Below are positions 1 to 64,000 of a stretch of 64,000 nucleotides of DNA, in pieces (position 1 is the stretch's first letter; every line of letters starts with the position of its first letter). Both the position numbers and the translations under genes were made by a program. The notes below the pieces were generated by a model. That model ran no database searches. It saw only the letters and a program-made list of their open reading frames with translations, and had not been told where the DNA came from. The DNA lies in contig CBDCUI010000009.1 of the NCBI GenBank assembly GCA_965222615.1, positions 992,001-1,056,000 on the forward strand, given 5' to 3'. This DNA comes from Gammaproteobacteria bacterium. Lineage in GTDB: Bacteria > Pseudomonadota > Gammaproteobacteria > UBA4575.

Positions 1-1
1 T

Positions 2-424
2 TTAGGTACTGACAGTTGTGCCAGTAATGACGACCTTGATGTGTTAAGTGAAATTCATACCGCAGCACTGTTAGCTAAAGGCATTGCCAAAGATGCTGCT
101 GCATTTTCTGCTTATCAAGCGCTGTGCAGTGCAACCATAAATGCTGCGAAGGCCTTAGGTATAGATAGAGAAACCGGTTCGCTTGAAACGGGCAAATCGG
201 CTGACATCACAGTAATAGATATTGAATGCCTTGAGTCGCAACCCATGTATGACCCGATTGGGCATCTTGCCTACGCAACGCAACGGCATCAAGTAGCGGA
301 CGTTTGGGTTGCTGGTAAACAGTTGCTACATAATCGACAACTAACCACACTTGACCAAACTGAGATACTTGCCAAGACACATGAGTGGAACGACATGATT
401 ATGCATAATAAAATTGTAAGTTAA
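2..424 (+). CDS. TRZ/ATZ-family amidohydrolase (MtaD-like deaminase), 3' part only
   Basis: Frame is open from the window edge; LGTDSCASNDDLD and GSLETGKSAD amidohydrolase motifs; typical position upstream of ubiG. Confidence 0.85.
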   Translation, partial: LGTDSCASNDDLDVLSEIHTAALLAKGIAKDAAAFSAYQALCSATINAAKALGIDRETGSLETGKSADITVIDIECLESQPMYDPIGHLAYATQRHQVADVWVAGKQLLHNRQLTTLDQTEILAKTHEWNDMIMHNKIVS

Positions 425-495
425 ACCAAACAATTTTTTCATACTACTTTTTTATAAATACAATTTTTAATTAAATACTTTATATAATCAAAAAT

Positions 496-1200
496 ATGTC
501 AGTCAGCAATACAAACGTTGATGAAAATGAACTAGCAAAGTTTGAAGCGCTAGCGTATCGATGGTGGGACACGGAAAGTGAATTCAAGCCACTGCATGAC
601 ATCAATCCGTTGCGTTTGAATTATATAAATGAACGTGCCGGACTCAAAGGCAAACAAGTGCTAGATATTGGATGTGGAGGAGGAATTTTATCTGAGTCGA
701 TGGCAAGTCTAGGGGCACACGTCACCGGCATAGACCTAGGCGAAGCTCCGCTTGCGGTAGCAAAAATTCACGCGAAGGAACAAAATATTACTATCGACTA
801 TCAAGCAATTTCTGCAGAAGAGCTCGCTAGCAAAAAACCACAATCCTTTGACGTTGTCACCTGTATGGAAATGCTTGAACATGTTCCAAACCCTGCAGCC
901 ATTGTTGAGGCATGCTCACAACTAACTAAACCAGGTGGCCATATATTTTTTTCCACTATTAATCGTAATCCAAAATCTTTTTTATTCGCAATTGTTGGGG
1001 CAGAATATATTCTAAATCTGCTACCTAAAGGTACACATGAATATGAAAAACTAATTCGCCCCTCTGAACTCGACCGTTGGGTGCGACAAACAGCTATGCA
1101 CACCAAAGACATTACGGGCATGACGTATAACCCGATTAATAAAACTTACAAACTATCTGCAGATACAAGTGTGAATTACTTGTTGCACGTTCAGAAATAA
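496..1200 (+). CDS. ubiG: Ubiquinone biosynthesis O-methyltransferase
   Basis: [25 protein letters not shown] and CMEMLEHVP motifs. Confidence 0.97.
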
Positions 1201-1237
1201 ACGATTCACCACTGATATCAATAATAATTAGCCAATA

Positions 1238-1912
1238 ATGAATAGCTCACCTAAAGTTCGAGCCATACTATTTGATTTAGATGGCACGTTAGCGGATACA
1301 TCACCCGACTTGGCTGATTCACTTAACGTATTACTAAGCCGTTATAACAAAGGTAAACTGGATTACGGTCTGGTGCGCAAACATACCTCAAGAGGCAGTA
1401 TCGCAATGATCGAGCTAGGCTTCGGAGAACCGCTTGAAGAATCGTTTGTTATGCAGCTACGTGATGAATTCATGCAAATCTATGCCGATATGCTTTGCAA
1501 CAAAACTAAACTCTTTCCGGGAGTACCTGATCTGCTAGATTTTCTCGACCAAGCTCAAATGCATTGGGGGATTGTCACTAATAAGCCTGGCAGATTAGCG
1601 GAACCATTGATCCAAGAGCTTGACATCGCTTTTCGTGCTGTCTGCACAGTCAGTGGTGATTCATTGTCGCGGCGCAAACCAAGCCCAGATCAATTGCATC
1701 ATGCCGCAAATATGCTAGGGATTGAAGAATCGAATTGCATCTACATGGGCGATGACCCACGCGATATTCAAGCCGGCAAAGCAGCCGGTATGCAGACTGC
1801 CGTGGCTGCCTATGGTTATATTCAAGAAAATCAAGACCCCAGTACCTGGGGCGCAGACGCAATATTCCAAAAACCAATTGAGTTAAAGGATTGGCTTTTA
1901 GTCCATATCTGA
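1238..1912 (+). CDS. HAD-family phosphatase (Gph/MupP-like)
   Basis: FDLDGTL, TNKP, KPSP and GDDPRD HAD motifs; follows ubiG. Confidence 0.9.
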   Translation: MNSSPKVRAILFDLDGTLADTSPDLADSLNVLLSRYNKGKLDYGLVRKHTSRGSIAMIELGFGEPLEESFVMQLRDEFMQIYADMLCNKTKLFPGVPDLLDFLDQAQMHWGIVTNKPGRLAEPLIQELDIAFRAVCTVSGDSLSRRKPSPDQLHHAANMLGIEESNCIYMGDDPRDIQAGKAAGMQTAVAAYGYIQENQDPSTWGADAIFQKPIELKDWLLVHI

Positions 1913-1926
1913 TCAAAAATATATAC

Positions 1927-3240
1927 ATGATTGGATTTGAAATTCAGTATACCTGGCAAATAATCTTACTTTGCGCCAGTCTGTGTTTACTCAGTGCTGC
2001 TCTAGGCGCACTAATTATGCGAATGCGTGCAAGAGAAGAATATGAAGCGCTAGATGTTCATGCACAAAAATTATCTTTGCAATTAGAGCACGAAAGAGAA
2101 CGTTATATAGAAAAAATTGAAACTATAGAAGAATCACGACAACAATTAGAACAGACCTTCACGGTACTATCTCAGCAAGCTCTACAAACCAATAATGAAA
2201 ATTTTTTATTGCTGGCTAAAGAAAAACTTACACAATATCAAATCCAGGCCGAGGCCAATTTCGAAAAAAAAGAAAAAGCCATTGAGACATTATTACAGCC
2301 AATTAATGAAACGCTAAAACAAACCGAAGCTCAGATCCGCGCCATTGAAAAAGAGCGCAAGGAATCATTTGGTTCTCTATCACAGCACATTAAGCTAATG
2401 AATGAGACACAAAACAATCTACGCATGGAGACTCAAAATCTTGTACATGCATTACGTCGACCGGAAGTCCGCGGTCAATGGGGTGAACTCACTCTAAAAA
2501 GAATTGCAGAACTCGCTGGCATGGTGAATCACTGTGATTTTTATGAACAACAACAAGGCGATACTGGTGATACTCGCATGCGTCCAGATATGGTTGTACG
2601 CATGCCAGATCAACGTGAATTAATTGTTGATGCAAAAACGCCTTTAGATGCCTATCTCAACGCTACACAAACTGATGATGAAAACATTCGCACCAGTGCA
2701 CTAATTAAACACGCGCGTAATGTAAGAGAACGTATGCGCGAATTATCTAGCAAGGCCTATTGGAACCAATTCAAACATTCACCTGACTTTGTGGTTTTAT
2801 TTATCCCAGGCGAACAATTTCTTACTGCTGCCTTAGAGCAGGATCCACAACTATTAGAGGATGCATTAAAAAATAAAGTTATTTTATCCACCCCTACCAG
2901 TATTATCGCGTTATTACGTGCAGTCGCCTTTGGTTGGCGACAACTCTCGGTGGCTGAAAATGCAGAGAAAATTCGTGAATTGGGCGAAGATCTCTATCAC
3001 CGTTTAGCGACGTTTGCCGAACATCTGCAAAAACTAGGTAAGCATTTAGATACCAGCGTCGAACAATTTAACAAGGCGACCAGCTCCCTGGACCGCCAAG
3101 TCTTACCTGGTGCGCGAAAATTTACTGAGTTAGGAATTGAGCAAAAAAAGCCAATCCCAGACCTAAAAATCGTGGAAAACTCATCAAAATCTGTTATGAA
3201 TCAAAGCCTTAATGTAAATAATAATAGTGAAATTCCTTAG
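1927..3240 (+). CDS. rmuC: DNA recombination protein RmuC
   Basis: RGQWGE, RPDMVVRMP, VDAKTPL and DFVVLFIPGE motifs; N-terminal TM helix and coiled coil; ATG 1927 preferred over TTG 1891. Confidence 0.95.
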   Translation: MIGFEIQYTWQIILLCASLCLLSAALGALIMRMRAREEYEALDVHAQKLSLQLEHERERYIEKIETIEESRQQLEQTFTVLSQQALQTNNENFLLLAKEKLTQYQIQAEANFEKKEKAIETLLQPINETLKQTEAQIRAIEKERKESFGSLSQHIKLMNETQNNLRMETQNLVHALRRPEVRGQWGELTLKRIAELAGMVNHCDFYEQQQGDTGDTRMRPDMVVRMPDQRELIVDAKTPLDAYLNATQTDDENIRTSALIKHARNVRERMRELSSKAYWNQFKHSPDFVVLFIPGEQFLTAALEQDPQLLEDALKNKVILSTPTSIIALLRAVAFGWRQLSVAENAEKIRELGEDLYHRLATFAEHLQKLGKHLDTSVEQFNKATSSLDRQVLPGARKFTELGIEQKKPIPDLKIVENSSKSVMNQSLNVNNNSEIP

Positions 3241-3340
3241 ATTTAAGATAGGAAATAGAACCAAGTTAACAGATTTAAATCTAAGACTATCCGATAATTG
3301 GATTTCACATTGTCATCGAAAACAATAAAATTTGAACACC

Positions 3341-3970
3341 ATGAGTGATCCAGCAAAGAAAATTAGTTCTAACGTCGTTTACCATTCGGCTACCGTAACT
3401 AGACCCAGGCGCGAAAAATTACTTGGCCATACGGGTAAGGTGCTGTGGTTTAGTGGCTTGTCAGGCGCAGGAAAATCTACTTTGGCACATTCTGTAGAGG
3501 AAGAACTCCATAACCGTGGCTGTCTTACTTATGTATTTGATGGCGACAATGTCAGACATGGCCTATGTGGTGATCTTGGTTTTTCATTAGAAGATCGTAC
3601 AGAAAATCTACGACGAATTTCCGAGATGTGTAAACTCACAGCGGATGCAGGAGTAATCGCCTTTACCGCCTTCATCTCGCCAATGCGAGAAGATCGCCGT
3701 AAAGCGCGGACACTGATCGGAGACAACGACTTTATTGAAATCTATTGTAAGGCCTCATTAGAAGTATGCGAGCAAAGAGATGTAAAAGGGCTTTACAAAA
3801 AAGCAAGGGCGGGCTTGATTTCCGACTTTACTGGAATTTCGTCACCTTATGAAGAACCGGAAAATGCCGATCTGATTGTGGATACAGGAGCCCATTCTTT
3901 AGAAGAATGTACCAATCAGGTACTCGGTTATCTGTTCAGACGAGGTGTATTTCTATTTACAAATAAGTAA
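3341..3970 (+). CDS. cysC: Adenylyl-sulfate kinase
   Basis: GLSGAGKST P-loop; DGDNVRHGL; RDVKGLYKKAR; FTGISSPYE. Confidence 0.96.
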   Translation: MSDPAKKISSNVVYHSATVTRPRREKLLGHTGKVLWFSGLSGAGKSTLAHSVEEELHNRGCLTYVFDGDNVRHGLCGDLGFSLEDRTENLRRISEMCKLTADAGVIAFTAFISPMREDRRKARTLIGDNDFIEIYCKASLEVCEQRDVKGLYKKARAGLISDFTGISSPYEEPENADLIVDTGAHSLEECTNQVLGYLFRRGVFLFTNK

Positions 3971-4052
3971 ACACACAATATTTTTTGATATTTAATCTAT
4001 TAGACTTCATCGTTCGTATTCAACCGCTTTCTATACTAAGACGCATTACTAA

Positions 4053-4829
4053 ATGCATCCTTCTCAGAATTTGTTGCAGAACTTAGGCGACTATCAGCCT
4101 CACAAAGACCTACTCAAAGATAAGTTTGTTGCAATAACAGGCGCAACCGATGGCATTGGCAAGGCACTTGCAATTGCATGCGCAAAGTATGGCGCAAAAA
4201 TATTAGCATTAGGTAAAAACGAAAATAAACTGAATGCCCTATTGCAAGAACTATCTAAACTTTCTAAACAAACACATCAGTTCTATGATTTGGATTTTGG
4301 CATTGCAGGAGAGGCAGATTACATTGAGTTCGCAGAATATATTGCCAAGCAAGACTCTCCTATAGACTCTTTGGTACTTAATGCCGGTTATCTAGAGGCA
4401 TTACAAGGCCTGCGAAACTACCCACTGGACACTTGGTTACAGACCATCACCATCAATCAACACGCACCTTTTATGTTAGCAAGATGCTGCATTCCTTTCC
4501 TTGAATCATCAACGGATCCATCCATCGTGTTTTCTACACACGATTGCGGCAAGGCCTATTGGGGCGCCTATGGTGTAGCAAAATCCGCACAATTAGGTTT
4601 AATGAAAATCCTGGCCGATGAGCTAGATGGAGATCTACCCATACGAGTAAATGGGGTCGACCCTGCACCGGTACGCACCAAACTACGAATCGCAGGTTTT
4701 CCTGGAGTTGACCCCGAAACTTTCCCCAAACCAGAAGATGTCGTGCCTTCATATTTATTTTTTATTGGGCCAGACAGCAAGGGAATAACAAACATGAATT
4801 ACAAAATTAATCCGGACTTTTCAGGCTAG
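4053..4829 (+). CDS. yciK: YciK-family short-chain dehydrogenase
   Basis: TGATDGIG, AYWGAYGVAK, RTKLR..FPG motifs. Confidence 0.8.
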   Translation: MHPSQNLLQNLGDYQPHKDLLKDKFVAITGATDGIGKALAIACAKYGAKILALGKNENKLNALLQELSKLSKQTHQFYDLDFGIAGEADYIEFAEYIAKQDSPIDSLVLNAGYLEALQGLRNYPLDTWLQTITINQHAPFMLARCCIPFLESSTDPSIVFSTHDCGKAYWGAYGVAKSAQLGLMKILADELDGDLPIRVNGVDPAPVRTKLRIAGFPGVDPETFPKPEDVVPSYLFFIGPDSKGITNMNYKINPDFSG

Positions 4830-4845
4830 GAAGCTCTGATTTATC
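4829..4845. repeat. Solitary terminal-IR copy of the MITE-like repeat family (GGAAGCTCTGATTTAT)
   Basis: 16-mer identical to the left end of the 28580-28724 element; overlaps the yciK stop codon. Confidence 0.6.
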
Positions 4846-5512
4846 AATTAAATTGGCATACATCAGACAAACCACAATTATTACATTTTGGTTTGGGCTT
4901 ACATACATCCTTACCATGTTGCACGACAAGCGCGTGATACTCTGCAAACAATTTGGATGATTTGGGCAGTTGTGTTTCAAACTCATCACGCAGATCGTCA
5001 TATAACTCATCGCCCGTTACACATTTAAGACGTGAAAAGATTCTGCGTGTGTAGGCATCGATTACAAATACAGATCGATTAAAGGCATACAACAGAATAT
5101 CGTCTGCCGTTTCATGACCAACACCATAGACACTCAATAATTCTTTGCGCAATTTAGCAGTAGACCAGTAGCGTAAGCGTGCATAACTTCCATTTTTCTC
5201 ATACCACTCACAAAATTTCTTCAAACGTCGTGCTTTTACATTAAAGTAACCAGATGGCTTTAGGAGTTTAGCTAACTTGGCATGTTTTGTATTGACGATT
5301 GCCTTTGCATCAAGTAATTCAGCCGACCTTAAATTTGCAATCGCCTTTTCAACATTGGTCCATGCCGTATTTTGAGTAAGAATCGCACCCACCATCACCT
5401 CAAACCTCGAATTCGCAGGCCACCAATACTGCCTGCCATGTTGATGTTTGAGTTTTTTATATACCGAGTGCGCCCATTTTTTATTGTGAAGCTTGCTTGT
5501 CAGACTCACCAC
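4844..5512 (-). CDS. Endonuclease III-related HhH-GPD protein with 4Fe-4S motif
   Basis: GAILTQNTAW, GVGHETAD, VIDAYTRR; C-x6-C-x2-C-x5-C at the C-terminus. Confidence 0.9.
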   Translation of the reverse strand: MVSLTSKLHNKKWAHSVYKKLKHQHGRQYWWPANSRFEVMVGAILTQNTAWTNVEKAIANLRSAELLDAKAIVNTKHAKLAKLLKPSGYFNVKARRLKKFCEWYEKNGSYARLRYWSTAKLRKELLSVYGVGHETADDILLYAFNRSVFVIDAYTRRIFSRLKCVTGDELYDDLRDEFETQLPKSSKLFAEYHALVVQHGKDVCKPKPKCNNCGLSDVCQFN

Positions 5513-5540
5513 CTTAGTTAAATCTCAAATCACGTATAAG

Positions 5541-6269
5541 TTACTTAACTAGTTTGCACAATTGCTGGATCTTGTCTGCCGATAGTTCTATATAACTACC
5601 CTCTTGCAGTTGCCTCGGCAATGTAATTGCACCAAAACGTGTGCGCATCAATCTACTCACTTGCAATCCTTGCGACTCCCACAGTCTACGCACCTCTCGA
5701 TTACGACCTTCTTTTAACACGATACGATACCATGTGTTGGTTCCCTTAGTTTCTTGTGCCTCAAGCACAGTTAGTCTTGCAATACCATCTTCAAGTCGCA
5801 CCCCTTGCTGTAAATGCGTCAACATTTCATCTGTAACCTCACCATGAACACGTACGCGGTATTCGCGCTCTATTTCATTACTCGGGTGCATCAATGCATT
5901 GGCGAGATTCCCATCGGTAGAGAACAACAACAGACCTGAAGTATTAATGTCTAAACGCCCAATCGAAACCCATCGAGCTGAGCTCAACACAGGTAAACGA
6001 TCAAAGACAATTGGCCTTTGTTCTGGGTCTGAGCGTGTCACAACTTCTCCACACGGCTTGTGATAGAGCAGCACCCTCGCCTTTGAGTTTCTATTTGTAA
6101 CTTTTACGAGCTCATTACGAATTACAATCTCCTCATCCCCATTGATCCGTTGACCCAGAACACAAACCTCGCCATCGATAAGAATCTCGCCAGCTTGTAT
6201 CCAACGCTCAATCTCGCGACGCGATGCAATTCCGTGATTGGCTAGATATTTTTGTACTCGTTCAGACAA
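5541..6269 (-). CDS. rluB: 23S rRNA pseudouridine synthase RluB
   Basis: S4 domain (SRREIERWI), GRLDINTSGLLL, EGRNREVRRLWE. Confidence 0.92.
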   Translation of the reverse strand: MSERVQKYLANHGIASRREIERWIQAGEILIDGEVCVLGQRINGDEEIVIRNELVKVTNRNSKARVLLYHKPCGEVVTRSDPEQRPIVFDRLPVLSSARWVSIGRLDINTSGLLLFSTDGNLANALMHPSNEIEREYRVRVHGEVTDEMLTHLQQGVRLEDGIARLTVLEAQETKGTNTWYRIVLKEGRNREVRRLWESQGLQVSRLMRTRFGAITLPRQLQEGSYIELSADKIQQLCKLVK

Positions 6270-6424
6270 AACGTGTATCGGATGAATTTAATCAGACTTA
6301 TTGAAAAAATTTTATACTGAGCCGGTAATATTCAATCAGACGGGGATACTACTATATTTAATTTGCATATCCGCTCACAATAAAAAAATACAAATATTAA
6401 TTACGTGTTTTTACTAGACAAAAA

Positions 6425-7375
6425 TCAGTTAAACATTTTTATAAGTTTTATCACTTCACCTGGTTGATCTAAAGGCAGAAAATGCCCGCCATTTTCAACA
6501 GTCAGAGTTTTAACATTGGATATTAGACTTTCATCATACTCACGTTCTTCCAACGTAGACCAATCATGGCTACCCCAAACAAGTAATACAGGTACCTTTA
6601 TGTTTACGTACCGCTCATTAGCCGCATCCCAACTATTTGCGTTTCGCAGCAAACTGAGAAAGGCCCGGTAATGTTGTTTTCGATCACCGACTCGATACAT
6701 TTCCTTGGCAAGTTCCAACGAAAGACTATTTGGGTCCGCTACCCCACCACGTAATACTTGTTTCATAATCACAAAATTACGAAGTCGCATTACTGTTTCA
6801 CCAATAAATGGAATTTTTGAAGTGTGCGTTATCATCCCGCCCAAAAATGAACTTCGGGCCATCCCTTTTCCTTGATGATAGTCATAAGGATTAATGGCAA
6901 CAACACGAGTCACATGCGGATTTTGATTGCTTGCAACTAATAGTGATATGGATGCCCCAATGGATACACCGGCAAGAGTTACATCCTCAAGGCCCATACT
7001 TTCAATAAATCCCTCAACATACTGGACAAAGAAATCAGCGTCATAATTACCATCCGGAATTTCGGAAAAGCCATGTCCGGGGTAGTCCAGCGCATAAACC
7101 GTAAAGTCTTTCGATAACTCGGGAATTACTTTCTCAAATAGATCTAACTGTGTTCGCAGTGTATGCAATAAAAGAAGCACTGGCCCCTGGCCAGTTTTAA
7201 TGTAGCGTAATTTTGTTCCACCAACATTGGTATAAGAATTCGAGATTTCTGGTGCCCACCTCAATTGGCCTGGAGGATTAGGCTCGGTTCGCGTCCACTC
7301 GACTGTAAATGAGATCAACCACGTAATAATACCTACTACGATGAATAAGAGCAGAGTTTTGATTATCTTTATCAT
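6425..7375 (-). CDS. Membrane-anchored alpha/beta hydrolase
   Basis: LLLLHT, DYPGHGFS, GVSIGA nucleophile elbow, GGHFLP; N-terminal TM segment. Confidence 0.85.
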   Translation of the reverse strand: MIKIIKTLLLFIVVGIITWLISFTVEWTRTEPNPPGQLRWAPEISNSYTNVGGTKLRYIKTGQGPVLLLLHTLRTQLDLFEKVIPELSKDFTVYALDYPGHGFSEIPDGNYDADFFVQYVEGFIESMGLEDVTLAGVSIGASISLLVASNQNPHVTRVVAINPYDYHQGKGMARSSFLGGMITHTSKIPFIGETVMRLRNFVIMKQVLRGGVADPNSLSLELAKEMYRVGDRKQHYRAFLSLLRNANSWDAANERYVNIKVPVLLVWGSHDWSTLEEREYDESLISNVKTLTVENGGHFLPLDQPGEVIKLIKMFN

Positions 7376-7806
7376 TCAACCATAACTACTCAATTGGCGC
7401 AGAAAATTTTTGGTGATCACATGAGTATATAAAAATAACTATGCGTACCACAATCAATGCTGCAATATTTATTACGGTTTGTAATAAGACACACCTAATT
7501 ATGCAGTATCATTTGTCACTGTAACATTATTTATATATAACAAATCGTCTTTTTAGTATGTTAACAAAACACGGCTCAGAAGCTACAATGGATTTTTCAA
7601 CGTGATGTAATGCCCCAATTCGCTAGATATTTTGTACGCGTATAGAGAACAGTGATATCTTACCGCGGAGAAGATCTCCCCAGCACCCACTAACGATTCA
7701 AAGTGCGAGCACATAGATGTGCAAGTGATTGCTATCATAGAAGATGCGTTCTAATTTATAATATCTACTAGCGATTTAAAACGCATATTATGGTAATTGG
7801 TGAGCA

Positions 7807-7890
7807 ATGAATATTGGTGAAATAGTGACAATTGTATTTATGTTTGCATTCATAGTTGCAATATCATGGTTTTTATTTAAGAAAAAATAA
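7807..7890 (+). CDS. Putative 27-aa single-pass membrane peptide (not in ORF track)
   Basis: ATG..TAA frame MNIGEIVTIVFMFAFIVAISWFLFKKK; GGTGAG just upstream. Confidence 0.4.
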   Translation: MNIGEIVTIVFMFAFIVAISWFLFKKK

Positions 7891-8278
7891 ATCTATCTCC
7901 CTTTGCCTAAACACTTATTTGAAATCATTTAATTAAAATATACTTATGCCCAAGAGGCTTTGAATAGTTACTAAAAAGTAGTAGCCGCCAGAAACCTGAA
8001 AGCAGAAAAACTTCAAATATTTATTCAATTGCATTAAAAGAAAGTCCCAACTTAAAAGCGTAGGGCTAGTATTTGATTTTACTTAATAAGTTTAGCAGCA
8101 AAAGGATATGCGCAATTCATCGCCACGCTATGGCCAGCTTAAACTAAGCGAATTTCTTACTAAAGTGTCTAGATCACCATCTACTGTATATTTAGCGGTA
8201 TAATATTTAGTGCCATTTAAAATTATTACACACTAGCTTAAATAATAATTATAAAGCTAGAGAGAGGAGGCTTTACTC

Positions 8279-10402
8279 ATGGCAGTTAATCCAAATATTG
8301 AAACCGCATTCGGTGGTTGTCCTCACGATTGTCCTGACACCTGTGCAATGGTGTTTTATATTGAAGATGGAAAAGTGGTGGGTGTTAGAGGTAATAAAGA
8401 TCATCCCATGACGCGAGGGGGGTTGTGCGTTAAGTTAAAAGATTACGAAAAGCGTCACTATCACCCTGATCGTGTTTTATATCCGCTGCGTCGCACCGGC
8501 CCCAAAGGCAGCAAACAATTTGAGCGTATTACCTGGGATGAAGCACTGGATGAAATCACTACGAAATGGAAAGCCATCATAGAAGAATATGGACCTCAAG
8601 CGATCATTCCTTATAGTTACCTAGGTCATCAAGGACTTGTGCACGGTTTAAACGGCGGTGATGCATTTTTTAATCGCATGGGTGCGACAGTATGTGAACG
8701 TACCTTTTGTGGTGAAGGCTCATGTACCGCTTGGCTGTTAACCGTTGGACCCACAGCGGGTGTTGACCCGGAAAGCTATATTCATTCCAAATATATCGTT
8801 ATCTGGGCGTGTAATAGCATGAGCACTAACCTGCATCATTGGCACATTGTCCAGGATGCAAAAAAGAAAGGTGCCAAGGTAGTTGTCATTGATGCCTATG
8901 CTTCACGCACGGCAAAACAGGCCGATTGGCATATCGCACCTAAACCAGGCACGGATGGTGCATTAGCGATGGCAGTTATTAATAGTCTTATCGAACAAGA
9001 TTTAGTAGATAAAGATTATGTTGAGAACCACACGGTTGGTTATGACGAATTGGCGGAACGCGCTAAAGATCGTACACCTGAGTGGGCAGAAGAAATCACG
9101 GGTGTAGCAGCGAGTGATATTCGAAAACTTGCAAAAGAATTAGCTATTGAACAACCGGCAGCAATACGTATGGGTGTCGCACTTGAACGGCATCATGGTG
9201 GTGGTCAGACCATACGCGCAGTGACGAGCATTCCCGCTTTAACGGGTGCTTGGCGTCACGTCGGTGGAGGTGTAACTCAATTTCCTGTTTGGGAACACCC
9301 TTATAGGTTTGATGTGATATGCAGACCTGATTTAATCCCACAAGGCACACGCGTTATAAATAATCTACAGATTGGGCGGGCATTAACTGGCGAAATGGAC
9401 CTAGATATCCCGATTAAATCGATGATGTGCTGGAATTCAAATCCAGTCACACAAGCCCCAGAGTCAGATAAGATTGTTAAAGGTTTAATGAATGAAGATT
9501 TATTCCTGGTCTCAGCTGAGCATTTCATTTCTGATACGGCTTCTTATGCCGATATCGTATTGCCAGCCTCTATGGGTGCCGAATTGGAAGACATTATTTT
9601 GTCATGGGGGCATTTATATCTGACCTACAATGCCAAGAGTGTTGAATCACCGGGAGAAGCGATCCCCAACAATGAAATTTTCCGCAGGCTCGCTGAACGT
9701 ATGGAATTTGATGATGATCAATTCAAATGGTCAGACTCTGAATGTCTGGAGAACTATATTGATTGGGATGCACCAGCCTGTGATGGCATTAATTTGGATT
9801 ATCTTCGCAACAATGGTTTTGCCCGTTTGAATGTTGGCACTAAAGATGATCGCAGCCCACATAAAGAAGGTAATTTTCCGACACCCTCAGGTAAATGTGA
9901 GTTTAAGGTTGAAGACGCAACTAACTTTGTTGCTGGGCCATTCCGTCAGATGTATGAAGGGCTCCAACCTGGCGAACCACTAGATAGTTTGCCGGATTAC
10001 GTACCACCAAGAGAGTCTGCACAGTCCAACCCGGATCTGGCAAAGAAATATCCATTAAATATTGTCTCACCCAAGAGCCATGGTTTTTTGAATTCTTGTT
10101 ATGCCAATATGGCGCACAAGATCAAAGGCCAAGGAGAACAATTTGTGTTAATTAATGCTGAGGATGCAAAATCAAGAGGTATAACGGATGGCGATAAAGT
10201 ACATGTATTTAATGATCGCGGAGGCTTCGAAGGCGACGCCAAAATTACCGAAGATGTCAATCCCGGTTTAGTTGTTGCAACACTTGGTTATTGGCGACAG
10301 TTAACCAAAGGGACAGTTAATATTATTAGTTCAGCTGAGTTTGTAAATATGGGACATGCACCTACATTTTCAGACAATCTGGTACAAGTAGAATTAGTTT
10401 AA
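8279..10402 (+). CDS. Molybdopterin-dependent oxidoreductase (DMSO reductase superfamily)
   Basis: CPHDCPDTC...GLCVK Fe-S motif, RITWDEALD, TASYADIVLPA, molydop-binding C-terminus; strong RBS AGGAGG. Confidence 0.92.
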   Translation: MAVNPNIETAFGGCPHDCPDTCAMVFYIEDGKVVGVRGNKDHPMTRGGLCVKLKDYEKRHYHPDRVLYPLRRTGPKGSKQFERITWDEALDEITTKWKAIIEEYGPQAIIPYSYLGHQGLVHGLNGGDAFFNRMGATVCERTFCGEGSCTAWLLTVGPTAGVDPESYIHSKYIVIWACNSMSTNLHHWHIVQDAKKKGAKVVVIDAYASRTAKQADWHIAPKPGTDGALAMAVINSLIEQDLVDKDYVENHTVGYDELAERAKDRTPEWAEEITGVAASDIRKLAKELAIEQPAAIRMGVALERHHGGGQTIRAVTSIPALTGAWRHVGGGVTQFPVWEHPYRFDVICRPDLIPQGTRVINNLQIGRALTGEMDLDIPIKSMMCWNSNPVTQAPESDKIVKGLMNEDLFLVSAEHFISDTASYADIVLPASMGAELEDIILSWGHLYLTYNAKSVESPGEAIPNNEIFRRLAERMEFDDDQFKWSDSECLENYIDWDAPACDGINLDYLRNNGFARLNVGTKDDRSPHKEGNFPTPSGKCEFKVEDATNFVAGPFRQMYEGLQPGEPLDSLPDYVPPRESAQSNPDLAKKYPLNIVSPKSHGFLNSCYANMAHKIKGQGEQFVLINAEDAKSRGITDGDKVHVFNDRGGFEGDAKITEDVNPGLVVATLGYWRQLTKGTVNIISSAEFVNMGHAPTFSDNLVQVELV

Positions 10403-10418
10403 TTTAAGTCAAAAATAT

Positions 10419-10526
10419 AGAGGGTCAAATTTACGTTTTAGAATACAAATGATATTCACAGCCAATTGAGCGGTATTTATACTTTGCATAGCTTTGGTTT
10501 TCTTCTATAACGTAGACGTGCCCTCT
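10419..10526. repeat. Degenerate inverted-repeat (REPIN-like) element
   Basis: AGAGGGTCAAATTTACGTTTTAGAA pairs with TTCTATAACGTAGACGTGCCCTCT (about 20/25) between convergent genes. Confidence 0.4.
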
Positions 10527-10599
10527 TTTTTCGACCTAAGGCGGACATTTTAAATGTACCTTTTTATACATATATAGAAGTTTGCATTTTTAGGAACTA

Positions 10600-10920
10600 T
10601 TAAACTTTACAATCGTTACCCTCTAACTGCCACGATTGAACCAGGTCATTAGTAGAAACGCCGACGGTGATTTTGCAATATTTTGGCACTGTATCGATAG
10701 TGCCTTCAATAGGCGTATTAGCCAGTCCTTCGTCAAACATCCAAGAATACAGTGTATTACCATTTGAAAGATCGCTTATATCATTTGGCGTTCCCCAATG
10801 CTGAATTAATCCGTTTACATCATGACCAATCCACGTGCTTAAATTCCATTCAAGATTTTCTCTTGAAGCACATCCGTCCAACAAAATAAAAAGAATGACT
10901 ACAAATAAAGTCCATTTCAT
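10600..10920 (-). CDS. Hypothetical lipoprotein
   Basis: Signal peptide with LDGC lipobox; WIG...LIQHWGTP motif; RBS AGGAG. Confidence 0.75.
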   Translation of the reverse strand: MKWTLFVVILFILLDGCASRENLEWNLSTWIGHDVNGLIQHWGTPNDISDLSNGNTLYSWMFDEGLANTPIEGTIDTVPKYCKITVGVSTNDLVQSWQLEGNDCKV

Positions 10921-11031
10921 AGCTCCTCCTACAATTGATTTTTTTATTTTAGTAAAAGTATTTTATAATTAATTATTCTTAGTTGCAGAAGTTTAATTAA
11001 CTTACTGATTTAATAAATGGCCGCTAACGAT

Positions 11032-11060
11032 GGCGGTCTCAATGGGTGGATGCAACACTT
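11032..11060 (-). mobile_element. Orphan IS30-family terminal inverted repeat remnant
   Basis: GGCGGTCTCAATGGGTGGATGCAACAC resembles IS30/IS1086-type ends; minus strand reads SVASTH-stop, like IS30 transposase C-termini; no transposase follows. Confidence 0.45.
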
Positions 11061-11172
11061 TGAAATAGAGTGAAAAAAGGCTGCAAAAGCTAAGAGAAAT
11101 GCAATTACATCAACATCTTAAGATGTAGATCAATAAAAGATGGCTCGAAGCAAGTAATAATGCAGTATTTAT

Positions 11173-12192
11173 TGTGTGATTCACAGACATGGTTTCAAAT
11201 TTCTGACTTGTAAATCTAGCTGGTAGTTAGCTTTTTGTATACGTTCTTTTTCAGGATGATAGTCTTTTAGGACTTCTTCTCTAAGAGGGGTTTTATCCAG
11301 TAAGTGGCAAACTTTCTCCATAAGGGTTTTGCCTTTTAAGGAGCCATGTGTACGTTGCCAATTATAGTAGTGTTGCCATTCTGGAAGAGTGAGTTGCAAC
11401 TCATCAAGATCAAGTTTTGCGGTTGCATAAAATTCTTCTTTATCAGTTCGTTGAGAGCGTTCAACTTTACCGTTAAGATGAGGGGAGCCAGGTTTATTGG
11501 GCCTGAATTTAATGCCGTGTTCCATCATTTTTTCTTGAACCTTTACAGCAAAAAACTCACGCCCTCGATCTGTTTGTATACGTTGAATAGGAAAAGGCAT
11601 CTCTTCAATCACTTGTTCTAGAAATTGCAATGTATTGGCTGCTGTACGTCTTGAGAAGGCCGCTAAAACCCTGTATCTAGAGCAATCATCAATCGCCGTG
11701 TATTGGTAAATACCATGTGTAATTTTACTGGTATCCATCTGTATGCGATCACCAGGTATCGGCCTTTGATATCGAATATAGCCCGCTTTCTTTCGATTAC
11801 GCTTAAGTGGCTTAACGTGATGCTTAGTCAGTATTTTGTGAATCGTTGCTAGTGATAAAGAGTAGTCATGCTCACGTAAAAGTTCGTTTTGAATACGTCT
11901 TGCACCGAGTTTACGCTGCTTTCTAAGGCTCAGTATCCAAGCTTCTTCTTGTTGACCAACTTTTGTATTAGGTGAGTGATGAGGCCGTCTACTGCAATCT
12001 CGTAAACCATTTAAGTCATCTTTCTCATAACGCTTCAACCATTTGCGTAAAGTGGGTCTTGAAATACCACAACGACGACAAACTAACCCTGCATTTTGGG
12101 TTTCCATATACAGGTCAACCCATACCAATCTTTGTTTTACTTGCTTGTTCATAGGCATCCATTTTAGTGAAAGGATGTCTGTGAATCACACA
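11173..12192 (-). mobile_element. IS481-family insertion sequence (element A)
   Basis: Perfect 18-bp terminal IRs TGTGTGATTCACAGACAT, TGT...ACA ends; no target duplication visible. Confidence 0.92.
11181..12158 (-). CDS. IS481-family transposase
   Basis: HTH (CGISRPTLRKW); rve DDE motifs QMD / TDRGREF / NGKVERSQR. Confidence 0.95.
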   Translation of the reverse strand: MPMNKQVKQRLVWVDLYMETQNAGLVCRRCGISRPTLRKWLKRYEKDDLNGLRDCSRRPHHSPNTKVGQQEEAWILSLRKQRKLGARRIQNELLREHDYSLSLATIHKILTKHHVKPLKRNRKKAGYIRYQRPIPGDRIQMDTSKITHGIYQYTAIDDCSRYRVLAAFSRRTAANTLQFLEQVIEEMPFPIQRIQTDRGREFFAVKVQEKMMEHGIKFRPNKPGSPHLNGKVERSQRTDKEEFYATAKLDLDELQLTLPEWQHYYNWQRTHGSLKGKTLMEKVCHLLDKTPLREEVLKDYHPEKERIQKANYQLDLQVRNLKPCL

Positions 12193-12258
12193 CCTGATGA
12201 ATTCCAATTAATGAACTGAACGTTCACTTCTTGCCGAGGTGTAGTAAATTATTTTACT

Positions 12259-12282
12259 AGATTGCTTCGCTATACTCGCAAT
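12259..12282. repeat. REP-like hairpin interrupted by IS481 element B (continues at 13364-13371)
   Basis: Removing the IS and one GCAAT copy restores AGATTGCTTCGCTATACTCGCAATGAC (reverse complement GTCATTGCGAG...GCGAAGCAATCT). Confidence 0.65.
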
Positions 12283-13363
12283 TGTATGTGTTATCTAATT
12301 CGTTGATAGATTTTGTAGCATGGAAGCGGGAGTTTTGCCATCAATACCTTGATGGGCTCTCGCTTCATTGTAATAAATTAAGTAGGCACTCAGTTCATCT
12401 GCAAAGTGTTTTTCTGAGGTAAAGTAAGTACCATCAATCAAATCTTCGTTCAAGGTTCTCCAAAAGCGTTCCACTTTGCCATTGGTTTGTGGACGATAAG
12501 GTCTTGTATAGCGATGTTTGATGCCCATCTCTAGTAACATGCGCTCAAAGGCATGTTTGGGTTTTTGTTTCGACTCTTTGACTCCGAACTCCGGTCCATT
12601 ATCTGTCAGGACTTCTGCAAACTGAATCCCATATTGACTCGATAAATAGTTGAAACAACGCAGCGTAGCAAACATCACCGTTAGACTTTGAATATCCTCG
12701 ACCACTTGCGCCCAGGCAATACGACTGTAGGCATCCACCACACACACTAAATAGCGACGCTTGGATTCATTGGCAATCATATCCTTACTCAAGTGATGAC
12801 AGTCTATATGGGCGAGCTCGCCTGCCTTTTCTCGAATAATGCGGCGTTTTTCTTCTTGCATAGCAGGCCTTAATCGGTTCACTCCATGACGTTTGAAGAT
12901 CTGATAGATACATGATGGCGAGGGCGTATTCTGACCTAATTTCGCTTGTAAGATAAGATGAATCTCATAGCGATTATTGCCTTGCGCACGCGCTTTGAGG
13001 ACTTGCGCTTCGATCTGCGGACAAGTGCGTCGAGTACGCCATTTCGGCCCACGTTTGGCGGGTAATAAAGAAACCACATTACCACTTTGACGATAGCGTG
13101 CGTAGTATTTTAAAAACGTTTGAGGACAAGTACCGTGGGCCGCATAGAAGTCTTTGACCCGGCGATACTGCGGGTGCTGCTTGGCTTTAACTTGTTCGTA
13201 TTCAGCTATTAGATATTGATATTTCTGAATGTAGTTCTTCTTTAACGTGCTATCTCGACTGTTGATTCGCATGATGGCTTCTCCTCCTGTTCCGAGTTGC
13301 TTAGACACTTATCTAAGATTATCGGATGAGTGATTTTCATCAACGATTTACGTAACCTATACA
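12283..13363 (-). mobile_element. IS481-family insertion sequence (element B) with 5-bp target duplication GCAAT
   Basis: Imperfect 26-bp IRs (20/26) starting TGTAT; GCAAT at 12278-12282 and 13364-13368. Confidence 0.92.
12295..13272 (-). CDS. IS481-family transposase
   Basis: HID / TDNGPEF / RPQTNGKVERFWRT DDE motifs; ATG 13272 has an AGGAGG RBS. Confidence 0.93.
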   Translation of the reverse strand: MRINSRDSTLKKNYIQKYQYLIAEYEQVKAKQHPQYRRVKDFYAAHGTCPQTFLKYYARYRQSGNVVSLLPAKRGPKWRTRRTCPQIEAQVLKARAQGNNRYEIHLILQAKLGQNTPSPSCIYQIFKRHGVNRLRPAMQEEKRRIIREKAGELAHIDCHHLSKDMIANESKRRYLVCVVDAYSRIAWAQVVEDIQSLTVMFATLRCFNYLSSQYGIQFAEVLTDNGPEFGVKESKQKPKHAFERMLLEMGIKHRYTRPYRPQTNGKVERFWRTLNEDLIDGTYFTSEKHFADELSAYLIYYNEARAHQGIDGKTPASMLQNLSTN

Positions 13364-13387
13364 GCAATGACAAAAAACTAGACTGCC

Positions 13388-14029
13388 CTAGTGACGCGTC
13401 TCATTTGAATCAACAATATCGCCCGCATCCGTAACGACCCCTAATTGAACTTTTGCATCATCCTCGGGGATGGGCAGATCCAATTCAGGATGAGTTTGAT
13501 CCAAATCTGCTAGCTCCGCCAAGCTGGGTAATTCATTCAATGATTTCAAATTAAAATAATCCAAAAATTGTTTCGTGCTGCCATAAAGTGCAGGACGACC
13601 TGGTACTTCCTTATGCCCGATTACGCGAACCCATTCACGTTCCAATAGGGTTTTAATGATATGGCTGCTCACACTTACTCCACGTACTTCTTCGATTTCA
13701 CCTCTAGTGATCGGTTGCCGATAAACAATTAATGACAATGTCTCTAACAAAGCACGTGAATAACGTGGTGGCTTTTCTTGCCACAAACGCGCCACCCAGG
13801 GTTGCACTTCTACTCGTGTTTGATAACGATAGCCACTTGCTACACGCTTGAGTTCTACACCTCTGCCTTCACACTCATCTTGTAGTTTTTTTATCGCCTT
13901 TTTAATTTGCTCACGCGTTGGCTTTTGATCATCAGACTCAAATAATTGCAATAAACGATCAATATTACATGCGGTATCGGCTGCCATTAAGGCAGCTTCG
14001 ATTATTTGTTTTACCTGATTATCTTTCAT
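13388..14029 (-). CDS. scpB: SMC-Scp complex subunit ScpB
   Basis: YSRALLETL...YRQPITRGEIEEVRGV, PGRPALY motifs. Confidence 0.96.
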   Translation of the reverse strand: MKDNQVKQIIEAALMAADTACNIDRLLQLFESDDQKPTREQIKKAIKKLQDECEGRGVELKRVASGYRYQTRVEVQPWVARLWQEKPPRYSRALLETLSLIVYRQPITRGEIEEVRGVSVSSHIIKTLLEREWVRVIGHKEVPGRPALYGSTKQFLDYFNLKSLNELPSLAELADLDQTHPELDLPIPEDDAKVQLGVVTDAGDIVDSNETRH

Positions 14030-14862
14030 AATTCATTATCTTCAATTGGGCCCTTAACGGCCGGTTTTACGTAAATTGGCGCAAAATCTTCAGACTGCAC
14101 CAGTTCGATCACTCGATCCTTGATGAGCTCTAGCAAAGCAAGAAAGGTAACAATGACACCACTGCGCCCCTCTTCGATTTCAAAAAATCGCTTAAATTCC
14201 ACAAAGTCTTCAACACTTAACATGCTCAAAATTTTTGACATGCGTTCTCTTACAGATAGTGGTTCGCGCTGAATATGATGACTAGCAAACATCTCTGCGC
14301 GCTGCATAACTTCACGAAACGCAAATATAATATCCTTTAAGTCCACACTAGGTTGCGGACGCTCTGATTCGTATTCTGATTGCAATACTGAGACCGTAAA
14401 GATATTTCGATACATACGTGGAAGCTCGTTAATATCTTCTGCAACTTTTTTAAACCTTTCATACTCTTGTAAACGTCGTATTAATTCCGCGCGTGGATCT
14501 TCATCTTCATCTTCTTCAACAGGTCGTGGCAACAACATACGCGATTTGATTTCAGCCAGCATCGCAGCCATCACTAAATACTCTGCGGCAAGCTCAAGTC
14601 GCATCTCTTTCATCAAGTCGATGTATTGCATGTATTGTTGTGTAATCTGGAAAATGGGCAAAGTCAAAATATCCAGATTCTGACGTTTAATTAAATACAA
14701 CAGTAAATCAAAAGGGCCTTCAAAGGCATCTAGAAAAATTTCCAGGGCATCAGGAGGAATATACAAATCTTCTGGAGGGACCGTCATCGGTTCCCCTTTC
14801 ACGACGGCAAAAGGTAACTCCGCTTGAAGATTTTCCTGAGATTTAGGGTCGCTATCGATCAC
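14026..14862 (-). CDS. scpA: Segregation/condensation protein ScpA
   Basis: FEGPFDLLLYLI, AAEYLVMAA..AEIKSRMLLP, VTFLALLEL. Confidence 0.96.
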   Translation of the reverse strand: MIDSDPKSQENLQAELPFAVVKGEPMTVPPEDLYIPPDALEIFLDAFEGPFDLLLYLIKRQNLDILTLPIFQITQQYMQYIDLMKEMRLELAAEYLVMAAMLAEIKSRMLLPRPVEEDEDEDPRAELIRRLQEYERFKKVAEDINELPRMYRNIFTVSVLQSEYESERPQPSVDLKDIIFAFREVMQRAEMFASHHIQREPLSVRERMSKILSMLSVEDFVEFKRFFEIEEGRSGVIVTFLALLELIKDRVIELVQSEDFAPIYVKPAVKGPIEDNEL

Positions 14863-14871
14863 ATAAATTCC

Positions 14872-16089
14872 TTACCAATATGATAACCCAATTGCCTGCC
14901 TAACATCATCTAAAGTATCACGGGCTACATCACGCGCCTCTTCACAACCCTCTTTAATGATGCCATAGACTGTAGATTCGTCGTCTGCATATTCGCTGGC
15001 ACGCTCTCGAATTGGTGCTAACTCATTCTCAATCGCATCAATTATCGGTTGTTTACAATCAATGCAACCAATACTCGCACTGCGGCAACCTTCCTCGACC
15101 CAAGTTTTCGTGTCATTGGAGGAATAGATTTCATGAAATTGCCATACTGGGCATTTATTTGGATCGCCTGGATCGGTACGTTTCACACGTGCAGGATCGG
15201 TTGGCATGGTTCGCAGTTTTTTCGCTACGCTCTCAGCATCTTCGCGTAATGAGATGGTATTGTGATAGGACTTAGACATCTTTTGCCCATCCAATCCTGG
15301 CATTTTTGATGCCTTGGTCAATAGCACACTTGGTTCTGGCAAGATGATTTTGCCTTCCCCTTCCAAGTAACCAAACAAACGTTCTTTATCTCCAATGGAG
15401 ATGTTTTGTTGCGATTCTAATAAGGCCCTTGCTACTTCTAGCGATTCAAGATCACCTTTTTCTTGATAGCGTTTGCGATGCTCACGGTAAAGTTTGGCAT
15501 TCTTTTTCCCCATTTTACTGATCGCCAATTTTGCTTTGTCTTCAAAGTCCGGTTCTTTGCCATATAGATGATTAAACCTACGCGCTATCTCCCGCGTTAA
15601 CTCAACATGTGCAATCTGATCTTCACCGACCGGAACGTTACCAGCCTTATAGACTAAAATATCAGCGCCTTGTAATAACGGATAACCTAAAAATCCATAT
15701 GTAGCGAGATCTTTTTCTTTTAATTTTTCTTGCTGGTCCTTATAAGTAGGTACACGCTCTAACCAACCTAATGGTGTAATCATCGATAATAATAAGTGCA
15801 GCTCTGCATGCTCAGGTATATGTGATTGAACAAATAAAGTGGCCGCACTTGGGCTGACCCCAGCTGCTAGCCAATCAATCGTCATGTCCATTACACTTTG
15901 GCTAATAATTTGAGTATTATCATACTCAGTAGTTAATGCGTGCCAGTCCGCAACAAAGAAAAAGCACTCATGCGTATGCTGTAACTCTAACCAGTTATGT
16001 AATACGCCATGTAAATGCCCGAGATGTAATTTACCTGTAGGCCGCATACCCGAAAGCACGCGGTTGTTTTGTGAAGGATTAAAACTCAT
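14872..16089 (-). CDS. trpS: Tryptophan--tRNA ligase
   Basis: SGMRPTGKLHLGH (HIGH), VPVGEDQ, KMSKS. Confidence 0.97.
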   Translation of the reverse strand: MSFNPSQNNRVLSGMRPTGKLHLGHLHGVLHNWLELQHTHECFFFVADWHALTTEYDNTQIISQSVMDMTIDWLAAGVSPSAATLFVQSHIPEHAELHLLLSMITPLGWLERVPTYKDQQEKLKEKDLATYGFLGYPLLQGADILVYKAGNVPVGEDQIAHVELTREIARRFNHLYGKEPDFEDKAKLAISKMGKKNAKLYREHRKRYQEKGDLESLEVARALLESQQNISIGDKERLFGYLEGEGKIILPEPSVLLTKASKMPGLDGQKMSKSYHNTISLREDAESVAKKLRTMPTDPARVKRTDPGDPNKCPVWQFHEIYSSNDTKTWVEEGCRSASIGCIDCKQPIIDAIENELAPIRERASEYADDESTVYGIIKEGCEEARDVARDTLDDVRQAIGLSYW

Positions 16090-16104
16090 CAGTTATAAAT
16101 CAAT

Positions 16105-16803
16105 CTATTCAGATTGTCCGAGTAGTTGATAAAAATAATGTAAAAACTCGCTGGTCTCCACATTAAATAACGACAAAATAAAAAATAAAATATATGAAAA
16201 AGGAATAAAAATTATTCTTCCTAAAAAACCGAATACGAGAAGTCCAATAATTATAATAAACCCATAAGGTTCAATTTTTTTCAACATCCTTGTGAAATTA
16301 TCCGGAGTTAATCCGGCTAGTACTCTGCCACCATCTAAAGGCGGAATAGGCAATAAATTTAAAATCATCAACATCAAATTAATTGCTAACCCCGCAATAC
16401 CCATATAAACGAAAAATTCGGCATGGTTATTTCCGCCATCAGCGCTGCCGATAAAACCTTTTACCACTAATGCCCAGAATATTGCCATAATCAGGTTAGA
16501 AGCAGGGCCAGCTGCGGCTACAATGGTCATATCACGCTTAGGGTTGCCAAGCCGACTTGAATTCACGGGCACGGGTTTTGCCCAGCCAAATAAAAAATTC
16601 CCTGGGAGCAACACCATGATTGCAGGGACCAATATCGTCCCAATCGGATCTATATGCTTAATTGGATTTAAGCTCAGCCGACCCAAGTTGGCAGCAGTTG
16701 GATCACCAAAATACCGTGCCACCCAACCATGAGCAACTTCATGCAAGGTGATGGCAAACAAGACTGGCAACGCCCATATGGCGATCGTTTGAATGACGTT
16801 CAT
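16105..16803 (-). CDS. Site-2 protease (M50) family protein
   Basis: HEVAH and NLLPIPPLDGG motifs. Confidence 0.93.
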   Translation of the reverse strand: MNVIQTIAIWALPVLFAITLHEVAHGWVARYFGDPTAANLGRLSLNPIKHIDPIGTILVPAIMVLLPGNFLFGWAKPVPVNSSRLGNPKRDMTIVAAAGPASNLIMAIFWALVVKGFIGSADGGNNHAEFFVYMGIAGLAINLMLMILNLLPIPPLDGGRVLAGLTPDNFTRMLKKIEPYGFIIIIGLLVFGFLGRIIFIPFSYILFFILSLFNVETSEFLHYFYQLLGQSE

Positions 16804-17459
16804 TGACTAGCTCTATTATACCCAGCGTTTGGATAGTCTTGCATTAACCAGCTCGCATCACCTTTGCCTTGACGCAATATAGTTGGATTGGAGTCCATTA
16901 AATCAATTACGGTTGTCGCTTGCACTCCACAAAAACCCCCATCAATGACTAAATCTACCTCGTGTTGCAAAATTTCACGCATCTCTATGGGGTCTGACAG
17001 GGGTTCTGAGGCTCCTGGTAAAATTAATGTACTGCTCATCATCGGTTGATTTAATTCTTCACACAACTGTAATGCGATAGGATGATCAGGAACACGTAAA
17101 CCGATGGTTTTACGTTTTGGTGTTTGTAGTCGACGCGGAACTTCATGGGTTGCCTTTAATAAAAATGTATAGGGCCCTGGGGTACATCGCTTCATAAGAC
17201 GATAACAACTGTTATCGACGATGGCATAATTAGATAACTCTGAAAGGTCTCTGCATACCAAAGTAAAATGGTGTTTCTCGTCAAGTTGACGAATTTTTCG
17301 TATTCTCTGCATCGCATTTTTGTCGCCAATATGACAACCTAACGCATAGCAAGAATCTGTTGGGTATACAATTAACCCACCTTGATCAATAATCTCCACA
17401 GCACGACGAATTAATCGCTTTTGTGGTGTCACTGGATGAATTACAAAGTATTGACTCAT
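16800..17459 (-). CDS. yciO: Sua5/YciO/YrdC-family protein
   Basis: YPTDSCYALGC, PGPYTFLL, KRKTIGLRVP. Confidence 0.88.
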   Translation of the reverse strand: MSQYFVIHPVTPQKRLIRRAVEIIDQGGLIVYPTDSCYALGCHIGDKNAMQRIRKIRQLDEKHHFTLVCRDLSELSNYAIVDNSCYRLMKRCTPGPYTFLLKATHEVPRRLQTPKRKTIGLRVPDHPIALQLCEELNQPMMSSTLILPGASEPLSDPIEMREILQHEVDLVIDGGFCGVQATTVIDLMDSNPTILRQGKGDASWLMQDYPNAGYNRASQ

Positions 17460-17488
17460 ATGATGATCACTTTATTTGAAAACTAGGT

Positions 17489-18103
17489 ATGAAATTACTA
17501 TTTGATTATTTATCGATTATTTTATTCTACATCGCTTATCAATTTTATGCGCATGTTCCTGAAAGTGCTGTTCTCATAATCAACTCATGGTTAGGCCTAG
17601 ACTTGGTGGCGGGAGATAAAAGCAGTGCAATTTATTTCGCAGTATTAGTCGGCATAATTGCGGCTGGCTTATTAACCCTAGTACATTGGATATTTAAAGG
17701 TACACCAACCAAGCTACATCTTTTCACATTATTTGCTTTTTTAATATTTGGCGGTATTACATTGTTTTTGCGTGACCCAGTTTTTATTAAATGGAAACCC
17801 ACTATTGTCAACATGATTTTTGCCTGTGTACTCCTATCTAGTATGTTTATCGGTGAAAAAACTTTAGTGGAACGTATGATGGGAAAAACGATACAAACAT
17901 CCAAGCAAGTTTGGCACCGCTTGACACTTAGCTGGGTAGCATTTTTTCTATTTATTGCAATTCTTAATATTATTATTGCCTATAAATTTAGTGAAACCGC
18001 CTGGGTAAACTTCAAACTATTTGGTATCCTTGGACTGACATTTTGCTTTTTGGTGATACAGGCATTTTACCTCTCAAAGCAATATCAAATAGATAAACAT
18101 TAA
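17489..18103 (+). CDS. yciB: Inner-membrane protein YciB (IspZ/IspA)
   Basis: FIKWKPTI and WVNFKLFG motifs. Confidence 0.92.
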   Translation: MKLLFDYLSIILFYIAYQFYAHVPESAVLIINSWLGLDLVAGDKSSAIYFAVLVGIIAAGLLTLVHWIFKGTPTKLHLFTLFAFLIFGGITLFLRDPVFIKWKPTIVNMIFACVLLSSMFIGEKTLVERMMGKTIQTSKQVWHRLTLSWVAFFLFIAILNIIIAYKFSETAWVNFKLFGILGLTFCFLVIQAFYLSKQYQIDKH

Positions 18104-18115
18104 TTACTAATCATC

Positions 18116-18415
18116 ATGCTATATGCAATTATCAGTCAAGATGTTGAGAATAGTCTCAACAAGCGTATGTCTGCTCGAGAACAGCACATTGCAAGACTAA
18201 ATGAACTTAAAGACCAAGGTCGCCTGGTGCTTGCCGGGCCTCATCCTGCCGTAGATAGCCCAGACCCAGGGGATGCAGGCTTTACCGGCAGCTTAATTAT
18301 TGCCGAATTTGATTCACTGAATTCCGCACAGGCTTGGGCTGACGCGGACCCGTATATCGCTGCTGGTGTTTACGAAAAAGTAATCGTGAAACCTTTCAAA
18401 CGTGTATTGCCCTAA
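18116..18415 (+). CDS. yciI: YciI family protein
   Basis: [23 protein letters not shown] motifs. Confidence 0.93.
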
Positions 18416-18454
18416 TACACAAATACAAATACATCTATTTACTAAGGAAAAACT

Positions 18455-19339
18455 ATGTATAAGCTAAAACTTGCACTAATCGTGCTTACTATCTGCTGCT
18501 TAGGATTATTTTATGGCTGCAAAGGTGGTAGTGAATCGGAAACCACGACCACATCTGAGGAAGTAAAAGACGATAGTGGTGAGTATGCAAAAGTGAATGA
18601 TGTTGTCATTAGCAAAAATGACTTTGAACAGTTTTCCAAAGCCAAACGTGCTACTCAGCCCGAAGCAAACTTTAGTGACACAGAAATCTTAGATGAGCTA
18701 GTAGCCACTGAGTTATTGAGGCAAGAAGCAGTTAAACAAGGCATTGATAATCGACCAGAAATCATCGAACAAATTAAACGCCAAGAAAGCAACATCTTAA
18801 TCAATACTCTCATAACAGAAAAATTTGGAGACCTTAGTTTTTCTGAAGAAGAACTAAAGGCGGAATATGATCGCTTAATCAGCTTAAATGATACTAATGA
18901 ATACAAAGCTCGACATATTTTATTGCAAACTGAAGATGATGCTAAAGCAATCATTGAAGAATTAAAAGGCGGTGCTGACTTTATTGAACTCGCAAAACAG
19001 AAATCCCAAGGCCCATCGGCACCAAACGGTGGCGACCTAGGGTGGTTTAAATCAAATACTATGGTACCACCCTTTGCAGAAGCGGTTCAGACTATGGACA
19101 AAGGCGCATACTCTACGAGTCCGGTAAACACACGTTTTGGATGGCATGTTATTTTGTTGGAAGATAAACGTACATCCGAACAACCAGCTTTTGACGATGT
19201 CAAAGTGGAAATACAACGAGCGCTGACACGTAAAACTATTGAAGACTACGTAGATGAATTGCAAAGTAACGCATCTATTGTGCGTCCCGATAACATGGAA
19301 ACGATGGAAGAAAGTTCGAATGAAAAAAGTGAAGGCTGA
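18455..19339 (+). CDS. PpiC-type peptidyl-prolyl isomerase lipoprotein
   Basis: Lipobox; KARHIL, GGDLGWF, MVPPF, FGWHVI. Confidence 0.92.
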   Translation: MYKLKLALIVLTICCLGLFYGCKGGSESETTTTSEEVKDDSGEYAKVNDVVISKNDFEQFSKAKRATQPEANFSDTEILDELVATELLRQEAVKQGIDNRPEIIEQIKRQESNILINTLITEKFGDLSFSEEELKAEYDRLISLNDTNEYKARHILLQTEDDAKAIIEELKGGADFIELAKQKSQGPSAPNGGDLGWFKSNTMVPPFAEAVQTMDKGAYSTSPVNTRFGWHVILLEDKRTSEQPAFDDVKVEIQRALTRKTIEDYVDELQSNASIVRPDNMETMEESSNEKSEG

Positions 19340-19348
19340 TAAACGTCT

Positions 19349-19990
19349 TTAATCTCGAATCAGCTCCATGAACTCGGAACGTGACCGAGAGTCGTCTCTG
19401 AATGCACCCAGCATAGAGCTGGTGACAGTTTTACTATTTTGCTTTTGCACACCACGCATCACCATACAGAAATGACTGGCTTCTAGTACTACTGCTACTC
19501 CATGTGCATTTAAAACATCTAATAAACCGCTAGCAATCTGTGTAGTAAGCCTTTCTTGTACCTGTAACCTTCTTGCATAGACATCGACCACACGTGCAAT
19601 TTTACTTAACCCGATCACGCGACCTCTTGGCAAATAACCAACATGAGCACGCCCAAAAAAAGGCAGCATGTGATGTTCGCACAGAGAATAAAATTCTACA
19701 TCTCTAACGATGACCATTTCCTCACACTGCTCTTCAAATAATGCATCGCGCACGACTTCTTCAACAGTTAAACTATATCCACTCGTTAAGAAATGCATCG
19801 CTTTGGATACCCGTTTTGGTGTATCCAGTAACCCTTCACGATCTGGATTTTCACCAATCAGTTCCAACATGCTTCGAATATGACTCTCGAGCTGCATGTC
19901 ACGATTACCATCACTAGAGAGTGTTGTATCTTCCAGATAGCGCCCTCCCGCCAGAATCTCAAATGCCTTTTTATTCATCTTTAATCCCAT
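19349..19990 (-). CDS. folE: GTP cyclohydrolase I
   Basis: [37 protein letters not shown]. Confidence 0.97.
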
Positions 19991-20253
19991 ATGCAGCTTG
20001 ATGTATCGAATATATTTAGACCTAACATAATAGCAGTTAATCGCTTAACTGTTAAAACCAGTGCCTTATTGCCTCAACCTTAACCTAATGATGATTTTTT
20101 CTGCCCCCAACAAAGTAGGGCCAATGTGCACAGATAAACATGAGAAAACTTTCCTGGAATAATGGCAAATCAACTATCTAGAACACTAGTTGCAAATGCT
20201 GTCCAATTAAGAGCTTATGGTAATATAATCAGCATTTCGGAAAGAGGATGCCT

Positions 20254-20391
20254 ATGAGTAGTAATGTGATTCCAACTGACTCGGTATTACGTCGTCACTA
20301 TGAAGCGTCGCACGCCAAACAAGTAGCTAAAAATATTCAATCACAAGGTAAAGGTGGATTGCTAACCTGGTTAAAAAGAATTTTCAGCTAG
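20254..20391 (+). CDS. Unannotated 45-aa small protein with C-terminal amphipathic helix
   Basis: AGAGGA RBS 5 nt before ATG; MSSNVIPTDSVLRRHYEASHAKQVAKNIQSQGKGGLLTWLKRIFS. Confidence 0.65.
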   Translation: MSSNVIPTDSVLRRHYEASHAKQVAKNIQSQGKGGLLTWLKRIFS

Positions 20392-21201
20392 CTCAGTGCT
20401 TTTTTGGTCTACAGCATAACTTAGTAACGAATACGTAAATCGACCATCTCCAGTTATATACGTATCAGGCGTAGCGTCCCTTTGTGTCGTTTGAATGCGA
20501 ACACCATCTTTTAGAGGGGTCGTTGAATAGATATCTGCAAAATTAATTTTTGTCGTATTTCTCTTCGTCACGTAATAAAGGCTTCGATCAGTGACTACCA
20601 ACTGGCCCATTGCCTCGACCTCAACATCCAGTTGCTTATAGCGCGACCTATTAAATAGATTGTTTAATATCGAATGAAATATTGTCCATTGCTGATCTCT
20701 TTGTCGCTTTGCTTCCACTTTTAAAGTTTCTTCGAACACCCACATCAACGACTCATCATTTGCCATATCAATTTCTTTATATAATTCAGGAAAATTAGCA
20801 GAAATAGTTTGGTTTTGATCAAGACGCTCAAGATATTCGACATTGGCTAAGCGAGTAAATAAATGAGGCTCTACGTCTTTATCCTGAATTTCTAGAACGG
20901 TAGCCGTACTAAGTAAATTGCGTGCATGCGATGCGTTTAGCGATTTGCTTTGAATAATTTTTTTTGCTTGGTCTTGCCATTCTCGTTTTACCAAACTAGT
21001 AAATAAATTTTGCGAAAAAGCTGAAGCAGGTTTACATTCATTCACAGTAGCAACAAATTTACTACTATGCTCTGAAGACTCTACGCACTTTGAAAAAGCT
21101 TTATGAAGACTTTCACGTGTATCTTCATAAACTTGATAACAGGTTTTGTGTAATGAATAGAAAGGTCCGGCAGACTTGTTACAAACTATACATTTACCCA
21201 C
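20371..21201 (-). CDS. Hypothetical protein (N-terminal CxxC...HxxC, C-terminal PH-like segment)
   Basis: MGKCIVCNKSAG...HKTC; GQLVVTDRSLYY. Confidence 0.7.
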   Translation of the reverse strand: MGKCIVCNKSAGPFYSLHKTCYQVYEDTRESLHKAFSKCVESSEHSSKFVATVNECKPASAFSQNLFTSLVKREWQDQAKKIIQSKSLNASHARNLLSTATVLEIQDKDVEPHLFTRLANVEYLERLDQNQTISANFPELYKEIDMANDESLMWVFEETLKVEAKRQRDQQWTIFHSILNNLFNRSRYKQLDVEVEAMGQLVVTDRSLYYVTKRNTTKINFADIYSTTPLKDGVRIQTTQRDATPDTYITGDGRFTYSLLSYAVDQKSTELAENSF

Positions 21202-21225
21202 AAGTACTCAAAAGGTTAGATGAAA

Positions 21226-21957
21226 TTATTCATCTTCTAGTTCTTGATAGAGATCATCATCCGTTGAAATTTCACCATCATTGACTAAAAATTCTCGACG
21301 ATCTAAATATGCATCACGAATAAATACATAACGATCCCCTCCGATATCCCCTGCCTTTTCCTCTAGTTGCATTAGTTCGGCACGTATATTCACTAAATTT
21401 AAGGCAAATAATCCATTATATTCTGAACTTTTAATATCGGCCCAACTAGGTGGCCATAAAAACGAATCCACAGCTTTACCAGGACCATCGCGTAAATTAC
21501 TTGGACCAAGAAATGGCAGCATGAGATATGGGCCCGTACCCATCCCCCAATAACCAAGCGTTTGGCCGAAGTCTTCATTATGTTTACGCAAGCCCATGTG
21601 ACTCGCCACATCTATAAAACCTAACAAACCAATCGTGGAGTTAACGAGTATACGACCTATATCAGAAACCGCATCAAGAAATTTAAATTGCAGCGTATTG
21701 TTAAAGGCAACACCGACATCACCAAGATTTGAAAAGAAATTACTGATGCCATCTTCAACAAATTCAGGTGCCACGGCACGATAGCCTGTAGCAGCGGGAA
21801 GCAAAAAAGCGCGATCTATAGCATCATTAAAGCTATATACCCTACGGTTGAAACCCTCCCAAGGGTCACTAGGATCATTGCTTAATTCTTGTGTGCTCGC
21901 ACAACCGCCTGCGAATAAACTAATCAGCATCAGTAACAAATATAAATATCTAGTCAT
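21226..21957 (-). CDS. mlaA: VacJ/MlaA lipoprotein
   Basis: DPWEGFNR, EDFGQTLGYWG, GPYLMLPFLGPS. Confidence 0.95.
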   Translation of the reverse strand: MTRYLYLLLMLISLFAGGCASTQELSNDPSDPWEGFNRRVYSFNDAIDRAFLLPAATGYRAVAPEFVEDGISNFFSNLGDVGVAFNNTLQFKFLDAVSDIGRILVNSTIGLLGFIDVASHMGLRKHNEDFGQTLGYWGMGTGPYLMLPFLGPSNLRDGPGKAVDSFLWPPSWADIKSSEYNGLFALNLVNIRAELMQLEEKAGDIGGDRYVFIRDAYLDRREFLVNDGEISTDDDLYQELEDE

Positions 21958-22003
21958 AATATATGTTCTTGTGGTGAGATTATTTAGCTAGTTGTAATGC
22001 TAT

Positions 22004-23224
22004 TTAGTGGCCATGTCTAGAAGATTTCGCTGCAATTCTCATTCTCAAGGCATTTAATTTAATAAAACCCTCTGCATCTTGTTGATTATAGGCGCCTTCA
22101 TCATCTTCAAAGGTAGCAATGCTAGCGTCAAATAAGCTATGACTTTCAGATTTTCTCCCAGCTATTATCGCACTACCTTTATAGAGCTTGACACGTACAG
22201 TACCCGTAACATTTTCTTGTGTGTTATCGATTAACTTTTGCATCGCTATACGTTCAGGACTCCACCAATAACCATTATAGATAAGCTTAGCGTAACGTGG
22301 CATCAGCTCATCTTTTAAATGTGCTGATTCTCTATCGAGTGTGATCGATTCCATTGCACGATGTGCTTTGAGAAGAATGGTACCTCCGGGTGTTTCATAA
22401 CAACCACGCGACTTCATTCCAACATAGCGATTTTCCACAATATCCTGCCTACCCACACCGTGTTTACCTGCAACGGCATTTAAGTTGCTGAGTAATTCAG
22501 CAGGGCTTAACGTCTCACCATTTAGTCCAATGGCATCTCCCTGGGCAAACTTGATTTCAATATATTCGGCTTGCTCAGGTGCTTGCTCAGGTGACTGGGT
22601 TAACTTCCACATTTCGTCTTCGGGCTCATTCCAAGGTTCCTCCAAGGATCCACCTTCATAAGAAATATGCAGTAAATTTGCATCCATAGAATAAGGTGAT
22701 TGTTTACCGCGTTTTTGTTCAATTGCGATATGGTGTTTTTCTGCATAAGCCAACAATTTTTCACGAGAATTTAAATCCCACTCTCGCCATGGTGCAATAA
22801 TCTTTATGTCTGCATTTAAAGCATAAGCTCCTAATTCGAAACGCACTTGATCATTACCCTTACCCGTTGCCCCATGTGCAACGGCGTCGGCACCCACTTG
22901 TTCGGCAATCTCAACCAAACGTTTGGCGATAAGTGGCCTTGCTATGGAAGTACCCAGCAAATATTCTCCCTCATAAACTGCATTAGCTCGAAACATAGGA
23001 AAGACATAATCGCTTACAAATTCCTCAGTAAGATCTTCGATATAGATTTCCTTTACCCCAAAGGCCTCCGCCTTTGCACGTGCAGGTTCAACCTCTTCAC
23101 CTTGACCAATATCTGCAGTAAAGGTCACTACTTCACAATCATAAGTTTCCTGCAACCATTTCAATATGACCGAGGTATCTAAACCACCCGAATAGGCAAG
23201 TACAACTTTGTTGATTGATGACAT
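22004..23224 (-). CDS. argG: Argininosuccinate synthase
   Basis: [36 protein letters not shown]. Confidence 0.98.
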
Positions 23225-23310
23225 ACTATGACGCTTTGTTAGCAGTTTACTTCTGATTCAATTCCACCGAATTATAGCTTGAAAGATAAAATTTACATGA
23301 CAAATCGTAC

Positions 23311-23937
23311 ATGAATACAGAAATCCAACAAGAATTTATCCCAATTAGTAATCGCTTTCGCGGTTTCTGCCCTATAGTAATAGATGTTGAAACTGGAGGA
23401 TTCAATGCTGAAACGGATGCATTGTTAGAAATTGCCGCAGTTCTGATCAGCTTAAACAAAGATGAAGACTTCTACTGCCATGAAACAATCTCTACACACA
23501 TAAAACCATTTGAAGGCTCAAATCTTGAACCCGCCTCATTGGAAATAAATGGAATTGACCCTTTTCATCCCTTGCGCATCGCATTACCAGAGAAAGAAGG
23601 CTTGCAAAAAATCTTTACCCCTATTCGCGAACACGTAAAGCTGAATAAATGTAACCGCGCAATACTTGTTGGTCACAATGCTTTTTTTGATCTAAAATTC
23701 CTCAATGCCGCGGTTGAACGCGCAGGGATAAAAAACAATCCTTTTCACCCATTTAGTAATTTTGACACGGTGACATTAGGCGGACTTGCTTACGGGCAAA
23801 CCGTTTTATCTAGAATAGTAGAAGCCGCGAATCTTGAGTGGGAAAGCAATAATGCACATTCAGCCGTCTATGATGCGGAAAAAACTGCAGCAGTATTTTG
23901 CGAGGTTATGAATAAATGGAAACAACTACAAGCCTAA
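23311..23937 (+). CDS. rnt: Ribonuclease T
   Basis: RFRGF.P.VIDVETGGF, NPFHPFS, AHSAVYDAEKTA. Confidence 0.96.
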   Translation: MNTEIQQEFIPISNRFRGFCPIVIDVETGGFNAETDALLEIAAVLISLNKDEDFYCHETISTHIKPFEGSNLEPASLEINGIDPFHPLRIALPEKEGLQKIFTPIREHVKLNKCNRAILVGHNAFFDLKFLNAAVERAGIKNNPFHPFSNFDTVTLGGLAYGQTVLSRIVEAANLEWESNNAHSAVYDAEKTAAVFCEVMNKWKQLQA

Positions 23938-23944
23938 ACACTTA

Positions 23945-23980
23945 GGAAGCCCTGATTTATTCCGATATTCAGAGCTTTCC
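23945..23980. repeat. Internally deleted MITE-like copy (two IRs, almost no core)
   Basis: GGAAGCCCTGATTTAT-TCCG-ATATTCAGAGCTTTCC, same IRs as the 28580 element; between convergent rnt and grxD. Confidence 0.65.
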
Positions 23981-24303
23981 TAACTTTTAGAACTTGCGGC
24001 TTCTTCAACCATTTTCTGCAATTCACCTTTTTCATGTAATTCCAAGGCAATATCGCAGCCGCCGACTAGTTCGCCATTAATATAAAGCTGAGGAAAGGTT
24101 GGCCAATCTGCAAAACGCGGTAGATTCTCGAAAATCTCTGGGTCCATCAAAACATTTACATAGGCAAACTCTTGTCCACAAGATTTTAATGCTTCTGCTG
24201 CACGACTAGAAAAACCACACTGTGGCATCTGTGGTGTACCCTTCATGAAAATGATTACCGGGTTGGATTCCACCTGTTCTTTTATTCGATCCATTACATC
24301 CAT
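23980..24303 (-). CDS. grxD: Monothiol glutaredoxin Grx4
   Basis: MKGTP..PQCGFS, WPTFPQLY, GGCDI. Confidence 0.96.
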   Translation of the reverse strand: MDVMDRIKEQVESNPVIIFMKGTPQMPQCGFSSRAAEALKSCGQEFAYVNVLMDPEIFENLPRFADWPTFPQLYINGELVGGCDIALELHEKGELQKMVEEAASSKS

Positions 24304-24374
24304 ATTAAAACTCCTGACTATAACTTTAATTCGTAGGTTCTAACTTTATTCAGATATATTTTACTGCGCCCAAA

Positions 24375-26162
24375 TCATGTGACAAGACATCTATCCACAT
24401 TGCGCTGCAACCATAACTCCAACAAGGCTAAATGCCATAACTTACTACCACGCAATGGGGTTAGATTATTTTCCGGTTGTTGCAATAATTTCTCTATATA
24501 GGAGCGCTGAAACAATCCACGCTGTAAACAACTATCAGAAAATAAAATTGTTTGCATGAATTCTAGAAATTCACCTCTGACATATTTCAATGCAGGCACA
24601 GGAAAATAACCTTTTTTACGGTCAATGACTTTATCAGGCAGCAAACCTCTGGAAATTTGTTTGAGTAGATACTTGCCGCCATTTGTAAGCTTATATTTTG
24701 CAGGCATTCGTGCAGCTAGTTCAACAAGCTCATGATCCAAAAACGGCACACGCGCCTCCAGTCCATATGCCATGGTCATGTTATCTACACGCTTAACCGG
24801 GTCATCCACAATTAAAGTTGTGACATCCATATGTAGTACCGCATTAATAAAATCATCTGTGCCTGCCTCATGAAGCAATTCAGTAACTTTATTAGAAGTG
24901 TAATCTTCACGAACGAATTCTTTACTTAATGTTTGACACATTTCAGAATGACTACGGTCAAAATAATATTTTGCAAAATTGTCGACAGAAAGTCTTTCCT
25001 CTCTTTGCATTAGCGGGTACCAAAAATAACCACCAAACACTTCATCGGCCCCTTGTCCAGATTGCACAACAGAAATGTGTTGGCTCACCTGCTCGGCTAA
25101 TAAGTAGAAAGCAATGGCATCTTGACCAACCATCGGTTCTGCCATGTGCTCAACTGCTTCAGGTAGGCGATCTAGAACTTCGGCATTGTTTATATGAAAT
25201 TTATGATGATCCGTTGCAAAACGCTCCACTACTGCATCAGAGTATTCAAATTCATGACCACGTTCTTCAGGTTGATCTTCAAAACCTACCGAATAGGTTT
25301 TTATATTTTGCACCCCCGCATTAGCTAACAACCCAACCAATAAACTTGAATCCAAGCCCCCAGACAATAAAACCCCTACAGGCACATCTGCTATATGCAG
25401 TCTTCTTTCAATTGCTAACGTTAGTGCAGCTTGAACGTCATGCTGCCATTCTGCTTCACTTTTACTATTATCAATTTGATTCGCACGCAACTGCCAATAT
25501 CGATTGGCAAAATTTTCCCCCTTGGAATTAATTAACATAGTATGCGCTGGCGAAAGCTTGCTCAATCCTTGCAAAATGGTTGTCGGAGCCGGAACTACAG
25601 CATGCAGAGTAAGATGATGGTGCAAACCCCGTATATCAAATTCCGTATTTAGATCACCTGCTGCTAATAGTGCTTGGCTATTCGAAGCAAAACGAAAAAA
25701 ATTTTCTGTTTGTGTGTAATAAAGAGGCTTGATGCCTAATCGATCTCGCGCGAGGAATAGCTCTTGTTTGGTTTCATCCCAAATCGCAAAAGCAAACATG
25801 CCAGTTAATCTCTCAACACAGGCTTGTCCCCACTGCGCATAGGCTTTAAGAATGACTTCAGTATCTCCAGTTGAGGTAAAGCTATGCCCTAGCTGCACTA
25901 GCTGTTTATGTAAATTTGGATAATTGTAAATAGTGCCATTAAAGACAATGCTCAGCTTAGAATTCGCATCGCGCATAGGTTGATTGGCATTAGCTGTGAG
26001 GTCGATGATCGATAATCGACGATGCCCTAAACCAATTGGACCATGATAAAAACTCCCTTCGTGATTTGGGCCACGACGCTGAAGGGGCACAAGCATACGA
26101 TTGATCGTTTCTTTACTTGAAACATTTCCATCAAAACGTAGCTCCCCACAAATCCCACACAT
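24375..26162 (-). CDS. Asparagine synthase-family amidotransferase (N-acetylglutaminylglutamine amidotransferase-like)
   Basis: MCGICG Ntn start, LLSGGLDSS, SGQGADEVFGGY, DDPVKRVDNMTMA. Confidence 0.88.
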   Translation of the reverse strand: MCGICGELRFDGNVSSKETINRMLVPLQRRGPNHEGSFYHGPIGLGHRRLSIIDLTANANQPMRDANSKLSIVFNGTIYNYPNLHKQLVQLGHSFTSTGDTEVILKAYAQWGQACVERLTGMFAFAIWDETKQELFLARDRLGIKPLYYTQTENFFRFASNSQALLAAGDLNTEFDIRGLHHHLTLHAVVPAPTTILQGLSKLSPAHTMLINSKGENFANRYWQLRANQIDNSKSEAEWQHDVQAALTLAIERRLHIADVPVGVLLSGGLDSSLLVGLLANAGVQNIKTYSVGFEDQPEERGHEFEYSDAVVERFATDHHKFHINNAEVLDRLPEAVEHMAEPMVGQDAIAFYLLAEQVSQHISVVQSGQGADEVFGGYFWYPLMQREERLSVDNFAKYYFDRSHSEMCQTLSKEFVREDYTSNKVTELLHEAGTDDFINAVLHMDVTTLIVDDPVKRVDNMTMAYGLEARVPFLDHELVELAARMPAKYKLTNGGKYLLKQISRGLLPDKVIDRKKGYFPVPALKYVRGEFLEFMQTILFSDSCLQRGLFQRSYIEKLLQQPENNLTPLRGSKLWHLALLELWLQRNVDRCLVT

Positions 26163-26257
26163 TGGTATTAATTGACCCTTGTTATATTAAAGATATTTAG
26201 AAAAACCGAGTTTTACTTTTTCTTTATAAGGCTTTGCACACGAAGTTAATGCAGCAA

Positions 26258-27814
26258 TCATGAAAAAAGTACATTTTTAATAGTAACTTCACCCCAACCA
26301 CCGCCGCCAGGAGTTTCTATCCGTAAAACATCTCCTCGAACGGCATTACCTTGTACTTTTGCTGGCAACAGTTGTTTATTTAGATAATTTGCCCCTACTT
26401 TACCATCTTTACCACTAGCCATTCCCCATGGTGCGCGTTGTCTTCTCTCAGATAAAACTGTGAATGTAGTGTCATTTAAGAATTCAAATTCGCGAATTAA
26501 TCCGTTACCGCCCTGATGTAGTCCTGTGCCACCAGATTCTTTTCGAATTTCATAACGTTTAATTCTTATTGGGTAATTAATTTCCAATACTTCTACAGGT
26601 GTGTTTTGTGTATTGGTCATATGTGATTGCACTGCAGATAATCCTGACGAGACTTTAGACGCACCTACACCCCCAGCAATGGTTTCATAGTATGCCCAAG
26701 CCCTGTTTGAAGAACTACCTAAGGCAATGTTATTCATCGTACCTTGACTGCAAGCCGGAATATCATCAGGAAGTGCCTGACTTAACGCACCCAATACTAC
26801 ATCTACGATACGTGAACTAGTTTCGACATTCCCCGCGGCTACTGCAGCAGGCTGTTTTGCATTTAACAAGCAACCCCTAGGTACTTTAAGTTCAATAGGA
26901 TTGAAACTACCGGCACAAGCTGGCGCTTCATTGGGCATTAAACAACGAAATACATAAAACACCGCAGCAGCAGTTACAGACATCGGGCAATTTATATTGC
27001 CAGCAACTTGTGAGGCAGTATTTGTAAAGTCGACAAATACGGATTCATCTTTTACTGTGATTGAAACATGTATTGGTAAATCAATATTCCCCTGCCCATC
27101 ATCATCCATGTAATCAACAAATGAATAATTGCCATTTGGAATTCTTGCAATAACAGAACGTGCAATGCGTTCACCATATTGATTGAGTTCATCTAGAGAT
27201 CGCTTAAAAACTTCAGGAGACAAAAGTGCAATTAATTCTTTTATACGTTTTACCCCAAGTTTGTTTGCACTGCTCTGTGCCGCCATATCACCTAATGTGT
27301 CACGCGAATTTCGTGCATGCTCAAATAGGTTAATAATTTTCTGTTGATCGATTACATGATTTCTACCGATATGCATCGGAGGAATCACGACTCCTTCTTG
27401 TTTCAGTTCCGTTGAAATTGGCATCGAGCCGGGTGTATCGGCACCAATATCGGCATGGTGCGCACGATTGGCAACAAAAGCTTGTAACTCATTATTCATA
27501 AAGACTGGGCTGATTACGGTCACATCAGGTAAATGTGTACCCCCGAGATAGGGATCATTTAATGCAACCATGTCCCCTTCAGACCAAGAGATTGCCACAA
27601 CAATTTGCTGCATCGCGAAGGCCATGCTGCCTAAATGCACGGGGATATGAGCGGCTTGGGCACATAATTCTCCTTGTGTATTAAACACCGCACATGAAAA
27701 ATCGAGTCGATCTCGAATATTTGGAGAAAAAGCGGCCTGTTGTAATTGAGCGCCCATTTCCTCACAAACAGCATCTATTTTACGCGCGAATATGCTCAAT
27801 TCTATTGGATTCAT
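26258..27814 (-). CDS. Hydantoinase B/oxoprolinase family protein
   Basis: SPNIRDRLDFSCA, HIPVHLGSM, NDPYLGGTHLPD, TPGGGGWG; ATG 27814 preferred. Confidence 0.92.
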   Translation of the reverse strand: MNPIELSIFARKIDAVCEEMGAQLQQAAFSPNIRDRLDFSCAVFNTQGELCAQAAHIPVHLGSMAFAMQQIVVAISWSEGDMVALNDPYLGGTHLPDVTVISPVFMNNELQAFVANRAHHADIGADTPGSMPISTELKQEGVVIPPMHIGRNHVIDQQKIINLFEHARNSRDTLGDMAAQSSANKLGVKRIKELIALLSPEVFKRSLDELNQYGERIARSVIARIPNGNYSFVDYMDDDGQGNIDLPIHVSITVKDESVFVDFTNTASQVAGNINCPMSVTAAAVFYVFRCLMPNEAPACAGSFNPIELKVPRGCLLNAKQPAAVAAGNVETSSRIVDVVLGALSQALPDDIPACSQGTMNNIALGSSSNRAWAYYETIAGGVGASKVSSGLSAVQSHMTNTQNTPVEVLEINYPIRIKRYEIRKESGGTGLHQGGNGLIREFEFLNDTTFTVLSERRQRAPWGMASGKDGKVGANYLNKQLLPAKVQGNAVRGDVLRIETPGGGGWGEVTIKNVLFS

Positions 27815-27929
27815 GCACTTACAATTATTATTTAATTTTATTAAACAGGTTCGTATAATTGACCTCACTAGAATAAGCCATATCGGCGAAATAAATAATA
27901 ATTAATATATTTTCCAAGAGGACTACCTG

Positions 27930-28514
27930 ATGAATCCACTAAACTCCATTATCGGCACAATAATTTTGGGCGCGATTCTCGCAATTTTAATTGCGCTAGG
28001 CTTCAGCCCGAATGATGCAATTAATTCTTGGTCATTAATAGTATGGCTACATGTCTTAGCAGGGATCGTTTGGATTGGCCTGCTCTACTACTTTAATTTT
28101 GTACAAGTCCCTGCTCTCGGTGAAGCTACCGCAGACAGTAATGGGCCCGGCCCAGCTGCAATTGGTAAATACGTAGCACCACGTGCATTGGCATGGTTCC
28201 GCTGGGGTGCATTGGCTACCTGGTTAACCGGTGCCGGTGCTTTAGAGTACGTAGGTGGATTCATGAGACATTTTTTTGCAACCGAAGGTATCACCGTAAT
28301 TGGTATTGGTGCCTGGCTTGGAACCATCATGTTGTTAAATGTGTGGGGCTTAATCTGGCCAAACCAAAAGAAAGTACTTGGTATTAAACCTGCCAGTGAT
28401 GATGAAAAGGCCAAGGCCAAGAAAATTGCCGGCATGGCTTCACGAACCAATACCTTGTTATCGATCCCAATGATCATGTGTATGGTTGGCCACGCCCATG
28501 GCTTACCGTTTTAA
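27930..28514 (+). CDS. PuuD-like (urate hydroxylase N-terminal) membrane protein
   Basis: WLHVLAGIVWIGLLYYFNFVQ, WFRWGA, IWPNQKK, SRTNTLLSIPM. Confidence 0.8.
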   Translation: MNPLNSIIGTIILGAILAILIALGFSPNDAINSWSLIVWLHVLAGIVWIGLLYYFNFVQVPALGEATADSNGPGPAAIGKYVAPRALAWFRWGALATWLTGAGALEYVGGFMRHFFATEGITVIGIGAWLGTIMLLNVWGLIWPNQKKVLGIKPASDDEKAKAKKIAGMASRTNTLLSIPMIMCMVGHAHGLPF

Positions 28515-28579
28515 TGATATGCAATAGCAAGAAATAAGAAACATCGCTTGAACATGTAGTCCCTTACTTTTTTACTTAG

Positions 28580-28724
28580 GGAAGCTCTGATTTATTAATG
28601 AAATGGCTGAGATGAGGCAAAAAGATTTTGAGAAAACGGAGTGTATATAGGAATACATGAGTATTTCGAAAAATCTTTTTAACGCCATAATCATTCAACT
28701 AGGGCAGGATAAATCAGAGTTCCC
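28580..28724. mobile_element. 145-bp MITE-like palindromic element with TTAG target duplication
   Basis: IRs GGAAGCTCTGATTTAT / ATAAATCAGAGTTCCC; TTAG at 28576-28579 and 28725-28728; internal nested stems. Confidence 0.75.
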
Positions 28725-28753
28725 TTAGTTTATAAGTCGCATTATAATCAAGT

Positions 28754-28784
28754 AACGGTGGCCTAACGCCACCGTTTTTGTTTT
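28754..28784 (+). terminator. Rho-independent terminator-like hairpin upstream of argD
   Basis: AACGGTGGC-CTAAC-GCCACCGTT followed by a T-rich tract. Confidence 0.6.
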
Positions 28785-28819
28785 CAGCTATACATAATTT
28801 AAGCTCAGAAATATAAGTT

Positions 28820-30028
28820 GTGGAAAATCAAAGTAAATCATTAATGAACACCTATGCCCGCAAACCAATTACCTTTACGCGAGGAGAAGGTGTATGGCTA
28901 TATACCGATACCGAGGCAGATGAAAGATACTTAGATGCACTCTCTGGTATTGCAGTATGTGGCTTAGGACACGCACATCCTGCGGTAGCGGAAGCGATAT
29001 CCAAGCAAGCTACAAAACTGTTACATACTTCTAATATTTATAATATCGCGCTGCAAGAAAAATTAGGGGCTAAACTGTGTCAACTTGCCAATATGGATGC
29101 TGCGTTCTTTTGCAATTCCGGTGCAGAAGCAAACGAAGCCACCATAAAACTCGCCAAGCTATATGGTCATCACAAAAATATAAAAACTCCTTTCATCATC
29201 GTCATGGAAAATAGTTTTCATGGGCGCACCATGGCAACTCTTACAGCAACAGGAAATCGAAAGGCTCATGCCGGATTTGAGCCTTTAGTACCTGGATTTA
29301 TTCGCGTTCCCTATGATGATGTTGAAGCGGTTAGTACTATACTTAACGACAATTCAAATGTCGTTGCAATTTTATTAGAACCCATCCAAGGTGAAGGTGG
29401 AATTAATATTCCTAGTTCTAATTACTTATCGAATATAAAGAAACTTTGTGAACAACATAAAGTTTTAATGATGTTAGACGAAGTGCAAACAGGCAACGGC
29501 CGTACTGGTAAATGGTTTTGTCATCAACATGAAAATGTACAACCGGATGTAATTGCGATTGCTAAAGGTTTGGGGAATGGAGTACCTATTGGTGCATGCT
29601 TAGCAAAAGATCATGTAGCAAAACTTTTTGCACCAGGATCACATGGTTCCACGTTTGGAGGTAATCACCTTGCTTGCAGTGCGAGTTTGGCTACGATTGA
29701 AACTATAGAATCAGAAAACCTATGTGAAAATGCCGCTAAACTTGGTCAATATATGTTAGATAAATTCCGTGCAACATTAGCTTCTTGTGAATATATAAAA
29801 GATATTCGCGGAAAAGGTTTGATGATAGGCATCGAATTGAATACTCCATGCGCTCAACTTGTAGATATCTGCCTAAAACATAAACTATTAATTAATGTGA
29901 CGGCAGAAAATGTAATTCGCTTGCTGCCACCATTAATAATTGAACAAGCCCATGCGGATACAATTGTCGAAATTGTGGTAGCGTGCATAAACGAATTCAC
30001 ACAAACGCTGCAGAATAAGCAGCTTTGA
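28820..30028 (+). CDS. argD: Acetylornithine aminotransferase
   Basis: [29 protein letters not shown]; precedes argF. Confidence 0.93.
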
Positions 30029-30029
30029 A

Positions 30030-30935
30030 TTGATGAGTACACGTCATTTTTTAACTTTACTCGATTTCTCCCCTGAAGAGCTCAGAGTACTGCTAGCACG
30101 TGCTATTGAGCTTAAAAAGCTTCAACGTCAGGGCAATAATCATACCCCGCTAAAGAACAAGACACTTGCAATGATATTTGATAAATCTTCTACACGTACC
30201 CGAGTATCGTTTGAAGCAGGAATGATTCAATTAGGGGGCCAAGCATTATTTCTTTCGCCACGTGACACACAATTCGGTCGTGGCGAACCCATAAAAGACA
30301 GTGCCCGTGTCTTATCGCGAATGGTCGATGCGATAATGATCAGGACATTTGATCATGCCAGTGTAGAAACCTTTGCGGCACATTCTTCCGTACCAGTAAT
30401 AAATGGTTTAACCGACCTCTATCATCCATGCCAGTTATTAGCTGATATGCAAACTTTTATAGAGCACCGTGGTGACATCAAAGGTGCAACCGTAGCTTGG
30501 ATTGGTGACGGAAACAATATGTGTCATTCCTATATCAATGCTGCAAGACAATTTGAATTTAAGCTGAATATCGCCTGCCCAAAGCAATACTGCCCTGATG
30601 CCGATATCATGAAATCTGCTGGTGATATCGTATGCATGACTACTGAACCTAACACCGCGGTAAAAGATGCAGACTTAGTGGTAACAGATGTATGGGCCAG
30701 CATGGGGCAAGAACAAGAACAAAACGAAAGACAAAAAGTCTTTAACCGCTATCAAGTCAACCAATCTCTACTTAATCAAGCTAGCAAAGATACTCTATTT
30801 ATGCACTGCCTACCTGCACATCGTGGCGAAGAAGTGACTGAAGATGTGCTAGATGGTGCACACAGCGTTGTCTGGGATGAAGCAGAAAATCGGCTACATG
30901 CACAAAAAGCACTTTTAGAAAATTTAATCGGTTAA
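30030..30935 (+). CDS. argF: Ornithine carbamoyltransferase
   Basis: [27 protein letters not shown]. Confidence 0.97.
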
Positions 30936-31010
30936 CTTTGCTAATCCATAACTCTTGAAATTAATTATTGCTGCAATGCTTTCTTGCAGTATGAATTAGC
31001 TCAATAAAAA

Positions 31011-32144
31011 TTATTCAGTAATTATCTTGGTGTTTGGATAAAAAGCTAGCCAGGCAAATGCAAAATGTACGTCACTATCTACCTTTTCTAACTTTGTGCC
31101 TTTTAATTCTCCTTCTAAGGCTTTGCCAAAAATATTCCATACTGAATTCGTTTCTTCATCGACGATTTGATTGTTGACCAGCTTAAAACTCAATTCTTGA
31201 TTAGCCACTCTTCGATCATATGCTGCTGCAGTTAGCATTGAGTTGGACTCTTTAATAACTTTTTTATCCATTGTAGAAACCATGCTTGCCTGGCTTATTA
31301 CAAGAATTTTTTGATCTGCAAAAGTTGAATTAATAAGAGGATGATTTTCTAAGTATGAAAAGGGATAGATTGTAGAGACCATATTCTTTTTTAATGCTAA
31401 TACTCGTTCTAAAGGGGGTAAGCGAAAATCAATTTCGCGCTTAAATAAAAAAGGGATGCCCCCTACATTATCATAGCCTGGGTAAGGCGTTTTGCCGTAA
31501 TAACGTCTAAAACCGGTAGCCTGTGACAATACCAAACCATTTGGGTAACTCGTACTGTAATCTGCAAAAGAAGCAATTTGACTGTTTAGATGTTGCAATG
31601 ATGTGCCAGCAAATTCTCCCACAATGGCATCGCCAGTAAATTGCTGCCACCAAGACTCGGTCTGGCAATCGTACATAATCAAATTACTATCTCGCACTCG
31701 CCCTGTCGTACCAAAATCCAGCACTTCATTGTTCACTTTTCTACTAAAGACAATCGCGGTATTACACAATGGACAATGTGTTACGAACACAGGTTGTTCG
31801 TCGATTTCATCATTTACAATTTCATGATAAAGCAAAATCCGTAATGGATAGGCCTTTGCATACTTTCCAATAGTTAATACAACTACTGGTTCACGTGGAT
31901 CTAAAAATTTTCGCGCTTGCGCAATGGATATAAATGCGGGCTTGTCAATTGGTTTGATACCATCTCGTGGCGGACCACCGGAATAAATCTCAGATGGTGA
32001 TACGGTGTATTTAGTAAAGTCGGTTTTAGGAAACTCTTCCTTAGAAAACAATTCTGCTGCCTGAGCTGACAAACCCCACGTACTGATTGCTGAAACTATT
32101 AACAGCTTAGATATAATCACTTGCAGCATAGTAAATTTGTGCAT
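31011..32144 (-). CDS. DUF3179 domain protein (exported)
   Basis: GGPPRDGI, AYP....HEIVND, CPLC, SNLIMYD..TESWWQQ, FAWLAFYP. Confidence 0.85.
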   Translation of the reverse strand: MHKFTMLQVIISKLLIVSAISTWGLSAQAAELFSKEEFPKTDFTKYTVSPSEIYSGGPPRDGIKPIDKPAFISIAQARKFLDPREPVVVLTIGKYAKAYPLRILLYHEIVNDEIDEQPVFVTHCPLCNTAIVFSRKVNNEVLDFGTTGRVRDSNLIMYDCQTESWWQQFTGDAIVGEFAGTSLQHLNSQIASFADYSTSYPNGLVLSQATGFRRYYGKTPYPGYDNVGGIPFLFKREIDFRLPPLERVLALKKNMVSTIYPFSYLENHPLINSTFADQKILVISQASMVSTMDKKVIKESNSMLTAAAYDRRVANQELSFKLVNNQIVDEETNSVWNIFGKALEGELKGTKLEKVDSDVHFAFAWLAFYPNTKIITE

Positions 32145-32183
32145 GTGATAAAGACCTGTTTTTACTATCTGAGATTACAGTGA

Positions 32184-33173
32184 TTATGCACGCTTGGCTA
32201 ATACCAGTGAAAAATACTCATTTTCCGGTTGAAAGTGCTTTTCTTCAACGAGTTCACTATCCGCTAATAAACCTTGAATCGATGATTTAGTATATTTGCG
32301 ACTGATTTCAGTGAGAATTTTTTCATCCTTTTTTAATCGAATAGTTTCATTTAAACGAGGGAAGCTTACTTTTTGATCCTGTTTGGAAACTAAATACATT
32401 TCTATTTGCTGAGCTTGATCATTATAAATTGCTTGATGAGCAAATTGATCTAGATCGAAATTAGCATCTAATGAACTGTTCAACACCTGTAAAACATTGC
32501 AGTTAAATTTAGCAGTAATCCTTTCACTATCATCATAAGCTCTTTCCAAAATATTTTTATTTTTGACACGATCCATGCCCAACAACAAATAATCATTCGC
32601 TTGCATTTTATTTGCAACTGTACTGAGCAATTCAATCGCTTCTACATTAGTAAAATTACCGATTGAACTTCCAATAAATGTATATAAGCAAGGTCCACTT
32701 ATATGCGGCAAAGCATTAACAGCCGGTATATATTCCCCAACTATAGACAACATCTGCAGAGAGAGATGCTGTTGCAATAAACGATCAGCAGTTGCCACTA
32801 AAACTTCTTTGCAAACATCAATCGTAATATACTCAGGGCTGTCACAAGCAACGCATAATTTGGATAACAGTAATTCCGTCTTAGTAGATGCGCCTGCCCC
32901 CAACTCTATACAAGTTGTTGGCTTAGTAAGTTCAATAATTTCTTCTGCATGTTTTTTAAGTAGTGCATATTCAGTACGCGTGAGATAGTAGTCATCCGTA
33001 TCACAAATCGCTTCAAATAAGCGTGAGCCTTCTTCATCGTAAAAATATTTAGGTGGCAAACTACGCGGCGAAGATAGCAAACCAACTCGAACATCATTCT
33101 CTAATGTGTTGAATACGGCTTGATCGGACAGCTCTTGTAGTGAAAATCGAGCGGTAGACAAGGGTAAATTCAT
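32184..33173 (-). CDS. egtD: L-histidine N-alpha-methyltransferase EgtD
   Basis: PKYFYDEEGSRLFE, YYLTRTE, GSSIGN, TEISRKY. Confidence 0.92.
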   Translation of the reverse strand: MNLPLSTARFSLQELSDQAVFNTLENDVRVGLLSSPRSLPPKYFYDEEGSRLFEAICDTDDYYLTRTEYALLKKHAEEIIELTKPTTCIELGAGASTKTELLLSKLCVACDSPEYITIDVCKEVLVATADRLLQQHLSLQMLSIVGEYIPAVNALPHISGPCLYTFIGSSIGNFTNVEAIELLSTVANKMQANDYLLLGMDRVKNKNILERAYDDSERITAKFNCNVLQVLNSSLDANFDLDQFAHQAIYNDQAQQIEMYLVSKQDQKVSFPRLNETIRLKKDEKILTEISRKYTKSSIQGLLADSELVEEKHFQPENEYFSLVLAKRA

Positions 33174-33349
33174 TGAATATGCCTTTAATTTCAGGGTAGC
33201 ATTGAGGTAAGCTAGTGTCTAATCCAAAGCCACTAAGCTGTAAATACAGTAAAACAAGAATCGGTTTTTAAATCGACATAAAAAAATAAGAACAAACTCA
33301 ACTCTATTCTCTTAAATAGAATCCCGAATACATTCCGGGGGAAAAGCCA

Positions 33350-34702
33350 ATGGAAGATTTAACTTCAATATTAAATACTCTAAGCAAATTTATTTGGGGA
33401 TCAGACGAAGAACAGTTCCCCATTATGTTGGCACTACTTCTTGGTGTGGGTGTATATCTAAGTCTTGGGTTAAAACTGATGCCATGGCGAAAAATTAGTC
33501 ATGGATTTAAATTGTTATTCTCTGGACAAGCGGAAAAAGTTCAGGGAGACATCAGCCCGTTTCAAGCATTAATGACGGCGTTATCAGCAACGATCGGTAC
33601 CGGAAATATAGCCGGAGTTGCTACAGCAATCTTTCTTGGCGGGCCTGGTGCCGTGTTCTGGATGTGGATCACCGCGTTATTTGGCATGGCGACTAAATAT
33701 GGAGAGGCGGTGTTGGCGGTTAAATACCGTGAGGTTGACTCACGTGGCAAACGCCAAGGTGGACCGATGTATTACATCAAAAACGGCTTAGGTGATAATT
33801 GGAAATGGCTCGGCTTCTTGTTTGCGTTGTTTGGAACAGTTGCGGCATTTGGTATTGGCAATATGGTGCAATCAAATTCGGTAGCCGACGCGCTACGTTC
33901 AAATTTCAATATTAGTCCAACTTTAACTGGGATTGTTCTAGCCATACTGGTTGGTTTGGTGATTCTAGGCGGAATTAAACGCATCGGCGAAGTAGCAGGA
34001 AAACTCGTTCCTCTAATGGCGGTCGCTTACATTTTAGGCTCATTAATTGTGATCTTTGCAAACTTTGCAAACGTCGGTGAAGTCTTCAAGTTAATTTTTT
34101 CAAGCGCATTTAATGGAACTGCGGCTACTGGCGGTTTTGCTGGCGCTGCAGTTTGGGCGGCAATACGCTTTGGTGTGGCACGTGGAGTGTTTTCCAATGA
34201 AGCCGGTTTAGGTAGTGCACCGATCGCACATGCGGCGGCTCAAACTGATGATCCGGTGCGTCAGGGCATGATTGGCATGCTAGGTACTTTCATCGACACG
34301 ATTATTATCTGTACCATGACAGCACTGGTAATTATATTAACCGGCGCATGGACTAGTGGCGAAACCGGCGCCTCATTGTCTACCCTTGCTTATGGCCAAG
34401 GAATCACTGGTGGGAACTACATTGTCACGTTAGGTTTAGTCGTTTTTGCATTTACCACGATGTTGGGTTGGAGTTACTATGGAGAACGTTGTGCTGAATT
34501 TATTTTTGGTGTTGGAGTCATTATTCCGTATAGAATTCTTTGGGTAATTGCAATTTTATCTGGCGCATTATTTAAACTTGATTTTGTTTGGCTATTAGCC
34601 GATGTAATGAATGGCTTTATGGCAGTACCTAACTTAATTGCTTTAGCTTTACTAAGTCCTGTAATTTTTAAAATTACTAAAGAATATCTAAATAAAAATT
34701 AA
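33350..34702 (+). CDS. Alanine/glycine:cation symporter (AGCS family)
   Basis: GTGNIAGVA, GGPGAVFWMW, FSNEAGLGS, WSYYGE. Confidence 0.95.
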   Translation: MEDLTSILNTLSKFIWGSDEEQFPIMLALLLGVGVYLSLGLKLMPWRKISHGFKLLFSGQAEKVQGDISPFQALMTALSATIGTGNIAGVATAIFLGGPGAVFWMWITALFGMATKYGEAVLAVKYREVDSRGKRQGGPMYYIKNGLGDNWKWLGFLFALFGTVAAFGIGNMVQSNSVADALRSNFNISPTLTGIVLAILVGLVILGGIKRIGEVAGKLVPLMAVAYILGSLIVIFANFANVGEVFKLIFSSAFNGTAATGGFAGAAVWAAIRFGVARGVFSNEAGLGSAPIAHAAAQTDDPVRQGMIGMLGTFIDTIIICTMTALVIILTGAWTSGETGASLSTLAYGQGITGGNYIVTLGLVVFAFTTMLGWSYYGERCAEFIFGVGVIIPYRILWVIAILSGALFKLDFVWLLADVMNGFMAVPNLIALALLSPVIFKITKEYLNKN

Positions 34703-34726
34703 ATATTGCGTGAGTAACGTCAAGGA

Positions 34727-35575
34727 ATGAATACACCCCAACACAGCGAGGAAGCGCTGCATATCATAAAGCGAGCAGTGAATAATGCTCTTGAAGAAGA
34801 TATCGGTAGTGGAGACGTAACCGCCGCACTTTTTAATGTAAAGCAAATACATGATGCAAAATTAATATGCCGCGAGGAAGCCGTCCTATGTGGTCAACAA
34901 TGGTTCATAGAATGCTTTCACCAACTTGACCCAAGCATAGAAATCAATTGGAACATACATGATGGTAATGTCATTGAAAAAGATTCGACGGTTTGCAGCT
35001 TGCGTGGGCCTGTGCAAGCAATTCTCACTGGTGAACGTACGGCAATAAATTTTCTACAAACATTATCTGCCACTGCGACACTCACGCGCATCTATGTGGA
35101 CACCATCACCGGCACCAGTGCGCAACTACTCGATACCAGGAAAACCATTCCGGGAATGCGTTATGCGCAAAAATATGCTGTGAAATGTGGTGGTGGCATG
35201 AATCACCGCATGGGTTTATTTGATGCAATATTGATTAAGGAGAATCATATAGCTGCGGCTGGCTCGATTAGCAAGGCAGTTACGCTTGCAAAACAAAAAC
35301 ACCCTCATCTCAAGTTAGAGGTTGAAGTAGAAAACATTCAACAACTTGAAGAAGCTGTCAATACGCCTGCAGATACTATTCTGTTAGATAACTTTTCTCT
35401 ATCAGAACTGGAGAAAGCCGTAAATATTAATGAACATAAAAAAAAGCTAGAAGCTTCAGGAAATATATCATTAGAAAATATTCGCGAAATTGCTAAAACT
35501 GGAATTGATTTTATCTCTATTGGCTCAATAACCAAACATATACAAGCTGTCGATTTTTCAATGCGCTTTGAATAA
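34727..35575 (+). CDS. nadC: Nicotinate-nucleotide diphosphorylase
   Basis: DTRKT.PG, NHRMGL.D, EVEVE, LLDNF, EASGN. Confidence 0.97.
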   Translation: MNTPQHSEEALHIIKRAVNNALEEDIGSGDVTAALFNVKQIHDAKLICREEAVLCGQQWFIECFHQLDPSIEINWNIHDGNVIEKDSTVCSLRGPVQAILTGERTAINFLQTLSATATLTRIYVDTITGTSAQLLDTRKTIPGMRYAQKYAVKCGGGMNHRMGLFDAILIKENHIAAAGSISKAVTLAKQKHPHLKLEVEVENIQQLEEAVNTPADTILLDNFSLSELEKAVNINEHKKKLEASGNISLENIREIAKTGIDFISIGSITKHIQAVDFSMRFE

Positions 35576-35669
35576 AAACTAAATTTTTTAAACTATATTA
35601 GCTTGAATTTAATCTAACAGACAGAATCAGATTAAATCGAAACTAGTCATTGCCAATAAAGTGAAGTCA

Positions 35670-35925
35670 TTCCGTGAGCGCAGGGAAGCGCGAATAAGCG
35701 TTCCATCAGGGACGATGCAACCGATTAGTGTTAGGTGATATTAAAAAAATATCAAACTGCATAACTTAACGTTTATTAAATATTGGCATAAACACTTTAC
35801 CTTTTTTCAGCATATGGATGTGTGTGAGAAAGTTCGCATCAAGGTTGTTGCTTTCCTTAAAGCTCTTGCGCTTCTCAGCGTGATGTAATGCGCATAGAGG
35901 ATGTGCGGATGAGGATATATAGCCT
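35670..35925 (+). ncRNA. Candidate CsrA/RsmA-binding sRNA (boundaries uncertain)
   Basis: Several GGA motifs in hairpin loops on the + strand in a 426-bp gap between convergent genes. Confidence 0.45.
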
Positions 35926-36001
35926 TGATTCTTGGCCTGCTTAGGTTCGTGTCTTTCTGTGTCTGGTTGTTTGAATCTAAACTTTTACAGTTTAATTTAT
36001 A

Positions 36002-36781
36002 TTAAGTGAATTTTTGTTTGGCTTCATTCCAGGCAATTTCCATTTCTTCCAATGTGCAATTGTTAAGCTCTTTACCTTGATCAGCTAAACTGGATTCGAT
36101 GTATTGAAACCTTTGTGTAAACTTTTTATTGCATTTTCTTAATGCATCTTCTGCATTTATTTTTAGATGTCGACTAAGATTTACTACTGAAAAAAGCACA
36201 TCCCCTAATTCTTCCTCTAGTTTTTTTTGTTGGTTTGATGTAGACATCACAGTTTCCAGTTCGTTTAATTCTTCTTTGACCTTTTCAAGCACCTGTTTTA
36301 CTTCTTGCCAATCAAATCCCACTGTTGCCACACGTTTTTGAATTTTTTTTGCACGCAATAATTGTGGCATCGCCATAGGAATATCATCTAATACACTTTG
36401 CGACGCCATTTTTGATTTTTTGTTGCGTTCCGATTGTTTAATTTCCTCCCAACTTTCATGTTTAGGTTCAATTGAATCATCAAATACATGTGGATGTCGT
36501 CGAACAAGTTTGTCACTAATAGATTTGGCAACATCGTCAAAAGCGAATAAGTCTTGCTCGCTTGCTATCTGGGCATAAAAGACGATCTGCAGTAACAAAT
36601 CGCCAAGCTCATCTTGTAATTGAGAAAAATCACGGCGATCGATGGCTTCGGCCACTTCATAGACCTCTTCTATGGTATAAGGCAAAATCGATGCAAAGGT
36701 CTGCTGTCGGTCCCAAGGACAACCCTGTTCTGGATCACGTAAACGCTGCATAAGGTTCAGTAAACGATATAAATTATCCAT
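36002..36781 (-). CDS. mazG: Nucleoside triphosphate pyrophosphohydrolase MazG
   Basis: GCPWD, EEVYEV, ELGDLL, RRHPHVF, GFDW. Confidence 0.96.
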   Translation of the reverse strand: MDNLYRLLNLMQRLRDPEQGCPWDRQQTFASILPYTIEEVYEVAEAIDRRDFSQLQDELGDLLLQIVFYAQIASEQDLFAFDDVAKSISDKLVRRHPHVFDDSIEPKHESWEEIKQSERNKKSKMASQSVLDDIPMAMPQLLRAKKIQKRVATVGFDWQEVKQVLEKVKEELNELETVMSTSNQQKKLEEELGDVLFSVVNLSRHLKINAEDALRKCNKKFTQRFQYIESSLADQGKELNNCTLEEMEIAWNEAKQKFT

Positions 36782-37096
36782 GATCTTACCTATCTACGGC
36801 TCAAGGGGCATATTGCATTAATTAAAAATTATCTTTTCAAAACAAGGACATACCTTAACACTGGTTTAGATTTTCAGAATAAAACGCCATTAACTAGTTT
36901 ATTATCGCCTTGATTTATAAGGGCTGCAGTAATCCACAGAACATCAAAATCAAGCTTTCAAATCTAAACAAAATCCCTCTTTACCGAGCAATGTTCCTTA
37001 TTTTTCAGTACGTTCCAGCAACTTTTCAAACCACTTTTTTTGTATAGTAATGCGAAATTTGTCATACTATTATCATGACTTTCTTATGATATTTAA

Positions 37097-37282
37097 ATGA
37101 CACCAGCCAATAAAAAAAAGCCCCAAGATTCAGCATTGTTGCAAATCCGAATTTCTCGCGACTTGCGCGATGAATTTATGCGTCAAGTTAAGTCCGAAGA
37201 TGACAGTGCGTCTCGTTTAGTACGCCAGTGGATTCGCGGATACTTAAAGTCCAGTTCGCAGGGAGATCTTTTTAATACGTGA
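37097..37282 (+). CDS. Small ribbon-helix-helix (CopG/Arc-like) protein
   Basis: Alternating strand LQIRIS, helix, S-A-S-R-L-V-R second helix; stop overlaps next start (GTGA). Confidence 0.7.
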   Translation: MTPANKKKPQDSALLQIRISRDLRDEFMRQVKSEDDSASRLVRQWIRGYLKSSSQGDLFNT

Positions 37283-39861
37283 TTCGTACAATCGATAAAA
37301 AAATCAATAGACTACGCTCCCAACATGATGAAGGCGAGTCTAGGGATTCCAGTAATATGGCTATCAAGGTGTCTTTAGTTAATGTCGGTAAAGATTTGTG
37401 GACCTATCTTTGTCGACATACCCCACCCCCACTGGCAATTTCAAACTTAGCCAATGAAAGACAACTTACAGATATGCTCAGCGATGGACATATCGATAGT
37501 AAAGTTATTGTACTTGGGCATCATATGAAAGAACCCTTAAGGGTCGCCGGATGGATTCAAGAACACGACCCGGCTATAAAAATTTTCTTATTGCGCAAGC
37601 CTGCAGACTTTGACTCCTTGGGACAAATAATTAATGAAATGCCAGAATTGGCACACGATGTTGAGCTTTGGTCTACAGCTGACATCAAAGCTCTTCCCTC
37701 CGCACTTAAAAGCGCTGTAGATGTATTTTATCAGTCGAATGAAAATGTTGTCGAACTGGATAGCTCGCAATTCACTAATCAAAATTCTACTGAACCATTA
37801 CAAGAGTCAACGTTAGATAATAAACTCGATTCTATACTGGCAAAAGCAAGTATAGGGTTACTTTGCATAGATGAAGAAGACACCATACTCGAACTAAATT
37901 CACCTGCAGCATTGATGCTAGATCTAGATGAACATGATTCTTTAGGCACACCTTTATCATTAATCTTTGAACAAGCTGAATTAATAAAACTTCATCATAT
38001 TATTAACACTTGTCATGAAGAAGATCCTGAAATCTCTCCTGAAATTAAATTTATAAGTGCAGACGAAAAGCTAAAATTCTTCCGTGTATCTGCGTTTACA
38101 GAAACAAAAGAAAATAATGAAGTCATTAATTTAGTGTTACAAGACATAACAGAAAGCGCCATCGCAGAAAATAAGTTAAAACAAGAAAAACAGCGCAATC
38201 GTATTACTCTTAAATTGCTCAAAGATGGTGTAATTACTACCGATAACAACTGCAATATTCAAACTATGAACCCTGTTGCCGAAGGGTTAACTGGATGGCC
38301 TGGTTATGAAGCCAAAGGTAATAATCTTGACAATGTGTTTAAACTTATCGATGCTAATACAAGAGAACGTAAAACAAATTTAGGTGTTGAATGCCTTGCT
38401 TCTGGTAAGCCTATTGAAACTAACACAAACCTTGTGTTAGTAGATCGCTTTAACAATGAGCACCCCATTGAACTATCACTCGCGCCCAGCAGTTCATTAA
38501 ATATTGAATCTGGTGGCTTGGTATTAATTTTCAAAGATGCCACAGAAACTAAACGCCTTACACAAGAAATCACTCATCAAGCTTCTCATGATGCATTAAC
38601 TGGCTTGTTAAATAGACAAGAATTTGAGTACCGATTAGAAAAGGCAATTGCGAGTGCAGCTGCGCATGATGTACAACATGTATTGTGCTATTTAGATCTC
38701 AATCAATTTAAGATCATCAATGCACAAGCAGGCCACACAGCTGGTGACACAATCCTCAAACAAGCTGCAGAAAAAATGAAACATCATATGCGCAGCATAG
38801 ACATATTGGCACGTTTAGGTGGAGACGAGTTTAGTTTGCTACTAGTCAACACAACCATAGATCACTCACGAGTCGTAGCTCAAGAACTTATCGATACGAT
38901 TCGTAACTCAACTTTTAAGTGGAGAGATCAGCACTTTGAAATTGGTTTGAGTATTGGCTTAATCTCTATAGATAAACATTCACAAGACCCCGCTCAGATG
39001 TTAACGCGTGCTGAACTCGCCTGTTTTACTGCCAAAGACCACGGCCGCAATAAGATGCATATTTACAGGAAGGAAGATGACGAACTTACCCGACGTCACA
39101 CCGAAATGATGCGTGCCGCTGGTGTCACTGGCGCATTACAAGAAGATCGGTTTCGAATTTATTGTCAACCAATTGTGGCATTGTCGCCAAAAAATAATGA
39201 ATCGCTACACTATGAGTTGTTAATTCGTTTAACCGATCCAAAAGGCGATTTGATCATGCCCGCAAGCTTTATTCCTGCTGCAGAGCGTTACGGTTTAATG
39301 TCTAGTCTTGATCGTTGGGTAATTCGAACTGCCTTTCATAGTTACAACGATATATTTGGTGAAGATTCGGGCGTGCAAATTGCTATTAATTTATCTGGCA
39401 ATTCATTAAATGATGACTCGCTACTTGATTTTATTAAAGGCGAAATTGACGAAACCAAGATCGATCCTGGAACCGTCTGTTTCGAAATTACAGAAACAGC
39501 AGCAATTAGTAACCTTGACCAAGTAAGTCAACTTATTTTAGAACTAAAGAGAATCGGTTGTCGGTTTGCTCTAGATGATTTTGGTAGTGGATTATCTTCT
39601 TTTGCTTATTTAAAAAATCTTCCAGTCGATTATCTGAAAATCGATGGCAGCTTCGTACACGACATGATTGATGACACCATTGACCATGCCATGGTAGAAG
39701 CCATTAACCAAGTTGGCCACATCATGGGGATAGGAACAATCGCGGAATGCGCAGAAAGTGAGGAAGTCGTAGAAATGTTAAGAGAACTTGGAGTTGATTA
39801 TGCACAAGGTTTTGCTATGGGTTGTCCTGTGCCTATTGAAGGCTTGAAGCAACTGCATTAG
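37279..39861 (+). CDS. PAS-PAS-GGDEF-EAL c-di-GMP signalling protein
   Basis: HDALTGL.NR, RxxD plus GGDEF, YELLIR, EITE, LDDFGSG, KIDGSF. Confidence 0.93.
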   Translation: MIRTIDKKINRLRSQHDEGESRDSSNMAIKVSLVNVGKDLWTYLCRHTPPPLAISNLANERQLTDMLSDGHIDSKVIVLGHHMKEPLRVAGWIQEHDPAIKIFLLRKPADFDSLGQIINEMPELAHDVELWSTADIKALPSALKSAVDVFYQSNENVVELDSSQFTNQNSTEPLQESTLDNKLDSILAKASIGLLCIDEEDTILELNSPAALMLDLDEHDSLGTPLSLIFEQAELIKLHHIINTCHEEDPEISPEIKFISADEKLKFFRVSAFTETKENNEVINLVLQDITESAIAENKLKQEKQRNRITLKLLKDGVITTDNNCNIQTMNPVAEGLTGWPGYEAKGNNLDNVFKLIDANTRERKTNLGVECLASGKPIETNTNLVLVDRFNNEHPIELSLAPSSSLNIESGGLVLIFKDATETKRLTQEITHQASHDALTGLLNRQEFEYRLEKAIASAAAHDVQHVLCYLDLNQFKIINAQAGHTAGDTILKQAAEKMKHHMRSIDILARLGGDEFSLLLVNTTIDHSRVVAQELIDTIRNSTFKWRDQHFEIGLSIGLISIDKHSQDPAQMLTRAELACFTAKDHGRNKMHIYRKEDDELTRRHTEMMRAAGVTGALQEDRFRIYCQPIVALSPKNNESLHYELLIRLTDPKGDLIMPASFIPAAERYGLMSSLDRWVIRTAFHSYNDIFGEDSGVQIAINLSGNSLNDDSLLDFIKGEIDETKIDPGTVCFEITETAAISNLDQVSQLILELKRIGCRFALDDFGSGLSSFAYLKNLPVDYLKIDGSFVHDMIDDTIDHAMVEAINQVGHIMGIGTIAECAESEEVVEMLRELGVDYAQGFAMGCPVPIEGLKQLH

Positions 39862-39871
39862 AGAAACACTT

Positions 39872-40990
39872 ATGTCTACTTTACCTAGTGTTAAGGACGT
39901 TGTCTCAACCGATGTTGATTCATTGCGTAGCAAGCTGGAATCGCTTGTGCATGACGCACGCCGCAATGAAAAAACCTTACGCAAGTTTCAAACATTGGAG
40001 CTAAGATTATTAAGTTGTAGTTCACTGGCTGAATTAATGCAATTGATTACACACAAAAGCAAGTCAACATTTGGCTGGGATATCCTCACTATTGTCCTTT
40101 TCGACGAACATCAGGATATAAATCGATTACTGCAAGACACTGGTGACGATGCTAGCCGATATCCTGAATTAATTTTTACACGCGATATACTACTTTTAAA
40201 AAAGCTTTTTGGGCGTTTTAAAAAACCGTTACTTGGTACTTTTGATAATGACAAACATGCAAATTTATTTTTAAGTGAAAAAAAATATCCGCGTAGTATT
40301 GCTCTATTACCTCTATACCGTAATAACAAGTTATTAGGCAGCCTCAACTTAGGAAGCTTTCAATATCAGCGCTTTAATAAACATGATGCCACAGACTTTC
40401 TCGAGCACCTTGCTGCAGTTCTAGCAACCTGCCTAGATACAACCATAGCACAAGAAAAACTTAAACAAGCTGGATTAACGGATGCGCTAACAGGAGTTAA
40501 TAATCGAAGATTTTTTGATCAACGCCTAACAGAAGAAATCTCACGGGCACAAAGATTACAAACATCTGTGAGTTGTTTATTTATCGATATAGACCACTTT
40601 AAAGAAGTTAATGACAGCTTTGGACATGAAACCGGCGACTTAGTATTAAAGAAAGTAGCGGAATTAATTCGAGCACAATTACGCAATATCGATGTCGTCG
40701 CACGTTATGGTGGCGAAGAATTTGCAGTCTTATTAGAGCAGTCTGGACAAGACTGGGCAACTGAAGTTGCACAACGTATCCAACAAAGTGTATGCGATAC
40801 AACCTTTATTGAAGATAGCACTAAGCAATGCCCGCTAACTGTTTCAATTGGTGTTTCAACCATAGAACGTCCAAATAAAAAACAAAATTCTTTCGATCTT
40901 GGCAGAGAACTATTACGCAAAGCGGACAAAGCCTTATATAAAGCCAAACAAGATGGACGTAATAAAGTAAGACTCGATAGTAATTTATAA
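39872..40990 (+). CDS. DUF484/GAF-like sensor diguanylate cyclase
   Basis: TDALTGVNNRR, DIDHFK, RxxD plus GGEEF. Confidence 0.92.
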   Translation: MSTLPSVKDVVSTDVDSLRSKLESLVHDARRNEKTLRKFQTLELRLLSCSSLAELMQLITHKSKSTFGWDILTIVLFDEHQDINRLLQDTGDDASRYPELIFTRDILLLKKLFGRFKKPLLGTFDNDKHANLFLSEKKYPRSIALLPLYRNNKLLGSLNLGSFQYQRFNKHDATDFLEHLAAVLATCLDTTIAQEKLKQAGLTDALTGVNNRRFFDQRLTEEISRAQRLQTSVSCLFIDIDHFKEVNDSFGHETGDLVLKKVAELIRAQLRNIDVVARYGGEEFAVLLEQSGQDWATEVAQRIQQSVCDTTFIEDSTKQCPLTVSIGVSTIERPNKKQNSFDLGRELLRKADKALYKAKQDGRNKVRLDSNL

Positions 40991-40996
40991 CCTGTT

Positions 40997-41311
40997 TTAA
41001 TATTCACCAAGCGGTCTTTTAAAGGTAAATTCAGCCGGCTCAATTACTAATTTTTGTCTCGCTTGTCGCTCATTACCGCCAAGCAGACTAAATGGCAAAG
41101 AAACCACATACACTGCAGATCCTACTACAGTAGTCACCACACCCACCGGTCTTGCTATTAAAGCATCTGCAACCATTGCTTCACCTGAACCGGGTTCTAA
41201 CCAATAACCATAGTGACTATATCGAATGTGAGTCGAGTGTTCTGCTTGAATCGCTAGTGGAAATAAAGCACTAATTATCACTATTAAAATAGATTTACGT
41301 AGTTTTTGCAT
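40997..41311 (-). CDS. Conserved small exported/membrane protein
   Basis: Signal peptide; DALIARP.G...SLPF..LGG...TFKRPLG; AGGAG RBS before ATG 41311. Confidence 0.75.
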   Translation of the reverse strand: MQKLRKSILIVIISALFPLAIQAEHSTHIRYSHYGYWLEPGSGEAMVADALIARPVGVVTTVVGSAVYVVSLPFSLLGGNERQARQKLVIEPAEFTFKRPLGEY

Positions 41312-41551
41312 ACCTACTCCTTGATCACCAAAGATGTAACCAATTTCATAAATAACCAACCTACATTATAGCGAATCTACACTTGTATAACTCATGAGTT
41401 ATTAGTTCCTTACAATATATAATTTTTTAATAACAACAATTGTAAGCCTGTTAAATGCTAAATATGACTCTGATAATGCTAGGGTTAATTGTTTCATGCA
41501 TGAAACCTATGCGAAGATCTTGTCTATATAAAACGAAAATAATATGTATTT

Positions 41552-41573
41552 AAATGTGATATGTAGCACATTT
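41552..41573. promoter_or_regulatory. CRP/Vfr-like binding site
   Basis: AAATGTGATATGTAGCACATTT versus consensus AAATGTGA-N6-TCACATTT. Confidence 0.65.
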
Positions 41574-41609
41574 ACATTCTAAATTTTATCCAATTGGCGC
41601 CGTTACGTT

Positions 41610-41740
41610 TAACAGATAAAGGCAAACCCATTGAAAAATGGGGACGCAAAGTCACCGGTCTAAGGACTCCACGCGAATGAACGCAGTTATCAGTGTGATT
41701 GTGAACGTAAGATTCTAAGATAGCGGAACCGCCGATTAAC
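41610..41740 (+). ncRNA. c-di-GMP-I (GEMM) riboswitch with enlarged P3
   Basis: GGCAAACCCATT-GAAA-AATGGGGACGCAAAGTCACCGGTCTAAG ... GATAGCGG. Confidence 0.88.
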
Positions 41741-41802
41741 TATAGGGGATAAACCTTTAGTGGATTCACGTTCCAGTGCGCTTTGCAACATGGATACGTG
41801 AT

Positions 41803-42339
41803 ATGAAAGTTACAAAAAATAAGTTCTTATGTATAAGTACTAAAATTATATACTTAATTTTGTTGTGTGCTTATGCAACCAATATTTGCTACGCAGCCTC
41901 TCAAGGCAAATTAAGTATTCAATCCTCAGCATCCATTGAAATATCTGTACATGTCAATCAGTCTCTTACAGCAATCGGCCCAGAAGAATTATTGTTAAAT
42001 CAAAATAAATCCCCTTTATGTGTCATGCATAATGGATATAAAAAAGATGCCAGTGTTCCTTATGAATTAAAAGTTGATGAGATAAAAGTAGTGGATGGAG
42101 TAAATTTTCCATTGAATATCTTTTTAGAAGACAAACACTCACTTAACTCTAAACAACTATTAATGTCAGGAAGCTCTTTCTTAAGGCAGTCTAATCTCAG
42201 TACTAGTAATCAACACGAACACGATTGCCGATCAAGCGGACTACAACTATCATTAGAAGCCGCTACACACTATAAAAACACTTTTGACAATTCCTTCAAT
42301 ACTGCAGGTTCATTGATATTACTAGTAAGCCCTAATTGA
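41803..42339 (+). CDS. Secreted protein, possibly fimbrial/pilin-subunit-like
   Basis: Signal peptide; SQGKLS..SSASIEISV N-terminus; C-terminal beta strand LILLVSPN. Confidence 0.55.
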   Translation: MKVTKNKFLCISTKIIYLILLCAYATNICYAASQGKLSIQSSASIEISVHVNQSLTAIGPEELLLNQNKSPLCVMHNGYKKDASVPYELKVDEIKVVDGVNFPLNIFLEDKHSLNSKQLLMSGSSFLRQSNLSTSNQHEHDCRSSGLQLSLEAATHYKNTFDNSFNTAGSLILLVSPN

Positions 42340-42546
42340 AATTATTCTGTTTCCATGTAGTAGATGATTAATAATATCGCATATCTCCTAAGAGATATAA
42401 TTGATACAAACCTTTGATATTTTTATCGATCTGTACTTATATCTTTAACCTCCCTATGTATAATCGAGATCTTCTTTTTATGCTCGGCTATAACAACAAT
42501 TATTAGGTCGAGCGGCATAACTTTCATTTAAAACAAGGAATTACTG

Positions 42547-44307
42547 ATGAGTACGACGAATGATGCCCTGTCAAAGTGGGTAGAAGAGGTAGCGGCACTG
42601 ACACAACCAGATAACATCGTTTGGTGCGATGGTAGTGATGCTGAATATGATCACATGGTCGATATGATGCTTGAAAGCGGCACACTGATGAAATTAAATC
42701 AAGAAACCCATCCAAACTGCTATCTGCATCGTTCAGATCCCTCTGATGTTGCACGTGTTGAACATCTAACTTTTGTTTGTTCAAAAGAAGAAGAAGATGC
42801 TGGTCCAAACAATCATTGGATGGATCCTCAAGAAGCACATAAAAAACTAGATGCATTATTTGATGGCTGTATGAAAGGCCGCACCATGTATGTCATTCCT
42901 TATTGCATGGGCCCAATTGATTCACCGCTTTCTCGCAATGGTGTTGAAATTACGGATAGCCCCTATGTAGTTGCTAACATGAAAATTATGGCGCGAATTG
43001 GTACTCCTGCTTTAAAAAGAATTGAAAAAGAAGGTACTTTTGTAAGAGGCATGCACTCAACGGGGGATTTAGATCCAGAAAAACGTTTTATTATGCATTT
43101 TCCCGAGGAACTCCTCATTAGAAGTATCGGTTCTGGTTATGGAGGTAATGCCTTACTCGGTAAAAAATGCCATGCCCTGCGTATCGCAAGTTGGCAAGCA
43201 CGTACTGAAGGTTGGCTCGCTGAGCATATGCTTATCGTAGGTTTAGAAAACCCAGCAGGCGAAACATATTACGTCGCCTGTGCATTCCCATCGGCTTGCG
43301 GCAAAACTAATCTCGCAATGTTGATTCCACCTGAGCAATACAAAGGCTGGAAAGTAACAACAGTAGGCGATGACATCTGCTGGTTACACTTACGTGATGA
43401 TGGTCGCCTGTGGGCAATCAATCCGGAATCAGGTTACTTTGGTGTCATTCCAGGAACTAATGAATGGTCAAACAAAAATGCATATGAATGCCTAAAATCT
43501 GATGCAATTTTCACAAACGCTGGTGTGACTGCAGATAACCAGCCATGGTGGGAAGATAAAGACGATGGCCAAGAACCTGCTATTGACTGGAAAGGAAACC
43601 CATATGATCCTGAAGTAGGTCCAGCTGCACATCCCAATTCTCGTTTTACTGTTTCTGCTAAGAACAATCCGGTGTATTCCCCCATGGCGGATGATCCTCA
43701 TGGTGTACCGATCTCTGCGATTGTGTTTGGTGGGCGTCGCAAAGAATTAGCACCACTAGTTTATGAAGCAAAAGACTGGGAACATGGTGTATTAGTGGGT
43801 GCATCTTGTGCATCTGAAATGACTGCAGCAGCCATTGGTGGTGCGGGGCAAGTGCGCCGCGATCCCATGGCAATGAAACCCTTCTGTGGTTATAACTTTG
43901 GAGATTATTTTGCTCATTGGCTTACCTTTGGAGGCAAATCAGATAAGTTGCCGAAGATGTTCCATGTAAATTGGTTTAGACGTGATAAAGACGGCAAATT
44001 TATGTGGCCTGGTTTTGGTGAAAACATGCGCGTCTTAGCTTGGATTCTTGACCGTGTTGAAGGCAAAGTAGATGCACGTGAAACTCCGATTGGTTTCTTA
44101 CCGAAAGTTGAAGATATCGATACTGATGGCATTGATGTGTCTGAAGAAACAATGCAAGCACTACTTGGTGTTGATGTAGCACAATGGCAAGACGAAGTAG
44201 CGGCGATCGGTGAGTACTTAAATGAGTATGGTGATCGTATGCCACAAGCAATCAAAGAGGAGTTAAGCAAAATCTCTGCGGCCTTGCAGCAGAGTAAGGC
44301 GGCTTAA
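42547..44307 (+). CDS. pckG: GTP-dependent phosphoenolpyruvate carboxykinase
   Basis: GSGYGGNALLGKKC, FPSACGKTNLAM, HPNSRF, WPGFGENMRVL. Confidence 0.97.
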   Translation: MSTTNDALSKWVEEVAALTQPDNIVWCDGSDAEYDHMVDMMLESGTLMKLNQETHPNCYLHRSDPSDVARVEHLTFVCSKEEEDAGPNNHWMDPQEAHKKLDALFDGCMKGRTMYVIPYCMGPIDSPLSRNGVEITDSPYVVANMKIMARIGTPALKRIEKEGTFVRGMHSTGDLDPEKRFIMHFPEELLIRSIGSGYGGNALLGKKCHALRIASWQARTEGWLAEHMLIVGLENPAGETYYVACAFPSACGKTNLAMLIPPEQYKGWKVTTVGDDICWLHLRDDGRLWAINPESGYFGVIPGTNEWSNKNAYECLKSDAIFTNAGVTADNQPWWEDKDDGQEPAIDWKGNPYDPEVGPAAHPNSRFTVSAKNNPVYSPMADDPHGVPISAIVFGGRRKELAPLVYEAKDWEHGVLVGASCASEMTAAAIGGAGQVRRDPMAMKPFCGYNFGDYFAHWLTFGGKSDKLPKMFHVNWFRRDKDGKFMWPGFGENMRVLAWILDRVEGKVDARETPIGFLPKVEDIDTDGIDVSEETMQALLGVDVAQWQDEVAAIGEYLNEYGDRMPQAIKEELSKISAALQQSKAA

Positions 44308-44322
44308 TTACTACATCTAAAC

Positions 44323-44358
44323 AAAAGCCCTGTGAGTATTATTTCACAGGGCTTTTTT
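44323..44358. terminator. Bidirectional rho-independent terminator
   Basis: AAAAGCCCTGTGA...TCACAGGGCTTTTTT between convergent genes. Confidence 0.85.
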
Positions 44359-44377
44359 ATTGTTTTGATAAGATATA

Positions 44378-47300
44378 TTACGGGCAAGAAGTAATCGGTC
44401 CAGAAGAAAATCCAATTGAACCTGTATTGGTTCCGGTACTGCGGCATGCTAGACCATTACTGATAAACCCTTCAATGCGATTACCCGCACCCGCTACATT
44501 TGAATTTGTTACCTGAATCGCATCATCCCCTGCTCCACCGTCACCGATATCGCGTATTGTTGAGTTAGTTAAAAACACTGTACTGCGGTTTATTAGCACA
44601 CCATCTTGAGCCGTATTTGTAACAGTAAGGTCTTGCATAGTGGCATTACTGCGTAATGCATAAACTCCATAACGTCCAGTATTAGAAACTGTAGCAGTGT
44701 CCAACGTTAAATTTCCTCTATTCACCAAAATACCGTCCAAGCCTGTACTGTTGATCAACACATTATTTAATGTAATGTCTCCATAGGTGTTAACCACGCC
44801 ATAGTTACTTGCATTAGTGATATTAAGATTGGTCGCATTAACTATCGGCGCTGTGCTTGGTCGACCATAAACCTGTAGGCCATCGCCCGTTACATTCGAC
44901 ACACTCACATCATTCAATGTCACGTTAGAGTCTCTATAAATAAAGATGCCGTCACGGTTGGCACTTGCTGTGATATCGGATATCGATGCATTATTGATTA
45001 ACAAATCTGAGTCTCGGACATATAAACCTTCTCTTGCAGAATTTGTAATTGCTGCATTATTAATGGTTGCATTAGTGTTTCTATTTAAATAAATACCTTG
45101 ATGAGTAGAGGTATCCACATTTAGATTCTCAAGATTTGAAGTGGTGTTGTTTAGGTACAAACCTTGATTGGCTGAATTCTTTATACTCAAGTCCTTACCA
45201 TTAAACGTAGCTCTATTTGCATACACTCCTTGGCGACCTGAATTTTGAATATCAATGTCTACAAAATTCATAACTGAATTGCCTGTAATATACATTCCTT
45301 GGAATCCAGAATCTCGTATCGATAAATCGTCAACTGTTGCTGTAGTATTGTTTACATATAAACTTTGCTGCGCAGCATTAACTATCCCTACCTCACGTAA
45401 ATCAGCATTAGTACGCAGCATATAGATACCCTGTCTTGTGGTATTGTCTACATTTACATTTTCTGCTGATAAGGTCGCATCTCTTGTATAGATTCCCTGA
45501 CTTGTTACATTGCTAACATCTACATTCGCCATATTTATGGTCGAATTGTTATAAGCGTAAATACCTTGGTGTCTAGTATTTTTAATGTTCACATCCGTAA
45601 GGGAAACAGTGGAGTTATTGCTAATAATTCCCTGACTTGTAACGTTATCTATTAATATATTATTCAAATCCAGAATTGAACCATTCGTTGCGTAAATACC
45701 ATCACGATTAGCATTAACATCTATATCTGTTATCGAAGCATTTCTTAAATCTAAATTTGAATTATTCACTTCAATCGCTTCAGAACCAGATTTTGTAATG
45801 GATAGATTATTTGCAATAACTGTAGAACCTGAACGTATACGCATGCCTTCATTTCTGGTATTGCTTATATCAACATTCTGTAAAACTGCCGTAGAGCCTG
45901 CAAGCTCTATGCCTTCACGTGCAGTATTTTCTATTGAAAGATCATTAAACACTGCAGAGGAATTACTTGTTAGATAAACCCCTTCCCGATTTGTATTTAA
46001 AATACTTAGCTTAGTGAAATTCGCGGTAGAATTAGATGTCACTAAGACACCTTGACGGCCAATATTGTTAATCGTGATGTTGGTAAAATTCACATCGGAA
46101 TTATTGTGAATATAGACCCCTTGCCGATTTGTCGCAGAGCTTAATACATTAGTATTAGCTACGCATACATTTTGCGAGTTATTAATACGGATAGACCTAC
46201 CACCTGCTAGATCTACACCGTTAATAGTTACATCATTATCACTGTTAATATAAATCAACTCACCATTACCGGTACGACTGATACTGCCTCTTTCTCCAGC
46301 AGGTGTATATGCCATACTAACCAAATCACCATTTGGTTTTTTTGCTTGTAAGGTAATCTGCTGCCCGCCACCAACTATAATCTGTCCAGGCTGGGTATTG
46401 ATTGTAGTACCACCAAGGTTTATTTCACCTTGGCTTCCATCTGCAATAATTAAACTGTTTTCACCTGCAGTTGATACGGCGCTCGCAACATTCGTTGTGG
46501 TTGCATTAACGGTTTCAACTACATTAATGACTTGACCAGTCTTTGGGTTATAAATAGGCACAAGTTGATCACCAACGCGTTCACTAGTAAGGATATCGTC
46601 ATCACGTTTTACAGTTTCAACCATCCTTTTTTCTAATGAACTTAACGAACTTGTTCTTGAATTTCTCTTTCCACCAAATGGAATTCTAAGCTGTAATAAC
46701 CCAAACGATTCACTGCCGCGAACACTGTCCTCCGTATATTCTGCGCCTAGTGTTAAACGCGCATCTTTAGAGATGGAGTTTAATAGCGGCAGATCATCAA
46801 AACGCATCTCAAGTCGCAACTTGGGACCACTTACTTTTTCAAAATCACTGGCGTCATAATGATAAGCACCTAGATAAAATCTAGAATCTTTGAAATAGGG
46901 TAGTTTTCGCCCTATTTCAAAGTCGACGCCAGGTAACGCGCGCTCTTCTCCTAAACGTGCACCAATTTGATTACCTCTAAGTTCTATAACACTTGCATCG
47001 TCGGCATCTTTACGATTATTTTCAGCAAAATAAAGATTGGTACGAAAGTCCCAGTCATTACTTAAAAGTTCCGCACCTACCGTCATTTGGTCAAAGCTAT
47101 TAGAGGTTTCGGACTCTTTCCAATCGTAGAATACCCAACCACCAGCAATCCATTCATCATAGAGTTTTCTGACACCTATTCCAGCATTGCCTTCTCTATA
47201 ACTGTGATCATCAAAATTTGCTTTAAGATTTCCAAATACAAGAACATCATCACTTTGTTGTAAAGGCAAGAAAAGATCGCCTTTGGCAAGTGATCGATCG

Positions 47301-47434
47301 CTTCCTGGTTTAGCAAAGAATTCGATATGACCTGTCCACTTATTTTGATCTTGTGCAGTAGCAATACCAAGCAGCAACATGAAAATTGCTGTAGTAAAAA
47401 ATACTCTATAAGAAAAATTCCTGATCTCTTTCAA
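44378..47434 (-). CDS. Inverse-autotransporter beta-domain protein with right-handed beta-helix repeats (adhesin-like)
   Basis: Intimin/invasin-like N-terminal barrel (EGNAGIGVR, QMTVGAE, DFRTNLY, RM.ETVKRD); many ~23-aa I.N...(Q/E)G(I/V)Y repeats. Confidence 0.82.
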   Translation of the reverse strand: MKEIRNFSYRVFFTTAIFMLLLGIATAQDQNKWTGHIEFFAKPGSDRSLAKGDLFLPLQQSDDVLVFGNLKANFDDHSYREGNAGIGVRKLYDEWIAGGWVFYDWKESETSNSFDQMTVGAELLSNDWDFRTNLYFAENNRKDADDASVIELRGNQIGARLGEERALPGVDFEIGRKLPYFKDSRFYLGAYHYDASDFEKVSGPKLRLEMRFDDLPLLNSISKDARLTLGAEYTEDSVRGSESFGLLQLRIPFGGKRNSRTSSLSSLEKRMVETVKRDDDILTSERVGDQLVPIYNPKTGQVINVVETVNATTTNVASAVSTAGENSLIIADGSQGEINLGGTTINTQPGQIIVGGGQQITLQAKKPNGDLVSMAYTPAGERGSISRTGNGELIYINSDNDVTINGVDLAGGRSIRINNSQNVCVANTNVLSSATNRQGVYIHNNSDVNFTNITINNIGRQGVLVTSNSTANFTKLSILNTNREGVYLTSNSSAVFNDLSIENTAREGIELAGSTAVLQNVDISNTRNEGMRIRSGSTVIANNLSITKSGSEAIEVNNSNLDLRNASITDIDVNANRDGIYATNGSILDLNNILIDNVTSQGIISNNSTVSLTDVNIKNTRHQGIYAYNNSTINMANVDVSNVTSQGIYTRDATLSAENVNVDNTTRQGIYMLRTNADLREVGIVNAAQQSLYVNNTTATVDDLSIRDSGFQGMYITGNSVMNFVDIDIQNSGRQGVYANRATFNGKDLSIKNSANQGLYLNNTTSNLENLNVDTSTHQGIYLNRNTNATINNAAITNSAREGLYVRDSDLLINNASISDITASANRDGIFIYRDSNVTLNDVSVSNVTGDGLQVYGRPSTAPIVNATNLNITNASNYGVVNTYGDITLNNVLINSTGLDGILVNRGNLTLDTATVSNTGRYGVYALRSNATMQDLTVTNTAQDGVLINRSTVFLTNSTIRDIGDGGAGDDAIQVTNSNVAGAGNRIEGFISNGLACRSTGTNTGSIGFSSGPITSCP

Positions 47435-47617
47435 ATGTCACATCCTTGTGCTGCACAACAATCCTTAGTGTGCGTTTCCCTGGTTTTAACAAAACTTCAT
47501 GTCTTGCTAACCTTAGACCTATTATTAAATGAGATAGAGGAAGTAATGAGGCGGCTAATCGGAAAACTTTAGCCACAAACTGTAAAAAATGTGAAATTTA
47601 GAGCTACCTAACAATAT

Positions 47618-47639
47618 AAATGTGAAGCAGTTCACACTT
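47618..47639. promoter_or_regulatory. CRP/Vfr-like binding site
   Basis: AAATGTGAAGCAGTTCACACTT, perfect TGTGA-N6-TCACA core. Confidence 0.7.
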
Positions 47640-47820
47640 TTTTTGAGCGTATTGATGCTTAAAACAAGTACAGAAGCATGTTCTATAAATCTTAAAGATC
47701 CTTCACATTTTCACTAAATGATATTTTCATGCAAAATAGCTACCCCTAACCCATCTATTACTCCTCAAGCAGACTGTTGGAGGGGCGAGAATCATAAATG
47801 CACTAGCAACATAAATTATT

Positions 47821-48288
47821 TTGTTAAAAAAAATTATTTCAGGAGGCCAAACTGGTGTCGACCGTGCTGCTTTAGATGCAGCATTAAATTTCAATTTTCC
47901 TTGCGGTGGATTTTGTCCTCGGGGCCGTAAAGCTGAAGACGGTATAATTTCAAATGAATATCCATTACAAGAACATCACTCTCACAATTATTCACAACGG
48001 ACTCTTGAAAATGTACTAGTTGCAGATGCTACCTTGATCATTTATACAAACAAACTCAGGGGTGGCACAGGACTCACTTTGAGACTTTGTAAGGATCATA
48101 ATAAAAAACACCTGTTAATTAATGCAGCTGAACATGAAACAGATAAAGCTGCAAAAATTACACAAAACTTTATTCAACAGCATAAAATTGAGATTTTAAA
48201 TGTAGCCGGGCCTCGTAAAAGTCAGTGGCTTGAAGGCTATGAATACGTCTATTCCACCTTTGAGTTGATCTTCAAAAATTATTTGTAA
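47821..48288 (+). CDS. Putative molybdenum carrier / SLOG-family protein
   Basis: KIISGGQTGVDRAALD, RT..NV..AD.TL, LNVAGPR. Confidence 0.88.
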   Translation: MLKKIISGGQTGVDRAALDAALNFNFPCGGFCPRGRKAEDGIISNEYPLQEHHSHNYSQRTLENVLVADATLIIYTNKLRGGTGLTLRLCKDHNKKHLLINAAEHETDKAAKITQNFIQQHKIEILNVAGPRKSQWLEGYEYVYSTFELIFKNYL

Positions 48289-48300
48289 TAACACTTTTTC

Positions 48301-48735
48301 TTATTTACTGTTCTTATTATTTATGAGTTGTTGCATTTGCAAATAAGTAAAAGAGGCTGTCCAAGCAATTAAAACCAAACCAGTTAATGCTTCTGATCCA
48401 GCTGTAAATCTTATATTGCCTATTGGGACAATATCTCCATAACCGAGAGAAGTATAATTTACAAATGAAAAATAGGCGCAATCTTTAATAGTATAATTAA
48501 AGTCACCAATAATATCCCCTACTCCACCTAGCGATAACAAAAAATAGTACAAAAAAGCAAACATCCAAATTTCAATTACATGAGTAAGGATGACAACCAA
48601 GACACCCACTGGCAATAAAAGTCTGGTTGGCCATGAGCGTTTAAAATGACCTTCAGCTAAATGAGTTAAAACCTCATAGTGAAGCGCAACGGCTAACACA
48701 ATCGCAAAGATTGTGCTTATAAAAACTATTATCAT
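48301..48735 (-). CDS. Two-TM potassium-channel-family protein
   Basis: YFSFVNYTSLGYGD pore motif. Confidence 0.85.
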   Translation of the reverse strand: MIIVFISTIFAIVLAVALHYEVLTHLAEGHFKRSWPTRLLLPVGVLVVILTHVIEIWMFAFLYYFLLSLGGVGDIIGDFNYTIKDCAYFSFVNYTSLGYGDIVPIGNIRFTAGSEALTGLVLIAWTASFTYLQMQQLINNKNSK

Positions 48736-48786
48736 AGAATTTTATTTTGAACTTAACTCAAAATAATAAATAATATCTTTGGCGAT

Positions 48787-49626
48787 TTATTCAAATATTT
48801 CCTCAAAAAACATCTGCATACGGTTCCACGAATCCTCGTCCGCATGACGATTATATTGCAATGCAGGTAAATTAAATTTTTGCCTAAATTCATCAGCTTG
48901 AGGGTTTGTAAAACTGTGTTTTACATTTGGATAAGCGACAAATTCATATTGAGCACCAGCTTCCTGCATTTCATCTTTAAAAGAATCAACTTTTTCAGTA
49001 GGAATAAACGGATCATCGGCACCGTGCAAAACCAATATCCTGGCTTTAATCGTTTCGGGTTTTGCTGGAGACTGAGTATCCAAACTACCATGGAAACTAA
49101 CCACACCATCTAAATCTGTGCCTATTCTTGCCATATGCAAAACGATACCTCCACCAAAACAGTAACCGATTGCAGCATTTTTAGTTTGATCTGTATACTT
49201 TTGTTCATTTAACAACTTATGTGCTGCTAGAAAACGTTTTTCGGCCTGCGACATATTATTAGTCACCTCTTGCATAAATTTACTTGCATCTTTGGGATGT
49301 TCAGCAAGTTTACCCTCACCATACATATCAACCGCCAAGGCTACATAACCAAGCTGTGCTAACATTTCTGCACGTCTGCGCGCATATTCGTTATGCCCCC
49401 ACCATTCATGCACCACCAATACCCCAGGGCGCTCGGTGGTAACAGATGAATCATACGCAAGGTAACCGGTGAAATTTATACCATCTACCTGGTAATCAAT
49501 TTCCTGAGCAATAATGTTGGCTCGGGCTTTAGCATTATTGCTACTTGCATGCTCATCAGCATAAGCAATATGACTTAAAGATAAAAATAAGATAACTAGA
49601 TATATAAACCTCATCTCCAACCTCAT
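48787..49626 (-). CDS. Dienelactone hydrolase family protein (exported)
   Basis: HEWWG, GYCFGG, HGADDP, HSFTNP. Confidence 0.92.
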   Translation of the reverse strand: MRLEMRFIYLVILFLSLSHIAYADEHASSNNAKARANIIAQEIDYQVDGINFTGYLAYDSSVTTERPGVLVVHEWWGHNEYARRRAEMLAQLGYVALAVDMYGEGKLAEHPKDASKFMQEVTNNMSQAEKRFLAAHKLLNEQKYTDQTKNAAIGYCFGGGIVLHMARIGTDLDGVVSFHGSLDTQSPAKPETIKARILVLHGADDPFIPTEKVDSFKDEMQEAGAQYEFVAYPNVKHSFTNPQADEFRQKFNLPALQYNRHADEDSWNRMQMFFEEIFE

Positions 49627-49887
49627 CTTTGTGATTTATTAAATTATATTACGAAATTTACGACTAAAGCTTAAGCATAAAGCCACTAACAGTGTTATTT
49701 GCAAGACTGATGATTTAGCTGTCTTGTCTAGTACCTGCAAGAAACTATATGCGAAATTAATAATTTCTATCCAAAATTGCAATCAAATTCATCAGAAAAG
49801 TGTCTCTATATATGAGCCTAAAAAAATGTAACCAGCTTTCAGGCTCAAAACCCAATAATTCAACTATACCTAGGAGATCAATACATT

Positions 49888-50172
49888 ATGAAGAAACAAA
49901 CCCTAATCAGCTCAACAATGGCTGGTATCTTTGCACTTGGAGCAGCAGTAACCACACAAAATGTATTTGCTGTACCAGACGCCCCCGAAAATTGGGAAAA
50001 ATGCGCAGGTGTGGCTAAAGCAGGAATGAATGACTGTGGCTCATTTGATGGTGCACATCAATGTGCTGGACAAGCCACAGAAGATAACTCTGAGCATGAA
50101 TGGGTCTATGTACCGGAAGGCACATGCACCAAGCTTGGAGGTGTTGTTAAGGCAACTAAACCTGCTAAGTAA
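49888..50172 (+). CDS. DUF2282/BufA1-type bufferin RiPP precursor
   Basis: Signal peptide; EKCAGVAKAGMNDC...HQCAGQA...WVYVPEGTC, four Cys; AGGAG RBS. Confidence 0.9.
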   Translation: MKKQTLISSTMAGIFALGAAVTTQNVFAVPDAPENWEKCAGVAKAGMNDCGSFDGAHQCAGQATEDNSEHEWVYVPEGTCTKLGGVVKATKPAK

Positions 50173-50190
50173 ATTATTGAGATCTAATCA

Positions 50191-51078
50191 ATGGGAAATA
50201 TACCTTCTTTTAATCTAACGAATGTTCCTACACCAAGGATTGGTGTGGGACTTCGTTCACCTCATGTAAAAGATATTCTAACAACTAAACCTAGACTGGA
50301 TTTCTTTGAGCTGCTGACAGATAACCATCTAGCTGAAGGAGGTTATGCCAGGCAACAAGCTTACGCCATTCGCGACAATTATCCCGTCACCATGCATTGT
50401 GTAGGCATGTCATTGGGCGGGACCGATCCGATTGATTTCGATTACTTGACCAAAATTAAACAACTTGCCAAAGAGCTACAGCCCGAAATTATTTCAGATC
50501 ATTTGTGCTGGACTTCATTCGAAAAACAACATGCGCATGACTTGCTTCCATTACCCTACACCGAAGAAGCAGTCACGCATGTTAGCAATCGTATTCGACA
50601 AATACAGGATTTTTTGGAAACAACATTAGTAGTTGAAAATGTATCGAGTTATTTAACTTATAAATGCTCACAATTAAATGAATGGGATTTTTTAACTGCT
50701 GTTGTTGAGGCAGCTGACTGTAAAATATTACTCGATATTAACAATATCTATGTAAGTCAATTTAACAACCAAATTAATGCGCTTAAGTATATTAATAGTA
50801 TTCCACTTAAACTTGTGGATGAAATTCATCTTGCAGGATTTGAACATAGAGGTGAATATTTACTAGACGCACATAATAATAAAGTTGCAGATCCTGTATG
50901 GAAATTATATGAGGAAGTTATAAAAAGTGATAACAGCATTCCTACTTTAATTGAATGGGATAATGACCTTCCTTCGTTTTCGACTTTGCTTAATGAAGCA
51001 AAAAAAGCCCGCAACTTACAACAATCTTATAACCCAAATGTAACTAATATGCATATGCAAAAATCCTTACCAGCATAA
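50191..51078 (+). CDS. DUF692 multinuclear non-heme iron oxidase (MNIO, BufB-like)
   Basis: GVGLRSPH, SDHLCW, DLLPLP, ENVSSY, LLDINN, EIHLAG, EWD. Confidence 0.93.
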   Translation: MGNIPSFNLTNVPTPRIGVGLRSPHVKDILTTKPRLDFFELLTDNHLAEGGYARQQAYAIRDNYPVTMHCVGMSLGGTDPIDFDYLTKIKQLAKELQPEIISDHLCWTSFEKQHAHDLLPLPYTEEAVTHVSNRIRQIQDFLETTLVVENVSSYLTYKCSQLNEWDFLTAVVEAADCKILLDINNIYVSQFNNQINALKYINSIPLKLVDEIHLAGFEHRGEYLLDAHNNKVADPVWKLYEEVIKSDNSIPTLIEWDNDLPSFSTLLNEAKKARNLQQSYNPNVTNMHMQKSLPA

Positions 51079-51082
51079 TTTA

Positions 51083-51886
51083 TTGATGCAACAACTCCAT
51101 AACATACAACATAAATTCTGGAAAAATTTACGCTGCCAGGAAACTTCTCTCGTTAATACTGAATTCATTTCAGCAGATGACAAGCTTACTGCAACTGATA
51201 AAATTAACATTTATCGACAGACTAGCTGTACAGCACATGTAAATGCACTTGCACAACGTTATTCATGCTGTGAGAAAATACTCGGTGAAAAATACTTTAA
51301 ACAACTCGCAAAACAGTATTTCTATAAATACCCCGCTACTAGTCAAAATTTAAACTTATATGGTCAATTTTTCCCCGAATTTTTGCAAGAATGTGTAACT
51401 AAGTATGCTGAATTAAAGGATTACCCATATTTTCCTGATCTTGCACGTTTCGAACAAGCTTATGAGCTAACCTACCACGCTAAGGATGATGCAACATTTG
51501 ATTTTAGTGCACTTGCTAACCTAGATGCACAAAGTCACCAAAATCTATGTTTCAAACTAAGTGAGTCGTTATATATATTGCGATCCAACTATCCAATTTA
51601 TGAAATTTGGCTTACAAATCAAAATAAAAATCGACAACAAAAAATTCCAGCAATCGACAAATCTCAGTATTTATGTATTTACCGCGAAGAATTCAAACCT
51701 ATAGTTGAAAAGATAGAACCAGCTTGCTGGTGGATTTTAAAGAATATTCAAGACCGCATATCTCTTTCACAATTTGAAATTTTAGCTGTCGATGAAGGTA
51801 TAGATTTTTCTTTACAAACAATTATACCTGAGCTTATTCAAAAAAAATGGATATGTGGGTATTATCTACGAGACTCTAAAAATTAG
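51083..51886 (+). CDS. DUF2063 partner protein (BufC-like)
   Basis: IY...AL..RY......LGE..F, YG..FP.FL, DLARFE; directly follows the MNIO gene. Confidence 0.85.
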   Translation: MMQQLHNIQHKFWKNLRCQETSLVNTEFISADDKLTATDKINIYRQTSCTAHVNALAQRYSCCEKILGEKYFKQLAKQYFYKYPATSQNLNLYGQFFPEFLQECVTKYAELKDYPYFPDLARFEQAYELTYHAKDDATFDFSALANLDAQSHQNLCFKLSESLYILRSNYPIYEIWLTNQNKNRQQKIPAIDKSQYLCIYREEFKPIVEKIEPACWWILKNIQDRISLSQFEILAVDEGIDFSLQTIIPELIQKKWICGYYLRDSKN

Positions 51887-52374
51887 TGATGTTTGATAAA
51901 ACTGAACTTAATCAATTATATCGCTATTGCATTGTCTTAGTAGACAATCAGGCTGACGCATATGATTTACTCCAAACTTCGCTGGAAAAGTATTTGCGAT
52001 CACCCCCCAGAGAAAAAACCGCGAAAAAAAGCTATATACGTAAGATTATTCGTAATCAATTTATTAACCAATATCGTAATACAAAGAAAATTGAAATAGA
52101 AACATTTGATGAGGACAATATTACAAATATACATAACGAATTATCTTCTTTAGAAACAATTATGATTCATAAAGAAGATGCCCACCTAATTTGGAGTCTA
52201 TTAGATTTCTCTGAACGTGAAATTATGTATTTGTGGGCTATTCAAGGTTTTACAACTTCTGAAGTGGCAGAGTATCTGGATGTACCGAAAGGAACAATAG
52301 TGTCTAAAATATCTAGACTGCGTAAGCGTATAACCAATCAGCTCTCTTTAAATGCGCAAAGTGGTGTCGTATGA
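51886..52374 (+). CDS. ECF RNA polymerase sigma factor
   Basis: DAYDLLQ region 2; EVAEYLDVPKGTIVSKISR region 4. Confidence 0.9.
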   Translation: MMFDKTELNQLYRYCIVLVDNQADAYDLLQTSLEKYLRSPPREKTAKKSYIRKIIRNQFINQYRNTKKIEIETFDEDNITNIHNELSSLETIMIHKEDAHLIWSLLDFSEREIMYLWAIQGFTTSEVAEYLDVPKGTIVSKISRLRKRITNQLSLNAQSGVV

Positions 52375-53003
52375 AAAAAGTACCTTTAAAAAATGGCATT
52401 CAACAACACATAGATTGCATTAAACTCAAAGACCAACAACTTGATGATTTAGTGCAGTTACAGCGTAGCTATTCTAAACACCAAACCAATGGAAAAAATA
52501 CCAAGCTATTAACTACACCATTGACAAAATTGGCTGGCATTACCGCAGCTATACTGATTATGATAGCTTTAGGATTATTTATACTCGACCAACAACCCAC
52601 TATAGGCACCAAGATTGCCCATGAGGTGTCCAAAAACCATCTAAAACTCAAACCACTAGAAATTAATAGCGATCAGTTAAGTGATTTAAGTAATTATTTT
52701 TCTCAGCTCGATTTCAGGCTTGTACATACAAAGATTTTAAGTGACCCAAATTGGGAACTACTTGGAGCTCGTTATTGCTCCATACAAGGCAATACTGCTG
52801 CACAACTACGACTTAAAAACAAGCAAACAGGCGCTGTTGAAACCTTATACCAAGCCCCCTTCTATGAAGACCAATTTAGAAAAGTTCCTATACTTGAAAA
52901 TAACCAACTTCCTTTAGAAAAATATGCTAAAGGAATCGGCGTAAATATTTGGGTAGAAAAAGGTGTCTTGTTTGCTCTAACTAACAATAGCTCGCAAAAT
53001 TAG
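52371..53003 (+). CDS. Putative anti-sigma factor (single TM, periplasmic domain)
   Basis: Overlaps the sigma gene stop; one TM segment; LLGARYCSIQG..AAQ motif. Confidence 0.75.
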   Translation: MKKVPLKNGIQQHIDCIKLKDQQLDDLVQLQRSYSKHQTNGKNTKLLTTPLTKLAGITAAILIMIALGLFILDQQPTIGTKIAHEVSKNHLKLKPLEINSDQLSDLSNYFSQLDFRLVHTKILSDPNWELLGARYCSIQGNTAAQLRLKNKQTGAVETLYQAPFYEDQFRKVPILENNQLPLEKYAKGIGVNIWVEKGVLFALTNNSSQN

Positions 53004-53032
53004 TACTCAGTCAAAACTACAGATCAAATTTA

Positions 53033-53386
53033 CTATTTACAAACATATGATTTATATAATGCCTCTTCAATGATAGTAGATGCAGCAAAATCAAGATTTT
53101 TATTTATCGTTTTCACATGGTCTGCAACTACTTTGAGCACGTCATTTTTTGTCATTTCACCCATTACACAGATATGCTGTGCTTCAGATAAATGATCAAA
53201 TAACGCGCCCACATAACCGGCATATTCAGCAACTAAAATCAAATCAGCGTCTTTAGGAGAAGCCTGAGATTTTTCCCATTCTTTTGCTGCATCGAGTAAT
53301 TTATTACCATCGAAAAAATGATAAACCACTGCATTTACTGGTGCAGCTAAATACAATAATGCAATAATTACAGCTATTTTTTTCAT
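53033..53386 (-). CDS. Rap1a/Tai-like immunity family protein
   Basis: Signal peptide; GN.LL...GYV..L.D...IC......VV...AL...YVCK pattern. Confidence 0.6.
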   Translation of the reverse strand: MKKIAVIIALLYLAAPVNAVVYHFFDGNKLLDAAKEWEKSQASPKDADLILVAEYAGYVGALFDHLSEAQHICVMGEMTKNDVLKVVADHVKTINKNLDFAASTIIEEALYKSYVCK

Positions 53387-53781
53387 CTCATACTCCTATT
53401 TTTAAATTCAAATATATGTAGAAAATAATATATGGCTGTTACAGATAAAAATCAGTGAAGAACTATAGAGAAAATGAGCAGACATAGCAAAACCTACAGC
53501 GTATTGTGTAGGCTTTGCTTAACCCCCGAGTAGGAGGCTTATCTTTGTGGAAAAAAGACAGTATCGTAAATTTGTATATAAATAAAATTATTCTTATTTA
53601 TGCATTTAATTAGGGAGATATATATAAAAAGCTTAACGTTTATATATAGTATACCAACGTATAACACTTTACTTATTGCAATTTAATTTTAATCATGCTG
53701 TTAGTCTTTCTTATTAATGCGGCTTATTAAGAATTTGTGTGGCAATACCCAAACTTAAAGAGCCCTACTTAGAAAATAGTC

Positions 53782-54534
53782 GTGGATGTATTTTTTACAA
53801 ACCGTCTGGAAAAGCAATTAGCCGGAATAATTGATACTGCAAAAAATCCAATCACCTATGCCATTTTTTTGCACTGTTTTACCTGCAGCAAAGACCATCC
53901 AGCTAGCTATAGAATATGCAAAGCATTAGCAAATCAGGGAATACAAACTTTACGATTTGATTTTCTTGGCTTAGGCGAAAGTGCTGGCGATTTTTCGGAA
54001 ACAGATTTTTCAAGTAACATAGACGATATTAAAGCCGCGGTAAAATTTTTATCAGAAAATGGAACGACACCTAGGCTGCTAATAGGACATAGTCTGGGTG
54101 GAATCGCAGCCATTGCTGCAGCCTGTGAGCTTAGGGAAATCGATGCTGTTATTACCATTGCATCCCCAAGTCGTCCTGCTCATGTACTTGATCACTTCGA
54201 AGAACATATCCCAGAAATACTGAAGCGAGGATATGCAGATGTTATGGTATTTGACCAGCCATTTAAGTTAACAAAAAATTACATCAATGATTTAAAATCG
54301 TATGATAACCGTCACTTCACAAAAAAGATGAATAAACCAATTCTGATTTTTCATTCACCTTACGATGACATAGTTTCAATTGATGAAGCCGCAAAGATTT
54401 TTATTGAGGCAAAACACCCAAAAAGCTTTATATCATTAGATAAAGTCGACCATTTAATCACAAAGAAACGCGATGCTGAATATATTGCCGAACATATTGC
54501 TATTTGGATTAAACGCTATCTAAATCACCCATAA
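53782..54534 (+). CDS. Alpha/beta hydrolase (OsmC-fusion type, without the OsmC domain)
   Basis: HCFTCSKD, RFDF.GLG.S.G.F, GHSLGG, AKHPKSFISLD..DHL. Confidence 0.85.
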   Translation: MDVFFTNRLEKQLAGIIDTAKNPITYAIFLHCFTCSKDHPASYRICKALANQGIQTLRFDFLGLGESAGDFSETDFSSNIDDIKAAVKFLSENGTTPRLLIGHSLGGIAAIAAACELREIDAVITIASPSRPAHVLDHFEEHIPEILKRGYADVMVFDQPFKLTKNYINDLKSYDNRHFTKKMNKPILIFHSPYDDIVSIDEAAKIFIEAKHPKSFISLDKVDHLITKKRDAEYIAEHIAIWIKRYLNHP

Positions 54535-54642
54535 ATATTGGAACAAACTTATAAGTCCATACTCTAAATAGCTCTCATTGAATATGTGTTACTTCTGTTT
54601 AATAACTGTTATTTAATTAACCCCAACTATTAGGAATCTATA

Positions 54643-55332
54643 ATGCATACAGCCATCATAAGCCGACTATTTTTAGTGTCCATATTATCGTTAACTTCCA
54701 TTCAAGTAATCGCAAATGAAACTACTGCAGAAGCTATTGTCGATGCTGCTGCAACTTCAGTTGATACTTTTACAGTTGATCCAAATATGAAGTGGCTTAG
54801 AGATAATATGACTCAAGCCAAGGGCGTTTTTATTCTTCCACAATTAGTAAAAGGTGGGTTTATATTTGGAGGCTCTGGTGGCAGCGGCGTTCTGCTAGCA
54901 CGAGGCGAGGGTAATATATGGAGTGATCCCGCCTTTTATACGATGGGCTCTGGAACAATTGGGCTACAAATTGGTGTGGAAGTCTCGGAAATAATTTTGA
55001 TGATTATGACTGACAGAGGTATCGATGCCCTATTGACTTCATCTTTTAAACTTGGAGGTGATGTAAGTATTGCTGCTGGGCCAATAGGGGCAGGCGCAAA
55101 AGCACAAACTGCTGATATATTGGCTTTTTCTCGATCAAAGGGAATTTATGGTGGAATTAATATTGAAGGAGCGGTAATTAAGATTCGCGATGATTGGAAT
55201 CATGCATATTATGCTGGGGAAACAAGTCCTCGAGACATTCTGATTAAGCGATCTGCAACAAATCCACATGCCGATGATCTACGCAGCGCGGTAGCGAACC
55301 TTGCTGTAAAAAGTAGCGCCTCGACCAAATGA
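54643..55332 (+). CDS. Lipid-binding SYLF (Ysc84-like) domain protein
   Basis: KGGFIFGGSGGSGVL, GLQIG, SRSKGIYGG. Confidence 0.88.
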   Translation: MHTAIISRLFLVSILSLTSIQVIANETTAEAIVDAAATSVDTFTVDPNMKWLRDNMTQAKGVFILPQLVKGGFIFGGSGGSGVLLARGEGNIWSDPAFYTMGSGTIGLQIGVEVSEIILMIMTDRGIDALLTSSFKLGGDVSIAAGPIGAGAKAQTADILAFSRSKGIYGGINIEGAVIKIRDDWNHAYYAGETSPRDILIKRSATNPHADDLRSAVANLAVKSSASTK

Positions 55333-55457
55333 AATAGCACAAACAAAAAATATATCAGTTTTGGCTAATAAATTTAGCCTATATATTATTTGTTGAACAC
55401 CCATTCCTTACTAATTACTAAAAATGGGCTTGACTATTTATTTAGTTTTAACATATT

Positions 55458-55877
55458 TCAACGCAAGGTCTTTAATAAGCGTGCAAGTGCTTTAGGCGCA
55501 TTTAAATCATTATCTTTATGCCAATATCTTGCTGAGTTGTATCCAATTTCGACATGCCATTGCATACTTGGTTCTTCGGCTTTTTGCATGACAGTTTTTA
55601 CATTTTTCTTAGCTTCTTTTTTTGATAAATTCTGCCGTTCAAAATATTGATGTAGTACTGATATATTTTCTTCCTCAGGCACATTTAAGGATTCAGCGAA
55701 ATATACCATGGCTCCAAAAGCATACATTGTAATTACAACTTGATGTTCTGGAGCATAGTGGCGAATGGGTGACTTAGATTTACTTTCAATCATAAATTTT
55801 TGCAGCAGCCCTAGAACCTCATCGTAGTTATCAAATTGAGGTCTGCGCTTACCAATTATGGTTTCCAATACCGACAC
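55458..55877 (-). CDS. Hypothetical protein
   Basis: 139-aa ORF with GGAG RBS; no recognisable motif. Confidence 0.6.
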   Translation of the reverse strand: MSVLETIIGKRRPQFDNYDEVLGLLQKFMIESKSKSPIRHYAPEHQVVITMYAFGAMVYFAESLNVPEEENISVLHQYFERQNLSKKEAKKNVKTVMQKAEEPSMQWHVEIGYNSARYWHKDNDLNAPKALARLLKTLR

Positions 55878-56042
55878 AAATGCTCTCCCAGCAAATATAT
55901 TTACCCAATCAATTTAATAAAAACCATGGAATATCAATTGTTTGTATTTAGCCCAACAGGGTCAAGCTGGCCGTACTAGTTAGTAGCAAATAGCCGATAA
56001 AATAGGGAAAATTTTAAAATTAATATTTATTCGCCAGTAACT

Positions 56043-57161
56043 CTAGAATGCTAGTTTATAGCCGACAGTAAATATCCAATCCGTTTCCAATTGCGGTCCA
56101 TTTAAGTGTTGATAAATAGGTGCACCAAATTCAAAGGCAATACGGTGTCCTTTTACGCTATCTGACTGGCCCGCAAGGTTTACACCTAGCAATAGATCAA
56201 TTCGCTCACCACCTTGGTTATCTGGATCTGCGGTTTGTACTGGCGCGATGATATCCGGATTTTGCCCATCTATTTTATCGATAGTCTGCCCGGCGATTCT
56301 AAAAGAGCTACTTAACCAAGGTTTCCATAAATAACTCGCCCAAGCGGTAACTCGGTGTTCATCTCCTAAACTGTAATCTTCGTGGTTTTCATCTTCCAGA
56401 CGAATCACTCCACTGTATTGGACACCCCAGCCTTTACGGCCCAATTTACCGCTATAGGTCAAACCAGGGAGAAAATCAAATGTACCTGAACCAATTTGCA
56501 TTGGATACGGCAACCGTGGAGTTGGAGTCGCACCAGTTGGAGTTAGCACACTGTCCTTTTCAGTAATGGAGCCTGTTGGCAGGCTTATTCCAACATTGGC
56601 ATGAAAGCGATGCTTACCATCATCATATAAACGAAACATTCCGCTCAACTTTGTATCCCCAAACCCATCAGATTTTGTTGTAAACCCCCCGCGCACGATT
56701 GTACCCACTGGACCCATATAAGTAATATGATCCATTTCTTTTTCTATATAAGAACCCATTACCATCAACGTCAACCAATGTGTAGGAGCATACATCAATC
56801 CAAACATATGCATATCCATTGACATTTCAGTTGGCACGACACGCAAAGTGGGCGGCTGCATGGGCAATCCAAAAAAAGGATTGGCTACAGTTGTAGCAAT
56901 TTCATCTCGACTTAGATTACTACTACCATCTCGACTGCCTTTCATTTCCATTCGCATATAACGATAGGAAAACATCCACCCACCTTTATGATGCATATGG
57001 TCACCCATTACGCCAATTGGTGCATTTGCGTCTGCTCGCATCATTTCATGTTTACCAATATCAAAACCAATGGGATGTGTATGACCTCCATCGGCATGAG
57101 CAATTTCGATAAATATAATTAACAAGCAGGAAATAATTGAGATAATTCGGGAGAAATTCAT
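56043..57161 (-). CDS. His/Met-rich outer-membrane beta-barrel (MetA-pathway-like transporter family)
   Basis: RADANAPIGVMGDHMHHKG, MDMHM, LPYPMQIGSGT, C-terminal YKLAF; ATG 57161 has a GGAG RBS. Confidence 0.8.
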   Translation of the reverse strand: MNFSRIISIISCLLIIFIEIAHADGGHTHPIGFDIGKHEMMRADANAPIGVMGDHMHHKGGWMFSYRYMRMEMKGSRDGSSNLSRDEIATTVANPFFGLPMQPPTLRVVPTEMSMDMHMFGLMYAPTHWLTLMVMGSYIEKEMDHITYMGPVGTIVRGGFTTKSDGFGDTKLSGMFRLYDDGKHRFHANVGISLPTGSITEKDSVLTPTGATPTPRLPYPMQIGSGTFDFLPGLTYSGKLGRKGWGVQYSGVIRLEDENHEDYSLGDEHRVTAWASYLWKPWLSSSFRIAGQTIDKIDGQNPDIIAPVQTADPDNQGGERIDLLLGVNLAGQSDSVKGHRIAFEFGAPIYQHLNGPQLETDWIFTVGYKLAF

Positions 57162-57230
57162 TTGTCTGACTCCATTTGACAATTCTTATTTTCTCCCTTC
57201 ATTTTATGGTCTAAGCATGCTAATTGGCAT

Positions 57231-57245
57231 GCGGCATAGTGTCGC
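57231..57245. promoter_or_regulatory. RegA/RegR-type binding box
   Basis: GCGGC-ATAGT-GTCGC, exact GCGGC-N5-GTCGC; weaker copy GTGAT-ATTGT-GTCGC at 57351-57365. Confidence 0.7.
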
Positions 57246-57358
57246 ACCCCTATAGTTATATATATGATTACAGCATTGAAAATAAGGGCTTTTGAAAAGT
57301 CACATACTACTGACACTAGTAATGATTTATACTTAAATAAAAAGAAACTCGTGATATT

Positions 57359-58648
57359 GTGTCGCAAGCAATTAACAACTTCATGTCTACGCCTAATCAA
57401 CTGTTACATCCGGAACATCGAATTAATCTACGACTGTTAATTTGGTTACGTGTATTTGCAATTACAGGACAGTTTTCAGCAGTCTATTTAGCAAAAAATT
57501 TATTAGATATTTCACTGCAAACCAATATTTTATATGCCTGGATAGCAGTGTATGCATTTATAAATTTACTAACGCTGTTGCGTTTGTCTATAAAACATGA
57601 AATTTACCGGTGGGAATTCTTTGCACATTTATTAGTTGATATTTTTATACTTACAATTTTATTAAGATTTTCAGAAGGTGGAGCAAACCCATTTGTTTCT
57701 CTATATTTAATCCCTTTAACCATCTCTGCAATTACTCTACCCGCCGTATTTACTTGGCTACTGGCTGCGATCACCGTTGGTTGCTATAGCTTGTTAATGT
57801 GGGTAATCAACCCCATGAATGAACATAGTTTTCATGCCCACAATTTTGACATTCATGTTACGGGTATGTGGTTAGGCTTTGTGATAAGCGCCGTATTAGT
57901 TTCCTTTTTTGTGGTAAGAATGGGCCGCACCATTCAAATACAACAAAAGGAACTCACCAAACAAAAAACTCAGGCTCTGCAAAACGAACAGCTGGTAAGA
58001 CTTGGAACACTTGCTGCCAGTACAGCACATGAATTAGGCACGCCACTTGGTACGATGCAGCTTATAGTCGAAGAAATACAAGATGATGAAGCCAAGCAAG
58101 CTACCAAGGATCAACTAGCCATACTGAAAGATCAAATTAACCGATGCAAAGGTGCGCTTTCGATTTTATCTGCTTCAGTTGGTACAGCACCATTACAAAG
58201 TGGTGAACCGATGGACATTCAAAATTTTATAAATGAATTACTAGTAGACTGGCAACAATCAAGACCAAATATAAATATACAAACTTCGTGGAAAGGTGAA
58301 GCACCTGGCCCTAAAATTATTGCTGAACGCTCTTTAAAACAGGCAATTAAAAATATTCTAGATAATGCTGCAAACGCTTCTCCAGAATATGTATCGTGTG
58401 AGACGATTTTAGAATCACGAAACCTGACGATACGCGTATCGGACCATGGACCCGGAATTGAATTTGATGCACATGAAACAATTGGCAAGGAACCACTTAC
58501 AGACAAGGCCAAAGGGCTAGGTCTAGGTTTATTCTTGTCACATGGCATTATTGAACGTTTTGGTGGCAAGGTATCCTTAAAAAATGTAGCTGAAGGTGGG
58601 CTACAGACCACGATCTTATTACCGATCCACAAACTTGCAGTGGCATAA
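57359..58648 (+). CDS. regB: RegB/PrrB/RoxS-family sensor histidine kinase (start may be ATG 57383)
   Basis: LIWLR, GGANPF motif, AHELGTPL H-box, DHGPG, GLGLGL. Confidence 0.88.
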   Translation: MSQAINNFMSTPNQLLHPEHRINLRLLIWLRVFAITGQFSAVYLAKNLLDISLQTNILYAWIAVYAFINLLTLLRLSIKHEIYRWEFFAHLLVDIFILTILLRFSEGGANPFVSLYLIPLTISAITLPAVFTWLLAAITVGCYSLLMWVINPMNEHSFHAHNFDIHVTGMWLGFVISAVLVSFFVVRMGRTIQIQQKELTKQKTQALQNEQLVRLGTLAASTAHELGTPLGTMQLIVEEIQDDEAKQATKDQLAILKDQINRCKGALSILSASVGTAPLQSGEPMDIQNFINELLVDWQQSRPNINIQTSWKGEAPGPKIIAERSLKQAIKNILDNAANASPEYVSCETILESRNLTIRVSDHGPGIEFDAHETIGKEPLTDKAKGLGLGLFLSHGIIERFGGKVSLKNVAEGGLQTTILLPIHKLAVA

Positions 58649-58665
58649 ATCATTCCATACCAAAT

Positions 58666-59199
58666 ATGATGGATAATAATCTACTCATTGTTGAAGATGA
58701 TCAGGCATTCTCATCTGCATTAAGTAAAGCATTAGAAAAAAAAGGCTTTAACGTATTTAGCTCAAATACGATTGAAACAGCCATTCAAACCGCCCATGCC
58801 TGCTCTCCACAGTATGCCGTTGTTGATTTAAGACTGGGCAATGAATCAGGTCTACAAATAATACCGATCTTAAAGGAGCTAAACTCTAAAATTAAAATTA
58901 TTGTACTTACGGGGTATGCAAGCATTGCTACAGCAGTAGAGGCAATAAAACTTGGTGCCATTCAATATTTAACTAAACCTACTGGTAGTGATGAGATCTA
59001 CCAAGCATTTTTTAACCAAAACGAAATTTCTAACCAATGTGTGAAACCTAACCCCATGTCTTTAAAGCGTCTGGAATGGGAGCATATTCAGAAAGTCCTT
59101 AGCGAAAACAATGGAAATTTATCTGCTACTGCACGTGCACTGGGCATGCATCGAAGAACACTGCAAAGGAAACTCAGTAAACGACCCTCAAAAAATTAA
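58666..59199 (+). CDS. regA: RegA/PrrA/RoxR-family response regulator
   Basis: LTGYASIATAVEAIKLGA; EWEHIQ...N.SATARALGMHRRTLQRKL.KR. Confidence 0.93.
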   Translation: MMDNNLLIVEDDQAFSSALSKALEKKGFNVFSSNTIETAIQTAHACSPQYAVVDLRLGNESGLQIIPILKELNSKIKIIVLTGYASIATAVEAIKLGAIQYLTKPTGSDEIYQAFFNQNEISNQCVKPNPMSLKRLEWEHIQKVLSENNGNLSATARALGMHRRTLQRKLSKRPSKN

Positions 59200-59200
59200 T

Positions 59201-60484
59201 TCAATGTGTCTTCTTGCTGATTGGACTTGCATTGATATCAAGTCTAGTGATTAAACGTGCCCCTCGGTCACCTTTGAAATAAATCCAAAGCCAATTCATC
59301 GTAACAGCAATCCGATTACGAACTCCTATTAGAAAATAAATGTGCGCAATTCCCCACAGCCACCAAGCAGACCATCCCTTCAATGACATCCAGCCTAAAT
59401 CAAACACAGCCGCCCGCTTACCAATCGTAGCCAAATCACCAAAGTGCTTATACTTAAATGGCTGAGTAATCTCCACACCATTGAGGCGTGCTTTGATCAC
59501 TTTAGCAACATATGCACCTTGTTGTTTTGCAGCCGGAGCAACACCTGGTATTGGCTCACCTTTATCGTCAGTAACCAAAGCGGTGTCTCCGACTACAAAA
59601 ATTTCCGGGTAATTACTTACAGACAAATCTTTTTCTACAATCACACGATTTACATTATCTGCTTTTACATCCAACCATGTAGCAGCATTTGAAGCTTGCA
59701 CTCCCGCAGCCCATAATATAGTTCTAGATTTCAATAACTGGCCTCCAAACACTACACCCTGCTCATCACAGGCAGATACAGGTTTCCCAAGCACCACTTC
59801 TACACCTAATTTTTGCAAAGCATTCTGAGCATAGAGTGATAAATTTTTTTTAAACACTGGCAATATATAATCAGCGGCTTCAATTAATACCACACGAGTA
59901 TTCCGCACATCAAAATTACGAAACTCTCCTACCAAGGTAAAGTGAGCTAATTCTGCAATTGTGCCAGCTAACTCAACGCCTGTTGGACCAGCACCAATAA
60001 CCACAAATGTAAGTAGAGCCGCACGTTCTTCTGCATTTGGCTCACGCTCAGCTTTTTCAAATGCCAAAAGAATTTTCTGTCGTATACTGGTAGCGTCATC
60101 AAGCACTTTTAAACCTGGTGCATATTTAGCCCAATGATCATTACCAAAGTAAGCGTGTCGTGCACCAGTAGCTAGAACAAGCGTGTCGTAAGTAATCACG
60201 TCACCATTTTCAAGCATCACTTGCTTATTCTCTTTATTCACATCAACCACTTTAGCTAGCAGAGTTGTCACATCTGAACGCTTACGTGCAAGATAACGAA
60301 TCGGCCAAGCAATTTCCGAAGGTGCTAATAGTGCAGTAGCAGCTTGATAAAGTAACGGCTGAAATAAATGGTAATTCTGTTTGTCGATGAGAGTAATACG
60401 AACATTCGTGTTTTTTAGGCGCTGCACGACTTGAATACCACCAAAGCCCGCCCCAACAACAACTACATGGTGAAATTTAGACAT
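59201..60484 (-). CDS. ndh: Type II NADH dehydrogenase
   Basis: GAGFGG, HLFQPLLYQ, GAGPTGVELAG, WAAGV, PGVAPAAKQQG. Confidence 0.92.
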   Translation of the reverse strand: MSKFHHVVVVGAGFGGIQVVQRLKNTNVRITLIDKQNYHLFQPLLYQAATALLAPSEIAWPIRYLARKRSDVTTLLAKVVDVNKENKQVMLENGDVITYDTLVLATGARHAYFGNDHWAKYAPGLKVLDDATSIRQKILLAFEKAEREPNAEERAALLTFVVIGAGPTGVELAGTIAELAHFTLVGEFRNFDVRNTRVVLIEAADYILPVFKKNLSLYAQNALQKLGVEVVLGKPVSACDEQGVVFGGQLLKSRTILWAAGVQASNAATWLDVKADNVNRVIVEKDLSVSNYPEIFVVGDTALVTDDKGEPIPGVAPAAKQQGAYVAKVIKARLNGVEITQPFKYKHFGDLATIGKRAAVFDLGWMSLKGWSAWWLWGIAHIYFLIGVRNRIAVTMNWLWIYFKGDRGARLITRLDINASPISKKTH

Positions 60485-60706
60485 TTATTAACTAAAGGCT
60501 TTTTGTAATTAAATAAAATTGTTCAAGCGCAGAATTATATAATTAAAAAGTATGCCTTTAGCATGATCAATTTACGAGTAATAGCTAGTTATTTTTAATA
60601 TAGTGTGCCTTTGACACTATTTAATCTGCGTAAACATAAGTAGTGTCGCTTCGCGACTGCTTAACTTACGAATAATACCCATTCGCACGTGTCCCACACA
60701 CAAGGG

Positions 60707-60783
60707 TGGTGGCTATGATTGGACTTGAACCAATGACCCCAGCATTATGAATGCTGTGCTCTAACCAACTGAGCTACATAGCC
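60707..60783 (-). tRNA. tRNA-Met (elongator, anticodon CAT)
   Basis: GGCTATGTAGCTCAGTTGGTTAGAGC...TTCATAA...GGTTCAAGTCC...ATAGCCACCA, 77 nt with encoded CCA. Confidence 0.95.
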
Positions 60784-60847
60784 ACTATAGATTGGATCGC
60801 GGACGATACGATACGGACCTAAACCCTGTCAACTTGTCCAGTGATCA

Positions 60848-60982
60848 TAATCTAAAAACGTTAGCGAAGCAGCCAAGACAAGGCAAAAATGTCCGAACAA
60901 GCGGAGTTTACATATAAGTAAATGAGCACTGTAGGGACATTTTTAACGCAGTATTGGCAACGCAGCTAGTTTTTAGACGTTA
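60848..60982. repeat. ~135-bp palindromic MITE-like element sharing a core with 28580-28724 but with different ends
   Basis: Ends TCTAAAAAC/GTTTTTAGA; core AGGCAAAAA..CGGAGTTTAC..GTAAATGAG..TTTTTAACGC. Confidence 0.7.
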
Positions 60983-61102
60983 AAGCGAAAATGTACAACA
61001 AAAATTCATGTAGACCTCACCCACTAGACATTGAACCGAAAATGCACCACTAGGGATTCTTGTACTACCCACCTCTTACACATTAAATCTAAAGTGTACG
61101 AC
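60973..61102 (-). repeat. Three synonymous copies of the ychF terminal 27 bp separated by 24/25-bp linkers
   Basis: 61076-61102, 61024-61050 and 60973-60999 each translate to VVHFRFNV-stop. Confidence 0.93.
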
Positions 61103-62182
61103 ATCTCCTTCCTGCATCACATATTCTTTACCTTCAAGTCGCCATTTCCCTTGTTCTTTAGCCCCTGCTTCACCTTTAGCATCTATATAATCTTGGTAAC
61201 TTACTACTTCTGCTCGAATAAATCCCTTTTCAAAATCGGTGTGAATTTTTCCTGCCGCTTGAGGCGCTGTGGTCCCTTTGGAAATGGTCCAGGCCCTTGC
61301 TTCTTTAGGGCCCGCAGTGAAAAAGGTTTGTAGATTCAATAATTCATAACCCGCTTGTATTACTCTATTTAAACCTGGCTCATCTAGGCCTAGCTCATGT
61401 AAATATTCTTGTTTTTCTTCATCATTTAATTGTGCAAGTTCTGCTTCGATCTTTGCACATACTGGAATCACTTGAATCGATTTCTCCTGAGATGATTTTT
61501 TTTGAACAAACTCTTCGAGTTTTTTTAAATATGGGTTATTTTCAAATCCATCTTCAGTCACATTAGCTATATAGAACACGGGCTTTCGCGTGATAAGATG
61601 CAGATCTTTTAGAAGATGTTCTTGTTCTTTATCTATGTTAAAACTAACCGCCGGCTTTTCATTCTCTAAATGATTTTTTAGCTTAGTGTATACATCAAGT
61701 TGCGCAATAGCTTCTTTATTACCTGATTTCGCCACACGTTCTACTTTGCTAATAGCTTTTTCTATCGTTTCCAAATCCGCCAAGATCAATTCAGTATTAA
61801 TCGTTTCCAAATCTGACAAGGGATCAATCTTGCCATCCACATGAATAATGTTTTCATCGTCAAAGCATCTAACCACATGTGCAATTGCGTCAGTTTCACG
61901 CACATGACCTAAAAATTGATTACCAAGGCCTTCACCTTTTGATGCACCTGCAACTAAGCCTGCAATATCAACAAACTCGATCGTGGTAGGGATAACTTCT
62001 TTAGACTTGGCAATTTGAGCAAGTGTATCGAGTCGAGAATCCGGTACAGGAACAATGCCGATATTAGGATCGATTGTACAAAAAGGATAATTTTCTGCTG
62101 CAATTTCTGTCGCAGTCAAAGCATTAAATAATGTTGATTTTCCAACATTCGGTAGGCCCACTATTCCACATTTAAAACCCAT
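61076..62182 (-). CDS. ychF: Redox-regulated ATPase YchF
   Basis: [38 protein letters not shown]. Confidence 0.98.
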
Positions 62183-62203
62183 CTGACGCAGGTATTATTT
62201 ACA

Positions 62204-62220
62204 GAAGCTCTGATTTGTTC
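62204..62220. repeat. Degenerate solitary IR of the MITE-like family
   Basis: GAAGCTCTGATTTGTTC matches the GGAAGCTCTGATTTAT end. Confidence 0.4.
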
Positions 62221-62249
62221 ATTATTGAATGCTTATAGTTTCTATCTAG

Positions 62250-62834
62250 CTAATTTCTTGTGTGTAACTTTTTCATAGCGGCCTCCATTTCACCTCGAAG
62301 TAATTCATCTACCACTGTCAGTGCATCATCGATTGCCCCATCAATTTCAGCTTTGTCTTGACTACTTGTTTTTTTCAGTACGTAGTTCACTACTTGGTTC
62401 TTATCACCCGGGTGCCCGACTCCAATCCGTATTCGCCAAAAGTCTTTATTTAAATGAGAAAATATGCTGCGCAAACCATTATGTCCACCATGCCCACCAG
62501 CCCATTTCAATTTAATCTCGCCACTGGGCAAATCAATTTCATCGTGTGCGATTAAGATTTCTTCAGTAGATATTTTATAAAAATCAGCAAACGGACGTAA
62601 CGACTCGCCACTTTCATTCATATAGGTATGCGGTTTCAATAACCAAATTTTTTCACCTTGATAAAAAAAGAAGGCAACTTCACCTTTGAATTTGGATTCG
62701 TATTTGAAAACAGCATTATTTTTTCTTGCGACTGCATCTACAAACCAAAACCCGGCATTATGCCGGGTTTGTAAATGCTTCTCGCCAGGATTGCCAAGTC
62801 CGACAATAAGACGTATACCTTTCTGATTAGACAC
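62250..62834 (-). CDS. pth: Peptidyl-tRNA hydrolase
   Basis: GLGNPG, TRHNAGF, YMNESG, GGHGGHNGL. Confidence 0.97.
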   Translation of the reverse strand: MSNQKGIRLIVGLGNPGEKHLQTRHNAGFWFVDAVARKNNAVFKYESKFKGEVAFFFYQGEKIWLLKPHTYMNESGESLRPFADFYKISTEEILIAHDEIDLPSGEIKLKWAGGHGGHNGLRSIFSHLNKDFWRIRIGVGHPGDKNQVVNYVLKKTSSQDKAEIDGAIDDALTVVDELLRGEMEAAMKKLHTRN

Positions 62835-62872
62835 GTATCTTAAACACGTTTACTTGCCTATTGTTAGAAGTG

Positions 62873-63583
62873 CTACTGAGAAGATTTATCTCCTTCAGAT
62901 TTATCTTCACTTTCGGCTTTGGTTTCTGCTTCGTCACCTTCAGCTTCTGCAACTTCTTCACCCTCTTCAGCTTCTTCAGCAACTACTGGCTCCTCTTCAA
63001 TTGCGCGTTTGACATGGACAGATACCACCACATGATCATGACCTTCACCATGTGAAAGCTCTACAATAGTCACACCTTCGGGAACGGTGATTTTACTTAA
63101 ATGGATTGCTTCGTTTAACTTGAGATCCTGCACATCCACTTCAATAAATTCTGGCAAATCTTTTGGTAAGCAGACTATTTCAATCTCAGATAAATTGTGA
63201 CTGATTGCTCCACCTTCCATTTTTACCCCATGACACGATTCCTCATTAATAAAGTGTAACGGCACATGCACATTAATAGCCGTATCTTCACGTACACGTA
63301 ATAAGTCCATGTGTAAAATTTTAGGTTTATAAGGGTGACGCTGTAATTCACGTAGAATTGCTTTTTGCGGTTTACCACCAACATCGATCGTTAAAATATG
63401 GGAATAAAATGATTCATTTTCTAAATTATGCATAAGACTATCGTGGTCAAAGGTAACTGAGACCGGCTCTTCGCCACCACCGTAAATAACTGCAGGCACC
63501 TTACCCATTTTTCGCAGTCTTCTGCTTGCACTTTTACCGTAGTCACTACGTGATCCCGCAGTTAATGTAAAATCAAGACTCAT
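62873..63583 (-). CDS. rplY: 50S ribosomal protein L25 (Ctc)
   Basis: GKSASRRLR, VPAVIYGG, QRHP...HMD, acidic tail. Confidence 0.96.
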   Translation of the reverse strand: MSLDFTLTAGSRSDYGKSASRRLRKMGKVPAVIYGGGEEPVSVTFDHDSLMHNLENESFYSHILTIDVGGKPQKAILRELQRHPYKPKILHMDLLRVREDTAINVHVPLHFINEESCHGVKMEGGAISHNLSEIEIVCLPKDLPEFIEVDVQDLKLNEAIHLSKITVPEGVTIVELSHGEGHDHVVVSVHVKRAIEEEPVVAEEAEEGEEVAEAEGDEAETKAESEDKSEGDKSSQ

Positions 63584-63649
63584 GATATTCTCCAGCCGTG
63601 TTTATCTAATATTTAGGTTTTATATTTACGTCGAATCTGAAATATCTAC

Positions 63650-64000
63650 CTAATCCATATATAAAGTACTAACAGATTCTTCCTGATTAATGCGCCGCAT
63701 TGATTCTGCTATTAACCCTGATACTTCAAGTTGCCGAATTCGAGAACAGGCCTTAGCATCTTCGCGGAGCGGAATTGTATCAGTTACTACCAATTCATCC
63801 AGCTCAGATTGATTAATATTCTCTATCGCATTACCGGAAAGTACGGGATGAGTCGCATAGGCCTGCACACTTTTAGCCCCATGTTCTTTAAGGGCGCTCG
63901 CCGCATGGCATAGAGTACCCGCCGTATCCACCAAATCATCGATAATGAAGCAATCCTTACCTTCGACTTCACCAATAATATGCATCACTTTGGCTTGATT
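63650..64000 (-). CDS. prs: Ribose-phosphate pyrophosphokinase, 3' part only
   Basis: [15 protein letters not shown]-binding motif; prs-rplY-pth-ychF synteny. Confidence 0.96.

Follow-up and report, generated by a model that had tools for sequence, protein, structure and literature searches.

How one gene came to be followed by two further versions of its own 3′ end, spelled differently and encoding the same peptide, is the question raised by the ychF locus of the window, which is the whole stretch of 64,000 nucleotides that was analysed. The ychF coding sequence was found on the minus strand (61076-62182; 368 amino acids), and its open reading frame matched the YchF equivalog TIGR00092 over profile positions 1-368 of 368 with 526.9 bits in the profile search. 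Because this reading frame encodes a full-length YchF, its last codons (E1; 61076-61102, VVHFRFNV followed by TAA) were taken as the working end. As read from the sequence, E1 was followed by spacer 1 of 25 nt (61051-61075), a displaced end copy encoding VVHFRFNV with TAG (E2; 61024-61050), spacer 2 of 24 nt (61000-61023) and a distal copy encoding VVHFRFNV with TAA (E3; 60973-60999), which is probably the oldest. All of these features lay on the minus strand and the three end copies had the same orientation, with start-to-start periods of 52 and 51 nt; a unit of the stack consists of 27 nt (eight codons and a stop) and a spacer of 24-26 nt. A repeat search returned a family of three 26-nt copies (81% and 77% identity) with a spacing of 51 and 52 nt. 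Tandem Repeats Finder reported no array at the stack, because the spacers are too diverged.

On its other side the gene was neighboured by pth (62250-62834, minus strand), and the intergenic stretch from ychF to tRNA-Met was 292 nt long. The E3 copy adjoined directly a REP-like palindromic dispersed repeat of 127 nt (60851-60977, core 60867-60955, minus strand), and its final five bases formed part of the outer arm of the repeat. This repeat lies outside the stack and marks an old gene-end junction; it corresponded to inverted repeat I2 and had 27 further matches in the genome of the window (44 blastn rows, itself counted), hereafter G000, and an orthologous copy in the relative G014, relatives being given by other G-numbers. 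It was followed by a tRNA promoter-like site assigned by consensus match (TTGACA, 18 nt, TATCGT; 60803-60832, minus strand), the -35 hexamer of which was kept in relatives, and by the tRNA-Met (CAT) gene (60707-60783, minus strand). This tRNA, which we take to be of the elongator type, is the downstream boundary of the locus and a hotspot for islands in relatives. The matches of Rfam at the locus were the tRNA and one sub-threshold antisense plastid match.

The array was found to be a genuine feature of the genome, as far as contigs can show. A Logan contig from run X1, which is possibly the sample behind the assembly of the window, covered 60756-61235 with 0 differences, and two overlapping Logan contigs from a second sample of the same study (run X3) covered 60843-61336, also with 0 differences. 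Since contigs from two samples reproduce the array identically, the assembly chimera of strain variants against which the preliminary description had warned was ruled out. Two of the stack-bearing relatives were single-contig chromosomes of 2.4 and 2.7 Mb. In a scan of the 5602 stop-to-stop ORF ends of G000, recoded downstream end copies were found at ychF only; what else matched comprised long tandem repeats without any mismatch, a copy that differed by 1 nt, and two paralogous genes repeated whole in tandem. Outside this locus, the VVHFRFNV peptide did not recur in the G000 genome.

The pairwise differences among the three ends numbered 8 (E1-E2), 6 (E1-E3) and 6 (E2-E3) of 27 nt, and all of them were silent, with a stop codon retained; arginine was encoded by AGA, CGG and CGC across the copies. 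The silent share of the possible single substitutions in E1 was 17 of 81, and the chance that all differences are silent was 0, 1e-5 and 2e-5 per pair in a simulation of 100,000 trials each. One displaced copy each in G001, G014 and G044 was found to carry 3, 3 and 2 silent differences, respectively, and the intact displaced copies numbered five, in four genomes. The codon usage of G000 marked none of its copies as foreign (AGA 16%, CGC 21%, CGG 5%).

A non-coding copy should accumulate replacement changes and indels about three times faster than silent changes. At the fourfold sites of ychF, an identity of 29-42% was found among G000, G001 and G014 as well as among G019, G041 and G047, that is, these sites are saturated, and a looser set of eight-residue third positions showed 31-50% identity. 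As the silent sites of ychF are saturated between genomes, displaced copies free of any replacement change are young, and since these young copies carry many silent differences, the differences are older than the displacement. To judge from the spelling of the copies, it is probable that each of them was, until recently, in use as the end of ychF in a diverged lineage. Because nearly all silent sites and no replacement site differ, we infer that the incoming ends were imported from diverged lineages and are foreign in origin.

The order of the copies was read from their flanks. The last copy in both G000 and G014 was found to abut the same repeat element, with its stop codon inside the outer arm, and 154 of 190 positions from the last stop to the tRNA were identical between the two genomes. 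The displaced copy of G019 and G047 carried the flank that was found behind the single working end of G041. A copy that lies beside the old flank is the ancestral end, and new units were therefore added on the gene side; the stack would accordingly run from the newest unit beside the gene to older ends pushed distally. The displaced copies were orthologous to ends still working in relatives, and the newest copy lay nearest the gene, which is the arrangement of superseded ends. Older copies decay as non-coding DNA, with amino-acid changes or indels, as observed in G047 (1 replacement) and G019 (3 replacements), the decayed copies having been sought in the intergenic DNA behind ychF of 21 genomes. 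In G048, probably three copies were present behind the working end, and the damage apparently rose with the distance from the gene; the decayed copies scored 26 and 20 where the 95% shuffle level was 24, so that this gradient is borderline. By eye, G043, G045, G049 and G050 gave the impression of a common very old remnant, with an alignment that was not significant. The stack thereby offers a clock composed of intact, slightly decayed and ruined copies.

Much of the preliminary description is borne out at this point. Its three VVHFRFNV-stop ends with 8, 6 and 6 silent differences agree with both the sequence and the simulation, and its view that each copy was once a real ychF end is backed by the occurrence of silent differences only while the fourfold sites are saturated. 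The proposed displacement of the previous end by each new unit is supported by the junctions common to G000 and G014 and to G019, G047 and G041, and the proposed chronological record by the distal decay in G048, within the limits of its alignment scores. The suggested comparison of relatives revealed a unit number that varies from 1 to 4, with head-to-tail units of 51-53 nt.

The end pattern was found in 50 of the 56 genomes of the family and occurred more than once in 4 of them, namely three times in G000 and twice each in G001, G014 and G044. Wherever multiple end matches occurred among these 56 genomes they were adjacent, at 51-52 nt. In a scan of 185,579 species genomes (one each), which possibly omits G000 itself, the two-copy pattern was found in G001, G014 and G044 alone. 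The JGI metagenome contigs yielded 0 stacks, and 18 ychF loci from other genera and families were free of extra copies. The stack is confined to a small clade of uncultured gammaproteobacteria.

Within this clade the geometry of the units was constant. The spacer length was 24-26 nt in 8 of 9 spacers, the remaining one being a spacer of 7 nt in G048, and in most units the homology of the displaced copies set in at the first codon to within 2 nt. The sequence GGAGAY before the end copy was associated with recognisable displaced copies in 7 of 9 genomes, and other codons at this place in 0 of 12, in a set where kin are not independent; the association could mark a recognition site.

The spacers were found to be related to one another. 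Spacer 1 and spacer 2 of G000 were identical in register at 14 of 24 positions (about 58%; z 3.3-3.4), and the spacer set across genomes had a mean pairwise score of z 6.2, which none of 1000 shuffles attained; unrelated flanks, taken as a control, gave z 1.8. This likeness exceeds what neutral divergence at saturation would allow, and suggests that units spread horizontally within the clade or that the spacers are under some constraint. Spacers that form one family fit the descent from one founder with horizontal spread. They were unlike the upstream coding 24 nt and unlike the DNA behind the last copy, and the 40 nt behind the last copy were spacer-like in 0 of 19 genomes. Three origins were tried and rejected, and none of the following values survives correction for the number of tests: upstream coding DNA of 60 nt (only G014, z 2.5, p 0.01; maximum z 2.8 for spacer 2 of G000), the -35 region of the tRNA promoter (only G044, p 0.015), and decayed half copies of the end, compared with the 27-mers (only G044, z 3.1). 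The relic before the displaced copy of G014 apparently included about 10 nt of upstream coding sequence (p 0.01, uncorrected, 26 tests), which, if real, would mean that the junction is not fixed.

The surroundings of the stack were found to be rich in exchanged DNA. The gene content behind tRNA-Met was different in nearly every genome compared, and islands in the relatives use tRNA-Met, not ychF. From inside the tRNA onward, G044 and G045 were about 100% identical over at least 2.4 kb, and their ychF genes were about 80% alike. Run X1 also contained a contig at depth 30 that was about 80% alike to the G000 array and whose listed differences in spacer 1 fit the spacer of G001, so that a G001-like relative with a stack of its own occurs beside G000, and further relatives in the same run join the tRNA and the ychF end differently; some of the joints in Logan contigs have sides of less than 30 nt or belong to other organisms, and these contigs were used for co-occurrence only. 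No imported tract upstream of an end copy was detected in a comparison of low power, in which all else was at least 15% diverged. The last 120 nt before E1 of G048 were closest to the sister genome G043 (85%), and the last codons before the end copy of G000 look native.

A search for mobile elements and their enzymes gave the following results. The absence of an integrase from the window, already remarked in the preliminary description, was confirmed, and no recombinase ORF was found near the array; the G000 genome contained 6 matches to PF00589, the nearest about 180 kb from the array, and the two best of these genes resemble XerC/XerD by score only. Between the end copies no cargo was found, only the spacers of 24-26 nt. 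No mimic of the ychF end on an element was found in 2.9 million viral contigs, in which the sole match was a genuine ychF end beside a phage integrated in tRNA-Met, and no attP-like element carrying the end was found in the own genome or the viral contigs. A genuine distant second ychF end occurred in 0 of 400 sampled class-level genomes (including the unpublished G350 and G362, with one match each); two double matches in this sample were assembly artefacts, one due to redundancy and the other to a stray contig of 717 nt. A displaced 3′ fragment of tRNA-Met was not found in G000 within 5 substitutions in 30 nt. Genes for Y1 transposases were present in G000, G001 and G014 and in no other genome of genus g7; they were absent from the stack-bearing G019, G044, G047 and G048, several of which are fragmented MAGs, and Y1 transposase was rejected as the machinery. 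Among the literature searched, no published case of stacked recoded gene ends was found, and the structure, which is real and rare, is apparently undescribed.

We read the array as ychF 3′ ends superseded one after another, through serial replacement of the gene end; the mechanism that is tentatively preferred, although with less than even confidence, is out-of-register recombination with the DNA of co-occurring relatives. The founding event would have been a single duplication or insertion of about 51 nt in the ancestor of the small clade. Thereafter, a related bacterium from the same samples that already bears a stack would act as donor, and its second end would pair out of register with the first end of the recipient, so that one donor unit is gained through recombination or break repair; no dedicated recombinase and no cargo would be required. 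The new unit would enter directly behind the Asp codon and its end copy would take over as the working end, followed by the downstream shift of the previous end, which would turn non-coding and decay. Import by recombination would be the most economical route, and the out-of-register step is put forward as a hypothesis. This reading accounts for the unit length as inherited, and also for the recoded ends, the kinship among spacers and the restriction to one clade.

A related known process is homology-facilitated illegitimate recombination, with mosaic uptake of foreign alleles, in which, as far as the available accounts of it extend, homology anchors a foreign stretch at one side and short homology joins it at the other, and in which sequence can be added. 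The junctions described in these accounts are scattered, whereas the ychF units have the same geometry, at one gene, in several lineages. Some observations speak against recombination with relatives. No donor was found. RecA would have a very poor substrate in 27-nt segments of 70-85% identity, and microhomology joining or break repair would be required. The tight spacer length, the fixed start and the association with GGAGAY would be explained at least as well, or better, by a site-specific process. Two recent additions in G000 alone would imply a fairly high rate of events.

The main rival, which is possible and rather less likely, supposes that mini-cassettes of about 51 nt were inserted site-specifically behind the Asp codon by a putative trans-acting recombinase or single-strand transposase, and that the array records these insertions in polarised order, in the manner of an integron or a CRISPR array. 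The uniform unit size with 8 of 9 spacers at 24-26 nt, the start of the displaced-copy homology at the first codon in most units (±2 nt), the restriction to ychF among the scanned ORF ends, the contrast of 7 of 9 with 0 of 12 for GGAGAY and the membership of the spacers in one family all speak for it, and the native-looking codons up to the end copy fit a precise insertion. Set against this, none of the 6 PF00589 genes lies within 180 kb and no candidate enzyme was found, the distribution of the Y1 transposase in genus g7 does not track the stacks, and no free or element-borne unit was present in the own genome, the viral contigs or the 400 class genomes. The transfer of a 51-nt unit between cells would have no known vehicle, a double-stranded circle of 51 bp is an implausible substrate, and the possible upstream coding sequence in the G014 relic argues against a fixed junction. 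A foreign source would be needed even for mini-cassettes, because the units within one genome are strongly diverged.

Site recognition of a comparable kind is known from Tn7, which at glmS (attTn7) recognises a conserved C-terminal coding segment with tolerance of wobble positions and acts about 25 bp behind the stop. The ychF stack resembles this site in having a conserved gene-end segment with wobble variation and a fixed distance of about 25 bp, and differs in that the gene end is duplicated in the stack, which Tn7 does not do. In a bolder form, which is judged unlikely, the units would be new cargo-less, non-autonomous micro-cassettes of about 51 nt that target the final codons of ychF, supply a silently recoded gene end each and are moved between co-habiting bacteria by a putative recombinase; such a recombinase would perhaps read only the non-wobble positions and the GGAGAY motif before the end. 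The record kept by the array would then resemble that of an integron or CRISPR array, with gene ends as its script.

Recombination with relatives is likewise preferred to the improbable view that the array consists of remnants of large integrative elements, which would have accreted in the manner of CIMEs and then undergone internal deletion so that only attachment-site scars were left. Accretion of this type is said to be exemplified by ICESt1 at fda. The ychF stack shares with Islander-type islands in tRNA and tmRNA genes and with CIME-ICE accretion, in the form in which the available accounts present it, the supply of the working 3′ end by the incoming DNA, the retention of the old end downstream as a direct repeat and the stacking of repeats by repeated events with the newest beside the gene. 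It differs in that its repeats are separated by 24-26 nt only, without integrase or cargo, and are recoded at silent sites instead of near-identical, and in that the searches returned no element whose site matches. The abstract of the Islander paper states that integrative elements restore the end of the target gene and displace the original fragment, and ychF is reported as an integration locus in Gram-positives in the available text of PMC8637289 and bioRxiv 10.1101/2024.05.22.595293, namely for pipolins with large serine recombinases and for a pneumococcal prophage whose site lies between a DUF951 gene and ychF. These reports, and the active use of the neighbouring tRNA-Met as an island site in relatives, count in favour of island remnants. 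Against them stands the spacer length, since element bodies lost at random would not leave behind 24-26 nt in 8 of 9 cases; furthermore, no element lies between two end copies, multiple matches among the 56 family genomes are always adjacent, genuine distant pairs are lacking in the 400 class genomes, the viral contigs are without an end mimic, and the islands of the relatives use the tRNA.

The assignment of the array in the preliminary description to tyrosine-recombinase islands of the GInt/SE type is not sustained by the distance of about 180 kb to the nearest PF00589 match and the lack of cargo and of an end mimic. Its statement that ychF is a target of such islands found no counterpart in the available text of the GInt paper (0 occurrences of ychF) or in the main text of the SE host-range paper, PMC10214605 (0 occurrences), the supplements of which could in both cases still list ychF. 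Decayed copies were found in relatives and no element was found to carry similar ends; this combination weakens the reading of the units as elements and strengthens the reading that previous ends were displaced.

About equally improbable is an old tandem duplication in which nothing was imported and the extra copies were kept by selection, whether to serve as reserve ends, to encode a translated small ORF or a read-through tail, or to act as a signal in DNA or RNA. The five intact displaced copies in four genomes would agree with it, as would the period of 52 nt in G000 and G001, which brings copy 2 into frame with an ATG among the final ychF codons and creates ORFs of 19 aa. From the last copy to the tRNA, the non-coding DNA was 81-87% identical, compared with 29-42% at fourfold sites, and constraint on this intergenic DNA is thus plausible. 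The displaced copies nevertheless decay in G019, G047 and G048, the small ORF is interrupted in G044, and an in-frame stop lies just upstream of copy 3 in G000. The variable positions coincide exactly with the silent ones, which points to selection at the level of protein, and there is no protein route for all copies, and neither an RNA structure nor a terminator-like site was found.

Local duplication as the source was also rejected, the end copies being recoded, the spacers only about 58% alike and a match to the flanks lacking; it is unable to give the array because its copies start identical and the spacer would match the flank. Slippage and unequal crossing-over would produce, like the ychF stack, head-to-tail units (here of 51-53 nt) in a number that varies among relatives. 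Copies made locally start identical, however, and the non-coding one decays at all sites, whereas the coding-derived half of the ychF units shows silent changes only and the spacer half is about 42% diverged and unlike the flanks. A simple tandem repeat was rejected on similar grounds (end copies 70-78% alike with silent changes only; spacers about 58% alike).

Further classes of sequence were considered and rejected. CRISPR and integron arrays resemble the ychF stack in the regular alternation of repeat and spacer and in growth at one fixed end, so that position reflects age. The repeats of CRISPR arrays are near-identical, being copied from the first repeat, and their spacers are unrelated, whereas the ychF repeats differ at nearly all silent sites (6-8 of 27 positions) and the spacers are mutually related; a CRISPR array was rejected. 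The difference from integron arrays was the absence of an attC-like fold in the ychF units. A terminator or other structured RNA was rejected with 0 terminator-like sites, an array fold of z -0.47, and values of z +1.5 to -2.1 without a common fold for seven units from five genomes. A diversity-generating retroelement was rejected as well: whichever copy is regarded as the template, the differences do not fall on its adenines, and they change no amino acid.

Least of all is it to be expected that the array is an artefact of assembly or binning in which the ends of several co-occurring strains were chained, for although the genomes are metagenome-assembled and run X1 contains several relatives, one Logan contig spans all three copies without a difference, the second sample agrees, two stack-bearing relatives are single-contig chromosomes, and the copies, which differ every few bases, have no long exact words in common that could mislead a graph assembler.

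The replacement of 3′ ends is known from islands, and the ychF stack represents a minimal form of it, consisting of an end and 24-26 nt, free of any element. The mechanism lies between recombination with diverged relatives, which receives the greater though still guarded credence, and a site-specific cassette process, which is given appreciably less. If recombination with diverged relatives is true, the stack would be a rare record, directly readable like a fossil, of exchanges that followed one another among deeply diverged, apparently co-habiting bacteria; if the cassette process is true, it would represent a new class of miniature mobile DNA with a new logic of target recognition. The annotation of gene ends and intergenic repeats calls for caution. 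Under either reading, the stack is a clean natural example of DNA that has become non-coding and whose earlier function can be told from its silent-site patterns.

Among 21 genomes tallied by the six bases directly before the working copy of the ychF end, recognisable displaced end copies were found in seven of the nine that contained GGAGAY and in none of the 12 that contained other Gly/Ala-Asp codons, the related genomes in this tally not being independent of each other. The relative G048 was found to differ from its four sisters both in these bases and in the displaced copies. The association of GGAGAY with displaced ychF ends, as it appears from these sequences, is considered only as a lead because the related genomes are not independent.

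The contigs of X1, a sequencing run with a contig spanning the array of the genome holding the window (G000), were compared with positions 60650-61450 of the window. The run was found to contain the G000 strain at a depth of about 8, a G001-like relative at a depth of 30 with its own two-unit stack, and at least two further relatives, in the contigs of which the junction between the tRNA and the ychF end lies elsewhere.

Outside the window, a genome-wide scan of ORF ends in G000 brought up long runs of perfect tandem repeats, appearing as out-of-frame ORF ends, at 198-208 kb of contig C7 and 245-254 kb of contig C8. The repeat periods are 333 nt, in about 30 copies, and 324 and 339 nt, and the runs probably correspond to giant repeat proteins. 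Two adjacent paralogous small genes at 116.9-117.6 kb of contig C9, the last eight residues of which were nearly alike with 6 nucleotide differences, were rejected from the same scan as a second stack of ends and represent a tandem duplication of the whole gene.

A REP-like palindromic dispersed repeat was found on the minus strand at 60851-60977 of the window, overlapping the stop codon of the final ychF end copy. Genome-wide repeat matching gave 27 further matches across G000, and a genome-wide blastn search gave 44 rows with the repeat itself counted. The core was conserved in the G000 copies and the outer arms differed by locus. An orthologous copy was present in the relative G014, the changes between the two being concentrated in two stem segments that face each other. 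Y1 transposase (RAYT/IS200-like) genes were found in G000 (one), G001 (three), G014 (two) and G002 (one), and none were found in the remaining genomes of the genus compared (g7).

In several g7 genomes the tRNA promoter was found to be preceded by a short palindromic box that is conserved among them. The gene content downstream of tRNA-Met differed in nearly all of the 15 genomes compared. The genomes G044 (locus L040) and G045 (locus L062), two species with ychF genes about 80% alike, were found to share a stretch of 2.4 kb or more that is about 100% identical, starting in the T-arm of tRNA-Met and extending to about 2.6 kb downstream. This represents either a recently exchanged island at tRNA-Met or a cross-over between MAGs introduced by binning or assembly. 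The IMG/VR contig L039 (1-6888), from another gammaproteobacterial host, contained a ychF end followed by tRNA-Met, an ORF resembling a tyrosine integrase, and genes like those of filamentous phages, which seem Zot-like from their length and motifs. This element is integrated at the tRNA after ychF.

The noncoding stretch between the last ychF end and tRNA-Met (60784-60972 of the window) was found to be 81-87% identical between G000 and G014 and among G019, G041 and G047, whereas the fourfold sites of the genomes so compared were saturated (29-42%). Such identity implies either strong constraint or a more recent exchange of the module.
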